DNA of 64,000 bases from an uncultured Candidatus Saccharibacteria bacterium (GCA_964386665.1 CAYLQP010000002.1:105-64104), one strand, 5' to 3'; positions 1 through 64,000 are shown, counted from the stretch's first letter. Notes: generated by a model not told the origin, from the letters alone. Program-made: numbers and translations.

Positions 1-987
1 ATCCCACGCAATCACTTCTGCGCGAATAAATTTATCTTTAAAATCATTGTGAATTGCAGTTCCTGCGATCGGTGCAGTTGAATTCTTCTCGATTGTCCAG
101 GCTCTTGTTTCTACCTCCCCTGTTGTAAAGAATGTTTCAAGCCCAAGTAATGTGTATGCTTTTTGAATCAAAATATCGATTCCACCATCTTTGGCACCGA
201 GCTCTTCTTTAAAGAGCTTTTTTTCTTCACCGTCCATTTCTTTTAAGTCACTTTCCACTCCTGCGTCAATAATTGTATATACTGCTTTTTTTGATTCAAG
301 GAATTCAATAAGTGCGTCCCATTTGGCTCCACCAAGTTCATCCAAGTTTTTGCCCCCAGTTTTTTTGTTTAAGACGTACATAATCGGCTTCAGTGTAAGA
401 AGTGCAAGACTTTTGATTGAGTCTTTTTCTTCTTCCAAGAGGTCCACCTCGTGTGCAAGTATTTCTTTCAGAAGTGCATCTTTAATCTTTTCGAGTGCCT
501 CCTTTTCGATGACTGCTTTTTTGTTCCCTGCTCGCAAATCTTTTTCGATACTTCCAAGTCGTTTGTTTACTGTTTGAAGGTCTGCAAGAATAAGTTCAAG
601 ATTAATTACAGAAATATCTGAAATTGGGTCAATCTTCCCATCAACGTGAATAATATCGTTATCATCAAAAATACGGACCACCTGAGCGATTGCATTCACT
701 TCTCGAATATGAGAGAGAAATTGGTTTCCCAGCCCTTCTCCTTCACTTGCTCCTTTTACTAACCCTGCAATATCAACAAACTCAACAATTGCTGGAACGA
801 TTTTTGCTGTCTTGCTAAATTCTGCTAGTTTATAGAGCCTTTCATCTGGCACAGGTACAACCCCCACAGACGGATCAATAGTTGCAAAGGGATAATTAGC
901 TGCTAGTACACTTTTTTTTGTAAGCGCGTTAAAAAGCGTTGATTTACCAACGTTTGGAAGACCTACAATTCCGATTGATAGATTCAT
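1..987 (-). CDS. ychF: Ribosome-binding ATPase YchF (Obg-like ATPase), C-terminally truncated by the window edge
   Basis: The reverse-complement translation from ATG at 987 gives MNLSIGIVGLPNVGKSTLFNALTKK, the YchF G1/P-loop, followed by a G-domain and helical insert. The frame stays open to position 1. This ORF is not in the supplied track because it is incomplete. Confidence 0.85.
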   Translation of the reverse strand, partial: MNLSIGIVGLPNVGKSTLFNALTKKSVLAANYPFATIDPSVGVVPVPDERLYKLAEFSKTAKIVPAIVEFVDIAGLVKGASEGEGLGNQFLSHIREVNAIAQVVRIFDDNDIIHVDGKIDPISDISVINLELILADLQTVNKRLGSIEKDLRAGNKKAVIEKEALEKIKDALLKEILAHEVDLLEEEKDSIKSLALLTLKPIMYVLNKKTGGKNLDELGGAKWDALIEFLESKKAVYTIIDAGVESDLKEMDGEEKKLFKEELGAKDGGIDILIQKAYTLLGLETFFTTGEVETRAWTIEKNSTAPIAGTAIHNDFKDKFIRAEVIAWD

Positions 988-1015
988 AGGGCATACTATA
1001 TCAATTTAATGTGAT

Positions 1016-3058
<2,043 letters not shown>

Positions 3059-3065
3059 TCAAAAA

Positions 3066-3638
3066 CTAATAGAGTGTTCGAATCGCTCGTTCAAACCTAT
3101 TTGCTGCAGAAACATTACAAGTGCTGTATCCTCTTGATTCGATTTCAGTCGAAACGGTAACGTTGCTATCGTTGGATCTTTTAGTGATGTATACATCAAA
3201 ACAAATTGGGTTATTTTGTATATATGTACGCTCAACACGAATCACTGTTGTAGTATATTCAAAACCATTTACATCCACACCATCTGAATCAATTCCCATT
3301 GTTGCAGAAGGACCATTAATCCCTCCATTAATATTTAATATCACTCCATCAAACATATATGAATGATTTGATACATCACAGATACTGGTGCTTCCTGGTA
3401 ATGGAAAGATTCCATCTGGACAATCTTCTGTATTGTCTCCCCCTCTGTCTAGAAACAAAGCAAATTCAGTGCCCGTATCAGCTGCATAAAACGCTTTTTG
3501 AGATTCTCTTCCTGCTGAAGAAAGAGTGATTTGCTTGATAGTGATAGAAAGAATTGCAAGTCCAATCGCAAGAACAAGGCTCCCTACAAGCGATGCAAAG
3601 AGTACAGAAAATCCTTTTTGTGTATTTTTTTTATTCAT
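3066..3638 (-). CDS. Minor pilin-like protein (prepilin-type N-terminus lacking Glu5)
   Basis: The N-terminus MNKKNTQKGFSVLFASLVGSLVLAIGLAIL resembles a class III signal peptide but has no E at +5, as seen in GspK/PilX-type minor pilins. It is the last gene of the pilin cluster. Confidence 0.6.
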   Translation of the reverse strand: MNKKNTQKGFSVLFASLVGSLVLAIGLAILSITIKQITLSSAGRESQKAFYAADTGTEFALFLDRGGDNTEDCPDGIFPLPGSTSICDVSNHSYMFDGVILNINGGINGPSATMGIDSDGVDVNGFEYTTTVIRVERTYIQNNPICFDVYITKRSNDSNVTVSTEIESRGYSTCNVSAANRFERAIRTLY

Positions 3639-3640
3639 AA

Positions 3641-4237
3641 TTATTGATTCCAGTTAAATATACGTTCTCGAAGGACAAATGATTTGGTAGATGAAAAAAG
3701 TGTTCCTGTTTGCCACGAGACCGTTGTTTCAACAAGCGCTGATGCTGATGTTGCGATATTAGCATTATCTAAGGTCACCTTTACTTTTCGTCTAAACTTC
3801 GACTGAGGATAAGTTAATCCAACAGAAAAGATTGCAGTCGTATCATTGTACTCAAGTGTAGGACATAACGATGATGGAAGATTTGCACAAGAGGAAACAC
3901 TTCCAAAATCAGAAAATGCGTACCCATTGAGTATATTTACTGGGTTAATAGAACAGCCCGCATCTGAAAAACAAGAATTATCAAGACTATCAAGCCATAA
4001 ACTTGGCGTTCCATTAATGTCTTGAATATAATTTGTATCACGAAGATTACGTACAAACTCAAGCCCTTCTTGAGCAAGATAATAAGCCGAAATCTCATCT
4101 CGTGCATAAAAAGCTGAAAACATTCCTTTTGATGCAATTTCAAGAGGTCCGACAATCGACAAAAGCAATATTGAGATTGCAACAAGTGTTTCAATAAGAG
4201 TAAAACCTTTTTTTTGTTTAAATGTGTGTAAAGTCAT
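3641..4237 (-). CDS. Type IV pilin / pseudopilin-like protein (prepilin N-terminal cleavage/methylation domain)
   Basis: The N-terminus KQKKGFTLIETLVAISILLL matches the canonical G|FTLIE prepilin motif followed by a hydrophobic helix. Confidence 0.8.
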   Translation of the reverse strand: MTLHTFKQKKGFTLIETLVAISILLLSIVGPLEIASKGMFSAFYARDEISAYYLAQEGLEFVRNLRDTNYIQDINGTPSLWLDSLDNSCFSDAGCSINPVNILNGYAFSDFGSVSSCANLPSSLCPTLEYNDTTAIFSVGLTYPQSKFRRKVKVTLDNANIATSASALVETTVSWQTGTLFSSTKSFVLRERIFNWNQ

Positions 4238-4794
4238 TAGATTCGAAGATTTAGTAATCGTTGTGAAATAAGTGTCTGGATATTAAACTGACTTTCTTTG
4301 CCGCCTACCATTGCGGTTCCTTTAAGCACCATTAATACAAGAGGTTGTTTAGTATCATCATTAATCCCTACAGCATAAAACTTAAGTATTTCAATATTCA
4401 CATCATCAGAAGTGATTTGCAAAAAACTACTACCCCCATCTACTGATTTTTGAATTGAATTATTTTTAAGTTCATATACAACAGCTACGGGTGCACCAGA
4501 GATATCTTGATTAATCTGCTTTGACTTAAAGGCAAATGAAGTACATTCATCTCCTGTCCCACACTCATAGTCATACCCTGTTCGCATTTCTCGAACCATT
4601 GACTCAACCGCAAGGTTCAAGTTGTTAATAACATTATGAAGTGCCTGAGCTTTTTTGTTTGCCCCTACAATTGAAATAATTGCCCCAAGTGCCACCATCA
4701 TTACAAGTGAAAAGATCCCTACCGCAACAATCACCTCGATGAGAGTAAATCCTTTCTTGTTATCTTTTTTTTGTTTTATTTTACATACATTCAT
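4237..4794 (-). CDS. Type IV pilin / pseudopilin-like protein
   Basis: KKDNKKGFTLIEVIVAVGIFSLV is a prepilin motif. The track ORF (to 4842) has a 16-aa N-terminal extension. I place the start at the Met of MNVCKIKQKKDNKKGFTLIE. Confidence 0.75.
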   Translation of the reverse strand: MNVCKIKQKKDNKKGFTLIEVIVAVGIFSLVMMVALGAIISIVGANKKAQALHNVINNLNLAVESMVREMRTGYDYECGTGDECTSFAFKSKQINQDISGAPVAVVYELKNNSIQKSVDGGSSFLQITSDDVNIEILKFYAVGINDDTKQPLVLMVLKGTAMVGGKESQFNIQTLISQRLLNLRI

Positions 4795-4807
4795 ATAACA
4801 TTTTTTA

Positions 4808-5467
4808 TTACAAAGACTCACATCCTGTTGAACCAGCAGCAACTGGAACCACGCTGATTTGTCCTACCGTATTTACAACCACAGTTCGACACTTGTCTCC
4901 AAGTGAAGATTGAATCATAATCTTTGCTTCATTGTAGTGCTTTACAACACCATTTGATGTTCGTCCTGAAAGAATAGCATTAAGACTTGGTTTTACGAAA
5001 GCAATATCAAATCTATTGATTTCACCACTTCTAATACACTCGACTTCATCTGGACTTGCGGTTGTATCAACACCACAAAAATCAAGAAGTTTCTGCTCAC
5101 GGTTCAAGACGATGGTACTTACTATATTGTATTTAACAGGATCCGCGGCATTAAACAACGAATCATACGTTCCATCAGTATTTGGACTTTCTGAATAGAG
5201 AAGAAACTGCGACGCATCACTCGAAAAATAAACACCAAAACTTCTTTTACGATCACTTGGATTTGCATTTAATTTTGATCCTACTCCGTAGGTCTGAGCC
5301 TCACGAACCGCAAGAGCAATTTCATACGCCGTGTTCGTAATCAAAATATCACTCGAAAATTTAGACTGTCGAAACAGTGTTACTCCAGAGATAATCAAAA
5401 AAATAGAAACAACAACAAGTAACTCTACAAGCGAAAAACCTTTTGTTGTTTTTTTATAACGTCTCAT
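4808..5467 (-). CDS. Type IV pilin / pseudopilin-like protein
   Basis: The N-terminus MRRYKKTTKGFSLVELLVVVSIFLII has the prepilin G|FSLVE motif. Confidence 0.8.
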   Translation of the reverse strand: MRRYKKTTKGFSLVELLVVVSIFLIISGVTLFRQSKFSSDILITNTAYEIALAVREAQTYGVGSKLNANPSDRKRSFGVYFSSDASQFLLYSESPNTDGTYDSLFNAADPVKYNIVSTIVLNREQKLLDFCGVDTTASPDEVECIRSGEINRFDIAFVKPSLNAILSGRTSNGVVKHYNEAKIMIQSSLGDKCRTVVVNTVGQISVVPVAAGSTGCESL

Positions 5468-5471
5468 ATAA

Positions 5472-6287
5472 TTAATTTAAAAAGAGCTGAATCCATAAAT
5501 CAATATTGAAAATATCAGGTTGTATCAAGAAAGAAATAAATGTTCCCAAAATCAAAAATGGTGCAAGTGGGATTTCACTTTTCATTGTCAGTTGTTTACG
5601 AGCACGAGCTTTTTGAAGCAACATAAGCGTCACACTCCAAATTGCACCTGCCCAAATACCAATAATAACCGCAGAAAGTCCTCCAGCAAGACCAAGAAGC
5701 CAACCAATTCCTACTGCAAGTTTAGCATCGCCAAGTCCCATCCACGCACCACCCGACAAAAACCATACAAGAAAAAAAGGAAGAAAAAGAAAAGGTCCTG
5801 CTATCAAATGAAGAAGACTTTCTACACTTGCATACTGTCCTGCAAAAGTAACGAGATAATACACAAAACCTAAACAACCAAATGTAAACGAAAGACTATC
5901 TGGAATTATTTTGTGTTTTGCATCATAGAGTGAAATGACAATCAGTACTGAAAACACAGTGCCAAAAAACAAGAAGTAAGAAATATTTTCTGCAACAAGA
6001 GCAGTGAGTCCAAACATAAGTCCTGTACCAAGCTCCACGAGCGGATAACGCCACGAAATAGGAGTTTTGCATTTATAACACTTACCTTTCAAGAACAAGA
6101 AACTGAACAAAGGAATAAGCTCAAGAGCGGTTAATACCTTTCCACAAGAAAAACACATTGATCTTCCTTTTGTTACTTTACGAATCCCAAACCGAAGCGC
6201 AACAACATTAAGAAAGCTCCCTATAATGAGTCCGAAAACAAACGCAAAGAAAAATGAAAGACTTTCCATTTCTTTATTATACACCAA
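5472..6287 (-). CDS. pilD: Prepilin peptidase (A24 family, PilD-like)
   Basis: It is a polytopic membrane protein with an N-terminal CxxC...CxxC zinc-binding pair (CFSCG...CYKCK) and a GLGDAKL motif typical of A24 peptidases. It is embedded among the pilin genes. Confidence 0.85.
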   Translation of the reverse strand: MVYNKEMESLSFFFAFVFGLIIGSFLNVVALRFGIRKVTKGRSMCFSCGKVLTALELIPLFSFLFLKGKCYKCKTPISWRYPLVELGTGLMFGLTALVAENISYFLFFGTVFSVLIVISLYDAKHKIIPDSLSFTFGCLGFVYYLVTFAGQYASVESLLHLIAGPFLFLPFFLVWFLSGGAWMGLGDAKLAVGIGWLLGLAGGLSAVIIGIWAGAIWSVTLMLLQKARARKQLTMKSEIPLAPFLILGTFISFLIQPDIFNIDLWIQLFLN

Positions 6288-6310
6288 AAGAAATATAAAA
6301 GACTAGTCTT

Positions 6311-6736
6311 TTATAGAGGTCCTTGTATGATATATCGCTTTGGTTCACTTGAACCACTAATCGATGTGGTACAGCTACCAGAACTTTGAAGTGTCTCAAG
6401 GACCGCAAGGAGACAGTATCCTTTTGGAGTTGGAGGTGTGGCGTTTATTTTGACATACATATAATCAAGGCCAGTTTTCGGGTCTTTTGGCAAGATACCA
6501 TCAAATGATCCTTTGATGTCATTTAAACTATTTGGAAAAGTCCCATTCTCTTCAAAATACAACTGGACTGCATCCTTGATGGAATTTAATTCACTCACTC
6601 GCCTTGCATCACGAACCTTCAATTTGTGTGAAGATGAACTATTGATCCCAATAGTTACCAACACCCCAATAACCGAAACCGTAACAAGTAACTCCATCAA
6701 TGTAAACGCTCGTCTATATCTATTTGTTTGATTCAT
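6311..6736 (-). CDS. Major type IV pilin / GspG-like pseudopilin
   Basis: RRAFTLMELLVTVSVIGVLVTIG is a prepilin motif. The DARRVSELNSIKDAVQLYFEENGTFP segment is typical of GspG/PilA-type pilins. The gene overlaps obg by 17 nt. Confidence 0.8.
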   Translation of the reverse strand: MNQTNRYRRAFTLMELLVTVSVIGVLVTIGINSSSSHKLKVRDARRVSELNSIKDAVQLYFEENGTFPNSLNDIKGSFDGILPKDPKTGLDYMYVKINATPPTPKGYCLLAVLETLQSSGSCTTSISGSSEPKRYIIQGPL

Positions 6737-7706
6737 ACTCTTCTCTTAAAATTTTAACTAACTTATCTTTACATTCTTTTATTGATTCATCATCAAGCAG
6801 AGTAAGTGACCATACATCAGAAGAACAGGAACTAAGTGCTTTTTTTTGTTTTAGTACAACCGATTCATCAACCATATCTGTTTTTGTAAGAATAATGATT
6901 TCTCTTTTTGCTGCCAATTCAGGATCATATTTCTTAAGTTCGTTTCGCACAACACTATACACTTCAACTACGTTTTCATTTTCAAGTGAAATCAAATGCG
7001 CGACCATTTTTGTTCGTTTGATATGTCGAAGAAACTTATGCCCAAGCCCCTTTCCATCACTTGCCCCTTCAATAAGCCCTGGAATGTCAGCGAGGATAAA
7101 TTCATAAAGTGCACCAAGGTTTGGTTCAAGAGTGGTAAACTCATATCCACCCACCTTTGCCGCTGCGTTAGTAACTGCATTCAAAAACGAACTCTTGCCC
7201 GCATTTGGAAGTCCTATAAGCCCAATATCTGCAAACATCTCAAGCTCAATTCGAAATGTAGATTCTTCACCAGGTTGACCATTCGTTGATTCTTCAGGAG
7301 TTTGATTTGTTGAACTTTTAAAATGAGTATTTCCAAGTCCATTTCGTCCTCCTTTCAAAATAAGTTCTTGCTGATCAAGATGATCAAGAGAAAAACGTTC
7401 TCGTGTTTCAAGATTGGTAATTACTGCACCTACGGGAAGATCAATGATCAAGTCCTCACCGTTTTTTCCGTGACAGTTATCACGAAATCCTGGCTCCCCA
7501 TTTGGAGCCTCGAAACTCTTTTTGTTTTTGTAGTGATACAAGATACCAACATCAGAAACAGCTCTAATATAGACATCACCTCCTTTACCTCCGTTTCCAC
7601 CAGATGGTCCACCAAACTCCTTTCCCTTTTCATGAAGAAATCGCACGACTCCATCTCCACCATTTCCTGCTTTTATAGATACTTCTAGTTCATCAATGAG
7701 TGCCAT
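6720..7706 (-). CDS. obg: GTPase Obg/CgtA
   Basis: It has an N-terminal glycine-rich Obg fold (GNGGDGVVRF...GGNGGKGGDVY) and a G domain (GLPNAGKSSFLNAV). Confidence 0.93.
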   Translation of the reverse strand: MALIDELEVSIKAGNGGDGVVRFLHEKGKEFGGPSGGNGGKGGDVYIRAVSDVGILYHYKNKKSFEAPNGEPGFRDNCHGKNGEDLIIDLPVGAVITNLETRERFSLDHLDQQELILKGGRNGLGNTHFKSSTNQTPEESTNGQPGEESTFRIELEMFADIGLIGLPNAGKSSFLNAVTNAAAKVGGYEFTTLEPNLGALYEFILADIPGLIEGASDGKGLGHKFLRHIKRTKMVAHLISLENENVVEVYSVVRNELKKYDPELAAKREIIILTKTDMVDESVVLKQKKALSSCSSDVWSLTLLDDESIKECKDKLVKILREEYESNK

Positions 7707-7710
7707 ATAT

Positions 7711-8592
7711 TTATTCTTTTAAAGCTTGTTCTAATAATGTAAGTATACCCTCTTTTGTTTTTGTACTCGCAACAAATCGAGCGTTATGACAGAACAGTGC
7801 ATCTTTTACCCCTGTTACTTCTTGGAGTTCCTCGTTACTCTTTCCGGACCACGCAAGAGGAAGATCTTTTCGATTTTCGAAAGAAGATGAATCTTTCCTA
7901 ACAGCTCGAAGTGACCACGTCTCTTCTCTTGGAACAACAACAAATAAAAGCTCTGGGAAGTCTTTTGTGTATTGTTGCCAGATATAACGACTTATTTCTT
8001 TTTCTAAAACTACATATCGAGAGTCAGGACTTTTTTTAACTTCATCAAGAAAATACTCCTTAAAAGCAAGCGCTTCTTTTGTACCAGCAATTTCTCTTTC
8101 AATAAGCAACTTTGCAAAATCAACTGCCTTTAAAAATTCTTTATCGTATGTTTTGTCTACCTCAAAAGAAGTTGGGTTCATCGCCCCAATAACTGATGAG
8201 AGGTTATAATCAGAGACATCTTCAACAAGAGATTTGGATATACTTTTTCCGCTATCAATCGCATCAATTGGCATCACAAGCTTCTTTTCAATAACAGACG
8301 CTATATCATCTCCCCCACAAAGACTACTTCCAAATTTCTTCCATACGAGACCAAATGATGCATACGGAATCCCATTTTCTCTTGTGAGCGCACCTCCTTT
8401 TTGGTGATGGTCAAATCGATTTTTTTCTTCATCATACGTAAGCCCCACGTCAAGCACAATATCTGCATTCGATATTATCTGAGGATCTCTTGTTCGAATA
8501 ATCGAGGCACCTTTAAAAAGCAAAAGAAGTGTTGCACACGCAAACACATCGTCTGCGTGAAAACTATGATTATGGGTAACAATTGTGTTCAT
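7711..8592 (-). CDS. MYG1/UPF0160 family metal-dependent hydrolase
   Basis: IVTHNHSFHADDVFA, IRTRDP, DIVLDVGLTYD...RFDHHQ and a C-terminal ALFCHNARFVAS segment match the MYG1 family signature blocks in the same order. Confidence 0.8.
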   Translation of the reverse strand: MNTIVTHNHSFHADDVFACATLLLLFKGASIIRTRDPQIISNADIVLDVGLTYDEEKNRFDHHQKGGALTRENGIPYASFGLVWKKFGSSLCGGDDIASVIEKKLVMPIDAIDSGKSISKSLVEDVSDYNLSSVIGAMNPTSFEVDKTYDKEFLKAVDFAKLLIEREIAGTKEALAFKEYFLDEVKKSPDSRYVVLEKEISRYIWQQYTKDFPELLFVVVPREETWSLRAVRKDSSSFENRKDLPLAWSGKSNEELQEVTGVKDALFCHNARFVASTKTKEGILTLLEQALKE

Positions 8593-8822
8593 TGCAGTTC
8601 TTTTAATAAGTTATCAAAACTATCTGTATTCAGTTCTGAAGGTATATCAAAACTTGCGTACGAATCCAAAAACTTAGGTACCGCAACAATAAGTCCCAAC
8701 AGAGGTAAGACAAAAAGAGCAATCGTCACCCAAAATGTCCAAAGAAAATAACTCTTCATCTTTTTGACATCTGCCTGAATAGCATCTATCTTTGTTTCTA
8801 AATTTTTTATTTGTTCTTCCAT
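8589..8822 (-). CDS. Small membrane protein (hypothetical)
   Basis: 77 aa with an amphipathic N-terminus and one TM helix (FLWTFWVTIALFVLPLLGLIVAV). It is 4-nt coupled to the MYG1-like gene. Confidence 0.5.
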   Translation of the reverse strand: MEEQIKNLETKIDAIQADVKKMKSYFLWTFWVTIALFVLPLLGLIVAVPKFLDSYASFDIPSELNTDSFDNLLKELQ

Positions 8823-8828
8823 ATGTTA

Positions 8829-9641
8829 TTAATCTAATTTTAATAGTCTTCCTTCCTTTTTAACTTTTTTGAACATATGACTGAAAAACCATAACATACA
8901 GAGTAAATAGATGAGTACAGAAATAATCCCTTTTATCATCAATCCATAATGAACTACTCCCGTTTCAAGTGAAGCTCGCATTCCTTCGAATACATACGTA
9001 GATGGAATTAAATAAGAGATCCATGCAAATGAAGCAGGAAGCGCTGATACTGGATAAAATACAGCTGAAAATGGTTGAATCAAAAACACAAGTCCAAATG
9101 CTAAAATTTGTGCCGATGTCCCAAATCTTAAAATTATCGACATATTAAACACTCCAAGTGAAAATCCAAATATAAGTAATATAATCATATACGGAATTAA
9201 ACTCAACCCAAGTGAGAAAATACTGAAATGATACAACAATACAGACAATAGTGTCATAACTCCCACTACCCCGACAATTCTAATAATTCCTAATATCACC
9301 GTAGACATCAAAAATTCTCCAACTGTAAGTGGTGTCACAAATAGATTCAAAAAATTTCTCTCCCACACATCCTCCAAAAAAGTAATCGCAACTGCATTTT
9401 GCATTCTTTGCAATATCTCCCATAAAATAATAGCACCAAGTAAAACCGATACCACGTTTACAGACCCAAGATTTAGTTTACCTAAATAAACCGACAAAAA
9501 CCCCCACATCAAAATTGATACAACAGGCCAAAAAAATACGTCCATTAATCGAGGTAGACTTCTTTTATAGAGATATAAATGTCTTATAGTGAGTGCTTTA
9601 ATTCTATGTATGTTCATATAGGTAAGATTATTCTCGAGCAA
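8829..9641 (-). CDS. ABC-2 type transporter permease
   Basis: About six TM helices. It overlaps the upstream ATPase gene, which indicates an operon. Confidence 0.75.
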   Translation of the reverse strand: MLENNLTYMNIHRIKALTIRHLYLYKRSLPRLMDVFFWPVVSILMWGFLSVYLGKLNLGSVNVVSVLLGAIILWEILQRMQNAVAITFLEDVWERNFLNLFVTPLTVGEFLMSTVILGIIRIVGVVGVMTLLSVLLYHFSIFSLGLSLIPYMIILLIFGFSLGVFNMSIILRFGTSAQILAFGLVFLIQPFSAVFYPVSALPASFAWISYLIPSTYVFEGMRASLETGVVHYGLMIKGIISVLIYLLCMLWFFSHMFKKVKKEGRLLKLD

Positions 9642-10350
9642 TTTCTAAAAATACTTCATTTAAATCTTTGTGACCAAATTTCTTTATTAATTCATCAGGA
9701 GTTCCCTCTTCCCGTATTTTTCCTTTATTAATAAATATCACATGATCACAAATTTCTTCAATTTCTTGCATATTATGAGATGTGTATAGAATAGTTACGT
9801 TTCTTTCCATCTGAATCTTCTTAAGCATCTTACGAGTCTTATCTGCGATATCGGGATCAAGTGAAGCTGTTGCTTCATCTAGAAGTAACAGCTCAGGATC
9901 ATTTAAAAACGCTTTTGTTAAATTTACTCTCGTGAGTTGACCAGTTGATAAAGAGGGAGTTTTTCGGAAAAGCAAATCTTCGACTTCAAAATATCTTGCA
10001 GTTTCTTTTATTTTTGCCTCTGGATGTTTAACGCCATATAGTCGAGCAAAGGTAAGTAAATTTTCCATAACGGTTAAACTCATTGGAAGTGACACGTATG
10101 GTGAAGAAAAATTGATTCGAGAAAGAATCTCTTCTCGATGATCAGTGAGCGATAAGCCAAATACCTTTATTTCACCACTGGTTGGTGTAATCAAATTTAA
10201 AAGCATTTGAATTGTAGTTGTCTTTCCCGCTCCATTTGGTCCTAAAAGAGCTGTGATTTTCCCTTTCTCTATTTTTAAATTGAGATCCGATACAGCACAA
10301 AAACCACCGAATTCTTTAGTAAGATTTTTTGTTTCAATCGCAAAAACCAT
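9628..10350 (-). CDS. ABC transporter ATP-binding protein
   Basis: It has Walker A (GPNGAGKTT), an ABC signature variant (LSTGQLTRV) and Walker B (LLLLDEATASLD). Confidence 0.9.
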   Translation of the reverse strand: MVFAIETKNLTKEFGGFCAVSDLNLKIEKGKITALLGPNGAGKTTTIQMLLNLITPTSGEIKVFGLSLTDHREEILSRINFSSPYVSLPMSLTVMENLLTFARLYGVKHPEAKIKETARYFEVEDLLFRKTPSLSTGQLTRVNLTKAFLNDPELLLLDEATASLDPDIADKTRKMLKKIQMERNVTILYTSHNMQEIEEICDHVIFINKGKIREEGTPDELIKKFGHKDLNEVFLEIARE

Positions 10351-10352
10351 AT

Positions 10353-11411
10353 CTAAGATTTATAATCTTTGATAATGATTGTCTTATAAATATCAAGAAG
10401 CGCAAACAAGAAACTCAGAGCAATAGGACCCAAAAGAAATCCAATCACTCCAAAGTATCCGATTCCTCCAAGTGCAGAAAGCAGTATAAGAAATGGATGA
10501 ATCTTCATCCCCTTTTCAACAAAGAGTGGTCCCAAGATATTATCCACCAACCCAATCGCGACAATTCCCCACGCAAGAAGCCCGAGCCCTGCCCCAAGAC
10601 TTCCCACAAAGAAAAGATACAAGATTGCTGGAAAGACTACGATTGCGGTTCCCACTCCTGGAATAAGTGCCGCAAGGATTGCGATACTTCCCCACAAAAA
10701 TGGAGATGGGATACCGAAGATAGAAAACCCAATAATAGTAAGCACCCCTTGAATTAATGCAACCAAGATAGAACCTTTTACAATAGACAATACTGCAATG
10801 TGTAGTTTATGCAAAATAGTTTCATCACGCTCATCTTTAAAAGGACTGATATCAATGAGTTCTGTTTTAAACTTTTTACCATCCTTAATAAAATAATACA
10901 GTGCAACAAGAAACATAAATATATTTACAAAAAGCTTTGCAAGACCAGAAAAGATATCACCGAAGTTTCCTCGAAGCCAAGAAAGAAAAGTTAAAACATA
11001 ATTCTCTGTATCAACTGCGTCAAATACAGGAAACTGGAATCCAAACGGTGAAAATCGAGAAAGTAGTCCATTAAACGCATCCGTGAGGCGCCCAATAAAT
11101 CCTATACCTTCGCTTCCCAAAAAGACATAGTCATACAATTGTTTTACTTCATCAGAGAGTTGAATACCGAAGAGAATTATAGGAATCAACACCACAATCA
11201 CAATTACCAAAACAGTTACACTTGCCGAAAGACTGTGGTGCTTTGGCATCATACGTTCTATTCGTCTATGCACTGGTCCAAATACAACAGCAAAAAGGAG
11301 TGCCACAATTATTGCATAGAGGTATGGAGAAAAGACCGAAAACACGACATAAAAAGCAAATGCAAGGAGAATAAAAAATAAATAGATTTCAAGTTTTCGT
11401 TCGTGCATCAT
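10353..11411 (-). CDS. AI-2E family transporter (PerM/UPF0118)
   Basis: Eight predicted TM helices with the typical AI-2E layout of TM core plus cytoplasmic loop. It is the last gene of a minus-strand string that runs from 11411 down to position 1. Confidence 0.7.
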   Translation of the reverse strand: MMHERKLEIYLFFILLAFAFYVVFSVFSPYLYAIIVALLFAVVFGPVHRRIERMMPKHHSLSASVTVLVIVIVVLIPIILFGIQLSDEVKQLYDYVFLGSEGIGFIGRLTDAFNGLLSRFSPFGFQFPVFDAVDTENYVLTFLSWLRGNFGDIFSGLAKLFVNIFMFLVALYYFIKDGKKFKTELIDISPFKDERDETILHKLHIAVLSIVKGSILVALIQGVLTIIGFSIFGIPSPFLWGSIAILAALIPGVGTAIVVFPAILYLFFVGSLGAGLGLLAWGIVAIGLVDNILGPLFVEKGMKIHPFLILLSALGGIGYFGVIGFLLGPIALSFLFALLDIYKTIIIKDYKS

Positions 11412-11620
11412 ATGGTTTTAGTATACTGTACAATCCCATTAACGTAAAGCAGTATCTGCCTCCCTCGTTTTCACCCCAACATCAAAAAAGAGATTCGAGA
11501 CCCTGGATAAGGCTTTTTATATTCAATATTCTCTACTCTATTGTTCTTTTACCTCTTATCCCCAAACTGCCCACAGCTTATCAAGCATTGCAACTTCCCA
11601 CACAGACGTAACGTGGTAAA

Positions 11621-13015
11621 ATGAGCATTATGAAAAAAGAAACATACCAAGGAAAAACAAAAATCCCTCCTCAGCATCTTGAAAGCGAAATGGCGCTTCT
11701 TGGAGCAGTGATGATCCGTCCTGAAAACATTCATGAGATTATTGATATTATTTCTGTTGATTCGTTTTATGCTGATAAACACAAAATCATCTTTAAGGCA
11801 ATGCTTGATCTCCTTTCAAGAAGCCATCCAATTGACCTTCTTTCTCTTTCTTCAAAACTCGAAGAACAAAAGCAACTTGATATGGTTGGAGGACGTAGTT
11901 ACTTGGCCGAAATAATCCAAAGCGTTCCAACCGCAACAAACATTACTCACTATGCTGAAATGGTTCAAAAGAAATATATGCTTCGACGTCTTATCGAAGC
12001 AGGTGAAAAAATCCACGATCTCGGGTTTGATGAACAAACTGACATTGATGAAACTCTCGATAAAGCAGAGAAAAAAATTTATGAAGTAACAAACAACACA
12101 GGGAACCACAAGTTTATTGAAATCAAAGAAACACTTGGAGAAGCGTGGGATCGACTCGAAAAACTTCACGAATCAGGAGAAGGACTTCGAGGAGTTCCAT
12201 CAGGATTCACCGCTCTTGATAATATGCTTTCAGGATTTCAAAAATCAGACCTTGTCATTCTTGCTGCGCGACCTTCAATGGGAAAGACAGCGCTTGCCCT
12301 TGATATTGCTCGACAAGCTGCAACAGTACACAATATTCCAGTTGGTTTCTTTTCACTTGAAATGAGTTCTCAGCAACTCGTTGATCGTATGCTTGCAGCA
12401 GAGAGTAAAGTAAATGCGTGGAGACTACGAACTGGTAAACTTTCTCGTGACGATGACTTTGGACGAATTCGTGATGCACTCGACAAACTTTCAAGTGCAC
12501 CAATCTACATTGATGACCAACCAGGAAATAATATTCTCAAAATGCGCGCAGTTGCCCGACGTCTCAAAAGCGAAAAAGGCTTAGGACTTATTATTGTTGA
12601 TTACCTTCAACTTATTATCCCAACCAACAACAGAAACTCAGACAACGTTGTTCAGCAAGTAACCGAAATCTCACGATCACTCAAGCAACTTGCGCGTGAA
12701 CTTGAAGTACCTGTCATTGCCCTTTCCCAACTTTCTCGAGCCGTTGAACAACGAGGAGGAGATGGTCGTCCAAAACTTTCTGACCTTCGAGATTCAGGAT
12801 CAATCGAACAAGACGCTGATGTGGTTATGTTTATTCACCGAGAAGATAAATACAAAGAAAACTCAGAGAAACAAAACATTGCTCAAATCCACATCGAAAA
12901 GCACAGAAACGGTGCGGTTGGATCTATTGAATTATTCTTTGATAGTGAACGAACCACGTTTCTTAACTTGGACAAAAGTAACATTGGCGACTTTCTAAAA
13001 GATGATACGTTTTAG
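11621..13015 (+). CDS. dnaB: Replicative DNA helicase DnaB
   Basis: It has an N-terminal DnaB domain (HLESEMALLGAVM), Walker A (AARPSMGKTALALDIA) and Walker B (IIVDYLQLI). Confidence 0.93.
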   Translation: MSIMKKETYQGKTKIPPQHLESEMALLGAVMIRPENIHEIIDIISVDSFYADKHKIIFKAMLDLLSRSHPIDLLSLSSKLEEQKQLDMVGGRSYLAEIIQSVPTATNITHYAEMVQKKYMLRRLIEAGEKIHDLGFDEQTDIDETLDKAEKKIYEVTNNTGNHKFIEIKETLGEAWDRLEKLHESGEGLRGVPSGFTALDNMLSGFQKSDLVILAARPSMGKTALALDIARQAATVHNIPVGFFSLEMSSQQLVDRMLAAESKVNAWRLRTGKLSRDDDFGRIRDALDKLSSAPIYIDDQPGNNILKMRAVARRLKSEKGLGLIIVDYLQLIIPTNNRNSDNVVQQVTEISRSLKQLARELEVPVIALSQLSRAVEQRGGDGRPKLSDLRDSGSIEQDADVVMFIHREDKYKENSEKQNIAQIHIEKHRNGAVGSIELFFDSERTTFLNLDKSNIGDFLKDDTF

Positions 13016-13017
13016 CT

Positions 13018-13626
13018 ATGAACTCATTTGATAAACTTGTAGAAAAATTCGGAGAATTCCCAGGAATTGGAGAACGCCAGGCAAAACGGTTTGCTTATTT
13101 TCTTCTATCCAAAAACACTTCTTATCTACAAGAACTCGCCACACTTATCACTACCATAAAAAAAGATATTACTCGTTGTGATATGTGTTTACGGTTTTTT
13201 AGCAAACAAGGAAGTGACCTCTGTTCATACTGTGCCGATGCGCTCCGTGATCATACTACCCTTCTTGTTGTTTCAAAAGATGCTGATCTGATCGCAATTG
13301 AACGAAGTGGGCTTTACCATGGATATTATGTTGTACTTGGTGGACTAATTCCAATCCTTGAAAAAGAACCTCAAAACAAAATTCGTGCAAATGAATTACT
13401 CACAGTGGTCGAAGAGCGGAGTAAAAAAGGTCTAAAAGAAATCATCTTTGCCCTTTCTGCAACAGCTGAAGGTGAACATACCCGAGAATTTATTGAATCA
13501 CTCCTTAGTGATTACAAAACCAAAGGAATAATATGTAGTGAACTTGGAAGAGGGCTTTCAACAGGAACCGAGTTGGAATACGCAGATCCAGAAACAATTA
13601 AAGCGGCTCTCCAGAATAAGAAATGA
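13018..13626 (+). CDS. recR: Recombination protein RecR
   Basis: It has an HhH N-terminus (FPGIGERQAKRFAY), a C4 zinc finger (CDMC...CSYC) and a Toprim domain. Confidence 0.92.
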   Translation: MNSFDKLVEKFGEFPGIGERQAKRFAYFLLSKNTSYLQELATLITTIKKDITRCDMCLRFFSKQGSDLCSYCADALRDHTTLLVVSKDADLIAIERSGLYHGYYVVLGGLIPILEKEPQNKIRANELLTVVEERSKKGLKEIIFALSATAEGEHTREFIESLLSDYKTKGIICSELGRGLSTGTELEYADPETIKAALQNKK

Positions 13627-13659
13627 AAAAAGCCGTTCGCTTTTAGGCGAACGGCTTTT
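13627..13659. terminator. Bidirectional intrinsic terminator between convergent recR and rplU
   Basis: aaaaGCCGTTCGCttttaGGCGAACGGCtttt is a perfect 9-bp GC-rich stem flanked by A/T runs on both sides. Confidence 0.8.
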
Positions 13660-13666
13660 TGATTTC

Positions 13667-14023
13667 TTATTTGATGTTTTCAATCTTTACTTCAAAGAAA
13701 GGTTGTCGGTGTCCGTTTTTCTTGAAATATCGACTTTTTTGTTTGTATTTAATTACAGTTACTTTTGGATGTCGGCCAATCTTTACAAGAGTTGCTTCTA
13801 CCTTCGCACCTTCAATATAAGGTGTTCCAATTGTCGTATTTGAACCATCATCAACAAGAAGTACTTTATCAAAAGAAACTTTGTCTCCTTCGTTAAAATC
13901 TCCTTTTATTTTCTCAATTTTTACAAGATTACCCACAGAAACTTTGTACTGTTTTCCTCCAGTTGTAATAACCGCAAATTCATTATTTTGTTCAGTTTTT
14001 GTTGTTTTCTTAGGCATACGCAC
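13667..14023 (-). CDS. rplU: 50S ribosomal protein L21
   Basis: FAVITTGGKQYKV...KVTVIKYKQKSRYFKKNGHRQPFFEVKIE is the L21 signature. It has a roughly 15-aa N-terminal extension. Confidence 0.9.
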   Translation of the reverse strand: MRMPKKTTKTEQNNEFAVITTGGKQYKVSVGNLVKIEKIKGDFNEGDKVSFDKVLLVDDGSNTTIGTPYIEGAKVEATLVKIGRHPKVTVIKYKQKSRYFKKNGHRQPFFEVKIENIK

Positions 14024-14083
14024 TATATTACCAATTTATAAAAAAAAAAGCAACTATTTTATACAGATCTCCAGAAAAGAGGG

Positions 14084-15064
14084 TTATTTCTTCTTTGCAA
14101 AGAAATTATCTTCTTTTGTACGTAAAAACCACCGTGATCCTGCTCCAAATACCAACAATACACACGCAATAGAAAAATGAGGTAAGTGACCAAGAAGCTC
14201 AACTGGCCCAAGAAGCACGAGGGTGGTCACCAAAAAGACCGCAAGTGCAATAGTACTTAACCGAGTTACCAATCCAAGTAAGAAAAACAGACCAAAAAGA
14301 AACTCCCCTGCTCCAGCCGCGAATGCAAACCAGTAATCAGAAAACCATTCAAACCCAAGACGATGCATAAAATTCCAATTATATTGAAGCAAAAAATTCT
14401 GAGTAAGAGATGGGGTCAAGATTTTTTCTGAAAATCCAAGAATCATTAAATTAAGCCCTGTTCCAATTCGAAGTATCGATACCCCATATTCATGAAATCG
14501 ATGAGCAAGGTGTGAAAACCATTTTGCTTCCACAATATGCCACTTTGGTCTTCCTATTACCATTGCATAAAAAGCAAATCCAACCATTTCAAGTGTATCG
14601 AGCATTTCCACTAAACCATATCGATGTATCGACATTCCAAACAAAACCAAAAGAAGCAAACCTCCGATTCTTTCATAGACTCCAAAAAGGATCATAAAAC
14701 CGGCAAGCATTTGTAGAAGAAGTAATGTATCTCCTGTTGGATATGCAAGCAAATTTGGCGCAAAGATAAACCCAAAATAAGAGAAAATTAGAAATGCCGC
14801 ACCAAACCCAATACTCGCAATCGAAAGAATTGAAGGTGCACAGGTTGCAATTGTGTTTTGAAGCCACTTAGGCACACCAAGATGTCGTTGAAGAAGTATC
14901 CCAATAAGCACAATACCAAGTGCAATAGCGATAGTAACCAATACAGGTATGTCAGTAATCTGATATGGCCGTATAGTCTCACCTGATGTAGCGAACCATT
15001 TCACGTGAGCAGACGCAAATGAAAAAGAAGAGAAGAATAGTAACCACACTAGGTATCTTTTCAT
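14084..15064 (-). CDS. Polytopic membrane protein, DoxX-like (tentative)
   Basis: Signal peptide followed by about eight TM helices. The second half (GAGEFLFGLFFLLGLVTRLSTIALAVFLV) resembles DoxX helices. The family assignment is tentative. Confidence 0.45.
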   Translation of the reverse strand: MKRYLVWLLFFSSFSFASAHVKWFATSGETIRPYQITDIPVLVTIAIALGIVLIGILLQRHLGVPKWLQNTIATCAPSILSIASIGFGAAFLIFSYFGFIFAPNLLAYPTGDTLLLLQMLAGFMILFGVYERIGGLLLLVLFGMSIHRYGLVEMLDTLEMVGFAFYAMVIGRPKWHIVEAKWFSHLAHRFHEYGVSILRIGTGLNLMILGFSEKILTPSLTQNFLLQYNWNFMHRLGFEWFSDYWFAFAAGAGEFLFGLFFLLGLVTRLSTIALAVFLVTTLVLLGPVELLGHLPHFSIACVLLVFGAGSRWFLRTKEDNFFAKKK

Positions 15065-15068
15065 ACTA

Positions 15069-15998
15069 TTAGTTATTCAATTTATTAATAGGAAATCGAT
15101 CCTTATCAATCGTTCGATCAAAACACACTTCCCCAACTCCGTGATCAAAGTTACCCATAATCATAGGATACACCTCAACAACAGTCTGTGGATTTGGTTT
15201 TACTGAATCTGTTTTAAATGTCGCACAAAGGGTAAATGAAAGTGCTCCTGTTACCTCATACACATAAGACTCATTTGTTTCAGGATCTAACAGATTTGAT
15301 GTTCCAAGCAAAGGATCAACAGTTTCTTCAATGGTCTTTGGGAGATATCCTTTTGCTTGATAAAATGAAACAATTTGAGATTGTAATTGTTCAAGATGCA
15401 CTTGTCGTTGTCGATCGTTTGAAATATCACGCTGTACAGACGGAGATCCTATCAGATACAACCCAAAACCAACACTTATTACCACAAGAAGAAAAACTCC
15501 TTTTGCAATATAGTTTAGTTTCTTTGTTTTTTGTTCCCATACTCCTCGAATATCGGCTAAATAAAAAGTAAAAATACCAAGTGCAACCAAAAAGACCGAT
15601 AGTACCTTCAAAAGAAATCCAAGTGCTAATTGTTCACCAGAAAGAAATGTATTAATAAGTACAATTACATCAATTGCAAGTGCAAGTCCCGCCAAAAAGA
15701 GTGTCAAAAACAAAAGCCATTTTCTAAACCCAGCAACTTCTTTACTTTGTTCAACTTGTTTTCTATATATCCTTGATAACCAAAGAAAAAGAGGAAACAT
15801 TACAACCAATACCGAAACAGCAATTCTCATTGAGGCTCCAGTGGCATCATAATAATACGTATCAACAGTACCAAGTACGTCATCAATAACCGCAAAAACA
15901 AAGTTTAAGAAACTAATAACCGAAACATAAAGCGTTGTAATAATTCCAAGTTGGATAAAAAAATATTTTGGTGTGTTCATATGTATGTATTTTCTCAC
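15069..15998 (-). CDS. Membrane protein with extracytoplasmic C-terminal domain (hypothetical)
   Basis: Four to five N-terminal TM helices followed by a roughly 130-aa soluble domain. No recognisable motif. Confidence 0.5.
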   Translation of the reverse strand: MRKYIHMNTPKYFFIQLGIITTLYVSVISFLNFVFAVIDDVLGTVDTYYYDATGASMRIAVSVLVVMFPLFLWLSRIYRKQVEQSKEVAGFRKWLLFLTLFLAGLALAIDVIVLINTFLSGEQLALGFLLKVLSVFLVALGIFTFYLADIRGVWEQKTKKLNYIAKGVFLLVVISVGFGLYLIGSPSVQRDISNDRQRQVHLEQLQSQIVSFYQAKGYLPKTIEETVDPLLGTSNLLDPETNESYVYEVTGALSFTLCATFKTDSVKPNPQTVVEVYPMIMGNFDHGVGEVCFDRTIDKDRFPINKLNN

Positions 15999-16024
15999 AA
16001 GAACACAAAAATACCAACACCAAA

Positions 16025-16714
16025 CTAATCTCGAAGACGTTCCATATACACACTTATAGTTCTACGTTTAAATGCCTTACCCTGATAGATATGTTTGTAA
16101 CTTTTTATCATTTTGTAAATTTTGAAATAAGGAGAAAAAAATTCTTGGATTTCTTCTTCTGTCCATACGTGTTCTTGCGACTTTATCTTTGGGTGCATAT
16201 ATGAATTTTCTTCGTCTGTTGGATGTTCCAAAATCAATCTCTTTGCATGCAAATCGCCATCAAGAACAAACGTTTTAAAAAAGAACCAGCCGTAAGGCTT
16301 CATTACTCTTACTAGTTCATCTCGATACGCTTCACGCTCTTTTTTATTCAAAAAGTGGGTTGACATCATATCCAAAACTACATCAACAGACTGATCAGCC
16401 ACAGGGAACGGTTTTGAAGCAGTTTGTTCCTTAAATATAATCGGAAGACCTTTTGCCATTTTGTGCGCAAGCGTAAGAGCAGTGCTTGAAATATCAATAC
16501 CCAAGCCTTCCATATGTGCTTCTCTACAAAGAGAAATGATATTGCGCCCATTTCCACACCCAACATCAAGAACAAAACCACCTTCAGGAAAAGGAGGCCA
16601 TTCCGCATTCCTTACTACCCATCTTACAAATTTACCAAGATCTTCTGCCGGATCATCCGACAAAGTGAGATGATTTGCTTTGCTATATTCGTCATCCCAA
16701 AATTTTTTTGTCAT
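16025..16714 (-). CDS. Class I SAM-dependent methyltransferase
   Basis: Motif I is VLDVGCGNGRNI. A Rossmann-fold layout follows. Confidence 0.8.
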   Translation of the reverse strand: MTKKFWDDEYSKANHLTLSDDPAEDLGKFVRWVVRNAEWPPFPEGGFVLDVGCGNGRNIISLCREAHMEGLGIDISSTALTLAHKMAKGLPIIFKEQTASKPFPVADQSVDVVLDMMSTHFLNKKEREAYRDELVRVMKPYGWFFFKTFVLDGDLHAKRLILEHPTDEENSYMHPKIKSQEHVWTEEEIQEFFSPYFKIYKMIKSYKHIYQGKAFKRRTISVYMERLRD

Positions 16715-16786
16715 AAAAAAGTTAAATTATGTAATAGACATCTAATTAGTGGTATTTCTATAAAAACACACTTTTTGTACGTAGTG

Positions 16787-16860
16787 TGTCGAGGGTGGGA
16801 CTTGAACCCACGACCTGTCGATTATGAATCGACCGCTCTCACCAGCTGAGCTACCCCGAC
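16787..16860 (-). tRNA. tRNA-Met(CAU) (elongator or possibly a tRNA-Ile2 lysidine substrate)
   Basis: I folded it by hand into a canonical cloverleaf. The acceptor is GUCGGGG/CCUCGAC, with U8A9. The D-stem is GCUC/GAGC with a GG loop. The anticodon stem is GUCGA/UCGAC with loop UUCAUAA. The T-arm is GUGGG-UUCAAGU-CCCAC. The discriminator is A. Confidence 0.85.
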
Positions 16861-16943
16861 AATACATAGCAATATAATACAAAAAACCCAAAAAAACAAA
16901 CTTTTAGAGGTGTTTTCTATAATTATAAGAATTTTTTAACTTG

Positions 16944-17014
16944 TTGCGGAGTCCGGATTTGCACCGGAGTCTTCAGGTTATGAGCCTGACGAGATACTAC
17001 TTCTCTACTCCGCT
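16944..17014 (-). tRNA. Second CAU tRNA (Met-like), atypical D and T loops
   Basis: The anticodon arm UCAGG-CUCAUAA-CCUGA and the T-stem UCCGG/CCGGA closely resemble E. coli tRNA-fMet. The 1:72 pair is an A-A mismatch. The D-loop AGUAGUA lacks G18 and the T-loop reads UGCAAAU (G55). There is no GGG/CCC anticodon stem, so it is not a canonical initiator. Confidence 0.55.
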
Positions 17015-17096
17015 TTATTACTTTAGACATAACGTATAAAGTAAGTCGTATACTAACATACACAATACCTTTAATCAAGCAAACATTATATTGGAA

Positions 17097-17801
17097 TCAG
17101 ACGAAATAAAACTCTTCAAACACTTTTTTATACAACGCAAAAACTCTTTCAGCCTCTGATCGTGAAAGATGAAAGTCAGTACCTGAGTGAGCAATTCTAT
17201 TTCGAACCTTGTGTGCTTCCCATGCTTCATTTAATGTATGAAAATCACTTGGTTCTACTATTTTTAATTTGTCAGCAATACTTTCGCCTGGGTATCCCAT
17301 TTTTTTTAACATTTCATCAAGAAGAATATCGCATTCAATAATCGCAAGTCGCCAGTCCGCTTCATTGTGCGATTTGATGCGAAGGGTAATGTTTTCCCAA
17401 CGTTTTTTTGACTGATTTGCAGATCCTTGTGTCGTATGTCCACTCTCCTGTACTCCATGATGATCAGATGAATGGTGGTGTCCTCCACTTCCATGAGAAG
17501 TGTGATTATCGTGATGACCTCCGTGTCCGTGATGAGAAAGTTGTCCAAGTTTAAAATTGGCATACAGCGTACCAAGTAAAAACAAGAGACACAAAAAAAT
17601 CGATGCAACTTGTATCACATCAAATATTGCAACAAACACAGAAGAGAAACTTGGCAATTCGTTTAACCTAATCCCTACCAAATTTAACAGATATTTCACC
17701 ACAAGCCATAACGCACCTAAAAACAAAATCCAAAAAAGAACATCGCTAAATCCACCCCCTCCACCCCCTTCTTCAGCTCCTCCTTTTTTTTCTTCTGCCA
17801 T
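17097..17801 (-). CDS. Membrane-anchored protein with His-rich linker and C-terminal HEPN-like (R-x4-H) domain
   Basis: Gly-rich N-terminus and two TM helices. Then a His-rich tract (HHGHGGHHDNHTSHGSGGHHHSSDHH). Then an alpha-helical domain of about 100 aa containing KVRNRIAHSG, which matches the HEPN Rx4-6H motif. Confidence 0.55.
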   Translation of the reverse strand: MAEEKKGGAEEGGGGGGFSDVLFWILFLGALWLVVKYLLNLVGIRLNELPSFSSVFVAIFDVIQVASIFLCLLFLLGTLYANFKLGQLSHHGHGGHHDNHTSHGSGGHHHSSDHHGVQESGHTTQGSANQSKKRWENITLRIKSHNEADWRLAIIECDILLDEMLKKMGYPGESIADKLKIVEPSDFHTLNEAWEAHKVRNRIAHSGTDFHLSRSEAERVFALYKKVFEEFYFV

Positions 17802-17809
17802 AGATAAAA

Positions 17810-19216
17810 TTAGCTTAATTTTTCAAATGAATCTGCGAAATCAAGTAGTGTATAATCTAAATAAAACTCACTTAAGAACTGCATACTCAGTGGTAATCCT
17901 GTTTTAGTTTGACCACTTGGCACTGCAATAGCAGGAATCTGTGCAAGGTCTGCTGGAGACGTAAACACATCTTCAAGGTACATTGCAATAGGATCATTAG
18001 TCTTTTCTCCAATCTTAAATGCTGGATTTGCAGTTGAAGGCATTGCAATAATATCAACTTGAGTAAAGGCATTTTTAAAATCTTGTTTTATGAGTTCACG
18101 AATTTTTGTAGCTTTGCCATAATACGAATCATAATATCCAGAAGAAAGCACATACGTACCAATCAGAATTCGTCTCTGCACTTCTTTGCCAATAAGTGAT
18201 CCTCTTGTTTTGAAATAGTCAGCAGTTAAATTGTCTCCCTCTACTTTTTGACCAAACTTAACACCATCATATCGAGCCATATTTGAAGACACTTCAGCGG
18301 GCACAATAATGTAATACACTGGAATCGAATAGTGAATATGAGGTAGTGTTACATCAACAATCTCAAAACCGTTTTGTTTTAATTTTTCGATTGATTCATT
18401 AAAGTTATGAATTACCTCTTCATCAATTCCTCCTTTAGAAAGAAGCTCTCGACACACACCTATTTTTTTAACTGTTTTAGATTCTTTTGGTATTTCAATA
18501 GTCGTTGCATCATACGTATCAACACCCGCAATATATTTAAATACAATTTTTGCATCTTCTGCAGTCTTTGCAAAAGGTCCCATATGATCGAGAGAAGAAG
18601 CCATCGCCATTACTCCATGTCTTGAAACAGCACCATACGTTCCTTTGTACCCCACAACTCCACAAAAACTTGCAGGCTGTCTAATGGATCCACCTGTATC
18701 ACTTCCAATAGCAAATAAACAAAGCCCCGCTCCAAGAGCCGCTGCACATCCACCACTTGAACCTCCTGCGACTCGCTCAAGGTCAAACGGATTTTTAACT
18801 ACTCCATAAGCAGATGTTTCAGTTGAGGCACCCATCGCAAACTCATCCATATTTGCCCGTCCAAGAAGTACTGCTCCAGCTTCAATTAATTTTTTTGCCA
18901 CAGTACTATCATACGGCGCAATGTATCCTTCAAGCACTTTTGACGCAGAGGAAGCTCTACGTCCTTTAAACAAAAAGTTATCTTTCACCACATAAGGAAT
19001 ACCAAGGAGTTCTCCTTTTTCTCCATTCTTTATTCGTTCATCAGCCTTTTGTGCTTGTGCAAGTGCATCATCAAACACTTCGAGAAGTGCGTTAAGTTTT
19101 GGATTTTCTTCTTCTATCTTTTTTAAGAAATACGTCGTCAAATCAACTGATGTTATTTCACCATTTCGAAGTAACTCGCCCGCTTTTTTTATTGTAAGAT
19201 CTTTAAAATCAATCAT
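17810..19216 (-). CDS. gatA: Glutamyl-tRNA(Gln) amidotransferase subunit A
   Basis: It carries the amidase signature (GGSSGGCAAALGAG, catalytic Ser-cisSer-Lys context). It follows gatC by 4 nt. Confidence 0.93.
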   Translation of the reverse strand: MIDFKDLTIKKAGELLRNGEITSVDLTTYFLKKIEEENPKLNALLEVFDDALAQAQKADERIKNGEKGELLGIPYVVKDNFLFKGRRASSASKVLEGYIAPYDSTVAKKLIEAGAVLLGRANMDEFAMGASTETSAYGVVKNPFDLERVAGGSSGGCAAALGAGLCLFAIGSDTGGSIRQPASFCGVVGYKGTYGAVSRHGVMAMASSLDHMGPFAKTAEDAKIVFKYIAGVDTYDATTIEIPKESKTVKKIGVCRELLSKGGIDEEVIHNFNESIEKLKQNGFEIVDVTLPHIHYSIPVYYIIVPAEVSSNMARYDGVKFGQKVEGDNLTADYFKTRGSLIGKEVQRRILIGTYVLSSGYYDSYYGKATKIRELIKQDFKNAFTQVDIIAMPSTANPAFKIGEKTNDPIAMYLEDVFTSPADLAQIPAIAVPSGQTKTGLPLSMQFLSEFYLDYTLLDFADSFEKLS

Positions 19217-19220
19217 AGTG

Positions 19221-19499
19221 TTACATTATCTTCTTTACCTTCACAAACCCATTTTCAGAGGCTGGAGCACTCGACAAAAGCGACGAAGTATATTCTCCTG
19301 TTTGGTTCACCACTGTGTCTTGTCGGAAAACATTATTTGGGGAAAGCTTTCTATCTGCCTCTTGTGTAAGCGCACTGTCGATTTGACCAACATATTCAAT
19401 GATTGTACCTAGCTCTTTTGCCAAACCATCCAAAGATTCTGGAGAAACTTCAAGTCGAGCAAGTGTAGCCAATTTTTTAACTTCTTCTTTTGTAATCAT
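19221..19499 (-). CDS. gatC: Asp/Glu-tRNA amidotransferase subunit C
   Basis: 92 aa. MITKEEVKKLATLARLEVSPESL is the typical GatC N-terminus. Confidence 0.85.
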   Translation of the reverse strand: MITKEEVKKLATLARLEVSPESLDGLAKELGTIIEYVGQIDSALTQEADRKLSPNNVFRQDTVVNQTGEYTSSLLSSAPASENGFVKVKKIM

Positions 19500-19549
19500 A
19501 TATCAGATTGTAGCACAGAGAACAGAGAATGTGGAGAGGTGCCTTATAT

Positions 19550-19583
19550 GTAAAAACACTCGCTTGAGGCGAGTGTTTTTACA
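19550..19583. terminator. Intrinsic terminator downstream of the glutaredoxin-like gene (symmetric)
   Basis: gtAAAAACACTCGCttgaGGCGAGTGTTTTTac forms a perfect stem of about 14 bp with U-runs on both strands. Confidence 0.75.
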
Positions 19584-19593
19584 TACGTTCTTC

Positions 19594-19827
19594 TTATAGA
19601 CCTAGTATTTGTGTGAGATGTTCTTTATCAAATCCAACAATTATCTCTCCTTCGATATCAATAACAGGAACCCCCATTTGCTCACTCTTGTCGATCATTT
19701 CTTTACGGGCATTGAGATCAGTTGCTACATCGTGTTCTGTATATTCTACGTTATGTTGTTTAAAAAATTCTTTTGCCATATTGCAGTATGTACAAACTGG
19801 AGTTGAGTATATAGTTACTTTTTTCAT
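19594..19827 (-). CDS. Glutaredoxin/NrdH-like redoxin
   Basis: 77 aa with a CTYC active site inside a thioredoxin fold (VTIYSTPVCTYCNMAKEF). Confidence 0.8.
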   Translation of the reverse strand: MKKVTIYSTPVCTYCNMAKEFFKQHNVEYTEHDVATDLNARKEMIDKSEQMGVPVIDIEGEIIVGFDKEHLTQILGL

Positions 19828-19912
19828 AAATATATGTTGGTTAAATAGTAAGAACTCTATTCTAACAAAATACCTCTTGAAAACCTTATTGCCAACAAAC
19901 TTTTTTTATTCC

Positions 19913-20302
19913 CTAATGTCCGATACCAAACCAACTCCCAACTGATCTAAACATCCGTTTAAAAAACGATTCTGTTTCTACTTCTTCTACCTTTTCTTCA
20001 TCAGGCAACACAACGATTAATTGTTCTTGTGGTTTTGCAACATTAAACTTTTTTCGAAATTCACTTTCTAAACCATCTTCACTTTCGAGGTTTTTTATAT
20101 CTGATTCAAGAACATGCTCTCTTTCTTTTAGCTCAAGCAACTTTACTTCGAGCACTTCTTTTTCTACGATACTTAAACGGTATTTGAGATAAATATTAAC
20201 CACTGCTTTGATCAAAATAAGGCAAAGCACGAACATTCCAATAAGGACTGGTTTAGAGTACATTTTTCTTCTGATATTTTTTCGTTCTTGAAATTGGCGC
20301 AT
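19913..20302 (-). CDS. Septum formation initiator family protein (FtsB/DivIC-like)
   Basis: One TM helix followed by a coiled coil (LEVKLLELKEREHVLESDIKNLESE). The true start may be the internal Met of MYSKPVLIG. Confidence 0.6.
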   Translation of the reverse strand: MRQFQERKNIRRKMYSKPVLIGMFVLCLILIKAVVNIYLKYRLSIVEKEVLEVKLLELKEREHVLESDIKNLESEDGLESEFRKKFNVAKPQEQLIVVLPDEEKVEEVETESFFKRMFRSVGSWFGIGH

Positions 20303-20340
20303 AATATGCTACTATTCTACCTATAAATTAAAAAAATACT

Positions 20341-20451
20341 ATGTTTCTATTTGGAAAACGAGCACAAAAAATCATAAAAATCTTTTTCGCTATCATTTCA
20401 GTGATTATCATTATTAGTATGATTGCGTTTTATTTCCCACTTTCATACTAA
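20341..20451 (+). CDS. Possible 36-aa hydrophobic small protein (unannotated sORF)
   Basis: The sequence is MFLFGKRAQKIIKIFFAIISVIIIISMIAFYFPLSY. It is followed directly by the hairpin terminator at 20456-20491. It is below the ORF-track size cut-off. Coding status is uncertain. Confidence 0.25.
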   Translation: MFLFGKRAQKIIKIFFAIISVIIIISMIAFYFPLSY

Positions 20452-20455
20452 AAGA

Positions 20456-20491
20456 AACAAAAACCGCCGCGCCTTAGGGCGCGGCGGTTTT
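20456..20491. terminator. Bidirectional intrinsic terminator after lepA
   Basis: aaaaACCGCCGCGCCttagGGCGCGGCGGTtttt is a 12-bp GC stem with flanking A/T runs. Confidence 0.85.
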
Positions 20492-20537
20492 TGTTTACTT
20501 GCTCTATATTCAATATTTCATATTCTATATCCCTCCC

Positions 20538-22334
20538 TTACTCCCCCGTCTTCATCATTTTAAGAAACACGTCGTGAGGGATATTCACATTCTTTTTACC
20601 GTGTTCTAACATTTTCTTTTTTCCTTTCTTTTGTTTCTCAAGTAGTTTCATCTTTCGAGTAATGTCTCCTCCGTATAGATACCCCGTCACGTCTTTTCGA
20701 AGCGCCGAAAGCGATCGTGATGCAATAATTCGGCCATTTACTTTGGCCTGAATTTTGGTAGTAAACATTTGTCTTGGCAATACTTTTTCGAGTCGATCAA
20801 CCGCTTTGTTTGCTTCTTCTTCAGCGCGTCTTTGTGCAACCACTCGCGTAAAAGCCTCGATTACCTCATCAGCAACCAATATTTCCATTCTTGTTACATC
20901 CGCATCTCGAAGTGATTCAAATTCATACGAAAGTGACGCATATCCTGAAGACACACTTTTAAGCTCATCAAAAAAATTTCGCATCAACTCTCGAAGTGGC
21001 ATCTTAATTGCAATAGACGTTCGTCCATCTTTGAATGTTTCAGCATCTACCATTTCTGCTTCGTGATCATAAAGCAGTTGATACACATTTCCCACATACT
21101 GGCTTGGACAAATAACAGTGACTGCTACCCACGGCTCTTTGATCCCAATAATCTGACCGTGTTCAGGAAATAGTGATGGTGAATAGATAGTTGTTGTTTT
21201 GCCATTTTTTTCTGTGACTTCATAGGTAATAGTTGGAGTTGCAATCACAAGTGAGAGATTAAATTCTCTTTTGAGACGCTCGGTAATAATCTCAAGATGA
21301 AGCAATCCTAAGAAACCACATCGAAATCCCCGCCCAAGTGACCCGCTTGATTCTTCTTCAAATGAAAAAGCAGAATCAGAAAGTCGAAGTCTCGAAAGAG
21401 CTTGTTTTAAATTCTCAAATTCATCAGCGTCTTCTGGAAACACAGAGGCCCATACCACTGGACTTGGCTTTTCATAACCTGCAAGTGCTGGCAGTTGATT
21501 TCGAAAGAGCGTAATCGTATCTCCAACCGAAGCAACTCCTGGACGCTTGATTCCAGTCACGATAAATCCAATTTCACCTTTTGAAAGCAGACCGACTGTT
21601 TTTTCTTCGGGCACAAACACCCCTACATCAAGTGCGTGAAATTTTTCGTTTGCAATTGTAAACACGAGTTCATCCCCTTTTTTTATACTCCCTTCGGTTA
21701 CTCGCACAAACACAATCACGCCTTTATGATTTGAATATTGGAAATCAAACACAAGAGCTCTTGCAGAACTCGTTTGCATCTCTTCTTTTGGAGGCGGAAT
21801 CTTTTCAACAATTCTTTGTAATAATTCGGGTACCCCTTCACCTGTTTTTCCTGATGCACCCAAAATATCATTTGGGTCACAATCAAGAATTCGCGCAACC
21901 TCGTCTCGAACTTCCTTTAGACGTGCAAGAGGAGAATCAATTTTACTAAGTACAGGAATGATAGTAAGTCCTGCTTCACGCGCCATACGAAGTGTGGTAA
22001 GAGTCTGAGCTTGAACTCCTTGGGTAGAATCAACAAGAAGGATCGAACCTTCAACAGCCTTAAGTGCTCGCGATACTTCATACGAGAAGTCAATGTGACC
22101 TGGGGTATCAATTAAGTTTAGAATATAATTTTCACCCCCTTGTTTGTATTCCATTCGAACAGGACGCATCTTGATTGTGATCCCTTTCTCTCTTTCAAGT
22201 TCCATATCATCGAGAACTTGGTCTTTCATTTTTCGGGCTTCAATCGTATGAGTCACTTCAAGCATTCGATCAGCAAGAGTTGATTTACCGTGGTCGATAT
22301 GGGCAATAATGGTGAAATTTCTAATATGGTTCAT
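20538..22334 (-). CDS. lepA: Elongation factor 4 (LepA)
   Basis: MNHIRNFTIIAHIDHGKSTLADRMLE, the translational GTPase G1-G5 motifs and a LepA C-terminal domain. Confidence 0.95.
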   Translation of the reverse strand: MNHIRNFTIIAHIDHGKSTLADRMLEVTHTIEARKMKDQVLDDMELEREKGITIKMRPVRMEYKQGGENYILNLIDTPGHIDFSYEVSRALKAVEGSILLVDSTQGVQAQTLTTLRMAREAGLTIIPVLSKIDSPLARLKEVRDEVARILDCDPNDILGASGKTGEGVPELLQRIVEKIPPPKEEMQTSSARALVFDFQYSNHKGVIVFVRVTEGSIKKGDELVFTIANEKFHALDVGVFVPEEKTVGLLSKGEIGFIVTGIKRPGVASVGDTITLFRNQLPALAGYEKPSPVVWASVFPEDADEFENLKQALSRLRLSDSAFSFEEESSGSLGRGFRCGFLGLLHLEIITERLKREFNLSLVIATPTITYEVTEKNGKTTTIYSPSLFPEHGQIIGIKEPWVAVTVICPSQYVGNVYQLLYDHEAEMVDAETFKDGRTSIAIKMPLRELMRNFFDELKSVSSGYASLSYEFESLRDADVTRMEILVADEVIEAFTRVVAQRRAEEEANKAVDRLEKVLPRQMFTTKIQAKVNGRIIASRSLSALRKDVTGYLYGGDITRKMKLLEKQKKGKKKMLEHGKKNVNIPHDVFLKMMKTGE

Positions 22335-22440
22335 AAATTTCAGTTAAATATAGCGCAAAATATAGTTTTTGAATGCTTGACATAACAATAATAATGTGCC
22401 AAGATATCTCCAGCTTTTCGCTCATTTACATAAAGGAATT

Positions 22441-22493
22441 TGAATCAGCGTTTTGGGCAGAAATCTCAAGCTTCTGTCCAAAATGCTGATTCA
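22441..22493 (+). ncRNA. Long RNA hairpin with a 22-bp stem in the 5' region of the 22560 gene
   Basis: TGAATCAGCGTTTTGGGCAGAA, a 9-nt loop, then TTCTGTCCAAAATGCTGATTCA. The two mismatches are G-U wobbles only when the + strand is transcribed and C-A on the other strand. That asymmetry points to RNA-level selection on the + strand. Confidence 0.5.
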
Positions 22494-22559
22494 AAGTCTC
22501 CCGTGTGGGAATTTCTTTGACTTAGCGAGTCTTGTCACCTGTGGCTTAATCCCAACAGC

Positions 22560-23033
22560 GTGAGCTTGTCCGCGAGACAGTGGAGAATCCACAAAATAAT
22601 GAAAATCCAACCAGATGGCCCAGACGTTCAAAAAGCACTCAAAGATGGTCGGGTTGACCATCCTGTTTTTAGTGCAATCATGAACATGGTTAACGACACC
22701 TTTCGCTATCAGATCAATCCTCTGCCAATATTGCGCCAGCGATTTCCAGGATTCAACTGGGAGCGAATCGTGGTGCGTGTTGATGGACAAATAGTAGCCA
22801 TCAACCCTAGTTGGCAATATGTATTCGAATCTGAAAGCAGCGAGTGCCACCTAGACGATCGGAACAACGATGAACCGACAATAGTGGTGGCTACTCCAAA
22901 GGACACTTCTCCGTCTAACAGGTATTATTTCACCGCTGGAGCTGACTGTGAAAGCGATACCGAGGACGATGGTTCATGCGAAAGCTTCATGGAAATGCTG
23001 GAAAATGCTGGCTTCATTGAAGTACCCAAGTAG
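22560..23033 (+). CDS. Hypothetical protein (acidic C-terminus), more G+C-rich than its surroundings
   Basis: GTG start, 157 aa. It has its own downstream terminator. G+C content is visibly higher than the neighbouring genes. No recognisable motif. Confidence 0.55.
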   Translation: MSLSARQWRIHKIMKIQPDGPDVQKALKDGRVDHPVFSAIMNMVNDTFRYQINPLPILRQRFPGFNWERIVVRVDGQIVAINPSWQYVFESESSECHLDDRNNDEPTIVVATPKDTSPSNRYYFTAGADCESDTEDDGSCESFMEMLENAGFIEVPK

Positions 23034-23092
23034 AAAAACAGCTCGAAATGGACTAGCGCAACATCACTCGATGTTAACTGGACACTTTTACA

Positions 23093-23129
23093 GCCGGATT
23101 TTGCGCAAGCAGAATCCGGCCTTTTTTTT
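23093..23129 (+). terminator. Intrinsic terminator of the 22560-23033 gene
   Basis: GCCGGATTttgcgcaagcagAATCCGGC followed by a T9 run. Confidence 0.8.
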
Positions 23130-23191
23130 ATTTTTCTCTTTCAGTTTTTTTATACAACCTAACACCTTACACCTAAAAGCTAAACGCCTCT

Positions 23192-24874
23192 CTACTTCAT
23201 ATCACTTTGATCTGGCACCACTACCTCTGGTTTTTTCCAGAATTTTCGATGAAGTGTTCTTCCTACTTCAAACAACTCTTTGCTTCCCAAAATATGAAGC
23301 GTCACAATCCCGCTTCCAATTCCTACAATTCCCGCAAGAAGTCCTTGAAAAAAGATTCCCCACAAACGAGTAAGATCAAACAAATTATCAAAAATATTAA
23401 GTCCAATATAACTTCCAAATCCAATCATCACCGCCGCACAAAAAGACTGAAACAATGTTTTATTAATCCCCTTCCAAAGACCTTTGAAATCTTTTTCAAA
23501 TATATATATAAACAAAAAGGCATTTATAAGTGATCCAATCGAAAAGCCAAGTGGAAGCGCGATGATTTCAGTTCCTTCGATTTGAGAGATTTTGAATATA
23601 TGTTCGAGAAACGTGAGTGTACTTGGCACTTCTTTAAACAAAAACAAAAAAAACAAAGGAAAGACTACGAGCAACACTGAAGAGACAGTGTTAATGATAA
23701 GTGGTTTCTTGGTGCTTCCCGCAGCATAATACGCTCTCACAAAAAGCATACACAAACACTGTGCCGCAGCAGCAAATGCAAAAATCGCAAGACATGCGGC
23801 AGTGAGTCTTGTGTTGTCCCACGAAAAATTTCCACTCCCCAAAACCACACGAACAATTTGAGCTCTAAGCACGACAAAGAAAGCAATAACAGGAAGTGAC
23901 AAGAAAATAATATGCTTTGTTGCAACAATTATCGTTTCAGTGTATTTCTTTTTCTCACCAGAAGAAAATAGTTTTGAAAGCAGTGGAAACGCCGCCATAG
24001 AGTAACTCAGTCCTATCATAAGAAGTGGTACGGACTGAAGATTGTACGCAAGGTTAAAGATTGAAATAGAACCAGCCTGAAGCGTTGATGCAATCGCAAC
24101 AAGTCCAATAAGTGCAATACTTCCAAGTGCAAGACCAATAGTACGAGGAAGTGCTACATCAAAGATTTTTCTGATTGCTTTGATTTTGATTGGCAACACA
24201 ATATCAGGCAACAACCCAGTTTTACTCACAAATGGAACTTGAATAAATCCGTGCAAAAATGCACCCAAAAGTACCCCTGCGATAACTCCCCCAAGCCCAA
24301 AAATAGGTCTTAAGAAAATAATTCCAAACAAAATAGCTGCGTTATAAATAATTGGACAAATTGCATATAAGACAAAGCGTCTATGTGTCTGAGTAATACT
24401 TGCAAACAAGTTTGAAATTCCCATAAACAAGGGTGACAGAAGAAGAATACGACTAAAATGAACTATGTTTTCAATACTTCCCGCATCCATTTGGCTGAAC
24501 AAAAACCGAGTCAATGTCGGCATAAAAATGAACGCAATCACCGACACAAAAATAATTAATACAAAAAAGAGTGAAAATACATTATCAATAAATTCTTTTG
24601 TACTTTCTTTTCCTTCATTTATTTTCTCTTGAAGAAACGGTATTACAATCGAAACAGAAATAAATGATCCAACCATTACGAAAATAAAATCAGGAATACG
24701 AAATGAGGCATAATACACATCAAGCATTTCTCCTGCACCATAAAAGTACGTAAGCATTCTATCTCGAAAGAGACCGAGGATTTGAGATAGCAATGTAAAG
24801 AAAGCAAGGAAGTACGCAGCATTGTGAATGTTTGCGATTTCTTTATTTACAAGACCAAATATTTTTTTTACCAT
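23192..24874 (-). CDS. murJ: Lipid II flippase MurJ/MviN
   Basis: About 14 TM helices. The N-terminal region (FFTLLSQILGLFRDRMLTYFYGAG...SFRIPDFIF) is typical of MurJ. The track ORF extends by GTG to 24898, which would run into the rnpB terminator. I prefer the ATG at 24874. Confidence 0.85.
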   Translation of the reverse strand: MVKKIFGLVNKEIANIHNAAYFLAFFTLLSQILGLFRDRMLTYFYGAGEMLDVYYASFRIPDFIFVMVGSFISVSIVIPFLQEKINEGKESTKEFIDNVFSLFFVLIIFVSVIAFIFMPTLTRFLFSQMDAGSIENIVHFSRILLLSPLFMGISNLFASITQTHRRFVLYAICPIIYNAAILFGIIFLRPIFGLGGVIAGVLLGAFLHGFIQVPFVSKTGLLPDIVLPIKIKAIRKIFDVALPRTIGLALGSIALIGLVAIASTLQAGSISIFNLAYNLQSVPLLMIGLSYSMAAFPLLSKLFSSGEKKKYTETIIVATKHIIFLSLPVIAFFVVLRAQIVRVVLGSGNFSWDNTRLTAACLAIFAFAAAAQCLCMLFVRAYYAAGSTKKPLIINTVSSVLLVVFPLFFLFLFKEVPSTLTFLEHIFKISQIEGTEIIALPLGFSIGSLINAFLFIYIFEKDFKGLWKGINKTLFQSFCAAVMIGFGSYIGLNIFDNLFDLTRLWGIFFQGLLAGIVGIGSGIVTLHILGSKELFEVGRTLHRKFWKKPEVVVPDQSDMK

Positions 24875-24898
24875 TTTTGTTTCTTGGTATTTTAACAC

Positions 24899-24921
24899 AA
24901 AACGCGCATTACTGCGCGTTT
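24899..24921 (-). terminator. Intrinsic terminator of RNase P RNA
   Basis: In RNA sense: AACGCGCAguaaUGCGCGUUUUGUG. Confidence 0.75.
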
Positions 24922-25270
24922 TGTGTCTTGTCTATAAGCCGAATTCTGTTCAAGCATCTGTCGTAAGACAGATAAGCTTTTGATAATCATTTATCTAGGG
25001 ACTTTGTTACCAAAATCCTCAAGCGGCACTTCCGTCAAAGACGGACACGGCCTTGCACACAAGTAAGGGTTTAGCCGTTGCATTCTCTATGTTGCCATAA
25101 AGATTTATCCAATTGCTTGGATACCTTATCCTTTCGGAATCAGGCGTCACTGTTCGCACCTCTAGGATTGCTCCAGACGGGGGTTACCCGCTACCCTTGT
25201 CTTATCAAAAAGACTATGTGTTCGGACTTTCCTCAAGAAAACAAGTTTCCTGCGATTATCCGACAAGAAA
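24922..25270 (-). ncRNA. rnpB: RNase P RNA (bacterial type A-like)
   Basis: In RNA sense it has GAGGAAAGUCCGAAC (P4 5' strand) and ACAGAAUUCGGCUUAU (P4 3' strand). The GG->AA change in the 5' strand is compensated by CC->UU in the 3' strand relative to E. coli. P2 is GAUAAUC/GAUUAUC. CUAGAUAAAUGA, GCUUGAGG and GGAGCAA blocks are present. A promoter lies upstream and a terminator downstream. Confidence 0.88.
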
Positions 25271-25273
25271 AAA

Positions 25274-25301
25274 ATTATACCACAAATAAACGATTATTCA
25301 A
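25274..25301 (-). promoter_or_regulatory. Sigma70-like promoter of rnpB
   Basis: In RNA sense: TTGAAT (-35), a spacer of about 16-17 nt, then TGgTATAAT (extended -10), 6-7 nt before the P1 5' end. Confidence 0.7.
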
Positions 25302-25740
25302 AATCACACAGAAGTGTTTCTCCTATACTTATTTCTTGAGCAAGCGGATTTACCTCAACGACAAACAAACTTTCTTTTTCAGGATAAAATACTTCTGGAT
25401 ATGAAGACGGCAAAGCCTCTCTTACAAACCCAGTCACTGTACAGTTTTGATCAAGCCATATAATTGAAATAGGGAAATTCATTTCTTTCATCCAAAACCC
25501 ATACATCCCTAACTCATTAAATACAAATAAGAGACCTTGATCTCTTGGCAAACTCGATCTACCACTTAACCCTTTTTCTCTTTCACCTGATGTCTTTAGT
25601 ACTTCCAGATTATATGTATCACCACCTATATGAATCATAGTGGTCGAAGCTGGAGAAAAAAAAGAAAAAATAACCACGAACAAAAACAAAGAAAGACCTA
25701 TTATCATATACACTACACCTTGTCTTTTTTTCTTGTTCAT
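25294..25740 (-). CDS. DUF192 family protein
   Basis: N-terminal TM anchor followed by GLSGRSSLPRDQGLLFVF...GFWMKEMNFPISIIWLD, matching the DUF192/COG1430 signature. Confidence 0.7.
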   Translation of the reverse strand: MNKKKRQGVVYMIIGLSLFLFVVIFSFFSPASTTMIHIGGDTYNLEVLKTSGEREKGLSGRSSLPRDQGLLFVFNELGMYGFWMKEMNFPISIIWLDQNCTVTGFVREALPSSYPEVFYPEKESLFVVEVNPLAQEISIGETLLCDFE

Positions 25741-25743
25741 TTT

Positions 25744-26574
25744 TTATAGATGAATTTTTTTCGAAATGATTTTTTGACCAAAAAACCTCTTTCCGAGTCG
25801 ATCAAATTTTTCTTTTGAATCCGTAGTAAAAAATTCTTGTTTTTTATTTTTTGATAATTTCGTTTCTATTTCTTTGTGACGTGATAGATATGATTGGAGT
25901 TTAGTAGCCACTACTTTTCCTTCGGAGATCACACAAGCATTCTTTGCAATGCTTTTTATATACGGTTCGAGTATTTCATAATGAGTACAACCAAGGATTA
26001 GGGTATCCACACCACTTTTTAATGCCTTGGTCACGTATTGTTTTGTAAGAATTTGTGCACTCTCACTCTTGTCTTCCCCTGCTTCAATAAGTGGCACAAG
26101 AAGCGGTGCAGGAACTTCATATACGTGCATCGTCTTGTCTAATTTTTTGATTTCTCTTTTAAATGCACCTGATGAGATAGTTGCTTCTGTTGCGATGACT
26201 GCAACTTTTTTGTTTCTCGTCTTTGCCACAGCCTCTTCTGCTCCAGGAATAACTACACCCAACACTTTCTTTGTTGGATATGTTTTGAGTAAATGTTCTT
26301 GCTGAATAATTCGAAGTGCTTCACTTGAAGCAGTGTTACAAGCAAGAATCACAAGCTCTGCACCCTGCGAAAACAAGAAATCGATTCCTTGTAATGTAAA
26401 TTCCAAAATCATCTCTTGGGACCTATTTCCATAAGGAGCTCGTGCAGTATCACCCAAATACACGTAATTATATTCTGGAAGTTTCTTCACAATTGCTTTC
26501 AAAATAGAAAGCCCCCCAAACCCAGAATCAAACACTCCTATTTTTCCAACTTTTTTTTCTTTTTTAGAATTCAT
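25744..26574 (-). CDS. murI: Glutamate racemase MurI
   Basis: IGVFDSGFGGLSILKAI...YLGDTARAPYG...ILGCTHY. I trimmed the start to MNSKKEKK, because the track ORF's 32-aa extension overlaps the upstream gene. Confidence 0.9.
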   Translation of the reverse strand: MNSKKEKKVGKIGVFDSGFGGLSILKAIVKKLPEYNYVYLGDTARAPYGNRSQEMILEFTLQGIDFLFSQGAELVILACNTASSEALRIIQQEHLLKTYPTKKVLGVVIPGAEEAVAKTRNKKVAVIATEATISSGAFKREIKKLDKTMHVYEVPAPLLVPLIEAGEDKSESAQILTKQYVTKALKSGVDTLILGCTHYEILEPYIKSIAKNACVISEGKVVATKLQSYLSRHKEIETKLSKNKKQEFFTTDSKEKFDRLGKRFFGQKIISKKIHL

Positions 26575-27211
26575 ATTCTTTACCAATTTCAAGTACAGAA
26601 AAATTAATTCCGTTTTCAGGTAATGCAATTGAGATAGCTCCTTTATTAATAGATTTATAACCAAACTCATTCAGCTGACCATCATGAACAGGTATTGCCA
26701 CCTTCGGCTTCAAAGATAAGGCAAATTCGATCGAATCTTTTACTCGACACCAAGGACCTTGGACCGGCAAAAGAAGTATTTCGGTCTGTTTGTTTGGATT
26801 AAAGAAAGCATCTCCTGGATAATAAAGTCTTTCACCAATAAAATATCCTGTATTTATTACTCGACTAATATCTTTATAAATTTCAACATGTTCTTTTCCA
26901 AAACCCTTTAACACTAAATCATTTATCACCTCAGTCTCTCCATCTTCAACAACTTTTACATTCAAAATATTTTCTTTTTTTAATAATTCATTTACTGAAC
27001 TATTTGTCACAATTAACGCTTCTGGATTATTTTTCAAAATTTCTTTTACTGAATCGATATGAAAGTGGTCAGCGTGTTCGTGAGTAATGAGCACGATATC
27101 AATATTTTTGATTTCATTTTGTGTTGTTGTATAAGTTCCAGGATCAGTAAGAACCCTTACTCCTTTTTCTTCAATAAGCAAACAACAATGTCCAAATTTT
27201 GTGATTTTCAT
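26564..27211 (-). CDS. MBL-fold metallo-hydrolase
   Basis: HxHxDH motif (IVLITHEHADHFH) and a downstream His/Asp. Confidence 0.8.
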   Translation of the reverse strand: MKITKFGHCCLLIEEKGVRVLTDPGTYTTTQNEIKNIDIVLITHEHADHFHIDSVKEILKNNPEALIVTNSSVNELLKKENILNVKVVEDGETEVINDLVLKGFGKEHVEIYKDISRVINTGYFIGERLYYPGDAFFNPNKQTEILLLPVQGPWCRVKDSIEFALSLKPKVAIPVHDGQLNEFGYKSINKGAISIALPENGINFSVLEIGKEYEF

Positions 27212-27280
27212 CTTTGATTATAATTTGTTTAATCTGTGGCTACAGTTTTTTTGATCTGATGTTTCTAGAAAAAAAACTTA

Positions 27281-27895
27281 TTATAATTTTATTTTTGAAG
27301 TTAAAAAATTAAAAAACTGAATTAAAACAGAACTCTTGTTTGAACGACGTTTTATATCTTGGAGAATCTGTGTGCGTTCTTCTTCTGTTTTATTAAGAAG
27401 TCGAACGATATCAAAGGACTGTAATTTCATTCCACAAAACACAAAGATCCCAAAATACCATATCTTTATAAAAGGAAGTCCAAGTAAATAATAAATCGGT
27501 ACAGGTCCATCGCACGTGATATAGAGTCTTACTTTCTTGTCTGTGAGGTGAGGAATTCTTTTGCCGTTTTCGTAATGAAATGCAAATCCCGCGGTAATGT
27601 TTTGATCCAAGAAGTTTTTCATAATGGCCGGCATATTGAGCCACCAAAGAGGGTGAATGAATACATACTCATCGGCCTCTTTCATTTTGTTTTGAATCTG
27701 TGTTCGAATTGGATTCTCTAATTTCAGTTCTTGTCTTGATTCAAAAGACAGGAAATCTTGTTTTAGATCTGTTTTATAGAGATCAAAAATCTCAACATTC
27801 TTCCCTTCTTTTTCTCTTTCTTCTTTTAAGAGAGTGGCGATTCTATGTGTAAATGCATTTGTTGCAGGATGCGCTGTGATGATGAGTGTTTTCAT
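27281..27895 (-). CDS. Flavodoxin-like fold NAD(P)H-dependent oxidoreductase (MdaB/azoreductase-like)
   Basis: MKTLIITAHP N-terminus, followed by the WWLNMPAIMKNFLD segment typical of flavodoxin_2 family FMN reductases. Confidence 0.65.
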   Translation of the reverse strand: MKTLIITAHPATNAFTHRIATLLKEEREKEGKNVEIFDLYKTDLKQDFLSFESRQELKLENPIRTQIQNKMKEADEYVFIHPLWWLNMPAIMKNFLDQNITAGFAFHYENGKRIPHLTDKKVRLYITCDGPVPIYYLLGLPFIKIWYFGIFVFCGMKLQSFDIVRLLNKTEEERTQILQDIKRRSNKSSVLIQFFNFLTSKIKL

Positions 27896-27898
27896 AAC

Positions 27899-29458
27899 TT
27901 ATATAGTAAACGTTTTTAAATTAATAGTTACATTTGTTCCCTTTCCTTCTTCACTTGTAATTGATATGGATCCTCCGCAAGCCTCGATAATGTTTTTTAC
28001 AATATAAATACCAAGTCCTGATCCATATGTATTTTGTCGAAGTGCATTATCTGCCCTAAAGAACCTGTCTCCTACTCGTTTCTGTACTTCAAGTGGAATT
28101 CCGATACCATAATCAATCACCGAAAGAGAAACAATTCCTGTGGACTCTTCCTTAGCCAACAGAACAATCGAACTTTCAGGAGAACTGTATCGAATCGCAT
28201 TATCAATAACTGCCGAAAGTACGTATTTAAACTTATCTTTATCCACTGCAACCAGAGATTTAACCGTTACCTCTCGTTTAAATGTAAGCTCTTTCCGTTT
28301 TGCTATTTCAGCTACTGTTGCAAGCACCTCATCAAGCATTGTATTGAGATCAATAGATGCGATCTTGTATACCGCTTTGTTATTCATAATATCATCGGCC
28401 ATCAATATCTCGTTAACAACATTATTCATTGAATCATTTGTAATCATCGCGTCTTCTACTACTTTCTTTTGTGTATCGGTCAAAGGTCCTGTATCTTCTT
28501 CTTTTAGCAAACTCAGTGCCCATTTGACTGCTACAAGCGGTGTTCGCATTTGGTGTCCTACAAGGGAAATAAACTCCGATTTTCTTTGATCGAGTTCTTG
28601 CAAATCAGCATATGCTTTTTTTAATTCTACTACTCGTTCTTCAACCTTTTGTTCAAGTTGTTTATTTAATATCTCAAGTTCGTTTGTCTTCTCTCGAACC
28701 CGTTCTTCAAGTTCTCCTTTTGATAACATCGAAAGCCATGCATTAAGGTTCAACACTCGTTCAGGGATAACCACAAGAACCTCTGATACAATCTCTGAGT
28801 TATATACCTTGTGTAGTTTTTCATACACTCCATTAAAAAGCTGTTTTGTTACATCATTACCAAACGAAACCTCCACTCTTTCAGAAAAGACTTCGAAGTA
28901 CACTTTAAACAAAGATAAGATTTGCTCCTCTGCTTCACGCTTGGCTCGTAATACTTCAGTGTTAAATTGCCTAAAGTCAAACCCATCTTTTGTAATATTT
29001 ACTTTTTCTGATATCTCGTTAATCGTAAGAGATGCATTTGTAGTAATAAGCACATCAATACCAAGGTTGTCGATTACATACAAAGAAACAAAGTGAAGAA
29101 AAAGTTCTGCAAGATAAATAATCTGTATTTCTCGTTTTTCAAAAATCAGTCCAAATGCAATATCAACTTTATTTAAAGGAATTTCTGTGTTGATTTTTTT
29201 GCGTAATATACTTGCAGTCAAAACTTCTCCTGATCCCACTTTTTGCTGAGTAATAACAAAATCCTCCCAATCAAGATAAAGCCGAGTAAATGTAAATATA
29301 TCAGCACTGCGAGATTTTTTTAGTCCTTCTAACTTGTACCAAAAATCATCTCGAATACTTGCATCAGGTGTAAGTGTTGCAAGGATATTGAACACCTTAC
29401 CCATATCTTCATTTCTTGAAAAGCAAGTTTCTTTTTGTTTTGAAAAAAAACCAAACAT
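27899..29458 (-). CDS. Sensor histidine kinase (soluble, no TM segment)
   Basis: H-box (FISLVGHQMRTPL) and HATPase_c G-boxes (GSGLGIYIVKNIIEACGG). The N-terminal 250 aa are of unknown fold, followed by a coiled coil. Confidence 0.85.
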   Translation of the reverse strand: MFGFFSKQKETCFSRNEDMGKVFNILATLTPDASIRDDFWYKLEGLKKSRSADIFTFTRLYLDWEDFVITQQKVGSGEVLTASILRKKINTEIPLNKVDIAFGLIFEKREIQIIYLAELFLHFVSLYVIDNLGIDVLITTNASLTINEISEKVNITKDGFDFRQFNTEVLRAKREAEEQILSLFKVYFEVFSERVEVSFGNDVTKQLFNGVYEKLHKVYNSEIVSEVLVVIPERVLNLNAWLSMLSKGELEERVREKTNELEILNKQLEQKVEERVVELKKAYADLQELDQRKSEFISLVGHQMRTPLVAVKWALSLLKEEDTGPLTDTQKKVVEDAMITNDSMNNVVNEILMADDIMNNKAVYKIASIDLNTMLDEVLATVAEIAKRKELTFKREVTVKSLVAVDKDKFKYVLSAVIDNAIRYSSPESSIVLLAKEESTGIVSLSVIDYGIGIPLEVQKRVGDRFFRADNALRQNTYGSGLGIYIVKNIIEACGGSISITSEEGKGTNVTINLKTFTI

Positions 29459-30306
29459 TATTCTGGAAGATTATGTTCTGTAGTTGATAAAGTGAAGCTT
29501 CGAGCAATAAAATAGATTCCAATTGCAAGCAATAACCCTGAGAAGGCATACAACAAATCACCTACGTCTCCAGTATAGTATGTCCCGCTTTCAATTCGTG
29601 AAAAGAATACCAAGTCAGCAGCAACATTCACAATAAGTCCAAGCAAGAAAACTAATAATCCTTTAAATATTTTTCCTCCCGCAAGTCGAAGTGTTACAAC
29701 AACAACCGCAACCAAGATAATATCGGTAAATGTATATGCAACATCAAAAAATGATTTAAGAAATGTATCACCTCCTTCAAATGAAGGAAATGATAGCCCG
29801 AACACAAAAAACATTGCACTACTTGCTAAAAGCGCAAGGACAAATGCTTGAAACAACTTAAATTTAGTTGTAACAGAACGATAGACATTAAGTAAGTAAA
29901 GAACCCCTATACTCACAAAGTAATAAAAGAAAACATAAAAGAAATCGGCTGGAGCAGGATAAAGCTCACTTTGACCAAGAAGTGTTTCTGAGATAAACCA
30001 AGTAAAAAAACCAAGTGCATTAGCACAAAGCGCAAACCCAATGTACAGAAGTGATTTTCCTACCGCACCAGCAAACCCAAGTCGCTTTGAACCAACAAAG
30101 GCAGTAAATGCTCCCACAAGCATACTAATATGAATAAAATAAATCACATGATATTTAATCACATCATCAGAAACAATCGGATCAAGAAAATGAAACATTA
30201 AAAGCCAACCAAAAACATACCAAAGTAAAGAACCTATAATAAGTAAAACATAATGACCTTTATTAAATAGCATATATCTATTATAACACCCTATACAAAC
30301 TTGCAA
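29458..30306 (-). CDS. Polytopic membrane protein (7-8 TM), translationally coupled to the histidine kinase
   Basis: All hydrophobic helices. Its stop overlaps the histidine kinase start. Confidence 0.55.
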   Translation of the reverse strand: MQVCIGCYNRYMLFNKGHYVLLIIGSLLWYVFGWLLMFHFLDPIVSDDVIKYHVIYFIHISMLVGAFTAFVGSKRLGFAGAVGKSLLYIGFALCANALGFFTWFISETLLGQSELYPAPADFFYVFFYYFVSIGVLYLLNVYRSVTTKFKLFQAFVLALLASSAMFFVFGLSFPSFEGGDTFLKSFFDVAYTFTDIILVAVVVVTLRLAGGKIFKGLLVFLLGLIVNVAADLVFFSRIESGTYYTGDVGDLLYAFSGLLLAIGIYFIARSFTLSTTEHNLPE

Positions 30307-30329
30307 ACCCTCTTATCTTGAATATCTTT

Positions 30330-30923
30330 CTATTCTTGTTTTTGTGCTTCTGCCACGAAATACCCCTTTTCTTGTTTCAAAAGTGTATAATTTCCAAAAA
30401 GAGCTTCAAAATTCTTTTTGATAAAGAAATCCAGCCCCGCAATGGTCACCACAACAAACTTCCCTCCAACCTGTAAATGATCTTTTACCTGCGCAAAAAG
30501 AATCCAAAAAAATTCTTTTGATACCTTGGCAGGTAGATTTGAGACAATCAAATCGAATTTTTGCCCTTCTTTAATATGAGAAAAACCGTTTGAAAGATAG
30601 GTGTCAGCCTTCACATTGTTTAATAGAGCATTTTTGGCTGCATACTCTACCGCCACAAAGTCTTTGTCTACCATATGAACAACTTTGCTTTTGTATTTCT
30701 TTGCAAGTGCAATACCAACCGGTCCATACCCACATCCAATATCCAAAATAGCATCAGCTTTTGAGACTTGAATAGCTTCGAGCAACGCAATTGTTCCTTC
30801 ATCGATTCTTTCTGGACTAAAAAGTCCCCACGTCGTTTTAAACAAACATTTGTTTTGCAGAAGCGTTGCTTCTATTTCTCTATCTTTTTTGAGCTCTTCA
30901 ATTGGTATGTGTTTAGAAGACAT
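30330..30923 (-). CDS. Small-domain SAM-dependent methyltransferase (RsmC/RlmG-like)
   Basis: Motif I is ILDIGCGYGPVG. The motif IV-like LIVSNLPAK is an NPP variant. Confidence 0.7.
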   Translation of the reverse strand: MSSKHIPIEELKKDREIEATLLQNKCLFKTTWGLFSPERIDEGTIALLEAIQVSKADAILDIGCGYGPVGIALAKKYKSKVVHMVDKDFVAVEYAAKNALLNNVKADTYLSNGFSHIKEGQKFDLIVSNLPAKVSKEFFWILFAQVKDHLQVGGKFVVVTIAGLDFFIKKNFEALFGNYTLLKQEKGYFVAEAQKQE

Positions 30924-30941
30924 AAACTTTATGGTTATTTT

Positions 30942-31646
30942 TTATAATTCATCATCTGAAACATCATCAAAAGCCTTTTTGGCCGGTGTATTATAATTTA
31001 TGTCATACAAAATAATCTCATCTTTTTCCTCATCATATGACATATTTTTGGGAGTAATATCAACAAATTTTTCACCTAACACCTCAAAAATTTCACCTAA
31101 TCTTTTTTGAATTGACCGTTCTTTTTCTCTTAATGCGTTACACATACGTACATTTGAAGAAGACGATTCTGCTTCACTCAGTTTTTGATAAAGTAAAGAA
31201 AGATAATCACTCATTTTTCTTGAAGAAACAACAGTATTAAACTCAGAAACAACGTAACGTTCTCTCTTGATTTGATCATCATAGGCAAATATATATCTTA
31301 CAACTCTTACTCCTTTGACATTTTTTTGTTTCAATAAATCAGAAGCCTCATATCCAGCCTTAAACTCTGAAATCCCCCCCTGACTTACCTCTGAGGTAGT
31401 TTGTTTTATAAAAAATTTTTGATTAGTCCCATCTTGGTTTGGTATCTGTATACTGAAGTATGTTCTTGTTGGCTTTTTTTTCTTCTCATCAATCCATTCT
31501 TGTAAAACAGGATTATGATGTGATTCAAGTGCTTTACACACGTCTTGAATAATAGAAGGATGTTGATCATGCACGGCGGTAAATTCTGGAGCATAAACCA
31601 TGTTAAAACTTGGTCTTAACATCTCTCGAAATCCATTTTCGTTCAT
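30942..31646 (-). CDS. Hypothetical protein
   Basis: 234 aa, no recognised motif. 4-nt coupled to htpX upstream. Confidence 0.5.
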   Translation of the reverse strand: MNENGFREMLRPSFNMVYAPEFTAVHDQHPSIIQDVCKALESHHNPVLQEWIDEKKKKPTRTYFSIQIPNQDGTNQKFFIKQTTSEVSQGGISEFKAGYEASDLLKQKNVKGVRVVRYIFAYDDQIKRERYVVSEFNTVVSSRKMSDYLSLLYQKLSEAESSSSNVRMCNALREKERSIQKRLGEIFEVLGEKFVDITPKNMSYDEEKDEIILYDINYNTPAKKAFDDVSDDEL

Positions 31647-32563
31647 TTTTTGTAACTAAGTAAGGCTTGTATTCGCTCCTGTACTGGCGGGTGTGTCATA
31701 AACATCTTTGCAAGGAAGGATACTTTTTGCTCTTTGTCTGGCACCCCATCTCCATCTGCATCACCCCCAAGAGGGTTTGCAAGAAACATATGTGCAGTTG
31801 CTTTGTTCACACGACTAAGTGGTCCATGGTAATCAGAAATTTTGTGAAGGGCGCTCGCTAAGCCTTCTGGATAACGAGTAAGCAGTGCCCCAGTTGCGTC
31901 TGCAAGAAACTCTCTCTTTCGAGAAATTGCAAGTTGTATCAACGTTGCAATAAGAGGAGAAAGAATCATAAATACGATTCCAAGTATCGCAAAGAGAGGA
32001 TGTTTGTTTTCATTGTCTCGTCCTCCAAACATAGACATCCGCATCAACCAGTCCGCAATCATCGCAATTGACCCTACAAGCACCGCAACAACACTTTGAA
32101 GTAAGATATCCTTGTTACCAATATGAGCAAGTTCGTGCGCAACAACTCCTTCTAATTCACTGCGATCAAGTAAATTCAAAATTCCAGTTGTAAACGCGAC
32201 CGCCGCGTGGTTCTTGTTTCGTCCTGTTGCAAATGCATTTGGCGCAGAATCTTCTATCACATATACTCGTGGCTTTGGAAGTCCTGCAGTGATAGCAAGG
32301 TTTTCAACAAGTCGGTGAAGTTCTATGTATTCTTTACTATCAGCTTCTTTTGCACCATTGACTGCAAGCGCCAGTTTGTCTGAAAACCAGTAACTTCCGA
32401 TGTTCATCACAATACTAAAGATAACTGCACCATAGAGAATCCCTGGATTTCCATAATATGCACTTGCAAAGTATCCGATAGCTACAAAAAAACTCAAAAA
32501 CACCCCCATAAGCAAGATGGTTTTGAAATTGTTTTCTGATTTGTGAGTGTAAAGTGTTTTCAT
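31643..32563 (-). CDS. htpX: Zinc metalloprotease HtpX (M48)
   Basis: Two N-terminal TM helices, HELAHIGNKD (HExxH) and a downstream E. Confidence 0.88.
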   Translation of the reverse strand: MKTLYTHKSENNFKTILLMGVFLSFFVAIGYFASAYYGNPGILYGAVIFSIVMNIGSYWFSDKLALAVNGAKEADSKEYIELHRLVENLAITAGLPKPRVYVIEDSAPNAFATGRNKNHAAVAFTTGILNLLDRSELEGVVAHELAHIGNKDILLQSVVAVLVGSIAMIADWLMRMSMFGGRDNENKHPLFAILGIVFMILSPLIATLIQLAISRKREFLADATGALLTRYPEGLASALHKISDYHGPLSRVNKATAHMFLANPLGGDADGDGVPDKEQKVSFLAKMFMTHPPVQERIQALLSYKK

Positions 32564-32591
32564 ATTTTTATAGATCTAAACTTTTTTCATT

Positions 32592-32969
32592 TTATTTTTC
32601 GAAACCAGAATTACTATACGATACGCTTACTGAATATCCAGCAGATTCTTTTACAAAAGGACCTGTTTTAGTTTCATCTTTAATTATAACTACATCAAAC
32701 TTTCTTCCATTAACAGGATTATCAAAAGAAATAACCTCTTTTCTGCCAGCAGAAAAACGGTTTAGACTTTGATTTATTCCATCCAGTTTAGCCATAGCCT
32801 CTTCTGCAGATCCTTCAGTAAGTGCTTCATTTAATGCTGGACCAAGAGTAGGAAAAAGCTCATACATTTTATCCATTAATGCAAGTCTTTCTTCTCTTCT
32901 TGGATCCACTTCTTGAGGTTGATCTGTATCTTGTATAGGTTCTTGCCATCCTGGTTTTTCGTATCCCAT
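32592..32969 (-). CDS. Hypothetical protein
   Basis: 125 aa, acidic, no motif. It sits between lemA and htpX. Confidence 0.45.
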   Translation of the reverse strand: MGYEKPGWQEPIQDTDQPQEVDPRREERLALMDKMYELFPTLGPALNEALTEGSAEEAMAKLDGINQSLNRFSAGRKEVISFDNPVNGRKFDVVIIKDETKTGPFVKESAGYSVSVSYSNSGFEK

Positions 32970-33005
32970 ATATTAGTGCCAATTTAATAAATCTATATTC
33001 TATTC

Positions 33006-33566
33006 TTAGAATTTAACCTCCGGTACCTTCTGAGCCTCATCATTGTCTGGAAGATCAAAGAGATCCATTTTTCCAAATCCAAACATTTTTCCGATTACAT
33101 TTGATGGGAATGATTCTACTGCAATATTGAGATCTCGAACAGTTCCGTTATAAAACCGTCGTGATGCTTGTACTTTGTTTTCTGTGTCAGAAAGTTCTCG
33201 TTGAAGTTCTACGAAGTTACCACTCGCCTTAAGGTCTGGGTAATTTTCTGCTACTGCAAAAAGACTCTTGAGTGCTCCTGTAAGCCCTCCTTCTGCTTGT
33301 GCATGTTCTGCTGTTGGACCTGTTGATTGCATTGCTTTACTTCGAGCTTCTGTAAGCTTTTCAAGAACTCCTGCTTCGTGAGCGGCGTATCCTTTCACTG
33401 AGTTAATAAGGTTTGGGATCAAATCATACCGACGCTTTAGTTGCACTTCGATATCTGCCCACGCTTCCTTTGCTTGGTTTACAAGTCGAACAAATCGGTT
33501 ATAAAGTCCTACAACCATAAGAACTACTACCGCCAGAACAATTAAGACAATAACTAATGGTGACAT
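33006..33566 (-). CDS. lemA: LemA family protein
   Basis: N-terminal TM helix followed by NRFVRLVNQAKEAWADIEVQLKRRYDLIPNL, the LemA signature. Confidence 0.85.
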   Translation of the reverse strand: MSPLVIVLIVLAVVVLMVVGLYNRFVRLVNQAKEAWADIEVQLKRRYDLIPNLINSVKGYAAHEAGVLEKLTEARSKAMQSTGPTAEHAQAEGGLTGALKSLFAVAENYPDLKASGNFVELQRELSDTENKVQASRRFYNGTVRDLNIAVESFPSNVIGKMFGFGKMDLFDLPDNDEAQKVPEVKF

Positions 33567-33654
33567 AATAAATTTAAATTAAATGATAATGCGATATGCT
33601 CCCATTATAACATAAAAATCGAAAGTCAAACGAAATACGCTTATCTTTCATACC

Positions 33655-33690
33655 CTTTTCTATAAATTGACTTCCCTAACCCTTTTGTGA
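33655..33690 (+). promoter_or_regulatory. Candidate sigma70 promoter for secG
   Basis: TTGACT, an 18-nt spacer, then TGaTAGACT (extended -10-like), about 95 nt upstream of the secG ATG. Confidence 0.35.
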
Positions 33691-33781
33691 TAGACTTTCA
33701 AATAACAGCAAATCTCTCTTTAATCTTATAAAACTATCTTAAAGAGCGACATATTAATTATATAACCAACAAACACTTCGT

Positions 33782-34012
33782 ATGACTTCACTTACTCTTT
33801 CGTATATCCAAATCATTCTTTCAGTTATTATGGTGGGGCTTATTCTTCTTCAATATTCTGAAGCAGGTGCCGGAAGCGCCTTTGGAGGTGGAGATAACTT
33901 CTCTTCTGGATTCCATACTCGACGTGGAGCTGAAAAAGCAATCTTTTATACAACTATCGTTGTAGGTATTCTTTTCGTTGCATCAACATTTGCTGCTCTT
34001 ATTATTAAATAA
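33782..34012 (+). CDS. secG: Preprotein translocase subunit SecG
   Basis: 76 aa, two TM helices and a glycine-rich loop (LLQYSEAGAGSAFGGGDNF). Confidence 0.85.
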   Translation: MTSLTLSYIQIILSVIMVGLILLQYSEAGAGSAFGGGDNFSSGFHTRRGAEKAIFYTTIVVGILFVASTFAALIIK

Positions 34013-34048
34013 TTATAATCAAGAAGTTATTCTTGACCTCAATCTATC

Positions 34049-35788
34049 GTGACACAACCATCTGGGCAAATCCCAAAAGCTATGTCAGCTTTTTCTCGAA
34101 TCAAAACAAAAGGACTTGAAGCGTATCGTGCGTTTTCTTTTACTGAACAAATTATTTTTTATACACTTCTTGCAATCTTCACAGGAAGCACGCTCTTTCT
34201 ACTTGCAAAGGTAAATGAACAATTTACCGTAGAAGTTCCTCTTGCGGGAGGCACCATAAAAGAAGGTGTTGTTGGATATCCTCGATACATCAACCCTATT
34301 ATTTCAATTACAGACACTGGTAAGGATTTGAGTTTGCTTGTGTATTCCGGACTCCTCAAAGCTACTCCGGAAGGAAGTATCATTCCCGACCTTGCTGATA
34401 GCTATACTGTATCAGAAGACGGGCTTGAATATACTGTTATCTTAAAGGAAGATATTACGTTCCACGATGGCAAACCCGTTACCACAAAAGATGTTGATTT
34501 CACAATCAAAAAACTGCTCGACCCTGCTCTAAAAAGTCCAAAAGCACCGAACTGGAAAGGAGTAAGTGTTTCCGTTGTTGATGATAGAACCATTGTCTTC
34601 AACCTTAAAGCTCCTTACAGTCCTTTTCTCGAAAACTTAACCCTTGGAATCTTGCCAGAACACATTTGGAAAGATATTAATTCTGAAGGATTTGTGTTTA
34701 GTCAATTCAACATTGAACCTGTTGGATCTGGTCCATACAAAATTACTGAAATAAAACAAGATAAGTCTGGGCTCCCTGAGTATTACCATTTCGTACCTTT
34801 TAGTAAATACGCTTTGGGTAAACCATACATCAAAGACTTTTATACGTATTTTTTCACAAATGAAGAAAAGATGCTCGAAGCTTGGAATGACGGAATCATA
34901 GATCAAATGAATTCTATTTCTCCAGAAGTTGCCAAAAACATCACAACCAAGAAATCAGCACTTATCCATACTCCTCTCCCACGAATATTCGGACTATTCT
35001 TTAATCAAAACGAAGCGCCTGTATTTACCCACAAAGAAGTACGTCTTGCACTCAACACTGTCGTAAACCGTCAAGCAATTATCGACAACGTATTGTTTGG
35101 ATTTGGTACTGCATCATTTGGTCCATTTCCAACTCAAGGACAAAAAGATCTTGTACCTAAAGACACCGAAACTCTCATTACTATTGGACAAGAAATTCTC
35201 GAACGAAATGGTTGGACCAAAAATGCAGATAGTATTTACGAAAAGAAAGATAAGAAAGGAAGCACACTTTTAAGTTTCTCTATTTCGACTTCCGATACTC
35301 CAGAACTCAAAGCAACTGCATATCTCCTCAAAGATATTTGGACTAAACTTGGTGCACAGGTAGAAATAAAGATATTTGAACTTTCAGATCTTAACCAAAA
35401 CATTATCAGAGGACGTAAATATGATTCACTTCTCTTTGGACAATCAGTTGGAAGATACAATGACATCTTTGCCTTCTGGCATTCAAGCGAACGAAATGAT
35501 CCAGGACTCAATGTATCAATGTACACAAACTCAAAAGTAGATAAAATAATTGACGATTTACGCAAAACTACTTCCGAAGAAAAACGAGTGCAACTGTACG
35601 AAACATTTGAAAAAGAAATAACCAACGATATTCCTGCTGTATTTATTTATTCACCCGACTTTATTTACATTACTCACAAAAACATAAAAGGAGTTGAGAT
35701 TGATGGAATCGTAAGTGCATCAGAAAGATTTCTAAACATCCACAAGTGGTATACAGACACACAAAAAATTTGGAACATATTTAATTAA
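34049..35788 (+). CDS. ABC transporter substrate-binding protein, family 5 (Opp/Dpp-like), membrane-anchored
   Basis: N-terminal TM anchor and the SBP_bac_5 layout (GPYKITE...). No cognate permease or ATPase genes are adjacent. Confidence 0.75.
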   Translation: MTQPSGQIPKAMSAFSRIKTKGLEAYRAFSFTEQIIFYTLLAIFTGSTLFLLAKVNEQFTVEVPLAGGTIKEGVVGYPRYINPIISITDTGKDLSLLVYSGLLKATPEGSIIPDLADSYTVSEDGLEYTVILKEDITFHDGKPVTTKDVDFTIKKLLDPALKSPKAPNWKGVSVSVVDDRTIVFNLKAPYSPFLENLTLGILPEHIWKDINSEGFVFSQFNIEPVGSGPYKITEIKQDKSGLPEYYHFVPFSKYALGKPYIKDFYTYFFTNEEKMLEAWNDGIIDQMNSISPEVAKNITTKKSALIHTPLPRIFGLFFNQNEAPVFTHKEVRLALNTVVNRQAIIDNVLFGFGTASFGPFPTQGQKDLVPKDTETLITIGQEILERNGWTKNADSIYEKKDKKGSTLLSFSISTSDTPELKATAYLLKDIWTKLGAQVEIKIFELSDLNQNIIRGRKYDSLLFGQSVGRYNDIFAFWHSSERNDPGLNVSMYTNSKVDKIIDDLRKTTSEEKRVQLYETFEKEITNDIPAVFIYSPDFIYITHKNIKGVEIDGIVSASERFLNIHKWYTDTQKIWNIFN

Positions 35789-35802
35789 TAATCAAAACAC
35801 AT

Positions 35803-37791
35803 ATGACAGAACAACACAAAAAAGAAACTGGCGTTGAAGCAACTCCAGTAACAGGAGCACCGCAAAGAACAGTACGAAAACCGTTCCATGCAACAAGTAG
35901 TATCCTTAAACAAAAACCAGGGCAACACAAAACTCCTTCTCACACAGCTTCGCACTCACATAGCTCTTTTTCTTCGACTAAACATCCTCACCGATCTCAC
36001 TCACACAACAAACAACCTATGCGTCCACATGTTGTAGCCCCACACAAAGACACAAACAAACATACAACGATACAAAAACCGGTCTCAAAAAGTGCATCTA
36101 TCCCTCAACCTGCACCTGGAATCGTACGAATCATTCCACTTGGAGGTGTTGAAGAGGTAGGAAAAAATATGACTGCAATTGAAATCGGTAATGATATTAT
36201 CGTGATTGATGCAGGATTTGCTTTTGAAGATGATACAACTCCTGGAATCGACTATATCCTTCCGAACACAAAATACCTCGAGGAACGAAAAGATCGTGTT
36301 CGAGCAATCTTTATTACTCACGGACACCTCGACCACACAGGAGGAATTCCTTATATTATGGACCGAATCGGTAATCCTCCTCTGTATACTCGAAACCTTA
36401 CCGCTCTTATGATTAAGAAGCGTCAAACAGAATTTCCAAACGCACTTCCAATCGATTTTAAAATAGTTGAAAAAGACGAAGAGCTTACTGTTGGAAATAT
36501 CAGAGTGAAATTCTTTGGAGTAACTCACTCAATCCCTGATTGTATGGGAATAATGGTACGTACACCTTACGGAAACATCATCAACCCAGGAGACTACAAA
36601 CTTGACCACGAAGATGGTATTCCTGAAGCATATGAAGAAGCGATTTACAGTAAAGTGGCATCAGAGAAGACGCTTCTCCTTATGACTGACTCAACGAACA
36701 TTGAAAACCCAGGATTTTCTACTCCAGAAAAACTAGTCCACCAAAACCTTGCGGATATTATTCGTAACACAAAAGGACGTCTCATCCTCGCAATGTTTGC
36801 CTCGCACATCTCGCGAATCGTAAAAGTAATTGAAGCTGCCGAAGCGTGCAACAAACGTATTGTTGTTGAAGGGCGAAGTATGAAAAACAATATTGAAATC
36901 TGTAGAGAAGGACGTCTTATTGAAATCAAAAAAGATACCATCATTCCTGCTTCTGAAATCGATCAATATCCACCTGACCGAATCGTCATCCTCGCAACAG
37001 GAGGACAAGGAGAAGAGTTTTCAGCTCTTTCACGAATGGCTGCAAAGAACTTCAAATACATTCAACTTAACCCTCGAGACACAGTGGTACTTTCATCTTC
37101 TATTATCCCAGGAAACGAGCGAGCGGTTCAAAAACTCAAAGACAATCTTGCTCGAAACGGTATCAAGATCATCCACTACCGAACTTCTGATGTCTTTATT
37201 CACTCAACAGGACACGGAAACCGAGGTGAGATTGAATGGTTGCACCGAAAGCTCAAGCCTAAATTCTTTATCCCGATCCACGGAAACCATTATATGCTTC
37301 GACTCCACGCCGAGCTTGCAAAAGAAGTAGGGATGCCTGCCGAAAATATTGTTGTCCCTGACAACGGAATGATCATAGAAATCCAAGACAATGGTGAAAA
37401 GATTGTTGCACTCAAAGAAAAAGCACCTTCAGGACAAATGATGGTGGATGGATTTGCCATTGGTGATATGCAAGAAGTAGTAATCCGTGATCGACAATTA
37501 CTTGCTCAGGACGGAATGTTTGTGATCATCGCAACAGTGAACACAACAAATGGTAAGCTCAAAAAATCTCCTGATATTATTTCTCGAGGATTTGTATACT
37601 TGCGTGAAAACCAAGAACTTCTTCGACAAGCTCGTATTATCATCAAGAAGACCATAGAAGATAACACTGTAGGAATGCATCCAATCAACTTTGATCTTCT
37701 CAAAAATATCTTAACTGACAATATGAGTCGTTTCCTTTTCCAAAAAACAAACAAACGACCAATCGTGATCCCGGTTCTACTTGGAGTGTAA
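35803..37791 (+). CDS. rnj: Ribonuclease J
   Basis: Beta-lactamase/beta-CASP core (IIPLGGVEEVGKNMT...ITHGHLDHTGGIPY). The N-terminus has a low-complexity His/Ser-rich extension of about 100 aa. Confidence 0.9.
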   Translation: MTEQHKKETGVEATPVTGAPQRTVRKPFHATSSILKQKPGQHKTPSHTASHSHSSFSSTKHPHRSHSHNKQPMRPHVVAPHKDTNKHTTIQKPVSKSASIPQPAPGIVRIIPLGGVEEVGKNMTAIEIGNDIIVIDAGFAFEDDTTPGIDYILPNTKYLEERKDRVRAIFITHGHLDHTGGIPYIMDRIGNPPLYTRNLTALMIKKRQTEFPNALPIDFKIVEKDEELTVGNIRVKFFGVTHSIPDCMGIMVRTPYGNIINPGDYKLDHEDGIPEAYEEAIYSKVASEKTLLLMTDSTNIENPGFSTPEKLVHQNLADIIRNTKGRLILAMFASHISRIVKVIEAAEACNKRIVVEGRSMKNNIEICREGRLIEIKKDTIIPASEIDQYPPDRIVILATGGQGEEFSALSRMAAKNFKYIQLNPRDTVVLSSSIIPGNERAVQKLKDNLARNGIKIIHYRTSDVFIHSTGHGNRGEIEWLHRKLKPKFFIPIHGNHYMLRLHAELAKEVGMPAENIVVPDNGMIIEIQDNGEKIVALKEKAPSGQMMVDGFAIGDMQEVVIRDRQLLAQDGMFVIIATVNTTNGKLKKSPDIISRGFVYLRENQELLRQARIIIKKTIEDNTVGMHPINFDLLKNILTDNMSRFLFQKTNKRPIVIPVLLGV

Positions 37792-37805
37792 GGAGAACTT
37801 TACTC

Positions 37806-37841
37806 AAAAAGCCCCGCAAGCGAAGCTTGCGGGGCTTTTTT
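37806..37841 (+). terminator. Intrinsic terminator of rnj
   Basis: aaaaaGCCCCGCAAGCgaaGCTTGCGGGGCtttttt. Confidence 0.85.
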
Positions 37842-37861
37842 ATTTCCCCTATACTAGAGCA

Positions 37862-39040
37862 ATGTTTAAACCATTTTTAACCAAAGCAACCTCAAACAAA
37901 AAATTCCTCTATGTATTCATAGCGGGACTTTTTTTAGCATTTCATTATTACTTAATCGTCTATATCAATTCAACACTGCTTGGTCAATTCATTTCCACAG
38001 AAACACTTGGAACGATATATATTTCTGGTTCAATACTCCATATTTTACTCCTCCTTCAAATCCCAAAGCTTGCAAAGAAATTTGGTGTTTACCATCTCAT
38101 GCTTTTCTTTACCTCTTTTGAAATCTTATTTCTTACCATACTTGCTCTTTCACACACACCATCAATCCTCATTGGAACATTTATGCTCCATCATGCACTG
38201 AGTCCACTCCTACTCCTCTGTCTCAATATTTGTCTTGAAGACCAAACAAGCTTAGGACATATGGGCGAAACACGTGGGTTGTTTCTAAGTATCCTTTCAA
38301 TTGCTGCTGTTACTGCTCCTATTTTTTCTGGGACATTATTTGAAAGCTCAAATGGATTACGTCCAGTCTATCTTGTGTCGGCACTCTTTATGCTTTTATT
38401 TTTTTTCACAATACTCACCAACTTCAAACAAACTCGCTATGGTGAATACAAAAAAATTGATACCCTCGACTCAATCAAAGAATTACTTTCAAACAAAGAA
38501 CTCACTCTTATCAGCATCGCGGGGATTATGTTACAATTCTTGTTTTCTTGGCTTATCATTTATCTTCCTATTTATCTTCATAGTGAAATAGGTATCCCAT
38601 TTAAAGATATCGGTATACTTATTAGTATCACCTTGCTCCCCTTCTTGTTTTTAGAAATTCCTGTGGGAGAACTTGCAGATACAAAATACGGTGAAAAAGA
38701 ATTTTTGATTGGAGGAATGCTTACTTCTGCTATTGCTTTTTTTGCATTTCAATTTATCACAAGTAGCTCGATTGTGATCTGGGGCCTTATCGTTCTTCTG
38801 GCACGAACTGGCGCAAGTATTATGGAAACAGCTATTGAAACCTATTTCTACAAAAAAGCCAAAGGAAAAGACGAGCTTATTAGTGTTTTTAGTTTGGGTT
38901 CTCCAATTGCCTATATTATAGGTCCGCTCATAGGAAGTCTTACTCTTATATTTTTGCCATTCAAATCAATGTTTATAGTGCTTGCAGCAGTGTTAGTACT
39001 TGGAAGTATACTTATGTTTCGACTCAAGGATACGAAGTAA
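37862..39040 (+). CDS. MFS transporter
   Basis: 12 TM helices. I moved the start to MFKPFLTK, downstream of the rnj terminator. The track ORF begins inside rnj and spans the terminator. Confidence 0.7.
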   Translation: MFKPFLTKATSNKKFLYVFIAGLFLAFHYYLIVYINSTLLGQFISTETLGTIYISGSILHILLLLQIPKLAKKFGVYHLMLFFTSFEILFLTILALSHTPSILIGTFMLHHALSPLLLLCLNICLEDQTSLGHMGETRGLFLSILSIAAVTAPIFSGTLFESSNGLRPVYLVSALFMLLFFFTILTNFKQTRYGEYKKIDTLDSIKELLSNKELTLISIAGIMLQFLFSWLIIYLPIYLHSEIGIPFKDIGILISITLLPFLFLEIPVGELADTKYGEKEFLIGGMLTSAIAFFAFQFITSSSIVIWGLIVLLARTGASIMETAIETYFYKKAKGKDELISVFSLGSPIAYIIGPLIGSLTLIFLPFKSMFIVLAAVLVLGSILMFRLKDTK

Positions 39041-39162
39041 ACTAATTAACCTCATCTTTCACACACTCATTAAATACCTCAACTGATGTATTGTAATCCC
39101 GTATAGCATCTTCAAGTACCTCAAGGAGACTGTTATATTCCTTCACAAGCTCATTGTACATA

Positions 39163-39936
39163 TCAATATCTGTTTTTTTTTCCGCTTGTTTCTACTTCTT
39201 GTTTCTTGTCTTTCATTTCAAGTGCAAGTTGTTTGAGGGTTGCATTTGTGTAGTCTATATTTTTCTTTTCTTGTTCATTTGGTGCATTACAAACGGATGC
39301 TGGTTTTCCAAACTCCTGAACTGCAAGATAAACCATATCACCTTCAAAGAGACCTTTTTTTACCGCCACTCCAATCTCAGTAAACTGTTTACCGAGTATA
39401 TTGGCACGGTGTCCAGGACTATCCATCCAAGCCTTTACGAGCTCTTTGTCATCTTCAAATACCCCAAGAGCAAGATTCTCTCCTGTTGTAAGATATGCGT
39501 ATCCTGCTCCTGTTACAAAATCAGCTGGTGCTTTACCCTGTGGAGACACGTGTTCGAAATACTGATACTTAAACATATCGTCAACTTTCGCGAGAGCCGC
39601 TTTTGCAAGGGTTTGATTATAAACAAGTGGTGGTATGTTTTGTTGTACACGTTCATTGTTGGTTTCTTCAAACACCCCTGATGCCGAAAGCACTCCATTA
39701 GTGGAAGCATCTTGTTTTGGTTTTACAACAAGAGGAATACTCTCGGTTACCTTTTTTAAATCTTCAAATAGACGATCAACATCTTTTATCTCAATATCAA
39801 GTGTCTTCATATGCGAAACACCACTTGATAGATTTTCAACTTGCTCAAACAAAAAGTCTCGGCTATCTTTTCGCAAGACAACCAAGACTATTAGTAGCAT
39901 CAAGATTCCTAAAAAAAATTTAAAAATCCGAAACAT
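39163..39936 (-). CDS. CAP/SCP (PR-1-like, YkwD-type) domain protein, membrane-anchored
   Basis: N-terminal TM helix. The C-terminal YFEHVSPQG...GENLA...AWMDSPGHRANIL segment carries CAP signature motifs. Confidence 0.75.
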   Translation of the reverse strand: MFRIFKFFLGILMLLIVLVVLRKDSRDFLFEQVENLSSGVSHMKTLDIEIKDVDRLFEDLKKVTESIPLVVKPKQDASTNGVLSASGVFEETNNERVQQNIPPLVYNQTLAKAALAKVDDMFKYQYFEHVSPQGKAPADFVTGAGYAYLTTGENLALGVFEDDKELVKAWMDSPGHRANILGKQFTEIGVAVKKGLFEGDMVYLAVQEFGKPASVCNAPNEQEKKNIDYTNATLKQLALEMKDKKQEVETSGKKNRY

Positions 39937-39942
39937 TGTTAT

Positions 39943-40344
39943 TTATTTCTTTGGTGCACTTTTCTTAACTGCAACTTTTTTTGGTGATGTGCCTTTTGCT
40001 TTCTTTTGCATTACTTTCCAGTATGATCGGAGTTCCTTTGCAAGCACGTCTACTTCATCACCATATTTATCTTTCATTTTGTAATACTTACCCATCACAG
40101 CATCGATTGCTCCTGTGTACTTGTCTTCAGTCAAATCTTTGATTGCTTCGATTTTTTCAAGCGCTTCACCTTTTGCTTTAACCATCCATCCTTTTACCGC
40201 CTTTCGTTTTTGTTCACCTGCTTTTGTTCCGTATAAGAAGTATGCTCCTGCAATTGCTCCAAGTCCTGCAACCACTGCTCCTCCTACCGCTAAACCTTTC
40301 TTAAGTCCATTTGCTTTTGTTGTTGTGCTTTTTTTTGTTGCCAT
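39943..40344 (-). CDS. YtxH-like protein
   Basis: GLAVGGAVVAGLGAIAGAYFLYGTKAGEQKR resembles the YtxH N-terminus. The protein is Lys-rich and helical. Confidence 0.5.
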   Translation of the reverse strand: MATKKSTTTKANGLKKGLAVGGAVVAGLGAIAGAYFLYGTKAGEQKRKAVKGWMVKAKGEALEKIEAIKDLTEDKYTGAIDAVMGKYYKMKDKYGDEVDVLAKELRSYWKVMQKKAKGTSPKKVAVKKSAPKK

Positions 40345-40387
40345 ATTTTTTTATTATTTATAAATCTCTCGGTTTTTTCTTTGACTC

Positions 40388-40642
40388 TCATTTTTTATGA
40401 TTGCCAAACAATAAAGATACGATACCAGAAAGTGACGTACCCTTTTCTTTGATCGTCTCTCTCATTTCCCGAGCATCTTGAAGAAACTCAACGCTTTCTT
40501 CTTTTATTTTCTTTGAAACGTATTTAACATCAGACATAATTCTGATAGCATACGTAATCGCTACTACAACAAACAGAGCCACTACTACCACTACTATTGT
40601 CGTAACAAAAAAGAAAATATCTGATTTTAAAATTCCTTCCAT
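40388..40642 (-). CDS. DUF948 (YtxG-like) small membrane protein
   Basis: 84 aa with an N-terminal TM helix and a helical tail. Its position upstream of the YtxH-like gene mirrors the ytxG-ytxH arrangement. Confidence 0.45.
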   Translation of the reverse strand: MEGILKSDIFFFVTTIVVVVVALFVVVAITYAIRIMSDVKYVSKKIKEESVEFLQDAREMRETIKEKGTSLSGIVSLLFGNHKK

Positions 40643-40671
40643 ACCTTCTATTATACTCGAAGAGTGCTAAA

Positions 40672-41142
40672 TTATTCAAATAGAATGGGGATATCAAATT
40701 GAAGAGGAAATCCATCTCCAGAGACGTCTTCCCGCTCAAAGATAAGAAACCCGCTCTTTGTATCTGGTTTTACAAACGAAAGACTTCCCTCAAAAGGCAC
40801 CAATTCTTCTGTCATAGAGTCTTTTGATGCAAGGACAATTCCCGAACTTATCACATTTCGGTATTGATCAGTAAGAACAACATTAAACTGCCCTTCAAAA
40901 AACCACACACCACTTGCCTGTCCTTCGATCACTACCGGAGACAACACAAGATTGTTTGAGATAGGTGATTCAATAACAATTTTTGGAAGATTTTTGTGTC
41001 CCTTTTTAAACGCACCTGCTAATTCGCTGAAGGGATTTTTTTCACCTCGTTCAATCCATACGTCATACGTCACAACACACACAGAAACAATTGCTGCAAC
41101 AATCACCATATGTTCAAATATATTTTTAAATTTAGTTTTCAT
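40672..41142 (-). CDS. Membrane-anchored Gmad2-like Ig-domain protein (tentative)
   Basis: N-terminal TM helix and a beta-rich C-terminal domain (VVIEGQASGVWFFEGQFNVVLTD). Confidence 0.4.
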   Translation of the reverse strand: MKTKFKNIFEHMVIVAAIVSVCVVTYDVWIERGEKNPFSELAGAFKKGHKNLPKIVIESPISNNLVLSPVVIEGQASGVWFFEGQFNVVLTDQYRNVISSGIVLASKDSMTEELVPFEGSLSFVKPDTKSGFLIFEREDVSGDGFPLQFDIPILFE

Positions 41143-41662
41143 CTATTACTTTCTGTCTTATCATCACAATCACCTCTTCGATCGGATGTTGCGATGTATC
41201 AATCACCAAATCAAATACTTCATCTCGAGTTTCGTAATCAAAATCAAGATTATAATAATTTTTAAACCGCTCTCGAATCGCCTGCTCACGCGATACGGTT
41301 TCTTCTTTTACTTGATCAAGTGACTTGTTTTCTCGCTTCATAATTCGTACAAGCCGGACTTCATCAGGACAAATAAGTTTCACTTTAAAAGAGTCTGGTA
41401 CGTTAAACCATCCCAACCTTGCTTCAATAACGCAGTTTGAGTGAGTCTGTCCAAATTGCTTTAAATGCTCGTCTCGGAGCAAATCATATTTCTTGTCTTT
41501 TTTTGACAACTCTTCAAGCTCATTTAACGTAATCCCGAGTTCAGAAGCAGTTAAACGTCCCATATCTCCACCTGAAGCAAAAGGATACCCAAGAACAACC
41601 GCAAGTTCTTTCCCTGTACTTGAAGTTCCTGTTCCTGCGAGCCCAAATATTGTGATTTTCAT
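41132..41662 (-). CDS. Cytidylate kinase-like family P-loop kinase
   Basis: MKITIFGLAGTGTSSTGKELA is a P-loop resembling archaeal-type CMP kinase-like proteins. I trimmed the start to this Met. Confidence 0.6.
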   Translation of the reverse strand: MKITIFGLAGTGTSSTGKELAVVLGYPFASGGDMGRLTASELGITLNELEELSKKDKKYDLLRDEHLKQFGQTHSNCVIEARLGWFNVPDSFKVKLICPDEVRLVRIMKRENKSLDQVKEETVSREQAIRERFKNYYNLDFDYETRDEVFDLVIDTSQHPIEEVIVMIRQKVIDEN

Positions 41663-41690
41663 AGCTATGATTGTAGTATGAAGGAAGAAT

Positions 41691-41733
41691 AAAAACAACC
41701 ACCGCGGCCTTCGGCCGCGGTGGTTGTTTTTTT
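41691..41733. terminator. Intrinsic terminator after the 41738-42745 gene
   Basis: AACCACCGCGGCCttcgGCCGCGGTGGTT followed by a T-run, with a UUCG tetraloop. Confidence 0.85.
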
Positions 41734-41737
41734 CAAA

Positions 41738-42745
41738 TTAATGATCAAAAGAATCTTCCAAATTCTCACCATTTATATATATCTCCACATCATCTACCGT
41801 TGAGAACTGTAAGGCAGTTTGTTTTAATTGAACATACACTGTGTACTTAGAACAGTACCCCGAAGAAGTCGCGTCCCACTCTTTTCCTAAAAGTTTTATA
41901 GTTGCCACACCTTTTTTAATAAATATATCCTCTATTTTTAAATTATATTTACTTACAGGATTAAGTAATGCTGATTCATCTTGTGGTTTAGGTTCAATCA
42001 GTATTTTTATAATATCTCTCAGTGGTGAAATAGAACTTACATTATAAGAAAGGCCTACAAATTCATTTCCACACTCACTTGAGGTGTTATCTAAAGAGTC
42101 AACAAAAAATGCTTTTGCACTTGTTTTATTTGAATCAAAAGAAGTAGTAACCTCAAAACTTACCTTATTACTCTTCTTTCCGAACGGACTTGTATACAAC
42201 TTATACATACCAGGAGTAATATTTAGATAACTTGTACAAGGGTTTCCTGAATAACTATTATTTTGTTTACAAGCTCTTTCTGGAATCTTCACTACAATTT
42301 GATCTGTCTTAAGTTGACCTGAATACATTCCAGGAAGATATCCAACCTCTCCCGCACTATTTTCTATCCATGCATCAAGATCACCTTCGAAACCAGCAAG
42401 GTCAACTCCCTTTAAGGTAACAACTGTACCAATTGATCCCGATGACTTATCAATCGATTTAATAAAGGGAGATATATTAAGTTTCGCGCTATTATCTACA
42501 GGATTTGACGACATTCTTGCAATCACATTACTCATTAAGTTAGTAATGATAGTCAAAAAACTTCGCTCCTGCTGCGCTGTAATTTTGTTTTGATTCCGTA
42601 AAACAGGAATTTGAGCACTCAAATTACTCAGCGTACTTAAAATAGATTGATATTGAGCTTGCTCAATATTAGATGAACCTACCGCAAACACGCTCGACGA
42701 AACAAAAAACAAACCAAACAAAACTCCTAGAATTATTTTTTTCAT
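41738..42745 (-). CDS. Secreted protein with C-terminal GerMN-like domain (tentative)
   Basis: Signal peptide MKKIILGVLFGLFFVSSSVFA. The C-terminal beta-rich region (IKILIEPKPQD...TIKLLGKEWDATSSGYC...VEIYINGENL) has a GerMN-like pattern. Confidence 0.45.
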   Translation of the reverse strand: MKKIILGVLFGLFFVSSSVFAVGSSNIEQAQYQSILSTLSNLSAQIPVLRNQNKITAQQERSFLTIITNLMSNVIARMSSNPVDNSAKLNISPFIKSIDKSSGSIGTVVTLKGVDLAGFEGDLDAWIENSAGEVGYLPGMYSGQLKTDQIVVKIPERACKQNNSYSGNPCTSYLNITPGMYKLYTSPFGKKSNKVSFEVTTSFDSNKTSAKAFFVDSLDNTSSECGNEFVGLSYNVSSISPLRDIIKILIEPKPQDESALLNPVSKYNLKIEDIFIKKGVATIKLLGKEWDATSSGYCSKYTVYVQLKQTALQFSTVDDVEIYINGENLEDSFDH

Positions 42746-42883
42746 ATTTTTTTAAATTAATATACCCTTTATATTAACATAAATACCCCCCCTCCATAAA
42801 CCAGTTATACACACTACTTGTCTAGGTTAGCTTTTTATCAGATATTGGCAATTTAATTCTATATTCTATAACCCTCTCACACC

Positions 42884-44641
42884 TTACTCAATGAATCCTC
42901 TATTTTGGTGATTCCAGAAGTTGAAGTAAGTTCCCTTCTTCGCAAGCAATTCTTTGTGATTTCCTTCTTCGATAATCTCTCCTTTTTCAAGCACAATGAT
43001 TCTATCCATCTTCTCAATAGTTGAAAGTCGGTGCGCGATTACAATGGTTGTTTTACCCTGCATAAGTCGGTCTAGTGCTTCCTTGATATGTGTTTCTGAA
43101 ACTGAGTCTAGGGAACTCGTAGCCTCATCAAGGATAAGTACTGGAGCGTTTTTAAGTATCGCTCGCGCAATAGCTACTCTCTGACGCTCTCCTCCCGAAA
43201 GTTTTATTCCTCGCTCCCCGACAAGCGTATCGTATCCATATTCAAGACCTGAAATAAACTCGTGACAATGAGCTTCTTTTGAAGCCTCAATTATCTCTTC
43301 CTCTGTTGCATCTGGTTTACCGTACGCGATATTTTCTCGGAGTGTCCGGTGAAAAAGAATTGGGTCTTGTGGCACATACGAGACAACTGACCGCAAATCA
43401 TCTTGGGTGATGTTTCGAATATCTTGACCATCAATAGTAATACTTCCACCCGTCACATCAGCAAAACGAAGAAGAAGTTTTGTAATTGTGGTCTTTCCAG
43501 CTCCTGAAGTACCAATGATACCGACTTTTTCTCCAGAACTAATTTTGAGTTCCAAATCTTTAAAAATAGGTTTTCCGCTTTTGTAAGCAAAAGAAGTTTT
43601 GTTAAACTTAATTTCACCTTTTAATATATTTAACTTTTCAGGAGACTGCGGATCGGTTATTTCAATACTTTCGTTTAGTATATCTGTGAATTCTTTTGCA
43701 TTTGTGTATGCATCTGTAAAACGCCTGATAGCGCTCCCTAGACCACCTAATCTATTGAATAAGGTAGTTGCATAAGAAATTGTAAGTACAATGGTTCCCG
43801 TAGTGATGAGCTCTTGATTCCAAAGCCACACACTCAAAAATATAAGAGAGCTTTGAGCCAAAATTGATACAGTGGCTTGCACAGTATAAGTTTTGTTCGC
43901 ATAGCCCCAATTCCTTATTCGAATTGTGTGATCTTCAGTCAAGAGATTGTGGAAGTTCTTTTCTTCCTGTGTCTGAGAAGAAAAGAGTTTGAGATTAATT
44001 ACATTACTTACAATATCAGAAAGCACACCGGTAACTTTTGAATCCATTCTACTTGACTCACGCTCAAGAGGAATACGCTTTATCGTCGCATAAAGCATAA
44101 CAGAAAAAAATACAATAAACCAAAACAACGCCACGAGACCTAAAAAAATGTTGTTTATAAAAAACAAAACCAATATACCGATAACATTTAAGAATGCGAA
44201 CAAAAAATCTCTGACAATAAAACTAAATAGATCGTCAACAGATCTTACAAATCTTTTGAACTTCGTTACAAGAGAACCTGCGAAATTATTCGTGAAAAAC
44301 TGATATGAATGACTCGACAAAAGCCTTAGCCCATAATCACCATTTTTTACATACGCTTTTGAAATTAATTTTGAATCAAAATATTCAAAACCTCGATAGA
44401 ATAAGACTTGAAGCAATCCTAAACCAAAAATTGAAAGTAAAATACCTACAATAATTTCGTAAGAACTGCCAGTGGTGATTGCGTCTATCAGATTTTTATA
44501 GAAGTTCGGTAAGATAATACCACCAACAACAACCCCTAGTCCAAAAATACAAGCCACAAACAAAAAAGCAACAGAGTGTTTTTTGCCTAAAGCCTTTTTA
44601 TAATGCCCAAAAACGGACATTTGTTTTTGTTCTTTTTTCAT
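42884..44641 (-). CDS. ABC exporter, fused permease/ATPase (MsbA/LmrA-like)
   Basis: Six N-terminal TM helices. Walker A (GIIGTSGAGKTT), signature (LSGGERQRVAIARA) and Walker B (ILDEATSSLD). Confidence 0.88.
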   Translation of the reverse strand: MKKEQKQMSVFGHYKKALGKKHSVAFLFVACIFGLGVVVGGIILPNFYKNLIDAITTGSSYEIIVGILLSIFGLGLLQVLFYRGFEYFDSKLISKAYVKNGDYGLRLLSSHSYQFFTNNFAGSLVTKFKRFVRSVDDLFSFIVRDFLFAFLNVIGILVLFFINNIFLGLVALFWFIVFFSVMLYATIKRIPLERESSRMDSKVTGVLSDIVSNVINLKLFSSQTQEEKNFHNLLTEDHTIRIRNWGYANKTYTVQATVSILAQSSLIFLSVWLWNQELITTGTIVLTISYATTLFNRLGGLGSAIRRFTDAYTNAKEFTDILNESIEITDPQSPEKLNILKGEIKFNKTSFAYKSGKPIFKDLELKISSGEKVGIIGTSGAGKTTITKLLLRFADVTGGSITIDGQDIRNITQDDLRSVVSYVPQDPILFHRTLRENIAYGKPDATEEEIIEASKEAHCHEFISGLEYGYDTLVGERGIKLSGGERQRVAIARAILKNAPVLILDEATSSLDSVSETHIKEALDRLMQGKTTIVIAHRLSTIEKMDRIIVLEKGEIIEEGNHKELLAKKGTYFNFWNHQNRGFIE

Positions 44642-44656
44642 TTTCTTTATTATAAC

Positions 44657-46168
44657 TTAGTCTTTAATTTCTTCGAGGAGATCTCCAAGGTCTTTGTAAC
44701 GAGGATGTACTTCTTGCTTATGAAGTACCCAGAACACACTCGGATTGAAGTTTTCGATAAACTCATAGTCGTGACTTACAAGGAGTATTGTACTTTTAGA
44801 ATTTTTGCAGGCCATAAGAAGGATTTCCCAAGTCACTTCATCGAGATGGTTTGTTGGTTCATCAAAGATAATCACATCACTCTTCCGTCCAAACACAATC
44901 CCAAACCGCACTCGCATTCGCTCCCCTCCAGAGAGACTCTGGATTGGTACGGACATTTTTTCACTATTAAACCTCATACTTCCGAGCACACTTCGCGCCG
45001 TTTCGTCATCACAATGGAGTGCGTCCACTACTGCTTCAACAGGAGTTTTGCTCTCATCGAAATGCGCGTGCTGGTCAAAGTATGAAAACGTGATTCCTGG
45101 CGTCCAAGCCACTTCACCTTTGGTCAATTTCCATTCTTCGATCAAACATTTAAGAAAGGTACTTTTACCAGAACCATTTCGTCCAAGGAGTACAATATGC
45201 CCACCGGTACGAATCTCAAGATGCACGTTTCTAAATATATCTGTTTTGCTTCCTTCATAGTGGTATCCTGCATCTTTCATTTTCCAAAGAAGCTTTCCTC
45301 CGTGGAGACCATCACCCTTTTGATGAATTCTGATTTTGGTCTTTTTGTCTTCTGGTCGGTCAGACTCTTTGTGCTTTGTTTTGAGTTCATTTAACTCTTC
45401 CATCTTACGTTTGTAGGCAGAGATTTCTTTTCCTCGAAACGCTTTTTGGCGAAGAATCACCACCGTTGCTTCAAGTTGTCTGATCCGCTTACTTTCAGCA
45501 TCATACTGTCGTTGCAGTCCACCGATTCGCTCCATCTTACTTTGAATATAATCTTCATATCCTCCTTCTGATAAGTGCATCACTCCTCCCGCAACTTCAG
45601 CAACCTTGGTCGCAAGCGCGTCGATAAACAACCGATCGTGAGAAATAAAGATAATGCTTCCTCGATACTCTTGGAGCATTTCAATAAGGACCATTCGACT
45701 CACAATATCAATATGGTTTTCAGGTTCATCAAGAAGAATAAAGTCAGGGTTCGTCGCAATCACCACCGAGAGAGCCAGAAGCTTTTGTTGTCCTCCCGAA
45801 AGCGAGCCACACGTTCGGTCCATAATACGAGAAATATCAAGTCCAAGCTTCTTTGCAATATCATCAACTCTTTTTGCAACAGTCACTCCTGCCTTCTTGA
45901 TCATATAGTCAGAAACCGTCGTCTCAAATTCTTTGTTTTCAAACTCTTGAGGAACGTATGCGATCCGCATATGAGTACTCTTGTCGATATTCCCCTCAAA
46001 AGAATCAATATCTCCTGCAATAATCTTGAGAAGCGTTGACTTACCACATCCGTTTTCTCCCAAGATACACAGTCGCTCTCCTTCTGTACACTTAAACGAC
46101 ACCCCTTTGAGAAGTGGTTTTTCAGTGTAAGAAAAGACGATGTTTTTAATTGTAATTGTTTTTTGCAT
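44657..46168 (-). CDS. ABC-F family ATPase (tandem NBDs, no TM domain)
   Basis: Two Walker A motifs (GENGCGKST; GRNGSGKST), two signature motifs (LSGGQQ; LSGGER) and a coiled linker. Confidence 0.88.
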   Translation of the reverse strand: MQKTITIKNIVFSYTEKPLLKGVSFKCTEGERLCILGENGCGKSTLLKIIAGDIDSFEGNIDKSTHMRIAYVPQEFENKEFETTVSDYMIKKAGVTVAKRVDDIAKKLGLDISRIMDRTCGSLSGGQQKLLALSVVIATNPDFILLDEPENHIDIVSRMVLIEMLQEYRGSIIFISHDRLFIDALATKVAEVAGGVMHLSEGGYEDYIQSKMERIGGLQRQYDAESKRIRQLEATVVILRQKAFRGKEISAYKRKMEELNELKTKHKESDRPEDKKTKIRIHQKGDGLHGGKLLWKMKDAGYHYEGSKTDIFRNVHLEIRTGGHIVLLGRNGSGKSTFLKCLIEEWKLTKGEVAWTPGITFSYFDQHAHFDESKTPVEAVVDALHCDDETARSVLGSMRFNSEKMSVPIQSLSGGERMRVRFGIVFGRKSDVIIFDEPTNHLDEVTWEILLMACKNSKSTILLVSHDYEFIENFNPSVFWVLHKQEVHPRYKDLGDLLEEIKD

Positions 46169-46230
46169 TTTATTGTTTTTCTTTTACAGAAAGGGGTTGG
46201 ACCCCTTTCTGAATTGTTTTTTTTGTATTT

Positions 46231-47031
46231 TTACTTATTTAAGTGTTTCTTTACTTCCTTCAAAATTTCTTGGTGAGTGACTCGATTAGACATAACCACT
46301 CCTTTAAAAGGTTTGAGGTATGAGAGTTTTGATCCATCAAGTGCAGTTATCTTACCGCCAGCTTCTTCAACAATAACTTCTAAGGCACATACATCATGAT
46401 TATTAACACCAGGTTCTGTGTGTCCAACAATTTTACCAGAAACCAAAAGATTTGCTTTATATACCACACCACTTATCGAGAATATACGTGCACCTTTAGA
46501 TTTAATACTTTGTAAAAAACTAGAAAATGGTTCTGTCATACACTTTGATAAACTTCCTGATCCTGCAAATACCCCATTTTTTAAGTTTTTTTGAGACACT
46601 CTTAGACGCTTGTTATTTAAAAAACTTCCGCTTCCTTTTATACCTTTAAATAGTTTATTTAAAAATGGATCAAATATTACACCCAAAACAGGTACTCCAT
46701 CTATCACAAGTCCAAGTGAAAACATCGCAGTTGGACAACCATACACAAATGCCGCTGTCCCATCGATTGGGTCACAAAACCACTTTCGCCCCATTCCAAA
46801 AGAACCAGAACTTTCTTCTTCTCCAATCACATCATCGAGAGGAAAAGCTTTTTTCAATTCTTTAATAACCATAGTGTTAATCTTTTTGTCGGCAACTGTT
46901 ACAAAAGATTTATCTTCTTTTGTTTCAACTTTTTGATCTCGATCGAAGTAATACAACATTACCTCTCCTGCTTTCCGAGCAATCATTTCTGCAACTTCTA
47001 TTTCTTTTTTAAAATTTTGTTTTTTTGTCAT
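46231..47031 (-). CDS. Inositol monophosphatase family protein
   Basis: DPIDGTAAFV motif and metal-binding acidic residues. Confidence 0.85.
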   Translation of the reverse strand: MTKKQNFKKEIEVAEMIARKAGEVMLYYFDRDQKVETKEDKSFVTVADKKINTMVIKELKKAFPLDDVIGEEESSGSFGMGRKWFCDPIDGTAAFVYGCPTAMFSLGLVIDGVPVLGVIFDPFLNKLFKGIKGSGSFLNNKRLRVSQKNLKNGVFAGSGSLSKCMTEPFSSFLQSIKSKGARIFSISGVVYKANLLVSGKIVGHTEPGVNNHDVCALEVIVEEAGGKITALDGSKLSYLKPFKGVVMSNRVTHQEILKEVKKHLNK

Positions 47032-47037
47032 TAATCT

Positions 47038-47673
47038 TTATTGTCTTATAAGCACTGCTCGGGCAAGTCCTCCATCACATCCGACAATCTTGAGAGGAAA
47101 CGCAGACAAGATATATTCACCTCCCTCTACTTCTTTTAAATCAACTCCTTCAAGAATAGGAATGTTTCGAGAAAGAAATTCCAAGTGCGGTCGGTTGTCG
47201 CTACTTCCCTTTTGTTTGATAGAAAGAAAGTCGATGCCAACAAGTGATACTTTTTTTGACGCCACGTATTCGCTCGCTTCTCCGGACAAAAAGACAAAAT
47301 CGTTTCGAAACGTCTCAAACCCCACAAGAGAATTCTTTGTCTTGAAGAGCACTCGATCTCCTTCTTCGATTTGTTTGCTTTGTACAAAGGCAAGTGAAAC
47401 TGACCCTTCTTCTCCTGTCGCATCAAACACCTTACAAGGACCAAAGAAAGCAGAGAGCGGGAGCGTATCTATCGAAGCGCCCGCAGGAATACAGTGACTT
47501 GGCGCATCAATATGTGTCCCTGTATGACTCCCAAGAGTGAGTCGAGAGACATTAGAACTTCCCCCACAATCAATATCCTGAACTCGCGACACCTCCACCT
47601 CGGGATTGCCCGGATACACCATCATTCCTGTATAGAGTGGGATAGAAATATCAATGATCTCTTTGGCGTTCAT
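47038..47673 (-). CDS. Cyclase family protein (kynurenine formamidase-like)
   Basis: HTGTHIDAPSH motif. Confidence 0.8.
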   Translation of the reverse strand: MNAKEIIDISIPLYTGMMVYPGNPEVEVSRVQDIDCGGSSNVSRLTLGSHTGTHIDAPSHCIPAGASIDTLPLSAFFGPCKVFDATGEEGSVSLAFVQSKQIEEGDRVLFKTKNSLVGFETFRNDFVFLSGEASEYVASKKVSLVGIDFLSIKQKGSSDNRPHLEFLSRNIPILEGVDLKEVEGGEYILSAFPLKIVGCDGGLARAVLIRQ

Positions 47674-47831
47674 ATTGTAACAATATACTCTAAAACGGCC
47701 TTAATAGAAAGCATTTCCTTTTTATCCCAAATCTGCTATATTTTGTAGGTCAAAAGGGGTATATATTTAGCTTCAGCTCTCTCTGCCAAGACAAATACAA
47801 GCTGAAACCCATTTGATACAATGTAACAATT

Positions 47832-47903
47832 GGCCCTATCGTCTAACGGTTAGGACGAAGCGTTCTCAATGCTTAAATCAGAGTTCGATTCTCTGTAGGG
47901 TCA
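47832..47903 (+). tRNA. tRNA-Glu(CUC)
   Basis: Hand-folded. The acceptor is GGCCCUA/UAGGGUC (one G-U). The D-arm is GUC-UAACGGUUAG-GAC. The anticodon arm is AAGCG-UUCUCAA-UGCUU. The T-arm is CAGAG-UUCGAUU-CUCUG. The discriminator is A. Confidence 0.8.
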
Positions 47904-47934
47904 CAATAGAGAGAGCTAGTTCGAGCACTCGAGA
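47901..47934 (+). repeat. 34-bp direct repeat, copy 1 (begins in the last 3 nt of tRNA-Glu)
   Basis: TCACAATAGAGAGAGCTAGTTCGAGCACTCGAGA, identical to 48854-48887. Confidence 0.9.
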
Positions 47935-47952
47935 GGGGTCGAAAGACTCTTG

Positions 47953-47983
47953 TAAAAATACACCTTTAATTAGGTGTATTTTT
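47953..47983 (+). terminator. Hairpin plus T-run after tRNA-Glu (also a perfect DNA palindrome)
   Basis: AAAATACACCtttaattagGGTGTATTTTTG. Arms of 10 bp around a TTAATT centre. Confidence 0.6.
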
Positions 47984-47998
47984 GTATATAATAAGAGT

Positions 47999-48760
47999 AT
48001 GGATTTAGTAACAGCAGGCACAATTACATATTTAGGAAAACAACTTCTAGGCAAAACCTTTGATGTTATAAGTTCTGACATTGCAGATTTATATAAATCG
48101 GGCAGAGATAGAATTATTGAAAAATCAACAAAAAAGATTTCTAACCTAGACGATGGAAAAACAGCAAATCTTCGAGTGGCACGAGATGTTTTTTGGAATG
48201 GGTCTTTTACTGACGATGCTATTTGTGCTGAGTATTTTGGAGGTATCCTGGCTTCATCTAGGAGTGTCGATGGGAAAGATGATAGTGGAGTGTATTATGT
48301 TGATTTAATTAAATCTTTGTCATCAAGCCAATTATCACTGCATTACTTAATATATTTCTGCCTTAATCAAACATTTATAAAAAAAAGCGAAAAGAAATCT
48401 TTGAATGTAGGGCAAGAGAGCGAACTTCAAAGAGAAAAAATATTTATCTCTTTGAATGAGTTGAGTAGTATATTAAAATCAGATTTAGGTCGCGACCTGC
48501 ACGCATTGCATGCAAAAGGCTTGATTGGAGAATTCCAGACTGGTCATCACGATCTTAAAAACGGAGATAAAATTCCAAATTTGAGAGTTGCCCCCAAAAC
48601 ACTAGGTGTCCAACTTTTTGCTGTAGCTCATAACAAAATTGACGAGTGGCGTAATTTTCCAACCTTTGAATTTAGTAAGTTTGAAGAACTAGGAGTTCCA
48701 AATTTTTACGGATCAAACATAACTGAGTTATTAGAAAAAGCTGGTATTAAAGACGAATAG
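47999..48760 (+). CDS. Hypothetical protein (island gene A)
   Basis: 253 aa from MDLVTAGTITYLGKQ. The track ORF from 47813 reads through the tRNA and the repeat, so I trimmed it. No recognisable motif. Confidence 0.55.
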   Translation: MDLVTAGTITYLGKQLLGKTFDVISSDIADLYKSGRDRIIEKSTKKISNLDDGKTANLRVARDVFWNGSFTDDAICAEYFGGILASSRSVDGKDDSGVYYVDLIKSLSSSQLSLHYLIYFCLNQTFIKKSEKKSLNVGQESELQREKIFISLNELSSILKSDLGRDLHALHAKGLIGEFQTGHHDLKNGDKIPNLRVAPKTLGVQLFAVAHNKIDEWRNFPTFEFSKFEELGVPNFYGSNITELLEKAGIKDE

Positions 48761-48853
48761 TATCTACTCGAGAGAGGTCGTTCTTATTATTTTAACGATA
48801 GCTAAATAAGTTTTACCTCGTAATGAAATCATTGGGTTCTATCTCGAGAAAGT

Positions 48854-48887
48854 TCACAATAGAGAGAGCTAGTTCGAGCACTCGAGA
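48854..48887 (+). repeat. 34-bp direct repeat, copy 2
   Basis: Identical to 47901-47934. It ends 8 nt before the ATG of island gene B. Confidence 0.9.
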
Positions 48888-48894
48888 AGGATAT

Positions 48895-49389
48895 ATGTAT
48901 ACAGAACTTTTAGGAAAATTAATCTCAAATCTATGGTCTCTTGAGACTGTTATTAGGTATTTTATTTCTATAAGATTAAATGAATCAACACCCGATATTT
49001 ATGAAATAGAAATTGGTGATGAGGTTGAGGATAGTTATTTTACTAATTTTAAAAGTCTAGATCAATTAATTGAAAAGTATAATTCTCTGTGCTCTCATGA
49101 TTTTCAAAAGATTGATAAGGAAAGAGTTTTAGATATAAGGGATTTACTTGCTCATGGAAGAATACACGTAACTGATAAAATAGATGCAAATAACTGGTAT
49201 TTAGTTAAGTTTAGTGATCCTAAAAAAGATAGTGGAAAAAAAATAATGCTAACCCACAAGGTAAAACCCAATAATGATTCAGGTGCGTGGATAAAAGAAA
49301 GTATAAAATTTATTTCTGAACAACTACACAGGGTTGGAAAAAGTGGTAACTTTGAAATTATTCAGAACAAAAAGACTACTCGAGAATAG
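48895..49389 (+). CDS. Hypothetical protein with R-x4-H (HEPN-like) motif (island gene B)
   Basis: 164 aa from MYTELLGKL. It contains VLDIRDLLAHGRIHV. The track ORF start at 48823 lies upstream of and runs through the repeat. Confidence 0.5.
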   Translation: MYTELLGKLISNLWSLETVIRYFISIRLNESTPDIYEIEIGDEVEDSYFTNFKSLDQLIEKYNSLCSHDFQKIDKERVLDIRDLLAHGRIHVTDKIDANNWYLVKFSDPKKDSGKKIMLTHKVKPNNDSGAWIKESIKFISEQLHRVGKSGNFEIIQNKKTTRE

Positions 49390-49488
49390 TTAAACTAATT
49401 CCTAAATTTATTAAATACAACATAGTATATACTAAAAACATCCACATCACTTGCCACCAATCTCCCCTTTCTCTGCTATACTTACATT

Positions 49489-49893
49489 ATGAACTCCTAC
49501 AACTGGTACTCACAATTAATCAGACCTACGTGGTCACCTCCCGGATGGCTTTTTGGTCCTGTATGGTCGGTGCTTTATACCATCATTGCGGTTTCGTTTG
49601 GAACGGTCTTTTACAAAGCATTCACAAAACAGATTCCTTGGTTTGTTGCACTTCCCTTCGCACTAAACTTACTCTTCAACTTCATCTTTACTCCAATCCA
49701 ATTTGGACTCAAAAACAATCTTCTTGCAGCAATCGACATCTTGCTTGTACTTGCAACACTTATTTGGGCGCTTGTCTTACTTTGGAAAACAGTACCGAAT
49801 CTACATTGGGTAGTATATGCAAACATTCCCTACCTTCTCTGGGTGACATTCGCCACCTGCCTCCAACTCACCATCACGTATTTGAATAAATAA
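49489..49893 (+). CDS. tspO: TspO/MBR family tryptophan-rich sensory protein
   Basis: WYSQLIRPTWSPPGWLFGPVWSVLYTII and five TM helices. The stop codon is at 49891-49893, inside the 51-bp repeat. Confidence 0.85.
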   Translation: MNSYNWYSQLIRPTWSPPGWLFGPVWSVLYTIIAVSFGTVFYKAFTKQIPWFVALPFALNLLFNFIFTPIQFGLKNNLLAAIDILLVLATLIWALVLLWKTVPNLHWVVYANIPYLLWVTFATCLQLTITYLNK

Positions 49894-49894
49894 A
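49844..49894 (+). repeat. 51-bp perfect direct repeat, copy 1 (last 16 codons plus stop of tspO)
   Basis: TGACATTCGCCACCTGCCTCCAACTCACCATCACGTATTTGAATAAATAAA, identical to 51050-51100. Confidence 0.92.
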
Positions 49895-50983
49895 CTAGTG
49901 TCCTCTTTTTTTAATAAAGACCGGAGGTTTTTCTATTGGTGTACCTTTATCTGGAAACAATTCCACTATTTCATCCAAAATATATTTCCATGTTTTCATA
50001 TCTCTAAAACCATCACCTGGGGTCAGAAACAAATCTTCTCCATTTATTTTATTTGGCTTTAAAGAAGCATCAATTCCAAATTCTTGCGCTTTTGTTTGAA
50101 TCCGAGAAAAGAGCAACGGATCTATGGAATCTTTCTCAAACCCAATCATTTGCCTACCTGTGTACATATATTTCTCATTGATCCCTGAATATGTCGTTTT
50201 GTAGCCTTTTTTTGCAAGATGGATCACAGCATCTCTTACTTGAAACTCAAGCATCTCTTTAAAAACACCTATCCTCTCTTCATCTGCATCTGGTATAAGT
50301 TCTGACATATCAGTAACGCCATTCTCTTGCAACCTTCTTGCAAGAGAATGATCTGTTTCTTCTTTAAGTTTTGCTACTTCCACTTGATTTACTTTTGCAT
50401 TTCTTTCTTGTTCTTCCGTAAGAATATGAGGCTGACCATCAAGAAATCTGTCTATTGCCCCTCTGATTCCGAAGTGAATATCTTCTGACACCTCTTTACT
50501 AAAAGAGAGTGAATAATGACCATCATCAAGACGAAAAGTAATCCCATACTTATCTAATTGGGCTTGTAAATCTGCTGGCAGAGACTGTTCTTCTTTATTG
50601 AGAAGTGGAGATTTTTTTTGATTAAACTTAAATCTGTCTATAAAATTTTTAAAACGAATAAAAAGACGTGTAAACACCCCTGGTTCTTTTTTACCTTTCG
50701 AAGGCAAAGATCTGTCTGGAGATAACGAAAAACTTGTTCGAGGACCTTTCTCTTCTTGTCTTACTATATCGTTATCGTCGCCCGAATCTAGATTAAGTGA
50801 ATCTCTCACCTGTTTAGCCATACCCCTATCATCAGCCGCAGCTTCCACCACCTCAATTCCAGAACTTTCATTTTTATTTCCATTTCCTTCTAGAACCTTC
50901 GTATGCTCAGGAAAAAAGACTCCTGATTCTGATTTAGGTATTTCTCCTTTATCCGTATTGGAAGAATGCATTTCTGAGGACAT
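49895..50983 (-). CDS. Hypothetical protein (inserted gene C)
   Basis: 362 aa. The N-terminal 110 aa or so are acidic and Ser-rich and look disordered. The C-terminal 250 aa are globular with no recognised motif. Its stop codon abuts repeat copy 1. Confidence 0.55.
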   Translation of the reverse strand: MSSEMHSSNTDKGEIPKSESGVFFPEHTKVLEGNGNKNESSGIEVVEAAADDRGMAKQVRDSLNLDSGDDNDIVRQEEKGPRTSFSLSPDRSLPSKGKKEPGVFTRLFIRFKNFIDRFKFNQKKSPLLNKEEQSLPADLQAQLDKYGITFRLDDGHYSLSFSKEVSEDIHFGIRGAIDRFLDGQPHILTEEQERNAKVNQVEVAKLKEETDHSLARRLQENGVTDMSELIPDADEERIGVFKEMLEFQVRDAVIHLAKKGYKTTYSGINEKYMYTGRQMIGFEKDSIDPLLFSRIQTKAQEFGIDASLKPNKINGEDLFLTPGDGFRDMKTWKYILDEIVELFPDKGTPIEKPPVFIKKRGH

Positions 50984-51049
50984 ATCTTGATTATCGAATA
51001 TTAATTTATATAACTATAATAACATACCGCTACTGTTTTTTATTATAAC

Positions 51050-51100
51050 TGACATTCGCCACCTGCCTCCAACTCACCATCACGTATTTGAATAAATAAA
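51050..51100 (+). repeat. 51-bp perfect direct repeat, copy 2
   Basis: Identical to 49844-49894. It reconstitutes a tspO 3' end with no gene attached. Confidence 0.92.
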
Positions 51101-51138
51101 AAAGGACCATCAATTTCTTGATGGTCTCACAATACAAA

Positions 51139-51885
51139 TCACCGCACCTCTAATCCTGCCTCCCTGTAGACAGTAGAAACATAATCATTCCACGCCGGAC
51201 TGTTTTCGTTACCTCCAGAACGTTTCCAGGCCTGATACCAATCCAGGCTATCAGAGTTTGGAATGATGCCGTACTTTTCAATAGACGGCACTATCGCAAA
51301 GCGACAAGACTGAGCCCACGCGTACTTTTCGGACCTGATCAATTCATCTGTGTTTTGATGCGTTTTACCGCGATCAAAAACCAAATGTTCAAGTTCGTGA
51401 TGGATCGAAGAAAGAAAACTTACTTTGAGCTGCTGTTCAAAATTTTCTTTTGATACAGAGCGCAAGCTTTCTGCTATATCCATCTGTCTCTGCACCACAA
51501 TCTCTATCACCGGGACACCCTGGTCAAACCACGCCCCTGCCGCTACAGTACGACTTTTGTAATGATAGGTCGTGATTAACCGCACTGCAACGGGTTTTGA
51601 ATAGAGCAACTCTATTTGTTCCCGAAGCTCAGTGACACGACCCTGAACTTCAGTGAACGTGGACTTCCCTTCAAACAGCTCGTTGAAGGTTTTTTCCAAG
51701 CAGGTTGTCCAAAAACGTTTCTGCGCATCCTCAGACCGATCAGAAAAGACTGGAACATAATTACTGATCGACGGTTCGTCGGCAGTCTTGTGCTCAGTAT
51801 TTTTCCGATTTGACGACATGAACAGTGGCAGAACGATTAACACACTAACCAACAGAGCAAGGATAATAGGAATTTTTGATTTCAT
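51139..51885 (-). CDS. Membrane-anchored putative zinc metallopeptidase (HExxH)
   Basis: N-terminal TM/signal helix (IPIILALLVSVLIVLPLF). HHELEHLVF is an HExxH motif. G+C content is visibly higher than the flanks. Confidence 0.55.
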   Translation of the reverse strand: MKSKIPIILALLVSVLIVLPLFMSSNRKNTEHKTADEPSISNYVPVFSDRSEDAQKRFWTTCLEKTFNELFEGKSTFTEVQGRVTELREQIELLYSKPVAVRLITTYHYKSRTVAAGAWFDQGVPVIEIVVQRQMDIAESLRSVSKENFEQQLKVSFLSSIHHELEHLVFDRGKTHQNTDELIRSEKYAWAQSCRFAIVPSIEKYGIIPNSDSLDWYQAWKRSGGNENSPAWNDYVSTVYREAGLEVR

Positions 51886-52094
51886 ATTTTAAAAAGAACA
51901 TTTTTACAATACAACATTTTTTTAAAAAAGTAAATACATGGATGAAAATAAAAAACGCACAAAATTATGCGGATTGAGGATTGAGACGTAACACGAATAT
52001 GGCACCAAGTAGCGCTATCATCTTATCTTTCATCACATTTGGCTTTAATGCTCTGATCAGTATTTTTTTAAAATCAATATAGATTTAGTTATAA

Positions 52095-52394
52095 TTGACC
52101 TATACCCCTGAGGGGGTATACAATATATATGTGCATAGAAATAAGCAAAAATTAATTCGTCGTCTCAAAATTGTAGAAGGACAGACACGAGGACTACAAG
52201 ATATGGTCGAGAGAGATGCATACTGTATTGATGTCATTACTCAAACTTCTGCCATTAAACAGGCACTTTCAAATATTGAGGATATGCTTATGGAAAACCA
52301 TCTCGGTCATTGTGTCGTGGAACAAATTAAGAAAGGTCAGACAGAAAAGGCTAAGGGAGAGATATTAAAAGTCTATCGCCTAAAGCGAAAATAA
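52095..52394 (+). CDS. csoR: CsoR/RcnR family metal-sensing transcriptional repressor
   Basis: LIRRLKIVEGQTRGLQDMVERDAYCIDVITQTSAIKQALS...HLGHCV matches the CsoR W-X-Y-Z pattern, including the Cys/His ligands. The start is uncertain: TTG at 52095 or GTG at 52131. Confidence 0.85.
   Translation: MTYTPEGVYNIYVHRNKQKLIRRLKIVEGQTRGLQDMVERDAYCIDVITQTSAIKQALSNIEDMLMENHLGHCVVEQIKKGQTEKAKGEILKVYRLKRK
52101..52120. promoter_or_regulatory. Candidate CsoR operator (GC-tract pseudo-palindrome)
   Basis: TATACCCCtgaGGGGGTATA resembles the ATACCC-N-GGGTAT type CsoR operators. It lies immediately downstream of a TATAAT at 52090-52095. Confidence 0.55.
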
Positions 52395-52489
52395 TAAAAT
52401 CCTTATGATATTAGTAACGCCCATCGAAGATGTTCTTATAGCAACGGAGACTTTGGCGATGATACTTATTACACCCTATCTTTAATAAT

Positions 52490-52879
52490 ATGCATATTTC
52501 ATCTCTTATCAAAAAAACATTTCTCACACTTGCTCTACTGGGTCACCTTAGTGTGGTATTACTTGGTGTTTTTCATATCGCTCATATGGCAAAAATTGAT
52601 ATGCCAATGGAGCACTGCCCGTTTGCACTCGGTAACCATTCTTTGTGTCAAATGAATGTGGCAGATCATATTAAGGCATGGCGAGAACTATCCACTACTC
52701 TTTTGCCCACCATAAAAATACTGTTCTTAGTAAGTGTTATTTTTATACTGTTTTCATTTGCGTATCACATACCTCCTATTACGCACCTCTTGCTTTACCA
52801 GAAACGGGAGCGAATCGAAATTATACCTTTATATCAACTCCTCTTCTCAAAAGGTATTCTTAATCCAAAAATACCATAA
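52490..52879 (+). CDS. Membrane protein with Cys/His/Met cluster (hypothetical, csoR operon)
   Basis: Three TM helices and a MPMEHCPFALGNHSLCQM segment. Confidence 0.5.
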   Translation: MHISSLIKKTFLTLALLGHLSVVLLGVFHIAHMAKIDMPMEHCPFALGNHSLCQMNVADHIKAWRELSTTLLPTIKILFLVSVIFILFSFAYHIPPITHLLLYQKRERIEIIPLYQLLFSKGILNPKIP

Positions 52880-52921
52880 CTCGTATTACGTTCTCATTAT
52901 TAAACTAACATAAACTAATTT

Positions 52922-53314
52922 ATGAAAAATCAAACTATAGTAACCATTATTATTTCACTTATCATAGGTCTTGCTCTTGGATACACTATGTGGGGTAAGA
53001 CTCCCGTAACAGTATCAAATGGGATGATGCACCAGATGCCAGACGGCTCAATGATGAATAGTGGAGGAGGTATGAATATGGACGAGATGATGAAAGGAAT
53101 GATGGCAGGACTTGAAGGTAAAACAGGAGATGCTTTTGATAAAGAATTTCTTACTGAAATGATTGTCCATCACCAAGGAGCAGTTGAAATGGCAAAAGCT
53201 GTCCTTGCAAAGTCGAATCGACCCGAACTTATCAAACTTGCAAACGATATTATTTCTGCTCAGAACAAGGAAATTGGAATGATGCAGGGATGGCAAACAA
53301 CTTGGTTTAAGTAA
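52922..53314 (+). CDS. DUF305 family protein with Met-rich tract
   Basis: FDKEFLTEMIVHHQGAVEMA is the DUF305 signature. MMHQMPDGSMMNSGGGMNMDEMMKGMMAG is a Met-rich tract of the kind that binds Cu(I). N-terminal TM anchor. Confidence 0.75.
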   Translation: MKNQTIVTIIISLIIGLALGYTMWGKTPVTVSNGMMHQMPDGSMMNSGGGMNMDEMMKGMMAGLEGKTGDAFDKEFLTEMIVHHQGAVEMAKAVLAKSNRPELIKLANDIISAQNKEIGMMQGWQTTWFK

Positions 53315-53325
53315 AGCTCACTTTA

Positions 53326-53371
53326 AAGCAACCAAAAACACCTCGAAAGAGGTGTTTTTGGTTGCTTTAAA
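53326..53371 (+). terminator. Strong intrinsic terminator of the csoR operon
   Basis: AAGCAACCAAAAACACCTCgaaaGAGGTGTTTTTGGTTGCTT, a perfect stem of about 20 bp. Confidence 0.85.
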
Positions 53372-53469
53372 TAGAAAGACAACGATTAAAAGTAAGGTTG
53401 CTTTTAATCTATCTATAAAGAAGAGTCAAAATAAAAAAACCGAGCTCATGTGGAAACTCGGATTAACGC

Positions 53470-54033
53470 TTACTCTCCTCGAAGTCTTAGCACATCTGGA
53501 TCACCCCGCCAGTATGAATCCAGTATCACAATTACTGTAAACTCTCTTGGTACAGGAATTTCTTCCTTCTTGACATCTGATATCAAGACGGCGGCGTAAT
53601 CAGCTGCCAAACCAAGACTGTCGCTTAAGCAGTGAGCATCACTCATCCGGACAAATACTTCACCTGCTTCACCGATTGTGACAAGCACCCCGTCGACAAG
53701 CGCAGATCTTGATTCATTAGAAGAATTCGTTGTCTGTAAGGCAGCAACGTATGCCTTACAAATAATCTGTGCCAATTCTTCTATCTCCTGTGTTAGTAGC
53801 TTTTTTACTACATACTGAGTTGCGAGATAAAACACAAAAAAAAGAACGGGTATAAAAATCAATCTATTTGCAAAAAAAGAAAGTAATCGCAACGTCTCTA
53901 CCTTCCAAATATCAAACATGCTTCCAACTGCATAAGAAAGATAGAGAATCACCACTAAACCAATAGATAGTATCGTGGGCAAGACTGCTTTTTTTTGAGC
54001 TACCGCCAATTCTGTAAAGGGTCCATTTTTCAT
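53470..54033 (-). CDS. Membrane protein with cytoplasmic C-terminal domain (hypothetical)
   Basis: Two TM helices and a 110-aa domain with no motif. Confidence 0.45.
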   Translation of the reverse strand: MKNGPFTELAVAQKKAVLPTILSIGLVVILYLSYAVGSMFDIWKVETLRLLSFFANRLIFIPVLFFVFYLATQYVVKKLLTQEIEELAQIICKAYVAALQTTNSSNESRSALVDGVLVTIGEAGEVFVRMSDAHCLSDSLGLAADYAAVLISDVKKEEIPVPREFTVIVILDSYWRGDPDVLRLRGE

Positions 54034-54213
54034 AACTTACACCATCAAAGCATGTATAAACAAATGAGTCAAAAGTTGACGGTATAGATTCTCTCACGTA
54101 TATTCAAGACAGATTGGCCGCCAACCCATCTTGAGTTGTTCCATCACCCGCACACCTTTTTAAGGCAGTGTGGTTTTTTATTTAAAAGTTGTTATACATA
54201 AATCAAAAAGGTT

Positions 54214-54648
54214 TTACTCCTCCTCGAACCCTAAACACACTGAATTAATACAATATCGTTTTTTTGTTTGTGTTGGACCATCATCAAATACGTGTCCAAG
54301 GTGAGACTGACATTTCGCACACAATACTTCAACTCTCCTCATCCTGTGACTGTCATCTTCTTTTTCGATTATTGCACCAGAAACCGCGCTATCAAAACTC
54401 GGCCACCCTGTTCCTGAGTCAAATTTACTTCCTGAATCAAACAACTTCGCATCACACACCTTACAATGAAAACTTCCGTCACGTTTTTCATTTAACAATG
54501 CGCCCGAAAAAGGTCTTTCTGTTCCCTTCTCTCGAAGCACAGTGTATTCTTCTTCTGTGAGTTTCTTTTTGATTTCGTCTTCTTGCATATGTGGTGTATA
54601 TAGTATCTCATAGTGACAAACATTTTCATACAAAATTCTAGATTCCAT
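54214..54648 (-). CDS. msrB: Peptide methionine sulfoxide reductase MsrB
   Basis: CxxC...CxxC zinc site (CKVC...CAKC) and a GTGWPSF catalytic region. The catalytic Cys is present ([19 protein letters not shown]). Confidence 0.9.
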
Positions 54649-54824
54649 ATTCTGTATTCTATGTCCTAAATCCCTACCCTCTAACCCTTCCCTTTTTAAG
54701 GAGTATGTGATATATTTGGGGAGTCAATTTCCGGCCTTTGGCCGTTTTGTTAGCAACGTAAAGCGAGCGAAAAACAAAAGATTATTTTTGTTTTTCCGAG
54801 CCGAGGAGCTAATCGGTTGAATAC

Positions 54825-54891
54825 TCCGAAGCAAAGCTTCGGACATAGTGCGAGTGAAACGAGTACTATACCTCGAAGCAAAGCTTCGAGG
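54825..54891 (+). promoter_or_regulatory. Two near-identical palindromic hairpins in the typA/msrB intergenic region
   Basis: TCCGAAGCaaaGCTTCGGA at 54825-54843 and CCTCGAAGCaaaGCTTCGAGG at 54871-54891. The centres are 47 nt apart. Confidence 0.5.
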
Positions 54892-54933
54892 TAGTTAATT
54901 TTTATAGAAATTATCAATATTTGACTTAAATTT

Positions 54934-56715
54934 ATGGATATTAGAAACATCGCAATTATCGCCCACGTAGACCACGGAAAAACAACTCTTACTGACGCCC
55001 TTATGAAACAAACAGGGATGGTAACAGATGATACATCAATGGACTCAAACGCTCTCGAAAAAGAACGAGGGATTACTATCTATGCCAAGAACACTTCAAT
55101 CAACTACAAAGGATCAAAGATCAACATTGTAGACACACCGGGCCACGCCGACTTCGGATCTGAAGTAGAACGAGTACTACGGTCAATTGACTGTGTACTT
55201 CTTGTAGTTGATGCGCAAGAAGGACCAATGCCACAAACGCGTTTCGTACTCAAGAAATCTCTTGAACTTGGACTTAAGCCAATTGTAGTGATCAACAAAA
55301 TCGACAAGCCTGCTGCCAACCCTGCTCGATGTCACGATGAAGTGCTTGAGCTCTTTATGGATCTTGGTGCTAACGATGAACAACTTAACTTCCCTACTGT
55401 ATATGCAATTGGACGAGAAGGAGTTGCAATGAAAGGTCTTGATGATCCACGAGAAAACCTCAACCCTCTTATCGACGTTGTTCTTGAACACGTCTCACCT
55501 GCAAATACACACAACGATACTCCTTTGCGTGCACAAGCATTCAACCTTGCGTACGATAACTTCCTTGGACGTATGGCAGTGTGCCGAATCTATGATGGAA
55601 CAATCAAAAACGGTTCAACTATCCTCCTTAAAAAACAAGATGGCTCAAAAAAATCTTACCGTATCACGAAGCTTTATACTTTTTCTGGAGTAAACAAGAA
55701 GGAAGCAGAAGAAGCAACTTCAGGAGATATTGTGATGGTGGCGGGACTTACTGATGTATACATCGGAGATACACTTTGTGTAGATGAAGAGACTTTACCA
55801 CTTCCACTTATCGCTATCGACGAACCAACTATCGCACTTGATTTCCTTGTAAACGATTCACCGTTTGCAGGACGAGTTGGAAAGTTTGTAACCACAAGAC
55901 AAATTCGAGACCGACTCGAAAAAGAACTTGAAGTAAACGTAGGGCTCAAAGTTGATTTCGGAAATGCAGACAAATTCAAAGTATACGGACGAGGAGAACT
56001 TCACGTTGCAATCCTCCTTGAAAATATGAGACGAGAAGGATTTGAAGTCCAAGTATCGAATCCAGAAGTAATTATGCACGAAGAAAACGGAACGAAGCAC
56101 GAACCGTTTGAAGAAGTAACCGTAGATACTCCAGAAGCCTTTTCAGGTGCAGTAATCGAAAAACTCGGAAAACGAAAAGGGATTATGACCAATATGAAAC
56201 AAGACGGCAGCCAAGTACGAATGATATTCGAAATCCCAACTCGAGGACTTCTAGGATACCGAAACCAATTCATTATTGACACAAAGGGAGAAGGAATTAT
56301 CTGTTCTCGGTTTGTAGGATTCAAAGAGTTTGCAGGACCAATCGAGAAACGAGAAGTAGGATCAATGATCTCTATGGAAGCAGGTAAGACACTTGCCTTT
56401 GCACTTGATAACCTTCAACAACGAGGAACACTTTATGTGGGAGCAGGAACAGAAGTATATGTTGGAATGGTTGTTGGAAACACATCGAAGGGAGAAGAAA
56501 TGGAAGTGAACCCAACCAAAGGAAAACAACTTACCAATATGCGAGCAAGTGGATCAGACGGAACAACGTACCTTACTCCACATTACGAGATTGATATCGA
56601 ACGAGGTCTTGAACTTCTTCAAGAAGATGAATACCTTGAAATCACACCAACAGATGTACGAATCAGAAAACAATATCTCACAAAAACTGATAGAGACAAA
56701 AATAGAAAGAAATAA
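54934..56715 (+). CDS. typA: Translational GTPase BipA/TypA
   Basis: [27 protein letters not shown]-like domains and a BipA C-terminus. Confidence 0.93.
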
Positions 56716-56767
56716 TAGAGTGGTGAGGTAGAGAGGAACAAGACTTTAATGAGAATGAAAACAAAAA

Positions 56768-56810
56768 GACGCTTTGCCCTTCGGGCAAAGCGTCTTTTTG
56801 TTTTTATTCT
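56768..56810. terminator. Bidirectional intrinsic terminator after typA
   Basis: AAAGACGCTTTGCCCttcgGGCAAAGCGTCTTT with A/T runs on both sides. Confidence 0.85.
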
Positions 56811-56974
56811 CCCTCTTTTTCTTCTTCTACTTCTTCTTGGAGTCCTGCTGTAGCCGTCTCAAGTCGATTTGCCAAATCTTCCGACGCTGAAGCTAAATCA
56901 GCCACCTCTTCCTCCAAAACACCTATATCCTCTTCTGCTTTTTTTAATTGTTTTTCTCCTGGTTCTTCTGGCAT
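56801..56974 (-). CDS. Possible 57-aa acidic coiled-coil small protein (unannotated)
   Basis: MPEEPGEKQLKKAEEDIGVLEEEVADLASASEDLANRLETATAGLQEEVEEEKEGE. Its ATG is 10 nt downstream of the stop of the 480-aa coiled-coil gene. It is below the ORF-track size cut-off. Confidence 0.3.
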
Positions 56975-56984
56975 ATATTTAAAA

Positions 56985-58427
56985 TTAATTCCAACTAAAT
57001 AAACTTCGCCACCAAGACTTTGCTCTTCCTACCATTGTTTGCTTTGGACGATTTGGTTCTATTTTTCTTTGACCGAAACTTACAGGACGTCTTCCTCCCC
57101 TTGAAGCAGTTTGACTTCGAGATTCAGTTTTTGGTTGTCCAGATGTAGCCTGTGTTGTTGCCGCAGAAGCGGAAGCTGTAGCTGTAGACGTTTCTGCAAC
57201 CTTTGGCTCTTCTACTACAAGATCTTCAAATACAAACCCCTCAAAAGAACCTTGGTTTGATCCAAGATCTGTTGACTCTTCAATCCCCTTTGTTTTCTTG
57301 ACACCTTCGATAGAATCAATTCTCTTATCGATACCACCAAGTAATTTTTCTGCTTTTGCCAGATCTTTTTCTACCGTCTTTAGCTGAGCTTTGATTCCAG
57401 CGATTCTTTCTTTGTTTTTTTCTATCTGATTATCAAACTCTTTTTTACCTTGTTTGTCTATTTTTTTAAGCCCTTTAAAGAGCTCAATTTGTTTTTCAAG
57501 TTCGGTGATTTCTTCAAGAGCTTTGTCATATCCTTCTTTAAGAGTATTGTAATTTCCCTTTTCTTGTTCCAAGTTTGTTGCAATCTCAATACGTTTTATT
57601 TCAGCATCAAGCTGACTTCGCATTGACTCTCGAATCGTATTTATACCTCCTTCAATAGCTAGAAAATCTCTTTTTTGATTTTCGTATGTTTCACTGAGTC
57701 GATCAAACTGAGTCTGCAAATTTGCTTTTTGCGCATCGAGAATAGTCTTTTTCTCGGCAAAAACCTTTTCGATAGACTCAGCTACAGCTGGAGGAACGTT
57801 TTGTCCCTCACCTGTTTTAAGTGCAAGTGAGCGCTTTTTGATATCTTCTGCGTCTTTTAATTCTTGATTGAGACGTTTCACCTTTGCTCTTACTTGGATG
57901 ATTTCTTGTTGAGTAGCAGTTATTTCAACAAGAGCATTTTCTCTTCGTGCAACAAGAGATTTCATTTCTTCAAACTCAGAACTGCTTTCAAGTTTCTTGC
58001 CAATATCCTTTGCACTCAAAAACACTTCAGTCAAAGGAGCTTCTTGTTCAAATTTTTCTGACTCCACAGGAACTTCTTCCTCTTCGGTATTTTCTGGCTG
58101 CACTAGCCTCCCTGAGGCTTCGAATGTTTTGAAAGCACTGGGTTCAATTCCATTCTTTTTTTGTAACGGGAAACCTCTTTGTTTTTCAGCTACTTGTTGT
58201 TCAGTTGTAGAAGTTGAATTTTTGGCTTCTTCAAACGTCTTAAAATCACCCTGCTTCACCCCACCTTTCTTTTCAAAAGGAAATCCTTCTCCTCTTTCCT
58301 CAAGAGATTTACTATCCCCTTTTGGTGTAGAGGGAGATTCTGGATCATCATCAAAATCTCTAAAATCACCACGGGCAGATCGGTAATTTGGATCAAACTC
58401 TTCCATTAGTCTTTGTTGTTGGTTCAT
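56985..58427 (-). CDS. Coiled-coil protein with repeated F-x-F-E motifs (hypothetical)
   Basis: 480 aa. Repeats GFPFEKKGG.KQGDFKTFEEA, GFPLQKKNGIEPSAFKTFEAS and GSFEGFVFEDL. A long central coiled coil. Basic C-terminus. Confidence 0.55.
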   Translation of the reverse strand: MNQQQRLMEEFDPNYRSARGDFRDFDDDPESPSTPKGDSKSLEERGEGFPFEKKGGVKQGDFKTFEEAKNSTSTTEQQVAEKQRGFPLQKKNGIEPSAFKTFEASGRLVQPENTEEEEVPVESEKFEQEAPLTEVFLSAKDIGKKLESSSEFEEMKSLVARRENALVEITATQQEIIQVRAKVKRLNQELKDAEDIKKRSLALKTGEGQNVPPAVAESIEKVFAEKKTILDAQKANLQTQFDRLSETYENQKRDFLAIEGGINTIRESMRSQLDAEIKRIEIATNLEQEKGNYNTLKEGYDKALEEITELEKQIELFKGLKKIDKQGKKEFDNQIEKNKERIAGIKAQLKTVEKDLAKAEKLLGGIDKRIDSIEGVKKTKGIEESTDLGSNQGSFEGFVFEDLVVEEPKVAETSTATASASAATTQATSGQPKTESRSQTASRGGRRPVSFGQRKIEPNRPKQTMVGRAKSWWRSLFSWN

Positions 58428-58470
58428 ATATCAATTATATACGAAGAAGGAGACTGTGTACAAGCATAGC

Positions 58471-58896
58471 TTAATTTACTTTGTTTATAAGCCTCTTTTC
58501 TTTATACTTCTCCCAAAAGTGCCAAATAAAAGCAAGAATAATTGAGATCCATATTAAATTACCAAATAAAATTGCAGATAACTGAATTGCAATTGAACTC
58601 CGTGAAAAACATACCCCCCAACTACACCCGAGTTCATCTACACCGAAAGTCATACCTAATACAGCCAAAAGAGTTGGTATACCTAATACAAACCACACCT
58701 TAAAGACTTTTATTGGGAAAAAGATCAACGTCAAAAGTGAAATTATAAGAGGGAGAGATAAAGCTAATACAGGATAAAAAAATAACTCTCTATATTGACC
58801 AAAAAAGCGACCAAGCACATAGGCTAAAATGGCTAATAATGAAAATAATATTAAAATTTGTAAATTCAACTTCCTCTTTCTAAAAAAATCTTTCAT
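58471..58896 (-). CDS. Membrane protein (4 TM, hypothetical)
   Basis: 141 aa. 4-nt coupled to the upstream 1006-aa gene. Confidence 0.5.
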   Translation of the reverse strand: MKDFFRKRKLNLQILILFSLLAILAYVLGRFFGQYRELFFYPVLALSLPLIISLLTLIFFPIKVFKVWFVLGIPTLLAVLGMTFGVDELGCSWGVCFSRSSIAIQLSAILFGNLIWISIILAFIWHFWEKYKEKRLINKVN

Positions 58897-61800
58897 TTTT
58901 GTTCTAATAAATCTAATAATTCATTAATCATTGTTATGAGCACTTCGACATCTGTCTTTGTAATGTGTTTGTGATGGTGTTTATTATACTCGTGATGTGA
59001 CAAATGTTTAAGTTTATAATTGAAGTCACGGATTTTTTTGATCAGTTTTTTGTCTACCCCTTTTTGAAGAAGCTTTTCTATTTTTTCAATTCGTTTTATC
59101 AACTTATCTTTGATCTTTTTTGAAATTTGAAGTTCAAGGACTGTTTTTTTGAGTAATCCGATATATTCTAAAGGAGTTAACTCTGTATTCGATTCAAGCT
59201 CAACATCAACAACCCCATCCCCTTCAATATCTAATTGAAGTATTGGTTCCGCTTCTGGTTCTAAGACTACTTCAGCAAGTGTATTAGCAGTTGTTGGAAT
59301 GTCAGCAAAAACTTTTTCTTCTATTGTCACTCCTCCTTCTTGCTTTTCGATTTCGAGCGTAAATGTTCCGGTTCCAAGTCCTTCAAGCTTAATAACTGGA
59401 TTAGTATGATCAAAGAGATAGACGTATTTCCCTTCTCCCACTTCTTCATACAGACTATTTGGGATTCCTTCTTCAATATAAGTTTTTCCTGTTTCTTCGT
59501 CAACTTTCACTCCTGTGAAGTTGCCAAGCCCATCATAGACTCCAAGTGATACTGGGGAATGCAGTCCTATACGTAAGTTTGGATAGTCTTTGTAAGACGG
59601 TTTTTCGAGAGTAATATATTCTGGAAGCGTTACAAGAGAATCGGTCAAAAGCTCTGATATAAGCGCTTTTATATCTGTAACTTCCATTATATCAGTATGT
59701 TTTGAGGCACTACCACTAACGTTATAGTTGAGCATATCGAGATAATAAGTTCTTCCTGCATTAGCAGTTACACTCGGGGTCACTACTGTTTCGTCCCCAT
59801 CAATTGTCTTGATAGTTTTGTAATCAAGTTTACCTTTGTCGTTTTTGAAATATTCAAGTCCTGAAGTCGTAAACACGCCCCATCCAACCACCTGAATCAA
59901 ATCAATTCCTTCGGGCGGAGTCCAGTCGTCTATCTGAGTATGAACATTCGTTGCGTTGTTTAGAAGTACAGAGTTCAACACATTAGGTTTTGCAACTTCA
60001 TCACTTCGCGGGTCTGTCCGACCATCTCTTGATGCTGTAAGAAATGCTACTAGCTCACTGTGTGAATCAACTTCACTACCATACAATCGATAGAGGTTAC
60101 TAATATCGTTTGTCGAAGATGCAATCTTGATAACCGGGTCATTAACAATATCAAAATACATCGGTGAAGGAATGAGATTATAAGCCGATTTCATATTCTC
60201 CCCCAATTGACGTATAGTTGCTTTTCCTGCTATTAATTTAATTGTTTGCTCTTCCCCATGCAACATACTTCCAATCGTCTTTGGTGTCCCGAGCTGTGGT
60301 GGAGCAACCAAAATCATTTGATCAACAATATCTTGGTGACCCTGAGATTTGAGTTTATCGACAAGTTTTTTTGCAAGGAGTCCTCCATTACTGTGAGTTA
60401 CCAACGAAACTTTCTTCGTCTTGGAAGTACTCGCAAGTCGAACCACTTCGTCAACCAAGTTTTGAGTATATGTTTCGTACCTTACTCCATCTGTTAATAA
60501 TGTATCGTAGTCAAAGCGCCAGTCATACGGGAGAGCTTTCCATTCGGTAATCTTCTCGTCACTTACCAACTTATCCATAGTAGTAATAAATGTTTTATAC
60601 ACATCAAAATCAAAGATGTTTCCTCCCGAATTAGTTCTATCCAGAATATCTCTTGTATAGATTCCAGTATTCTTAGAAGTTCCATCTGGTTTCAAATATA
60701 GGTATTCAACATCAGAAGCAAAAGAAATATTGGGTTCCCACAACTGATCTTCAAGAATCCCCTTCTTATAGAGCCTTGAAGCCTGAATCCCCGGCAGAAA
60801 CGCAACGTTTGAACAGCACACCTCTGGTGTATCATCTGGGGCATTAAGCCAAGGTTCGAAAAGTACTTGTACATCAAATATTTTTATCGTATCTCCTTGT
60901 CCTAAATCATTACCTTCAAACACATATGGACCTGTTGCATTACCCCACCAATTATTTCTTGCATCTACAATCTGATCTGGATTATTTCCGTTGCCATAGG
61001 CGATGACCCCAACACCATTATTTACAATTTTGTTAAGAAAAAACTTTGATTCGGATAATTCGTTACTTGTATAATACTCAATCCCTTTTGTATTGTTCGA
61101 GATCTCTGAATCAATGACTGCAATGTTACCACCATACACAAGAATACCCACTTCAGTAAAATTACGTACAATACTGTCTTCAAGTAAAAAGTCCCCACTG
61201 TATATTTTAATACCTGTTTGAAGTCCTCCTTCAATAACCAAACCTGTACCAAAAAGACTGTGGCCAAATGAGACAAGTGGTGTTCCAAAGGTCGAATTAA
61301 TTGTTACACGATCAAGATCAACAAAACTATTATAAAACACTGCCGTTGCTTGAGGCCAACTCAACGCTTCTGCCTCAAGAGAACCCTGTTTCAGAAGCAC
61401 TTCTGATTCTTCATAAGAAGTAATTGCGATGTTTTTTGTATTGATATCAAAATTTGAAATCACTACTTTACTTCCACCATAGACATTAATTCCATCAGAA
61501 TAATTTTCCATATCCAAAGACTCAATATCGAGCGTCGCACCATGAACATCAAGACCGACACCAAAAAAATGAGTATGCTTGATCATTGATTGTGTCGAAT
61601 AGAATACCCGCAGTACGGCATCATTCAAAGCTCCGTCAGCCAAAGTAAAGATAACAGGGTCTTCTTCACTTCCCTTAATTAGGATTTCACCAAAAATGTT
61701 TAGATCGTCACCTGACGATAGTACTACTTTTACTCCTGGTTCAATAGTGAGAATGGTACCTAAATCAAAAGAAACGTTAGAAGCAATAACATAAGGACTA

Positions 61801-61913
61801 TTTTGCTTAGTCCATGTTGCGCTTTCTAATTGATAACCAGAAACATTCGTCTGTGCAGATGTTGGAGAGAAACTTAAGAACAAAGATAGAAGAACAAAAA
61901 ATATTTTCTTCAT
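58893..61913 (-). CDS. Large secreted protein with N-terminal parallel beta-helix repeats and central alpha/beta-hydrolase (PGAP1/LCAT-like lipase) domain
   Basis: Signal peptide MKKIFFVLLSLFLSFSPTSA. Repetitive N..G..I..N segments typical of PbH1 beta-helix. Lipase-type nucleophile elbow VSLVTHSNGGLLAKKLV. His-rich C-terminus HHEYNKHHHKH. Confidence 0.65.
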   Translation of the reverse strand: MKKIFFVLLSLFLSFSPTSAQTNVSGYQLESATWTKQNSPYVIASNVSFDLGTILTIEPGVKVVLSSGDDLNIFGEILIKGSEEDPVIFTLADGALNDAVLRVFYSTQSMIKHTHFFGVGLDVHGATLDIESLDMENYSDGINVYGGSKVVISNFDINTKNIAITSYEESEVLLKQGSLEAEALSWPQATAVFYNSFVDLDRVTINSTFGTPLVSFGHSLFGTGLVIEGGLQTGIKIYSGDFLLEDSIVRNFTEVGILVYGGNIAVIDSEISNNTKGIEYYTSNELSESKFFLNKIVNNGVGVIAYGNGNNPDQIVDARNNWWGNATGPYVFEGNDLGQGDTIKIFDVQVLFEPWLNAPDDTPEVCCSNVAFLPGIQASRLYKKGILEDQLWEPNISFASDVEYLYLKPDGTSKNTGIYTRDILDRTNSGGNIFDFDVYKTFITTMDKLVSDEKITEWKALPYDWRFDYDTLLTDGVRYETYTQNLVDEVVRLASTSKTKKVSLVTHSNGGLLAKKLVDKLKSQGHQDIVDQMILVAPPQLGTPKTIGSMLHGEEQTIKLIAGKATIRQLGENMKSAYNLIPSPMYFDIVNDPVIKIASSTNDISNLYRLYGSEVDSHSELVAFLTASRDGRTDPRSDEVAKPNVLNSVLLNNATNVHTQIDDWTPPEGIDLIQVVGWGVFTTSGLEYFKNDKGKLDYKTIKTIDGDETVVTPSVTANAGRTYYLDMLNYNVSGSASKHTDIMEVTDIKALISELLTDSLVTLPEYITLEKPSYKDYPNLRIGLHSPVSLGVYDGLGNFTGVKVDEETGKTYIEEGIPNSLYEEVGEGKYVYLFDHTNPVIKLEGLGTGTFTLEIEKQEGGVTIEEKVFADIPTTANTLAEVVLEPEAEPILQLDIEGDGVVDVELESNTELTPLEYIGLLKKTVLELQISKKIKDKLIKRIEKIEKLLQKGVDKKLIKKIRDFNYKLKHLSHHEYNKHHHKHITKTDVEVLITMINELLDLLEQK

Positions 61914-62162
61914 TTATTTAAATTAATAGGGTTGATAATTCTAAAAATAGTATATCAATATACTTATTTATAATTCCAGAAACATCTGTGTATAACTTTA
62001 GAGATGTCAGACTGATTATTAGTTCAATTGACTTTCCTATCAAACCTTCACAACCAAAAACATATTCTGATATTCTCAAGAGTACCAGAATTATGACGGT
62101 TAAAAAGTAAATATCAAATAAATTGAGATGAGTGAAGGGGGGGGCAAAACCTACAAACCAAA

Positions 62163-62915
62163 CTATCCTACTCTGGTTCGTTTGATCGAAAACGCGAGAG
62201 CAAAAGAATCAAGTTTCTTTCCAATACTCTCTGCAAGCGAACGCATATAGGTACCACTTGAACACGAGACCTTAATCTTTGCTATTTGAAATGAGCCCAG
62301 ACTACCCTGCAATACATCTCGCCACAAAGACACAACTTCTTCTTGTCGGAAATCTCCTTTTACTTTTGCAATATTCTCGAGTATGTAATCAAGCAACACC
62401 TTGCTTGATACCCCTCTTTGTTCTAATAGATCAATACTGAAAATCTCTACTTCTTTTGTTGGAAGTGTTTCGGGCAAATTACCGCTTTTTGCCAACCCTT
62501 TTGCATAAGCAAAAAGCGGCTCTCCATTGACCGTCTTTGATGAAAACGCGGGATACTCTTGAACAAACTTCCCTTCTAAGCTTTTTAAGACTTGTTCTAG
62601 TTCTGCTTTTTGAGTTTCAATGTGGCTTTTTGAGTTTTGACTTTTGACTTTGCCAAGCAAATCCCCTGTATCAGTCTCAAACCCCAAAAGCACCTCAACT
62701 TCATACACTTTATTTAAACCAAGATACTGCTCTTTCTTCTTGCACTCCTCACCAACAAGAATCAAAAGCACTCCCTCTGCCATAGGATCGAGCCGCCCCG
62801 CATAGGTCATTGGTAGCAAGGGGTCCAACCCCTTGCTGATACGCACTCTTTCAAGTGCTTTAAGCGGGGTTTCGCCGATGTGTTTGTATACCGAAAAACA
62901 TTTCTCTTGATTCAT
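62163..62915 (-). CDS. truB: tRNA pseudouridine(55) synthase TruB
   Basis: GRLDPMAEGVLLILVGE with the catalytic Asp. I trimmed the start to MNQEKCF. Confidence 0.85.
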   Translation of the reverse strand: MNQEKCFSVYKHIGETPLKALERVRISKGLDPLLPMTYAGRLDPMAEGVLLILVGEECKKKEQYLGLNKVYEVEVLLGFETDTGDLLGKVKSQNSKSHIETQKAELEQVLKSLEGKFVQEYPAFSSKTVNGEPLFAYAKGLAKSGNLPETLPTKEVEIFSIDLLEQRGVSSKVLLDYILENIAKVKGDFRQEEVVSLWRDVLQGSLGSFQIAKIKVSCSSGTYMRSLAESIGKKLDSFALAFSIKRTRVG

Positions 62916-62937
62916 ATTATCTGTTAAAATAGCATTT

Positions 62938-64000
62938 ATGGACAAAACATCAAAATTAACCACAGAACCCTACAAAGGAGTTCGGGATTTCTATCCAGAA
63001 GATATGGCAATCCAAAACTATATTTTCGACGTGTGGCGCAAGACCGCAGAGAGCTTTGGATATGTTGAATACAGCGCTTCCCCATTAGAACCAACAGAAC
63101 TCTACAAAGCAAAAAGTGGAGAAGAAATAATCAACGAACAAACATACAGCTTCAAAGACCGAGGTGACCGAGAAGTGACCCTTCGTCCTGAAATGACACC
63201 AACTGTTGCCCGAATGATTGCGGGACAAAGACGCGAAATGAAGTTTCCTCAAAGGTGGTTTTCGATTCCTAACTGTTTTAGATATGAACGTCCACAAAAA
63301 GGACGCCTTCGAGAACACTTTCAATTTAATTGTGATATATTTGGTGTTGCCCAGATCGAAGCAGAGGTTGAAATTATTTCACTTCTTTTCTCTGTACTCA
63401 AAAATTTTGGACTAAAGCCCGAAAACTTCAAAATAGGAGTAAACAGTCGTGAATCAATCTATCAAACAATCAAAAACCTTGGAGTAAAAGATGAAGATGT
63501 AGAAAAAGTTCGAGGACTTCTTGATAAGAAGAATAAAATAAAAAACTTTGACGAAGAGCTCGAAAAAATAATCGGCAAAAAAGTAGATATCAAAATAGAA
63601 GAAAGTGATGATGTAAAAGAATTAATTAAGAAACTTCACAAAAAAGGTATCACAAATGTTTTCTTTGATGAATCGCTTGTTCGTGGGTTTGATTATTATA
63701 CAGGTATTGTATTTGAATTTTCTGATACAAATGAGGCCAACCCTCGAGCGCTTTGTGGAGGTGGACGATACGACAACTTACTTTCAATCTTTGGAGTGGA
63801 CCCTATTCCAACCGTTGGATTTGGTATGGGTGATGTGACAATACGTGATGTACTTGAAACGTACGACCTCTTGCCAGAGTACACATCAAAGACAGCTATT
63901 GCTATCCTTCCCTTTTCTCTCAAACAATTTGAATACGCAGATATGGTTGCTACAACACTTCGTGCAACACAAAATGTGTCTGTTGATTATAGTGAAAAAA
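62938..64000 (+). CDS. hisS: Histidine--tRNA ligase, 3'-truncated by the window edge
   Basis: From ATG at 62938: MDKTSKLTTEPYKGVRDFYPEDMAIQNYIFDVWRK...FRYERPQKGRLREHFQFNCDIFG (class II motif 2). The frame stays open to the window end. It is not in the track because it is incomplete. Confidence 0.85.
   Translation, partial: MDKTSKLTTEPYKGVRDFYPEDMAIQNYIFDVWRKTAESFGYVEYSASPLEPTELYKAKSGEEIINEQTYSFKDRGDREVTLRPEMTPTVARMIAGQRREMKFPQRWFSIPNCFRYERPQKGRLREHFQFNCDIFGVAQIEAEVEIISLLFSVLKNFGLKPENFKIGVNSRESIYQTIKNLGVKDEDVEKVRGLLDKKNKIKNFDEELEKIIGKKVDIKIEESDDVKELIKKLHKKGITNVFFDESLVRGFDYYTGIVFEFSDTNEANPRALCGGGRYDNLLSIFGVDPIPTVGFGMGDVTIRDVLETYDLLPEYTSKTAIAILPFSLKQFEYADMVATTLRATQNVSVDYSEK

What the first reader, a model, noticed from the sequence alone, without database searches (positions are those of the whole stretch)
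56801..61913. Operon for a 1006-aa secreted beta-helix/lipase-like protein, a 4-TM protein, a 480-aa coiled-coil protein with F-x-F-E repeats and a possible 57-aa acidic peptide
What the sequence shows: four co-directional, tightly spaced or overlapping ORFs. The large protein has a signal peptide, parallel beta-helix-like repeats, a lipase-type nucleophile elbow (VTHSNGG) and a His-rich C-terminus. The coiled-coil protein carries three repeats of a G-F-P-F/L-x-K-K...F-K-T-F-E motif. What is inferred: this is a surface-exposed or host-interaction module. For a small-genome organism, a secreted lipase/acyltransferase is a plausible route to lipid scavenging.
Basis: partly seen in the sequence, partly recalled or inferred. 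Interest (0 to 1): 0.55.

Follow-up and report, generated by a model that had tools for sequence, protein, structure and literature searches.

The report
CPR secreted LCAT-like lipase with membrane partner
An ultra-small (CPR/Patescibacteria) bacterium encodes a secreted enzyme of the same family as human LCAT and lysosomal phospholipase A2, always paired with a small uncharacterised four-helix membrane protein; this conserved pair is a concrete candidate for how bacteria that cannot make lipids take them from other cells, while the two other genes in the reported "operon" are strain-specific orphans.

Summary
The four co-directional minus-strand ORFs exist (1006, 141, 480 and 56 aa). The 1006-aa protein has a signal peptide, a parallel beta-helix, an LCAT/LPLA2-type alpha/beta-hydrolase, a beta-sandwich and a FIMAH-like helical tail. 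Pfam LCAT scores 4e-14. The best structural matches are LPLA2 and LCAT. Ser508, Asp707 and His739 are invariant in 52 homologs and align exactly with LCAT Ser181/Asp345/His377.

The family is large and essentially confined to Patescibacteria. Only the first two genes are co-conserved. A homologous 3-4-TM protein lies directly downstream in 59 of 71 related loci. Starting from the 4-TM motif alone, 17 of 18 metagenomic members sit behind an LCAT-like gene or its C-terminal fragment. The 4-TM family has no Pfam or PDB relative. Some relatives carry orphan "tail fragment + 4-TM" cassettes and tandem 4-TM copies.

The 480-aa protein and the 56-aa acidic peptide are orphans with no signal peptide, so they are probably cytoplasmic. 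The motif repeat occurs twice, not three times.

Best reading: a surface phospholipase A/transacylase that harvests foreign membrane lipids, with a producer-side membrane partner that tethers it and/or protects the producer. No activity has been tested.

The parts
58893..61913 (-). Gene 1: 1006-aa secreted multidomain LCAT-like hydrolase
   Evidence: ORF. Pfam LCAT 4e-14 and Beta_helix, both above their cut-offs. More than 217 homologs, all Patescibacteria-type. AF2 model with mean pLDDT 88.7.
61854..61913 (-). Signal peptide, aa 1-20 (MKKIFFVLLSLFLSFSPTSA); no lipobox Cys
   Evidence: Read from the sequence. Low-pLDDT N-terminal helix 2-13 in the model. Most homologs have an N-terminal hydrophobic segment. 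SignalP was not available.
60864..61850 (-). Right-handed parallel beta-helix, aa 22-350; poorly conserved and replaced by other modules in many homologs
   Evidence: Pfam. DSSP of the model. PDB profile hits to phage receptor-binding protein 8egr, NosD and AlgE4. Foldseek hits to AlgG and tailspikes. Length before the HSxGG motif varies from 106 to 739 aa.
59634..60818 (-). LCAT/LPLA2-type alpha/beta-hydrolase domain, aa 366-760
   Evidence: Foldseek top hits LPLA2 4x97/4x90 (E 2e-10, TM 0.69 normalised to the target) and LCAT 4x96/6mvd. hhalign against human LCAT gives 95.8% probability, E 7.9e-9.
60390..60392 (-). Ser508 codon: predicted nucleophile in the elbow LVTHSNGG
   Evidence: Invariant in 52 sequences. 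Aligns with LCAT Ser181. Sits between strand 502-507 and helix 509-523. Coordinates verified.
59793..59795 (-). Asp707 codon: predicted triad acid (DGDETV, matching LCAT DGDDTV)
   Evidence: Invariant. Aligns with LCAT Asp345.
59697..59699 (-). His739 codon: predicted triad base, 32 residues after the Asp as in LCAT
   Evidence: Invariant. Aligns with LCAT His377.
59193..59582 (-). Beta-sandwich domain, aa 778-907
   Evidence: AF2 strands 778-907 with pLDDT of about 83-93. Conserved G826, G845, G849 and D895.
58896..59180 (-). FIMAH-like four-helix C-terminal tail, aa 912-1006, including the His/Lys-rich loop 968-986 and the conserved last helix
   Evidence: The tail scanned alone scores 25.1 bits against the Pfam FIMAH cut-off of 24.8; homologs score 26-31 bits. 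The terminal helix is conserved across the family.
58471..58896 (-). Gene 2: 141-aa 4-TM partner, predicted N-in/C-in; its start overlaps the stop of gene 1 by 4 nt (ATGA)
   Evidence: TM segments. A homologous small TM gene lies directly downstream in 59 of 71 loci. One sequence family: 51 of 60 members linked at E<1e-3, the window's protein included. The reciprocal test gives 16-17 of 18. No Pfam or PDB relative.
56985..58427 (-). Gene 3: 480-aa orphan coiled-coil protein; not part of the conserved module
   Evidence: Only self-hits among 5.8 billion and 1.84 billion proteins. Absent from the 80 related loci. AF2 shows disordered 1-132, helices 150-205/213-319/325-379, disordered 380-465 and helix 466-476.
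58119..58286 (-). Two copies of G-F-P-x-x-K-K...F-K-T-F-E (aa 48-66 and 85-103) in the disordered N-terminus of gene 3
   Evidence: Low pLDDT.
56988..57032 (-). Basic, Trp-rich amphipathic C-terminal helix of gene 3 (VGRAKSWWRSLFSWN); possible membrane-targeting sequence
   Evidence: Hydrophobic moment 0.58. Helix 466-476 in the model, at low confidence (pLDDT below 50). The resemblance to the FtsA membrane-targeting tail comes from memory only.
56804..56974 (-). Gene 4: 56-aa acidic (30% Glu, net charge -15) orphan ORF
   Evidence: Found only on the same contig (L001).
56758..56804 (.). Bidirectional intrinsic terminator shared with the convergent typA/bipA gene
   Evidence: Stem of 20 pairs followed by a T-run on both strands.
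58434..58462 (-). Promoter-like site (TGTACA-17-TATAAT) in the 43-nt gap, 7 nt upstream of the gene 3 ATG; it might make genes 3-4 a separate transcription unit
   Evidence: The number of promoter-like sites in the region is not above shuffled expectation, so this is weak evidence.

Best explanation
Genes 1 and 2 form a conserved two-gene module specific to Patescibacteria.

Gene 1 encodes a Sec-exported enzyme. Its catalytic domain belongs to the LCAT/LPLA2 family (PF02450).
- By established knowledge of that family, its members take an acyl chain from a glycerophospholipid onto the active-site Ser. They then pass it to water (phospholipase A activity, giving a lysolipid and a fatty acid) or to an alcohol acceptor (transacylation). 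No ATP, CoA or ACP is needed.
- The variable N-terminal beta-helix most likely targets the enzyme to a glycan surface, such as a host envelope (inferred).

Gene 2 encodes a 4-TM protein that is translationally coupled to gene 1.
- It sits in the producer's membrane. My committed guess is that it binds the enzyme, keeping it on the producer cell and/or stopping it from attacking the producer's own scavenged-lipid membrane (inferred).

Together the pair would supply lysolipids and fatty acids to a cell that cannot make them.

Genes 3 and 4 are strain-specific, probably cytoplasmic additions. Gene 3 is a coiled-coil scaffold with a membrane-targeting tail.

Shown: domain identities, a conserved triad aligned with LCAT's, linkage of genes 1 and 2, and orphan status of genes 3 and 4.
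Inferred: the substrate, the direction of action (host or self), and the role of the 4-TM partner.
For: Family and fold:
- Pfam LCAT 4e-14, above its cut-off.
- AF2 mean pLDDT 88.7.
- Foldseek's best hits are LPLA2 and LCAT, covering nearly the whole target (TM 0.69).
- hhalign against human LCAT (sequence validated 100% against 4xx1_A) gives 95.8% probability. It aligns S508/D707/H739 with S181/D345/H377 and matches the PYDWR motif.
- All three triad residues are invariant in 52 homologs.

Distribution:
- At least 523 matching stretches in GTDB species genomes, essentially all Patescibacteria.

Linkage of genes 1 and 2:
- A 4-TM gene lies directly downstream in 59 of 71 loci, most often 1-4 nt after the stop codon.
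- These proteins form one sequence family.
- In the reciprocal search from the 4-TM motif alone, 16 of 18 evaluable members have an LCAT-like ORF or tail fragment ending 3-29 nt upstream, and a 17th is linked at 866 nt.

Modularity:
- The roughly 500 aa after HSxGG are constant in length, while the N-terminal module varies from 106 to 739 aa and in Pfam content.

Biological context:
Against: - No activity or substrate has been measured. A conserved triad shows a live serine hydrolase, not necessarily a phospholipase.
- The N-terminal part of the LCAT domain (aa 366-457) is matched only by fold, not by the profile alignment.
- I could not inspect model coordinates, so triad geometry was not measured.
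- 12 of 71 loci have no 4-TM gene within 6 kb, so the partner is not obligatory.
- The partner's role is unresolved. A Mantel test shows no specific co-variation between the 4-TM protein and the tail (partial r -0.07).
- 4-TM proteins do not cluster by the tail type of their partner.
- The partner's most conserved residues lie in its cytoplasmic loop and in TM4, not in its outer loops.
- Some family members have both a C-terminal TM segment and a 4-TM partner, which argues against a simple anchoring role.
Confidence: 0.5

Rival explanations
1. Effector-immunity pair. The LCAT-like protein is a membrane-lytic phospholipase toxin aimed at hosts or competitors. The 4-TM protein is its immunity protein, and lipid nutrition is secondary or absent.
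For: - The gene order (effector then small protein) and the 1-4-nt coupling fit an effector-immunity pair.
- Foldseek also retrieves the T6SS phospholipase Tle4, solved with its immunity protein Tli4 (rank 9).
- Relatives carry intact, divergent extra 4-TM genes, either in tandem (L116, L033, L028) or behind tail-only fragments (L016, L056, L085/L092, L101, L105, L040). This resembles orphan immunity modules of polymorphic toxin loci.
- The 4-TM outer loops are variable while the enzyme core is conserved.
Against: - From my own knowledge, not tested here: the known lipase immunity proteins (the Tli proteins, and TilA of Staphylococcus aureus) are soluble or lipoprotein binders, not polytopic membrane proteins.
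- The outer loops are only about 10-30 aa long, too small to plug a 400-aa lipase.
- The orphan cassettes never include the lipase domain.
- The variable part of the enzyme is N-terminal, not the C-terminal toxin end typical of polymorphic toxins.
- There are no PADLOC hits, and the flanking genes are housekeeping genes with no secretion-system genes among them.
Confidence: 0.25
2. Glycan-directed esterase. The beta-helix binds a polysaccharide and the hydrolase removes acyl or acetyl esters from cell-wall or capsule polymers, helping the cell attach to or breach a host envelope. Membrane lipids are not the substrate.
For: - Beta-helix domains match alginate epimerases and lyases, a glucanase and phage tailspikes.
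- Weaker Pfam matches exist to generic serine esterases (DUF676, PGAP1, DUF900).
- The elbow has Thr rather than Gly at position -2.
Against: - The best Pfam and fold matches are specifically LCAT and LPLA2, and they cover nearly the whole target, which includes the cap and membrane-binding subdomains.
- The LCAT-specific PYDWR and DGD(E/D)TV motifs are invariant.
- Many homologs lack the beta-helix but keep the LCAT core.
Confidence: 0.1
3. Self-membrane remodelling. The enzyme acts on the producer's own outer leaflet, for example making lysolipids to relieve curvature stress in an ultra-small cell or transferring acyl chains onto its own surface molecules. The 4-TM protein would be its membrane substrate-presenting or acceptor subunit.
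For: - Lysolipids are enriched in CPR-sized cells and were proposed to relieve curvature stress (PMC7242380).
- LCAT-family enzymes are transacylases (family knowledge).
- The tight stoichiometric coupling to an integral membrane protein fits a producer-side membrane complex.
Against: - A large, fast-varying N-terminal targeting module, with its resemblance to tailspikes, is easier to explain by recognition of a foreign surface.
- 12 of 71 loci lack the partner.
Confidence: 0.1

Closest known systems
Eukaryotic LCAT / lysosomal phospholipase A2 (LPLA2, PLA2G15) / PDAT family, Pfam PF02450
   Same: - The alpha/beta-hydrolase fold; these are the best structural matches.
- The Ser-Asp-His triad at aligned positions with the same 32-residue Asp-His spacing, plus the PYDWR and DGDxTV motifs.
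- Secreted enzymes that act on phospholipids without cofactors (family knowledge).
   Different: - About 15% sequence identity.
- Bacterial (Patescibacteria) origin.
- Embedded in a 1006-aa protein between a beta-helix and a beta-sandwich with a FIMAH tail.
- The elbow is T-H-S-N-G-G rather than G-H-S-L-G.
- Encoded with a dedicated 4-TM partner.
- No apolipoprotein-type activator is known for it.
T6SS phospholipase effector-immunity pairs (Tle4-Tli4, PDB 4r1d)
   Same: An exported alpha/beta-hydrolase phospholipase encoded next to a small cognate protein. The structural similarity is significant (rank 9).
   Different: - No T6SS genes in the sequenced flanks; from my own knowledge, Patescibacteria are not known to have a T6SS.
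- The partner is a polytopic membrane protein, not a periplasmic lipoprotein.
- Tle4 ranks below LPLA2 and LCAT.
Lipase / lipase-specific foldase operons (LipA-Lif of Pseudomonas and Burkholderia)
   Same: A secreted lipase gene followed directly by a membrane-anchored accessory gene in one operon.
   Different: Lif has a single TM segment and a large periplasmic helical chaperone domain. Here the partner is a 141-aa 4-TM protein with tiny loops, and it gives no Pfam hit to the foldase family.
Orphan C-terminal/immunity modules of polymorphic toxin loci (CdiA-CT/CdiI, Rhs)
   Same: Relatives carry a promoter-distal 'C-terminal fragment + small partner gene' cassette after the main pair, and the cassette is divergent from the main copy.
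   Different: The fragment is a non-catalytic helical tail, not a toxin domain. No pre-toxin junction motif was found. This window has no orphan cassette.
Secreted phospholipase proposed for host-lipid use in the CPR predator Vampirococcus lugosii (PMC8080830)
   Same: The same proposed biology: a secreted phospholipase in a CPR bacterium that lacks phospholipid synthesis.
   Different: That paper names one gene (Vamp_34_196) without giving a family or a partner. I could not compare sequences, so whether the two are related is unknown.

Membership tests
LCAT family (Pfam PF02450) | Match to the family HMM above the curated gathering score | tested here: met
   53.1 bits against a cut-off of 21, E 4e-14, aa 437-708. 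Homologs also match.
LCAT family (Pfam PF02450) | Ser-Asp-His triad at the family's positions | tested here: met
   S508, D707 and H739 align with LCAT S181, D345 and H377 and are invariant in 52 sequences.
LCAT family (Pfam PF02450) | LCAT/LPLA2-type fold: hydrolase core plus cap and membrane-binding subdomains | tested here: met
   LPLA2 4x97/4x90 and LCAT are the top Foldseek hits, with TM 0.65-0.69 normalised to the 377-residue target over about 440 columns. The subdomains were not inspected one by one.
LCAT family (Pfam PF02450) | Phospholipase A or acyltransferase activity on phospholipids | not testable with these tools
   Needs biochemistry.
Right-handed parallel beta-helix (Pfam PF13229) | HMM match above the cut-off and a beta-helix fold | tested here: met
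   27.2 bits against 25.9. Strand ladder at aa 22-350. Hits to 8egr, NosD, AlgG and AlgE4.
FIMAH domain (Pfam PF22888) | HMM match above the cut-off | tested here: inconclusive
   18.0 bits in the full protein, below the 24.8 cut-off. The tail scanned alone scores 25.1 bits, and homologs score 26-31 bits. The function of the domain is unknown.
T6SS Tle-Tli effector-immunity | Association with T6SS genes (VgrG, PAAR, Hcp) | tested here: not met
   The neighbours are truB, hisS, a DsbA-like gene, a UvrD-like helicase and typA. Pfam Tle3 scores only 12.7 bits against a cut-off of 27.
T6SS Tle-Tli effector-immunity | Immunity protein is a periplasmic or lipoprotein binder | tested here: not met
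   The partner is a 4-TM protein with loops of about 10-16 aa.
Lipase-specific foldase (Lif) partner | Partner matches the foldase family, with one TM segment and a large helical ectodomain | tested here: not met
   No Pfam family for the window's protein or for 50 homologs. 141 aa, four TM segments.
Polymorphic toxin locus with orphan modules | Variable C-terminal toxin domain with a cognate downstream immunity gene, plus orphan CT/immunity cassettes | tested here: inconclusive
   Orphan 'tail + 4-TM' cassettes exist in relatives, but not in this window. The tail is not a recognisable toxin. No tail/4-TM co-variation was found.
   Genes 3 and 4 have no homologs. Only genes 1 and 2 co-occur.

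The most novel reading that the evidence does not exclude
The LCAT-like protein and its 4-TM partner form a Patescibacteria-wide, contact-dependent 'lipid piracy' system. A surface enzyme with swappable host-recognition heads strips acyl chains or lysolipids from the host membrane. A new family of polytopic proteins gives cognate self-protection. Stored orphan 'tail + partner' cassettes allow variants to be exchanged by recombination, as in polymorphic toxin loci. This would be the missing lipid-acquisition route of CPR bacteria.
Probability: 0.2. Interest if true: 0.85.

Novelty: new variant of a known kind. Interest (0 to 1): 0.55.

Why it matters
Patescibacteria make up a large share of bacterial diversity and generally cannot synthesise fatty acids or phospholipids. 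[quoted passage not shown] Field lipidomics point to lysolipids taken from neighbouring cells (PMC7242380).

An exported enzyme of the LCAT/LPLA2 family produces exactly such lysolipids and free fatty acids, and needs no energy cofactor outside the cell. It is widespread in the phylum and always comes with a dedicated membrane partner. That makes it a specific candidate that can be expressed and assayed.

The 4-TM partner is an unannotated protein family. Its linkage to the enzyme, its duplications and its orphan cassettes give a handle on how these cells avoid digesting their own borrowed membranes.

Tried and rejected
1. Single-sequence phmmer of the hydrolase domain against PDB gave only noise. 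The profile alignment was needed.
No 4-TM model or enzyme/partner complex model could therefore be made.
4. The automatic locus search from the 4-TM alignments failed for lack of conserved stretches. A hand-written degenerate DNA pattern replaced it.
5. The hypothesis that the FIMAH tail and the 4-TM protein are a specifically co-evolving pair was not supported by either test.
   - Mantel partial r -0.07, p 0.88.
   - 4-TM proteins do not cluster by the tail type of their partner.
6. I tested whether unpaired enzymes replace the partner with their own C-terminal TM anchor. They do not. The members with a TM tail (L073, L075, L081) still have a partner.
7. No natural enzyme/4-TM fusions exist among 120 homologs.
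8. A recurring acidic or charged small gene downstream was rejected. Only 9 of 59 loci have a highly charged ORF there, and those ORFs are unrelated to one another.
9. Genes 3 and 4:
   - The PADLOC hit (LmuB), the NCBIfam hits (SMC, HlyD, TrlF) and the Pfam hits are all far below their cut-offs and reflect coiled-coil composition.
   - PHROGs gave nothing.
   - Foldseek hits for the 480-aa model, including F-BAR-like ones, are not significant.
10. Literature searches for LCAT-like or lipase proteins in Patescibacteria/Parcubacteria found no description of this family. 'FIMAH' retrieves only papers on the fimbrial genes fimA and fimH.

Full report
**1. The observation**

Four co-directional ORFs lie on the minus strand:
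- 58893-61913 (1006 aa)
- 58471-58896 (141 aa)
- 56985-58427 (480 aa)

The first two overlap by 4 nt (ATGA). Gaps of 43 nt and 10 nt follow. A stem of 20 pairs forming a bidirectional terminator at 56758-56804 separates the unit from the convergent typA/bipA gene. truB lies 249 nt upstream.

None of the four genes has an obvious Shine-Dalgarno sequence. The 43-nt gap before the 480-aa gene contains TGTACA-17-TATAAT, 7 nt from the ATG. Promoter-like sites in the region are no more frequent than in shuffled sequence, so this is only a hint that genes 3-4 may be transcribed separately.

**2. The 1006-aa protein**

Pfam places two domains above their curated cut-offs:
- LCAT (PF02450): 53.1 bits against 21, E 4e-14, aa 437-708.
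- Beta_helix: 27.2 bits against 25.9.

An AlphaFold2 model built on 52 homologs is confident, with mean pLDDT 88.7. It shows:
- a signal-like helix
- a beta-helix (aa 22-350)
- an alpha/beta-hydrolase (aa 366-760)
- a beta-sandwich (aa 778-907)
- a four-helix tail (aa 914-1005)

Foldseek against the PDB gives lysosomal phospholipase A2 (4x97, 4x90; E 2e-10; TM 0.69 normalised to the 377-residue target). Human LCAT follows. Lower down come the T6SS lipase Tle4 and, for the N-terminal part, alginate epimerases and phage tailspikes.

A profile-sequence alignment of the family against it gives 95.8% probability:
- Ser508 (in LVTHSNGG) falls on LCAT Ser181.
- Asp707 (DGDETV) falls on Asp345 (DGDDTV).
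- His739 falls on His377.
- The PYDWR motif is shared.

All three residues are invariant in the 52-sequence alignment. In the model, Ser508 lies at the strand-turn-helix elbow. I could not access coordinates to measure the geometry.

The His-rich stretch (aa 968-986) is real. It lies in a low-confidence loop of the tail, and only the closest relatives share it. In more distant relatives the loop is Lys/Pro-rich. Scanned alone, the tail just passes the Pfam FIMAH cut-off (25.1 bits against 24.8), and several homologs pass clearly. Nothing is published about this domain.

**3. The family**

- At least 523 matching stretches occur in GTDB species genomes. The titles name Parcubacteria, Paceibacterota, and the Kaiser-, Taylor-, Nomura-, Giovannoni-, Lipton- and Moranbacteria.
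- The window's own protein is on record only from its own contig. Its nearest relative is 46-47% identical.
- The roughly 500 residues after the HSxGG motif are constant in length and end in a conserved helix (...LSKTDAQLLLDMLNKLLDNL).
- The part before the motif varies from 106 to 739 residues and in domain content.
- The conserved unit is therefore the LCAT domain, the beta-sandwich and the tail, carrying a swappable N-terminal head.

**4. Co-conservation**

In the three closest relatives a small membrane-protein gene follows the enzyme gene, but there is no coiled-coil gene.

Forward test, across 71 evaluable loci:
- 59 have a 3-4-TM ORF of 90-180 aa directly downstream, most often 1-4 nt after the stop codon.
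- 51 of the 60 small proteins are linked by phmmer at E<1e-3, including the window's.
- The 12 unpaired loci have no such gene within 6 kb.

Reciprocal test: I scanned metagenomes with a degenerate DNA pattern for the 4-TM C-terminal motif only.
- 46 of the 67 hits were chance matches.
- 21 were true family members, of which 18 could be evaluated.
- 16 of those 18 have an LCAT-like ORF or its C-terminal fragment ending 3-29 nt upstream. A 17th is linked at 866 nt.

The 4-TM family has no Pfam or PDB relative. No fusions with the enzyme exist among 120 homologs.

The window's 141-aa protein has basic N- and C-termini and a basic TM2-TM3 loop, which predicts an N-in/C-in topology. Its outer loops are about 10-16 residues long, and one carries a C-x4-C pair.

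**5. Genes 3 and 4**

- The 480-aa protein matches only itself among 5.8 billion clustered proteins.
- Among 1.84 billion representatives scanned exhaustively, it matches only itself and one marginal coiled-coil hit.
- Neither it nor the 56-aa peptide is found in the 80 related loci.

The motif G-F-P-x-x-K-K...F-K-T-F-E occurs twice (aa 48-66 and 85-103). The 'third copy' is only GFVFED.

A single-sequence AF2 model shows:
- a disordered N-terminus (1-132) holding the repeats
- three long, confident helices (150-205, 213-319, 325-379)
- a disordered Ser/Thr/Ala-rich linker
- a short C-terminal helix in the basic, Trp-rich tail VGRAKSWWRSLFSWN, predicted at low confidence (pLDDT below 50)

That tail is amphipathic. 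From memory it resembles the FtsA membrane-targeting sequence. There is no signal peptide or TM segment. Fold matches are not significant. The database hits to SMC, HlyD and LmuB are coiled-coil noise, far below their cut-offs.

I read gene 3 as a strain-specific, cytoplasmic coiled-coil scaffold that attaches peripherally to the membrane. Gene 4 (30% Glu, net charge -15) is a small acidic peptide of unknown role. Whether either interacts with the module is unknown.

**6. What the partner does**

Several relatives carry extra 4-TM genes.
- Tandem copies: L116, L033 and L028.
- Copies preceded by an intact short ORF homologous only to the last 80-130 residues of the enzyme: L016, L056, L085/L092, L105 and the stand-alone L101.
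- One copy preceded by a different, beta-type C-terminal fragment: L040.

The fragment homology is solid (E 6e-16 and 5e-12, aligned to the very end of the enzyme). In L056 the fragment and its 4-TM gene both find their best matches in the same foreign loci. This looks like the orphan C-terminal/immunity cassettes of polymorphic toxin loci.

Two tests of a specific tail/4-TM partnership were negative.
- 4-TM divergence tracks the LCAT core (r = 0.50), with no residual correlation with the tail (partial r -0.07, p 0.88).
- 4-TM proteins partnered with helical, beta-type or TM-type tails all fall in one cluster.

Members with their own C-terminal TM segment still have a partner. The partner's best-conserved residues are in its cytoplasmic loop (F-K-x-W-x-K-F-A) and in TM4, not in its outer loops.

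The partner's role therefore stays open between tethering, self-protection (immunity) and lipid hand-over. The retention of intact extra copies favours a function the partner can perform without its own enzyme, and so leans towards protection.

**7. Mechanism proposed**

By established knowledge of PF02450 enzymes, the active-site Ser takes an acyl chain from a phospholipid and passes it to water or to an alcohol acceptor, with no cofactor. That suits an extracellular reaction.

Patescibacteria lack fatty-acid and phospholipid synthesis. They are enriched in lysolipids and keep PlsY and PlsC without PlsX (PMC7242380). A 2024 perspective says no lipid uptake or breakdown mechanism has been identified in them (PMC11665869). 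Only a generic secreted phospholipase has been proposed, in Vampirococcus (PMC8080830).

I therefore propose that the enzyme is aimed by its variable head at a foreign envelope and releases lysolipids and fatty acids for uptake. The co-translated 4-TM protein would hold the enzyme at the producer's membrane and/or neutralise it there.

- Shown: family membership, a conserved triad aligned with LCAT's, an export signal, linkage of genes 1 and 2, and the module's restriction to the phylum.
- Inferred: substrate, target, and the partner's role.

**8. Verdict**

- The lipase call is right and well supported.
- The 'four-gene surface module' is not supported.
- The real finding is a conserved two-gene module with an unannotated partner family.
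- I rate it a new variant of a known kind: a secreted lipase plus an accessory membrane protein, of the LCAT family.
- Interest is moderate, because the module offers a testable candidate for an acknowledged open question but no functional evidence yet.

Noticed in passing
L016:10210-10868; L056:5407-6079; L085 (minus strand); L092; L101:4038-4679; L105:3861-4514; L040:3657-4241: Orphan cassettes occur in related loci. A short intact ORF, homologous only to the C-terminal tail of the LCAT-like enzyme, is followed within 4-20 nt by an extra, divergent 4-TM gene. L101 has the cassette with no LCAT-like gene in the 4 kb upstream.
   Followed up: partly
L064, L065, L069, L105, L116 (C-termini of the large proteins); L101:2-2054: A second, non-helical class of C-terminus (...G-L-V-...-T-x-x-G-...-I/F-x-Y) replaces the FIMAH tail in some family members. 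It also ends a 683-aa ORF in L101 that does not match the LCAT-core HMM, so it may be a separate portable C-terminal module.
   Followed up: partly
L033:3466-5076: A tandem duplication covers the 4-TM gene together with a downstream small gene, possibly AbrB/SpoVT-like by eye (not tested). The two 4-TM copies share an identical C-terminal 'KKDSTLSN'.
   Followed up: no
window 24919-25271 (-): Bacterial class A RNase P RNA (118.8 bits). tRNA genes lie at 16787-16860 (-), 16944-17014 (-) and 47832-47903 (+).
   Followed up: no
window 1-64000: GC skew is negative in nearly every 2-kb bin (cumulative -4.1), and most long ORFs are on the minus strand. This is consistent with the whole window lying on one replichore.
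   Followed up: no
window 54214-54648 (-) and 53470-54033 (-): A likely MsrB-type methionine sulfoxide reductase (CxxC...C motifs, judged by eye) and a 187-aa hydrophobic protein lie beyond typA. The public contig also has a DsbA-like thioredoxin about 3 kb upstream of the large gene, outside the window (L001:4290-5009). That may matter for disulfides in the exported enzyme (conserved CC at aa 366-367) and in the Cys-pair loops of the 4-TM protein.
   Followed up: no
window 58434-58462 (-): The promoter-like hexamers sit only 7 nt from the ATG of the 480-aa gene, which would give a nearly leaderless mRNA. None of the four genes has a recognisable Shine-Dalgarno sequence.
   Followed up: partly
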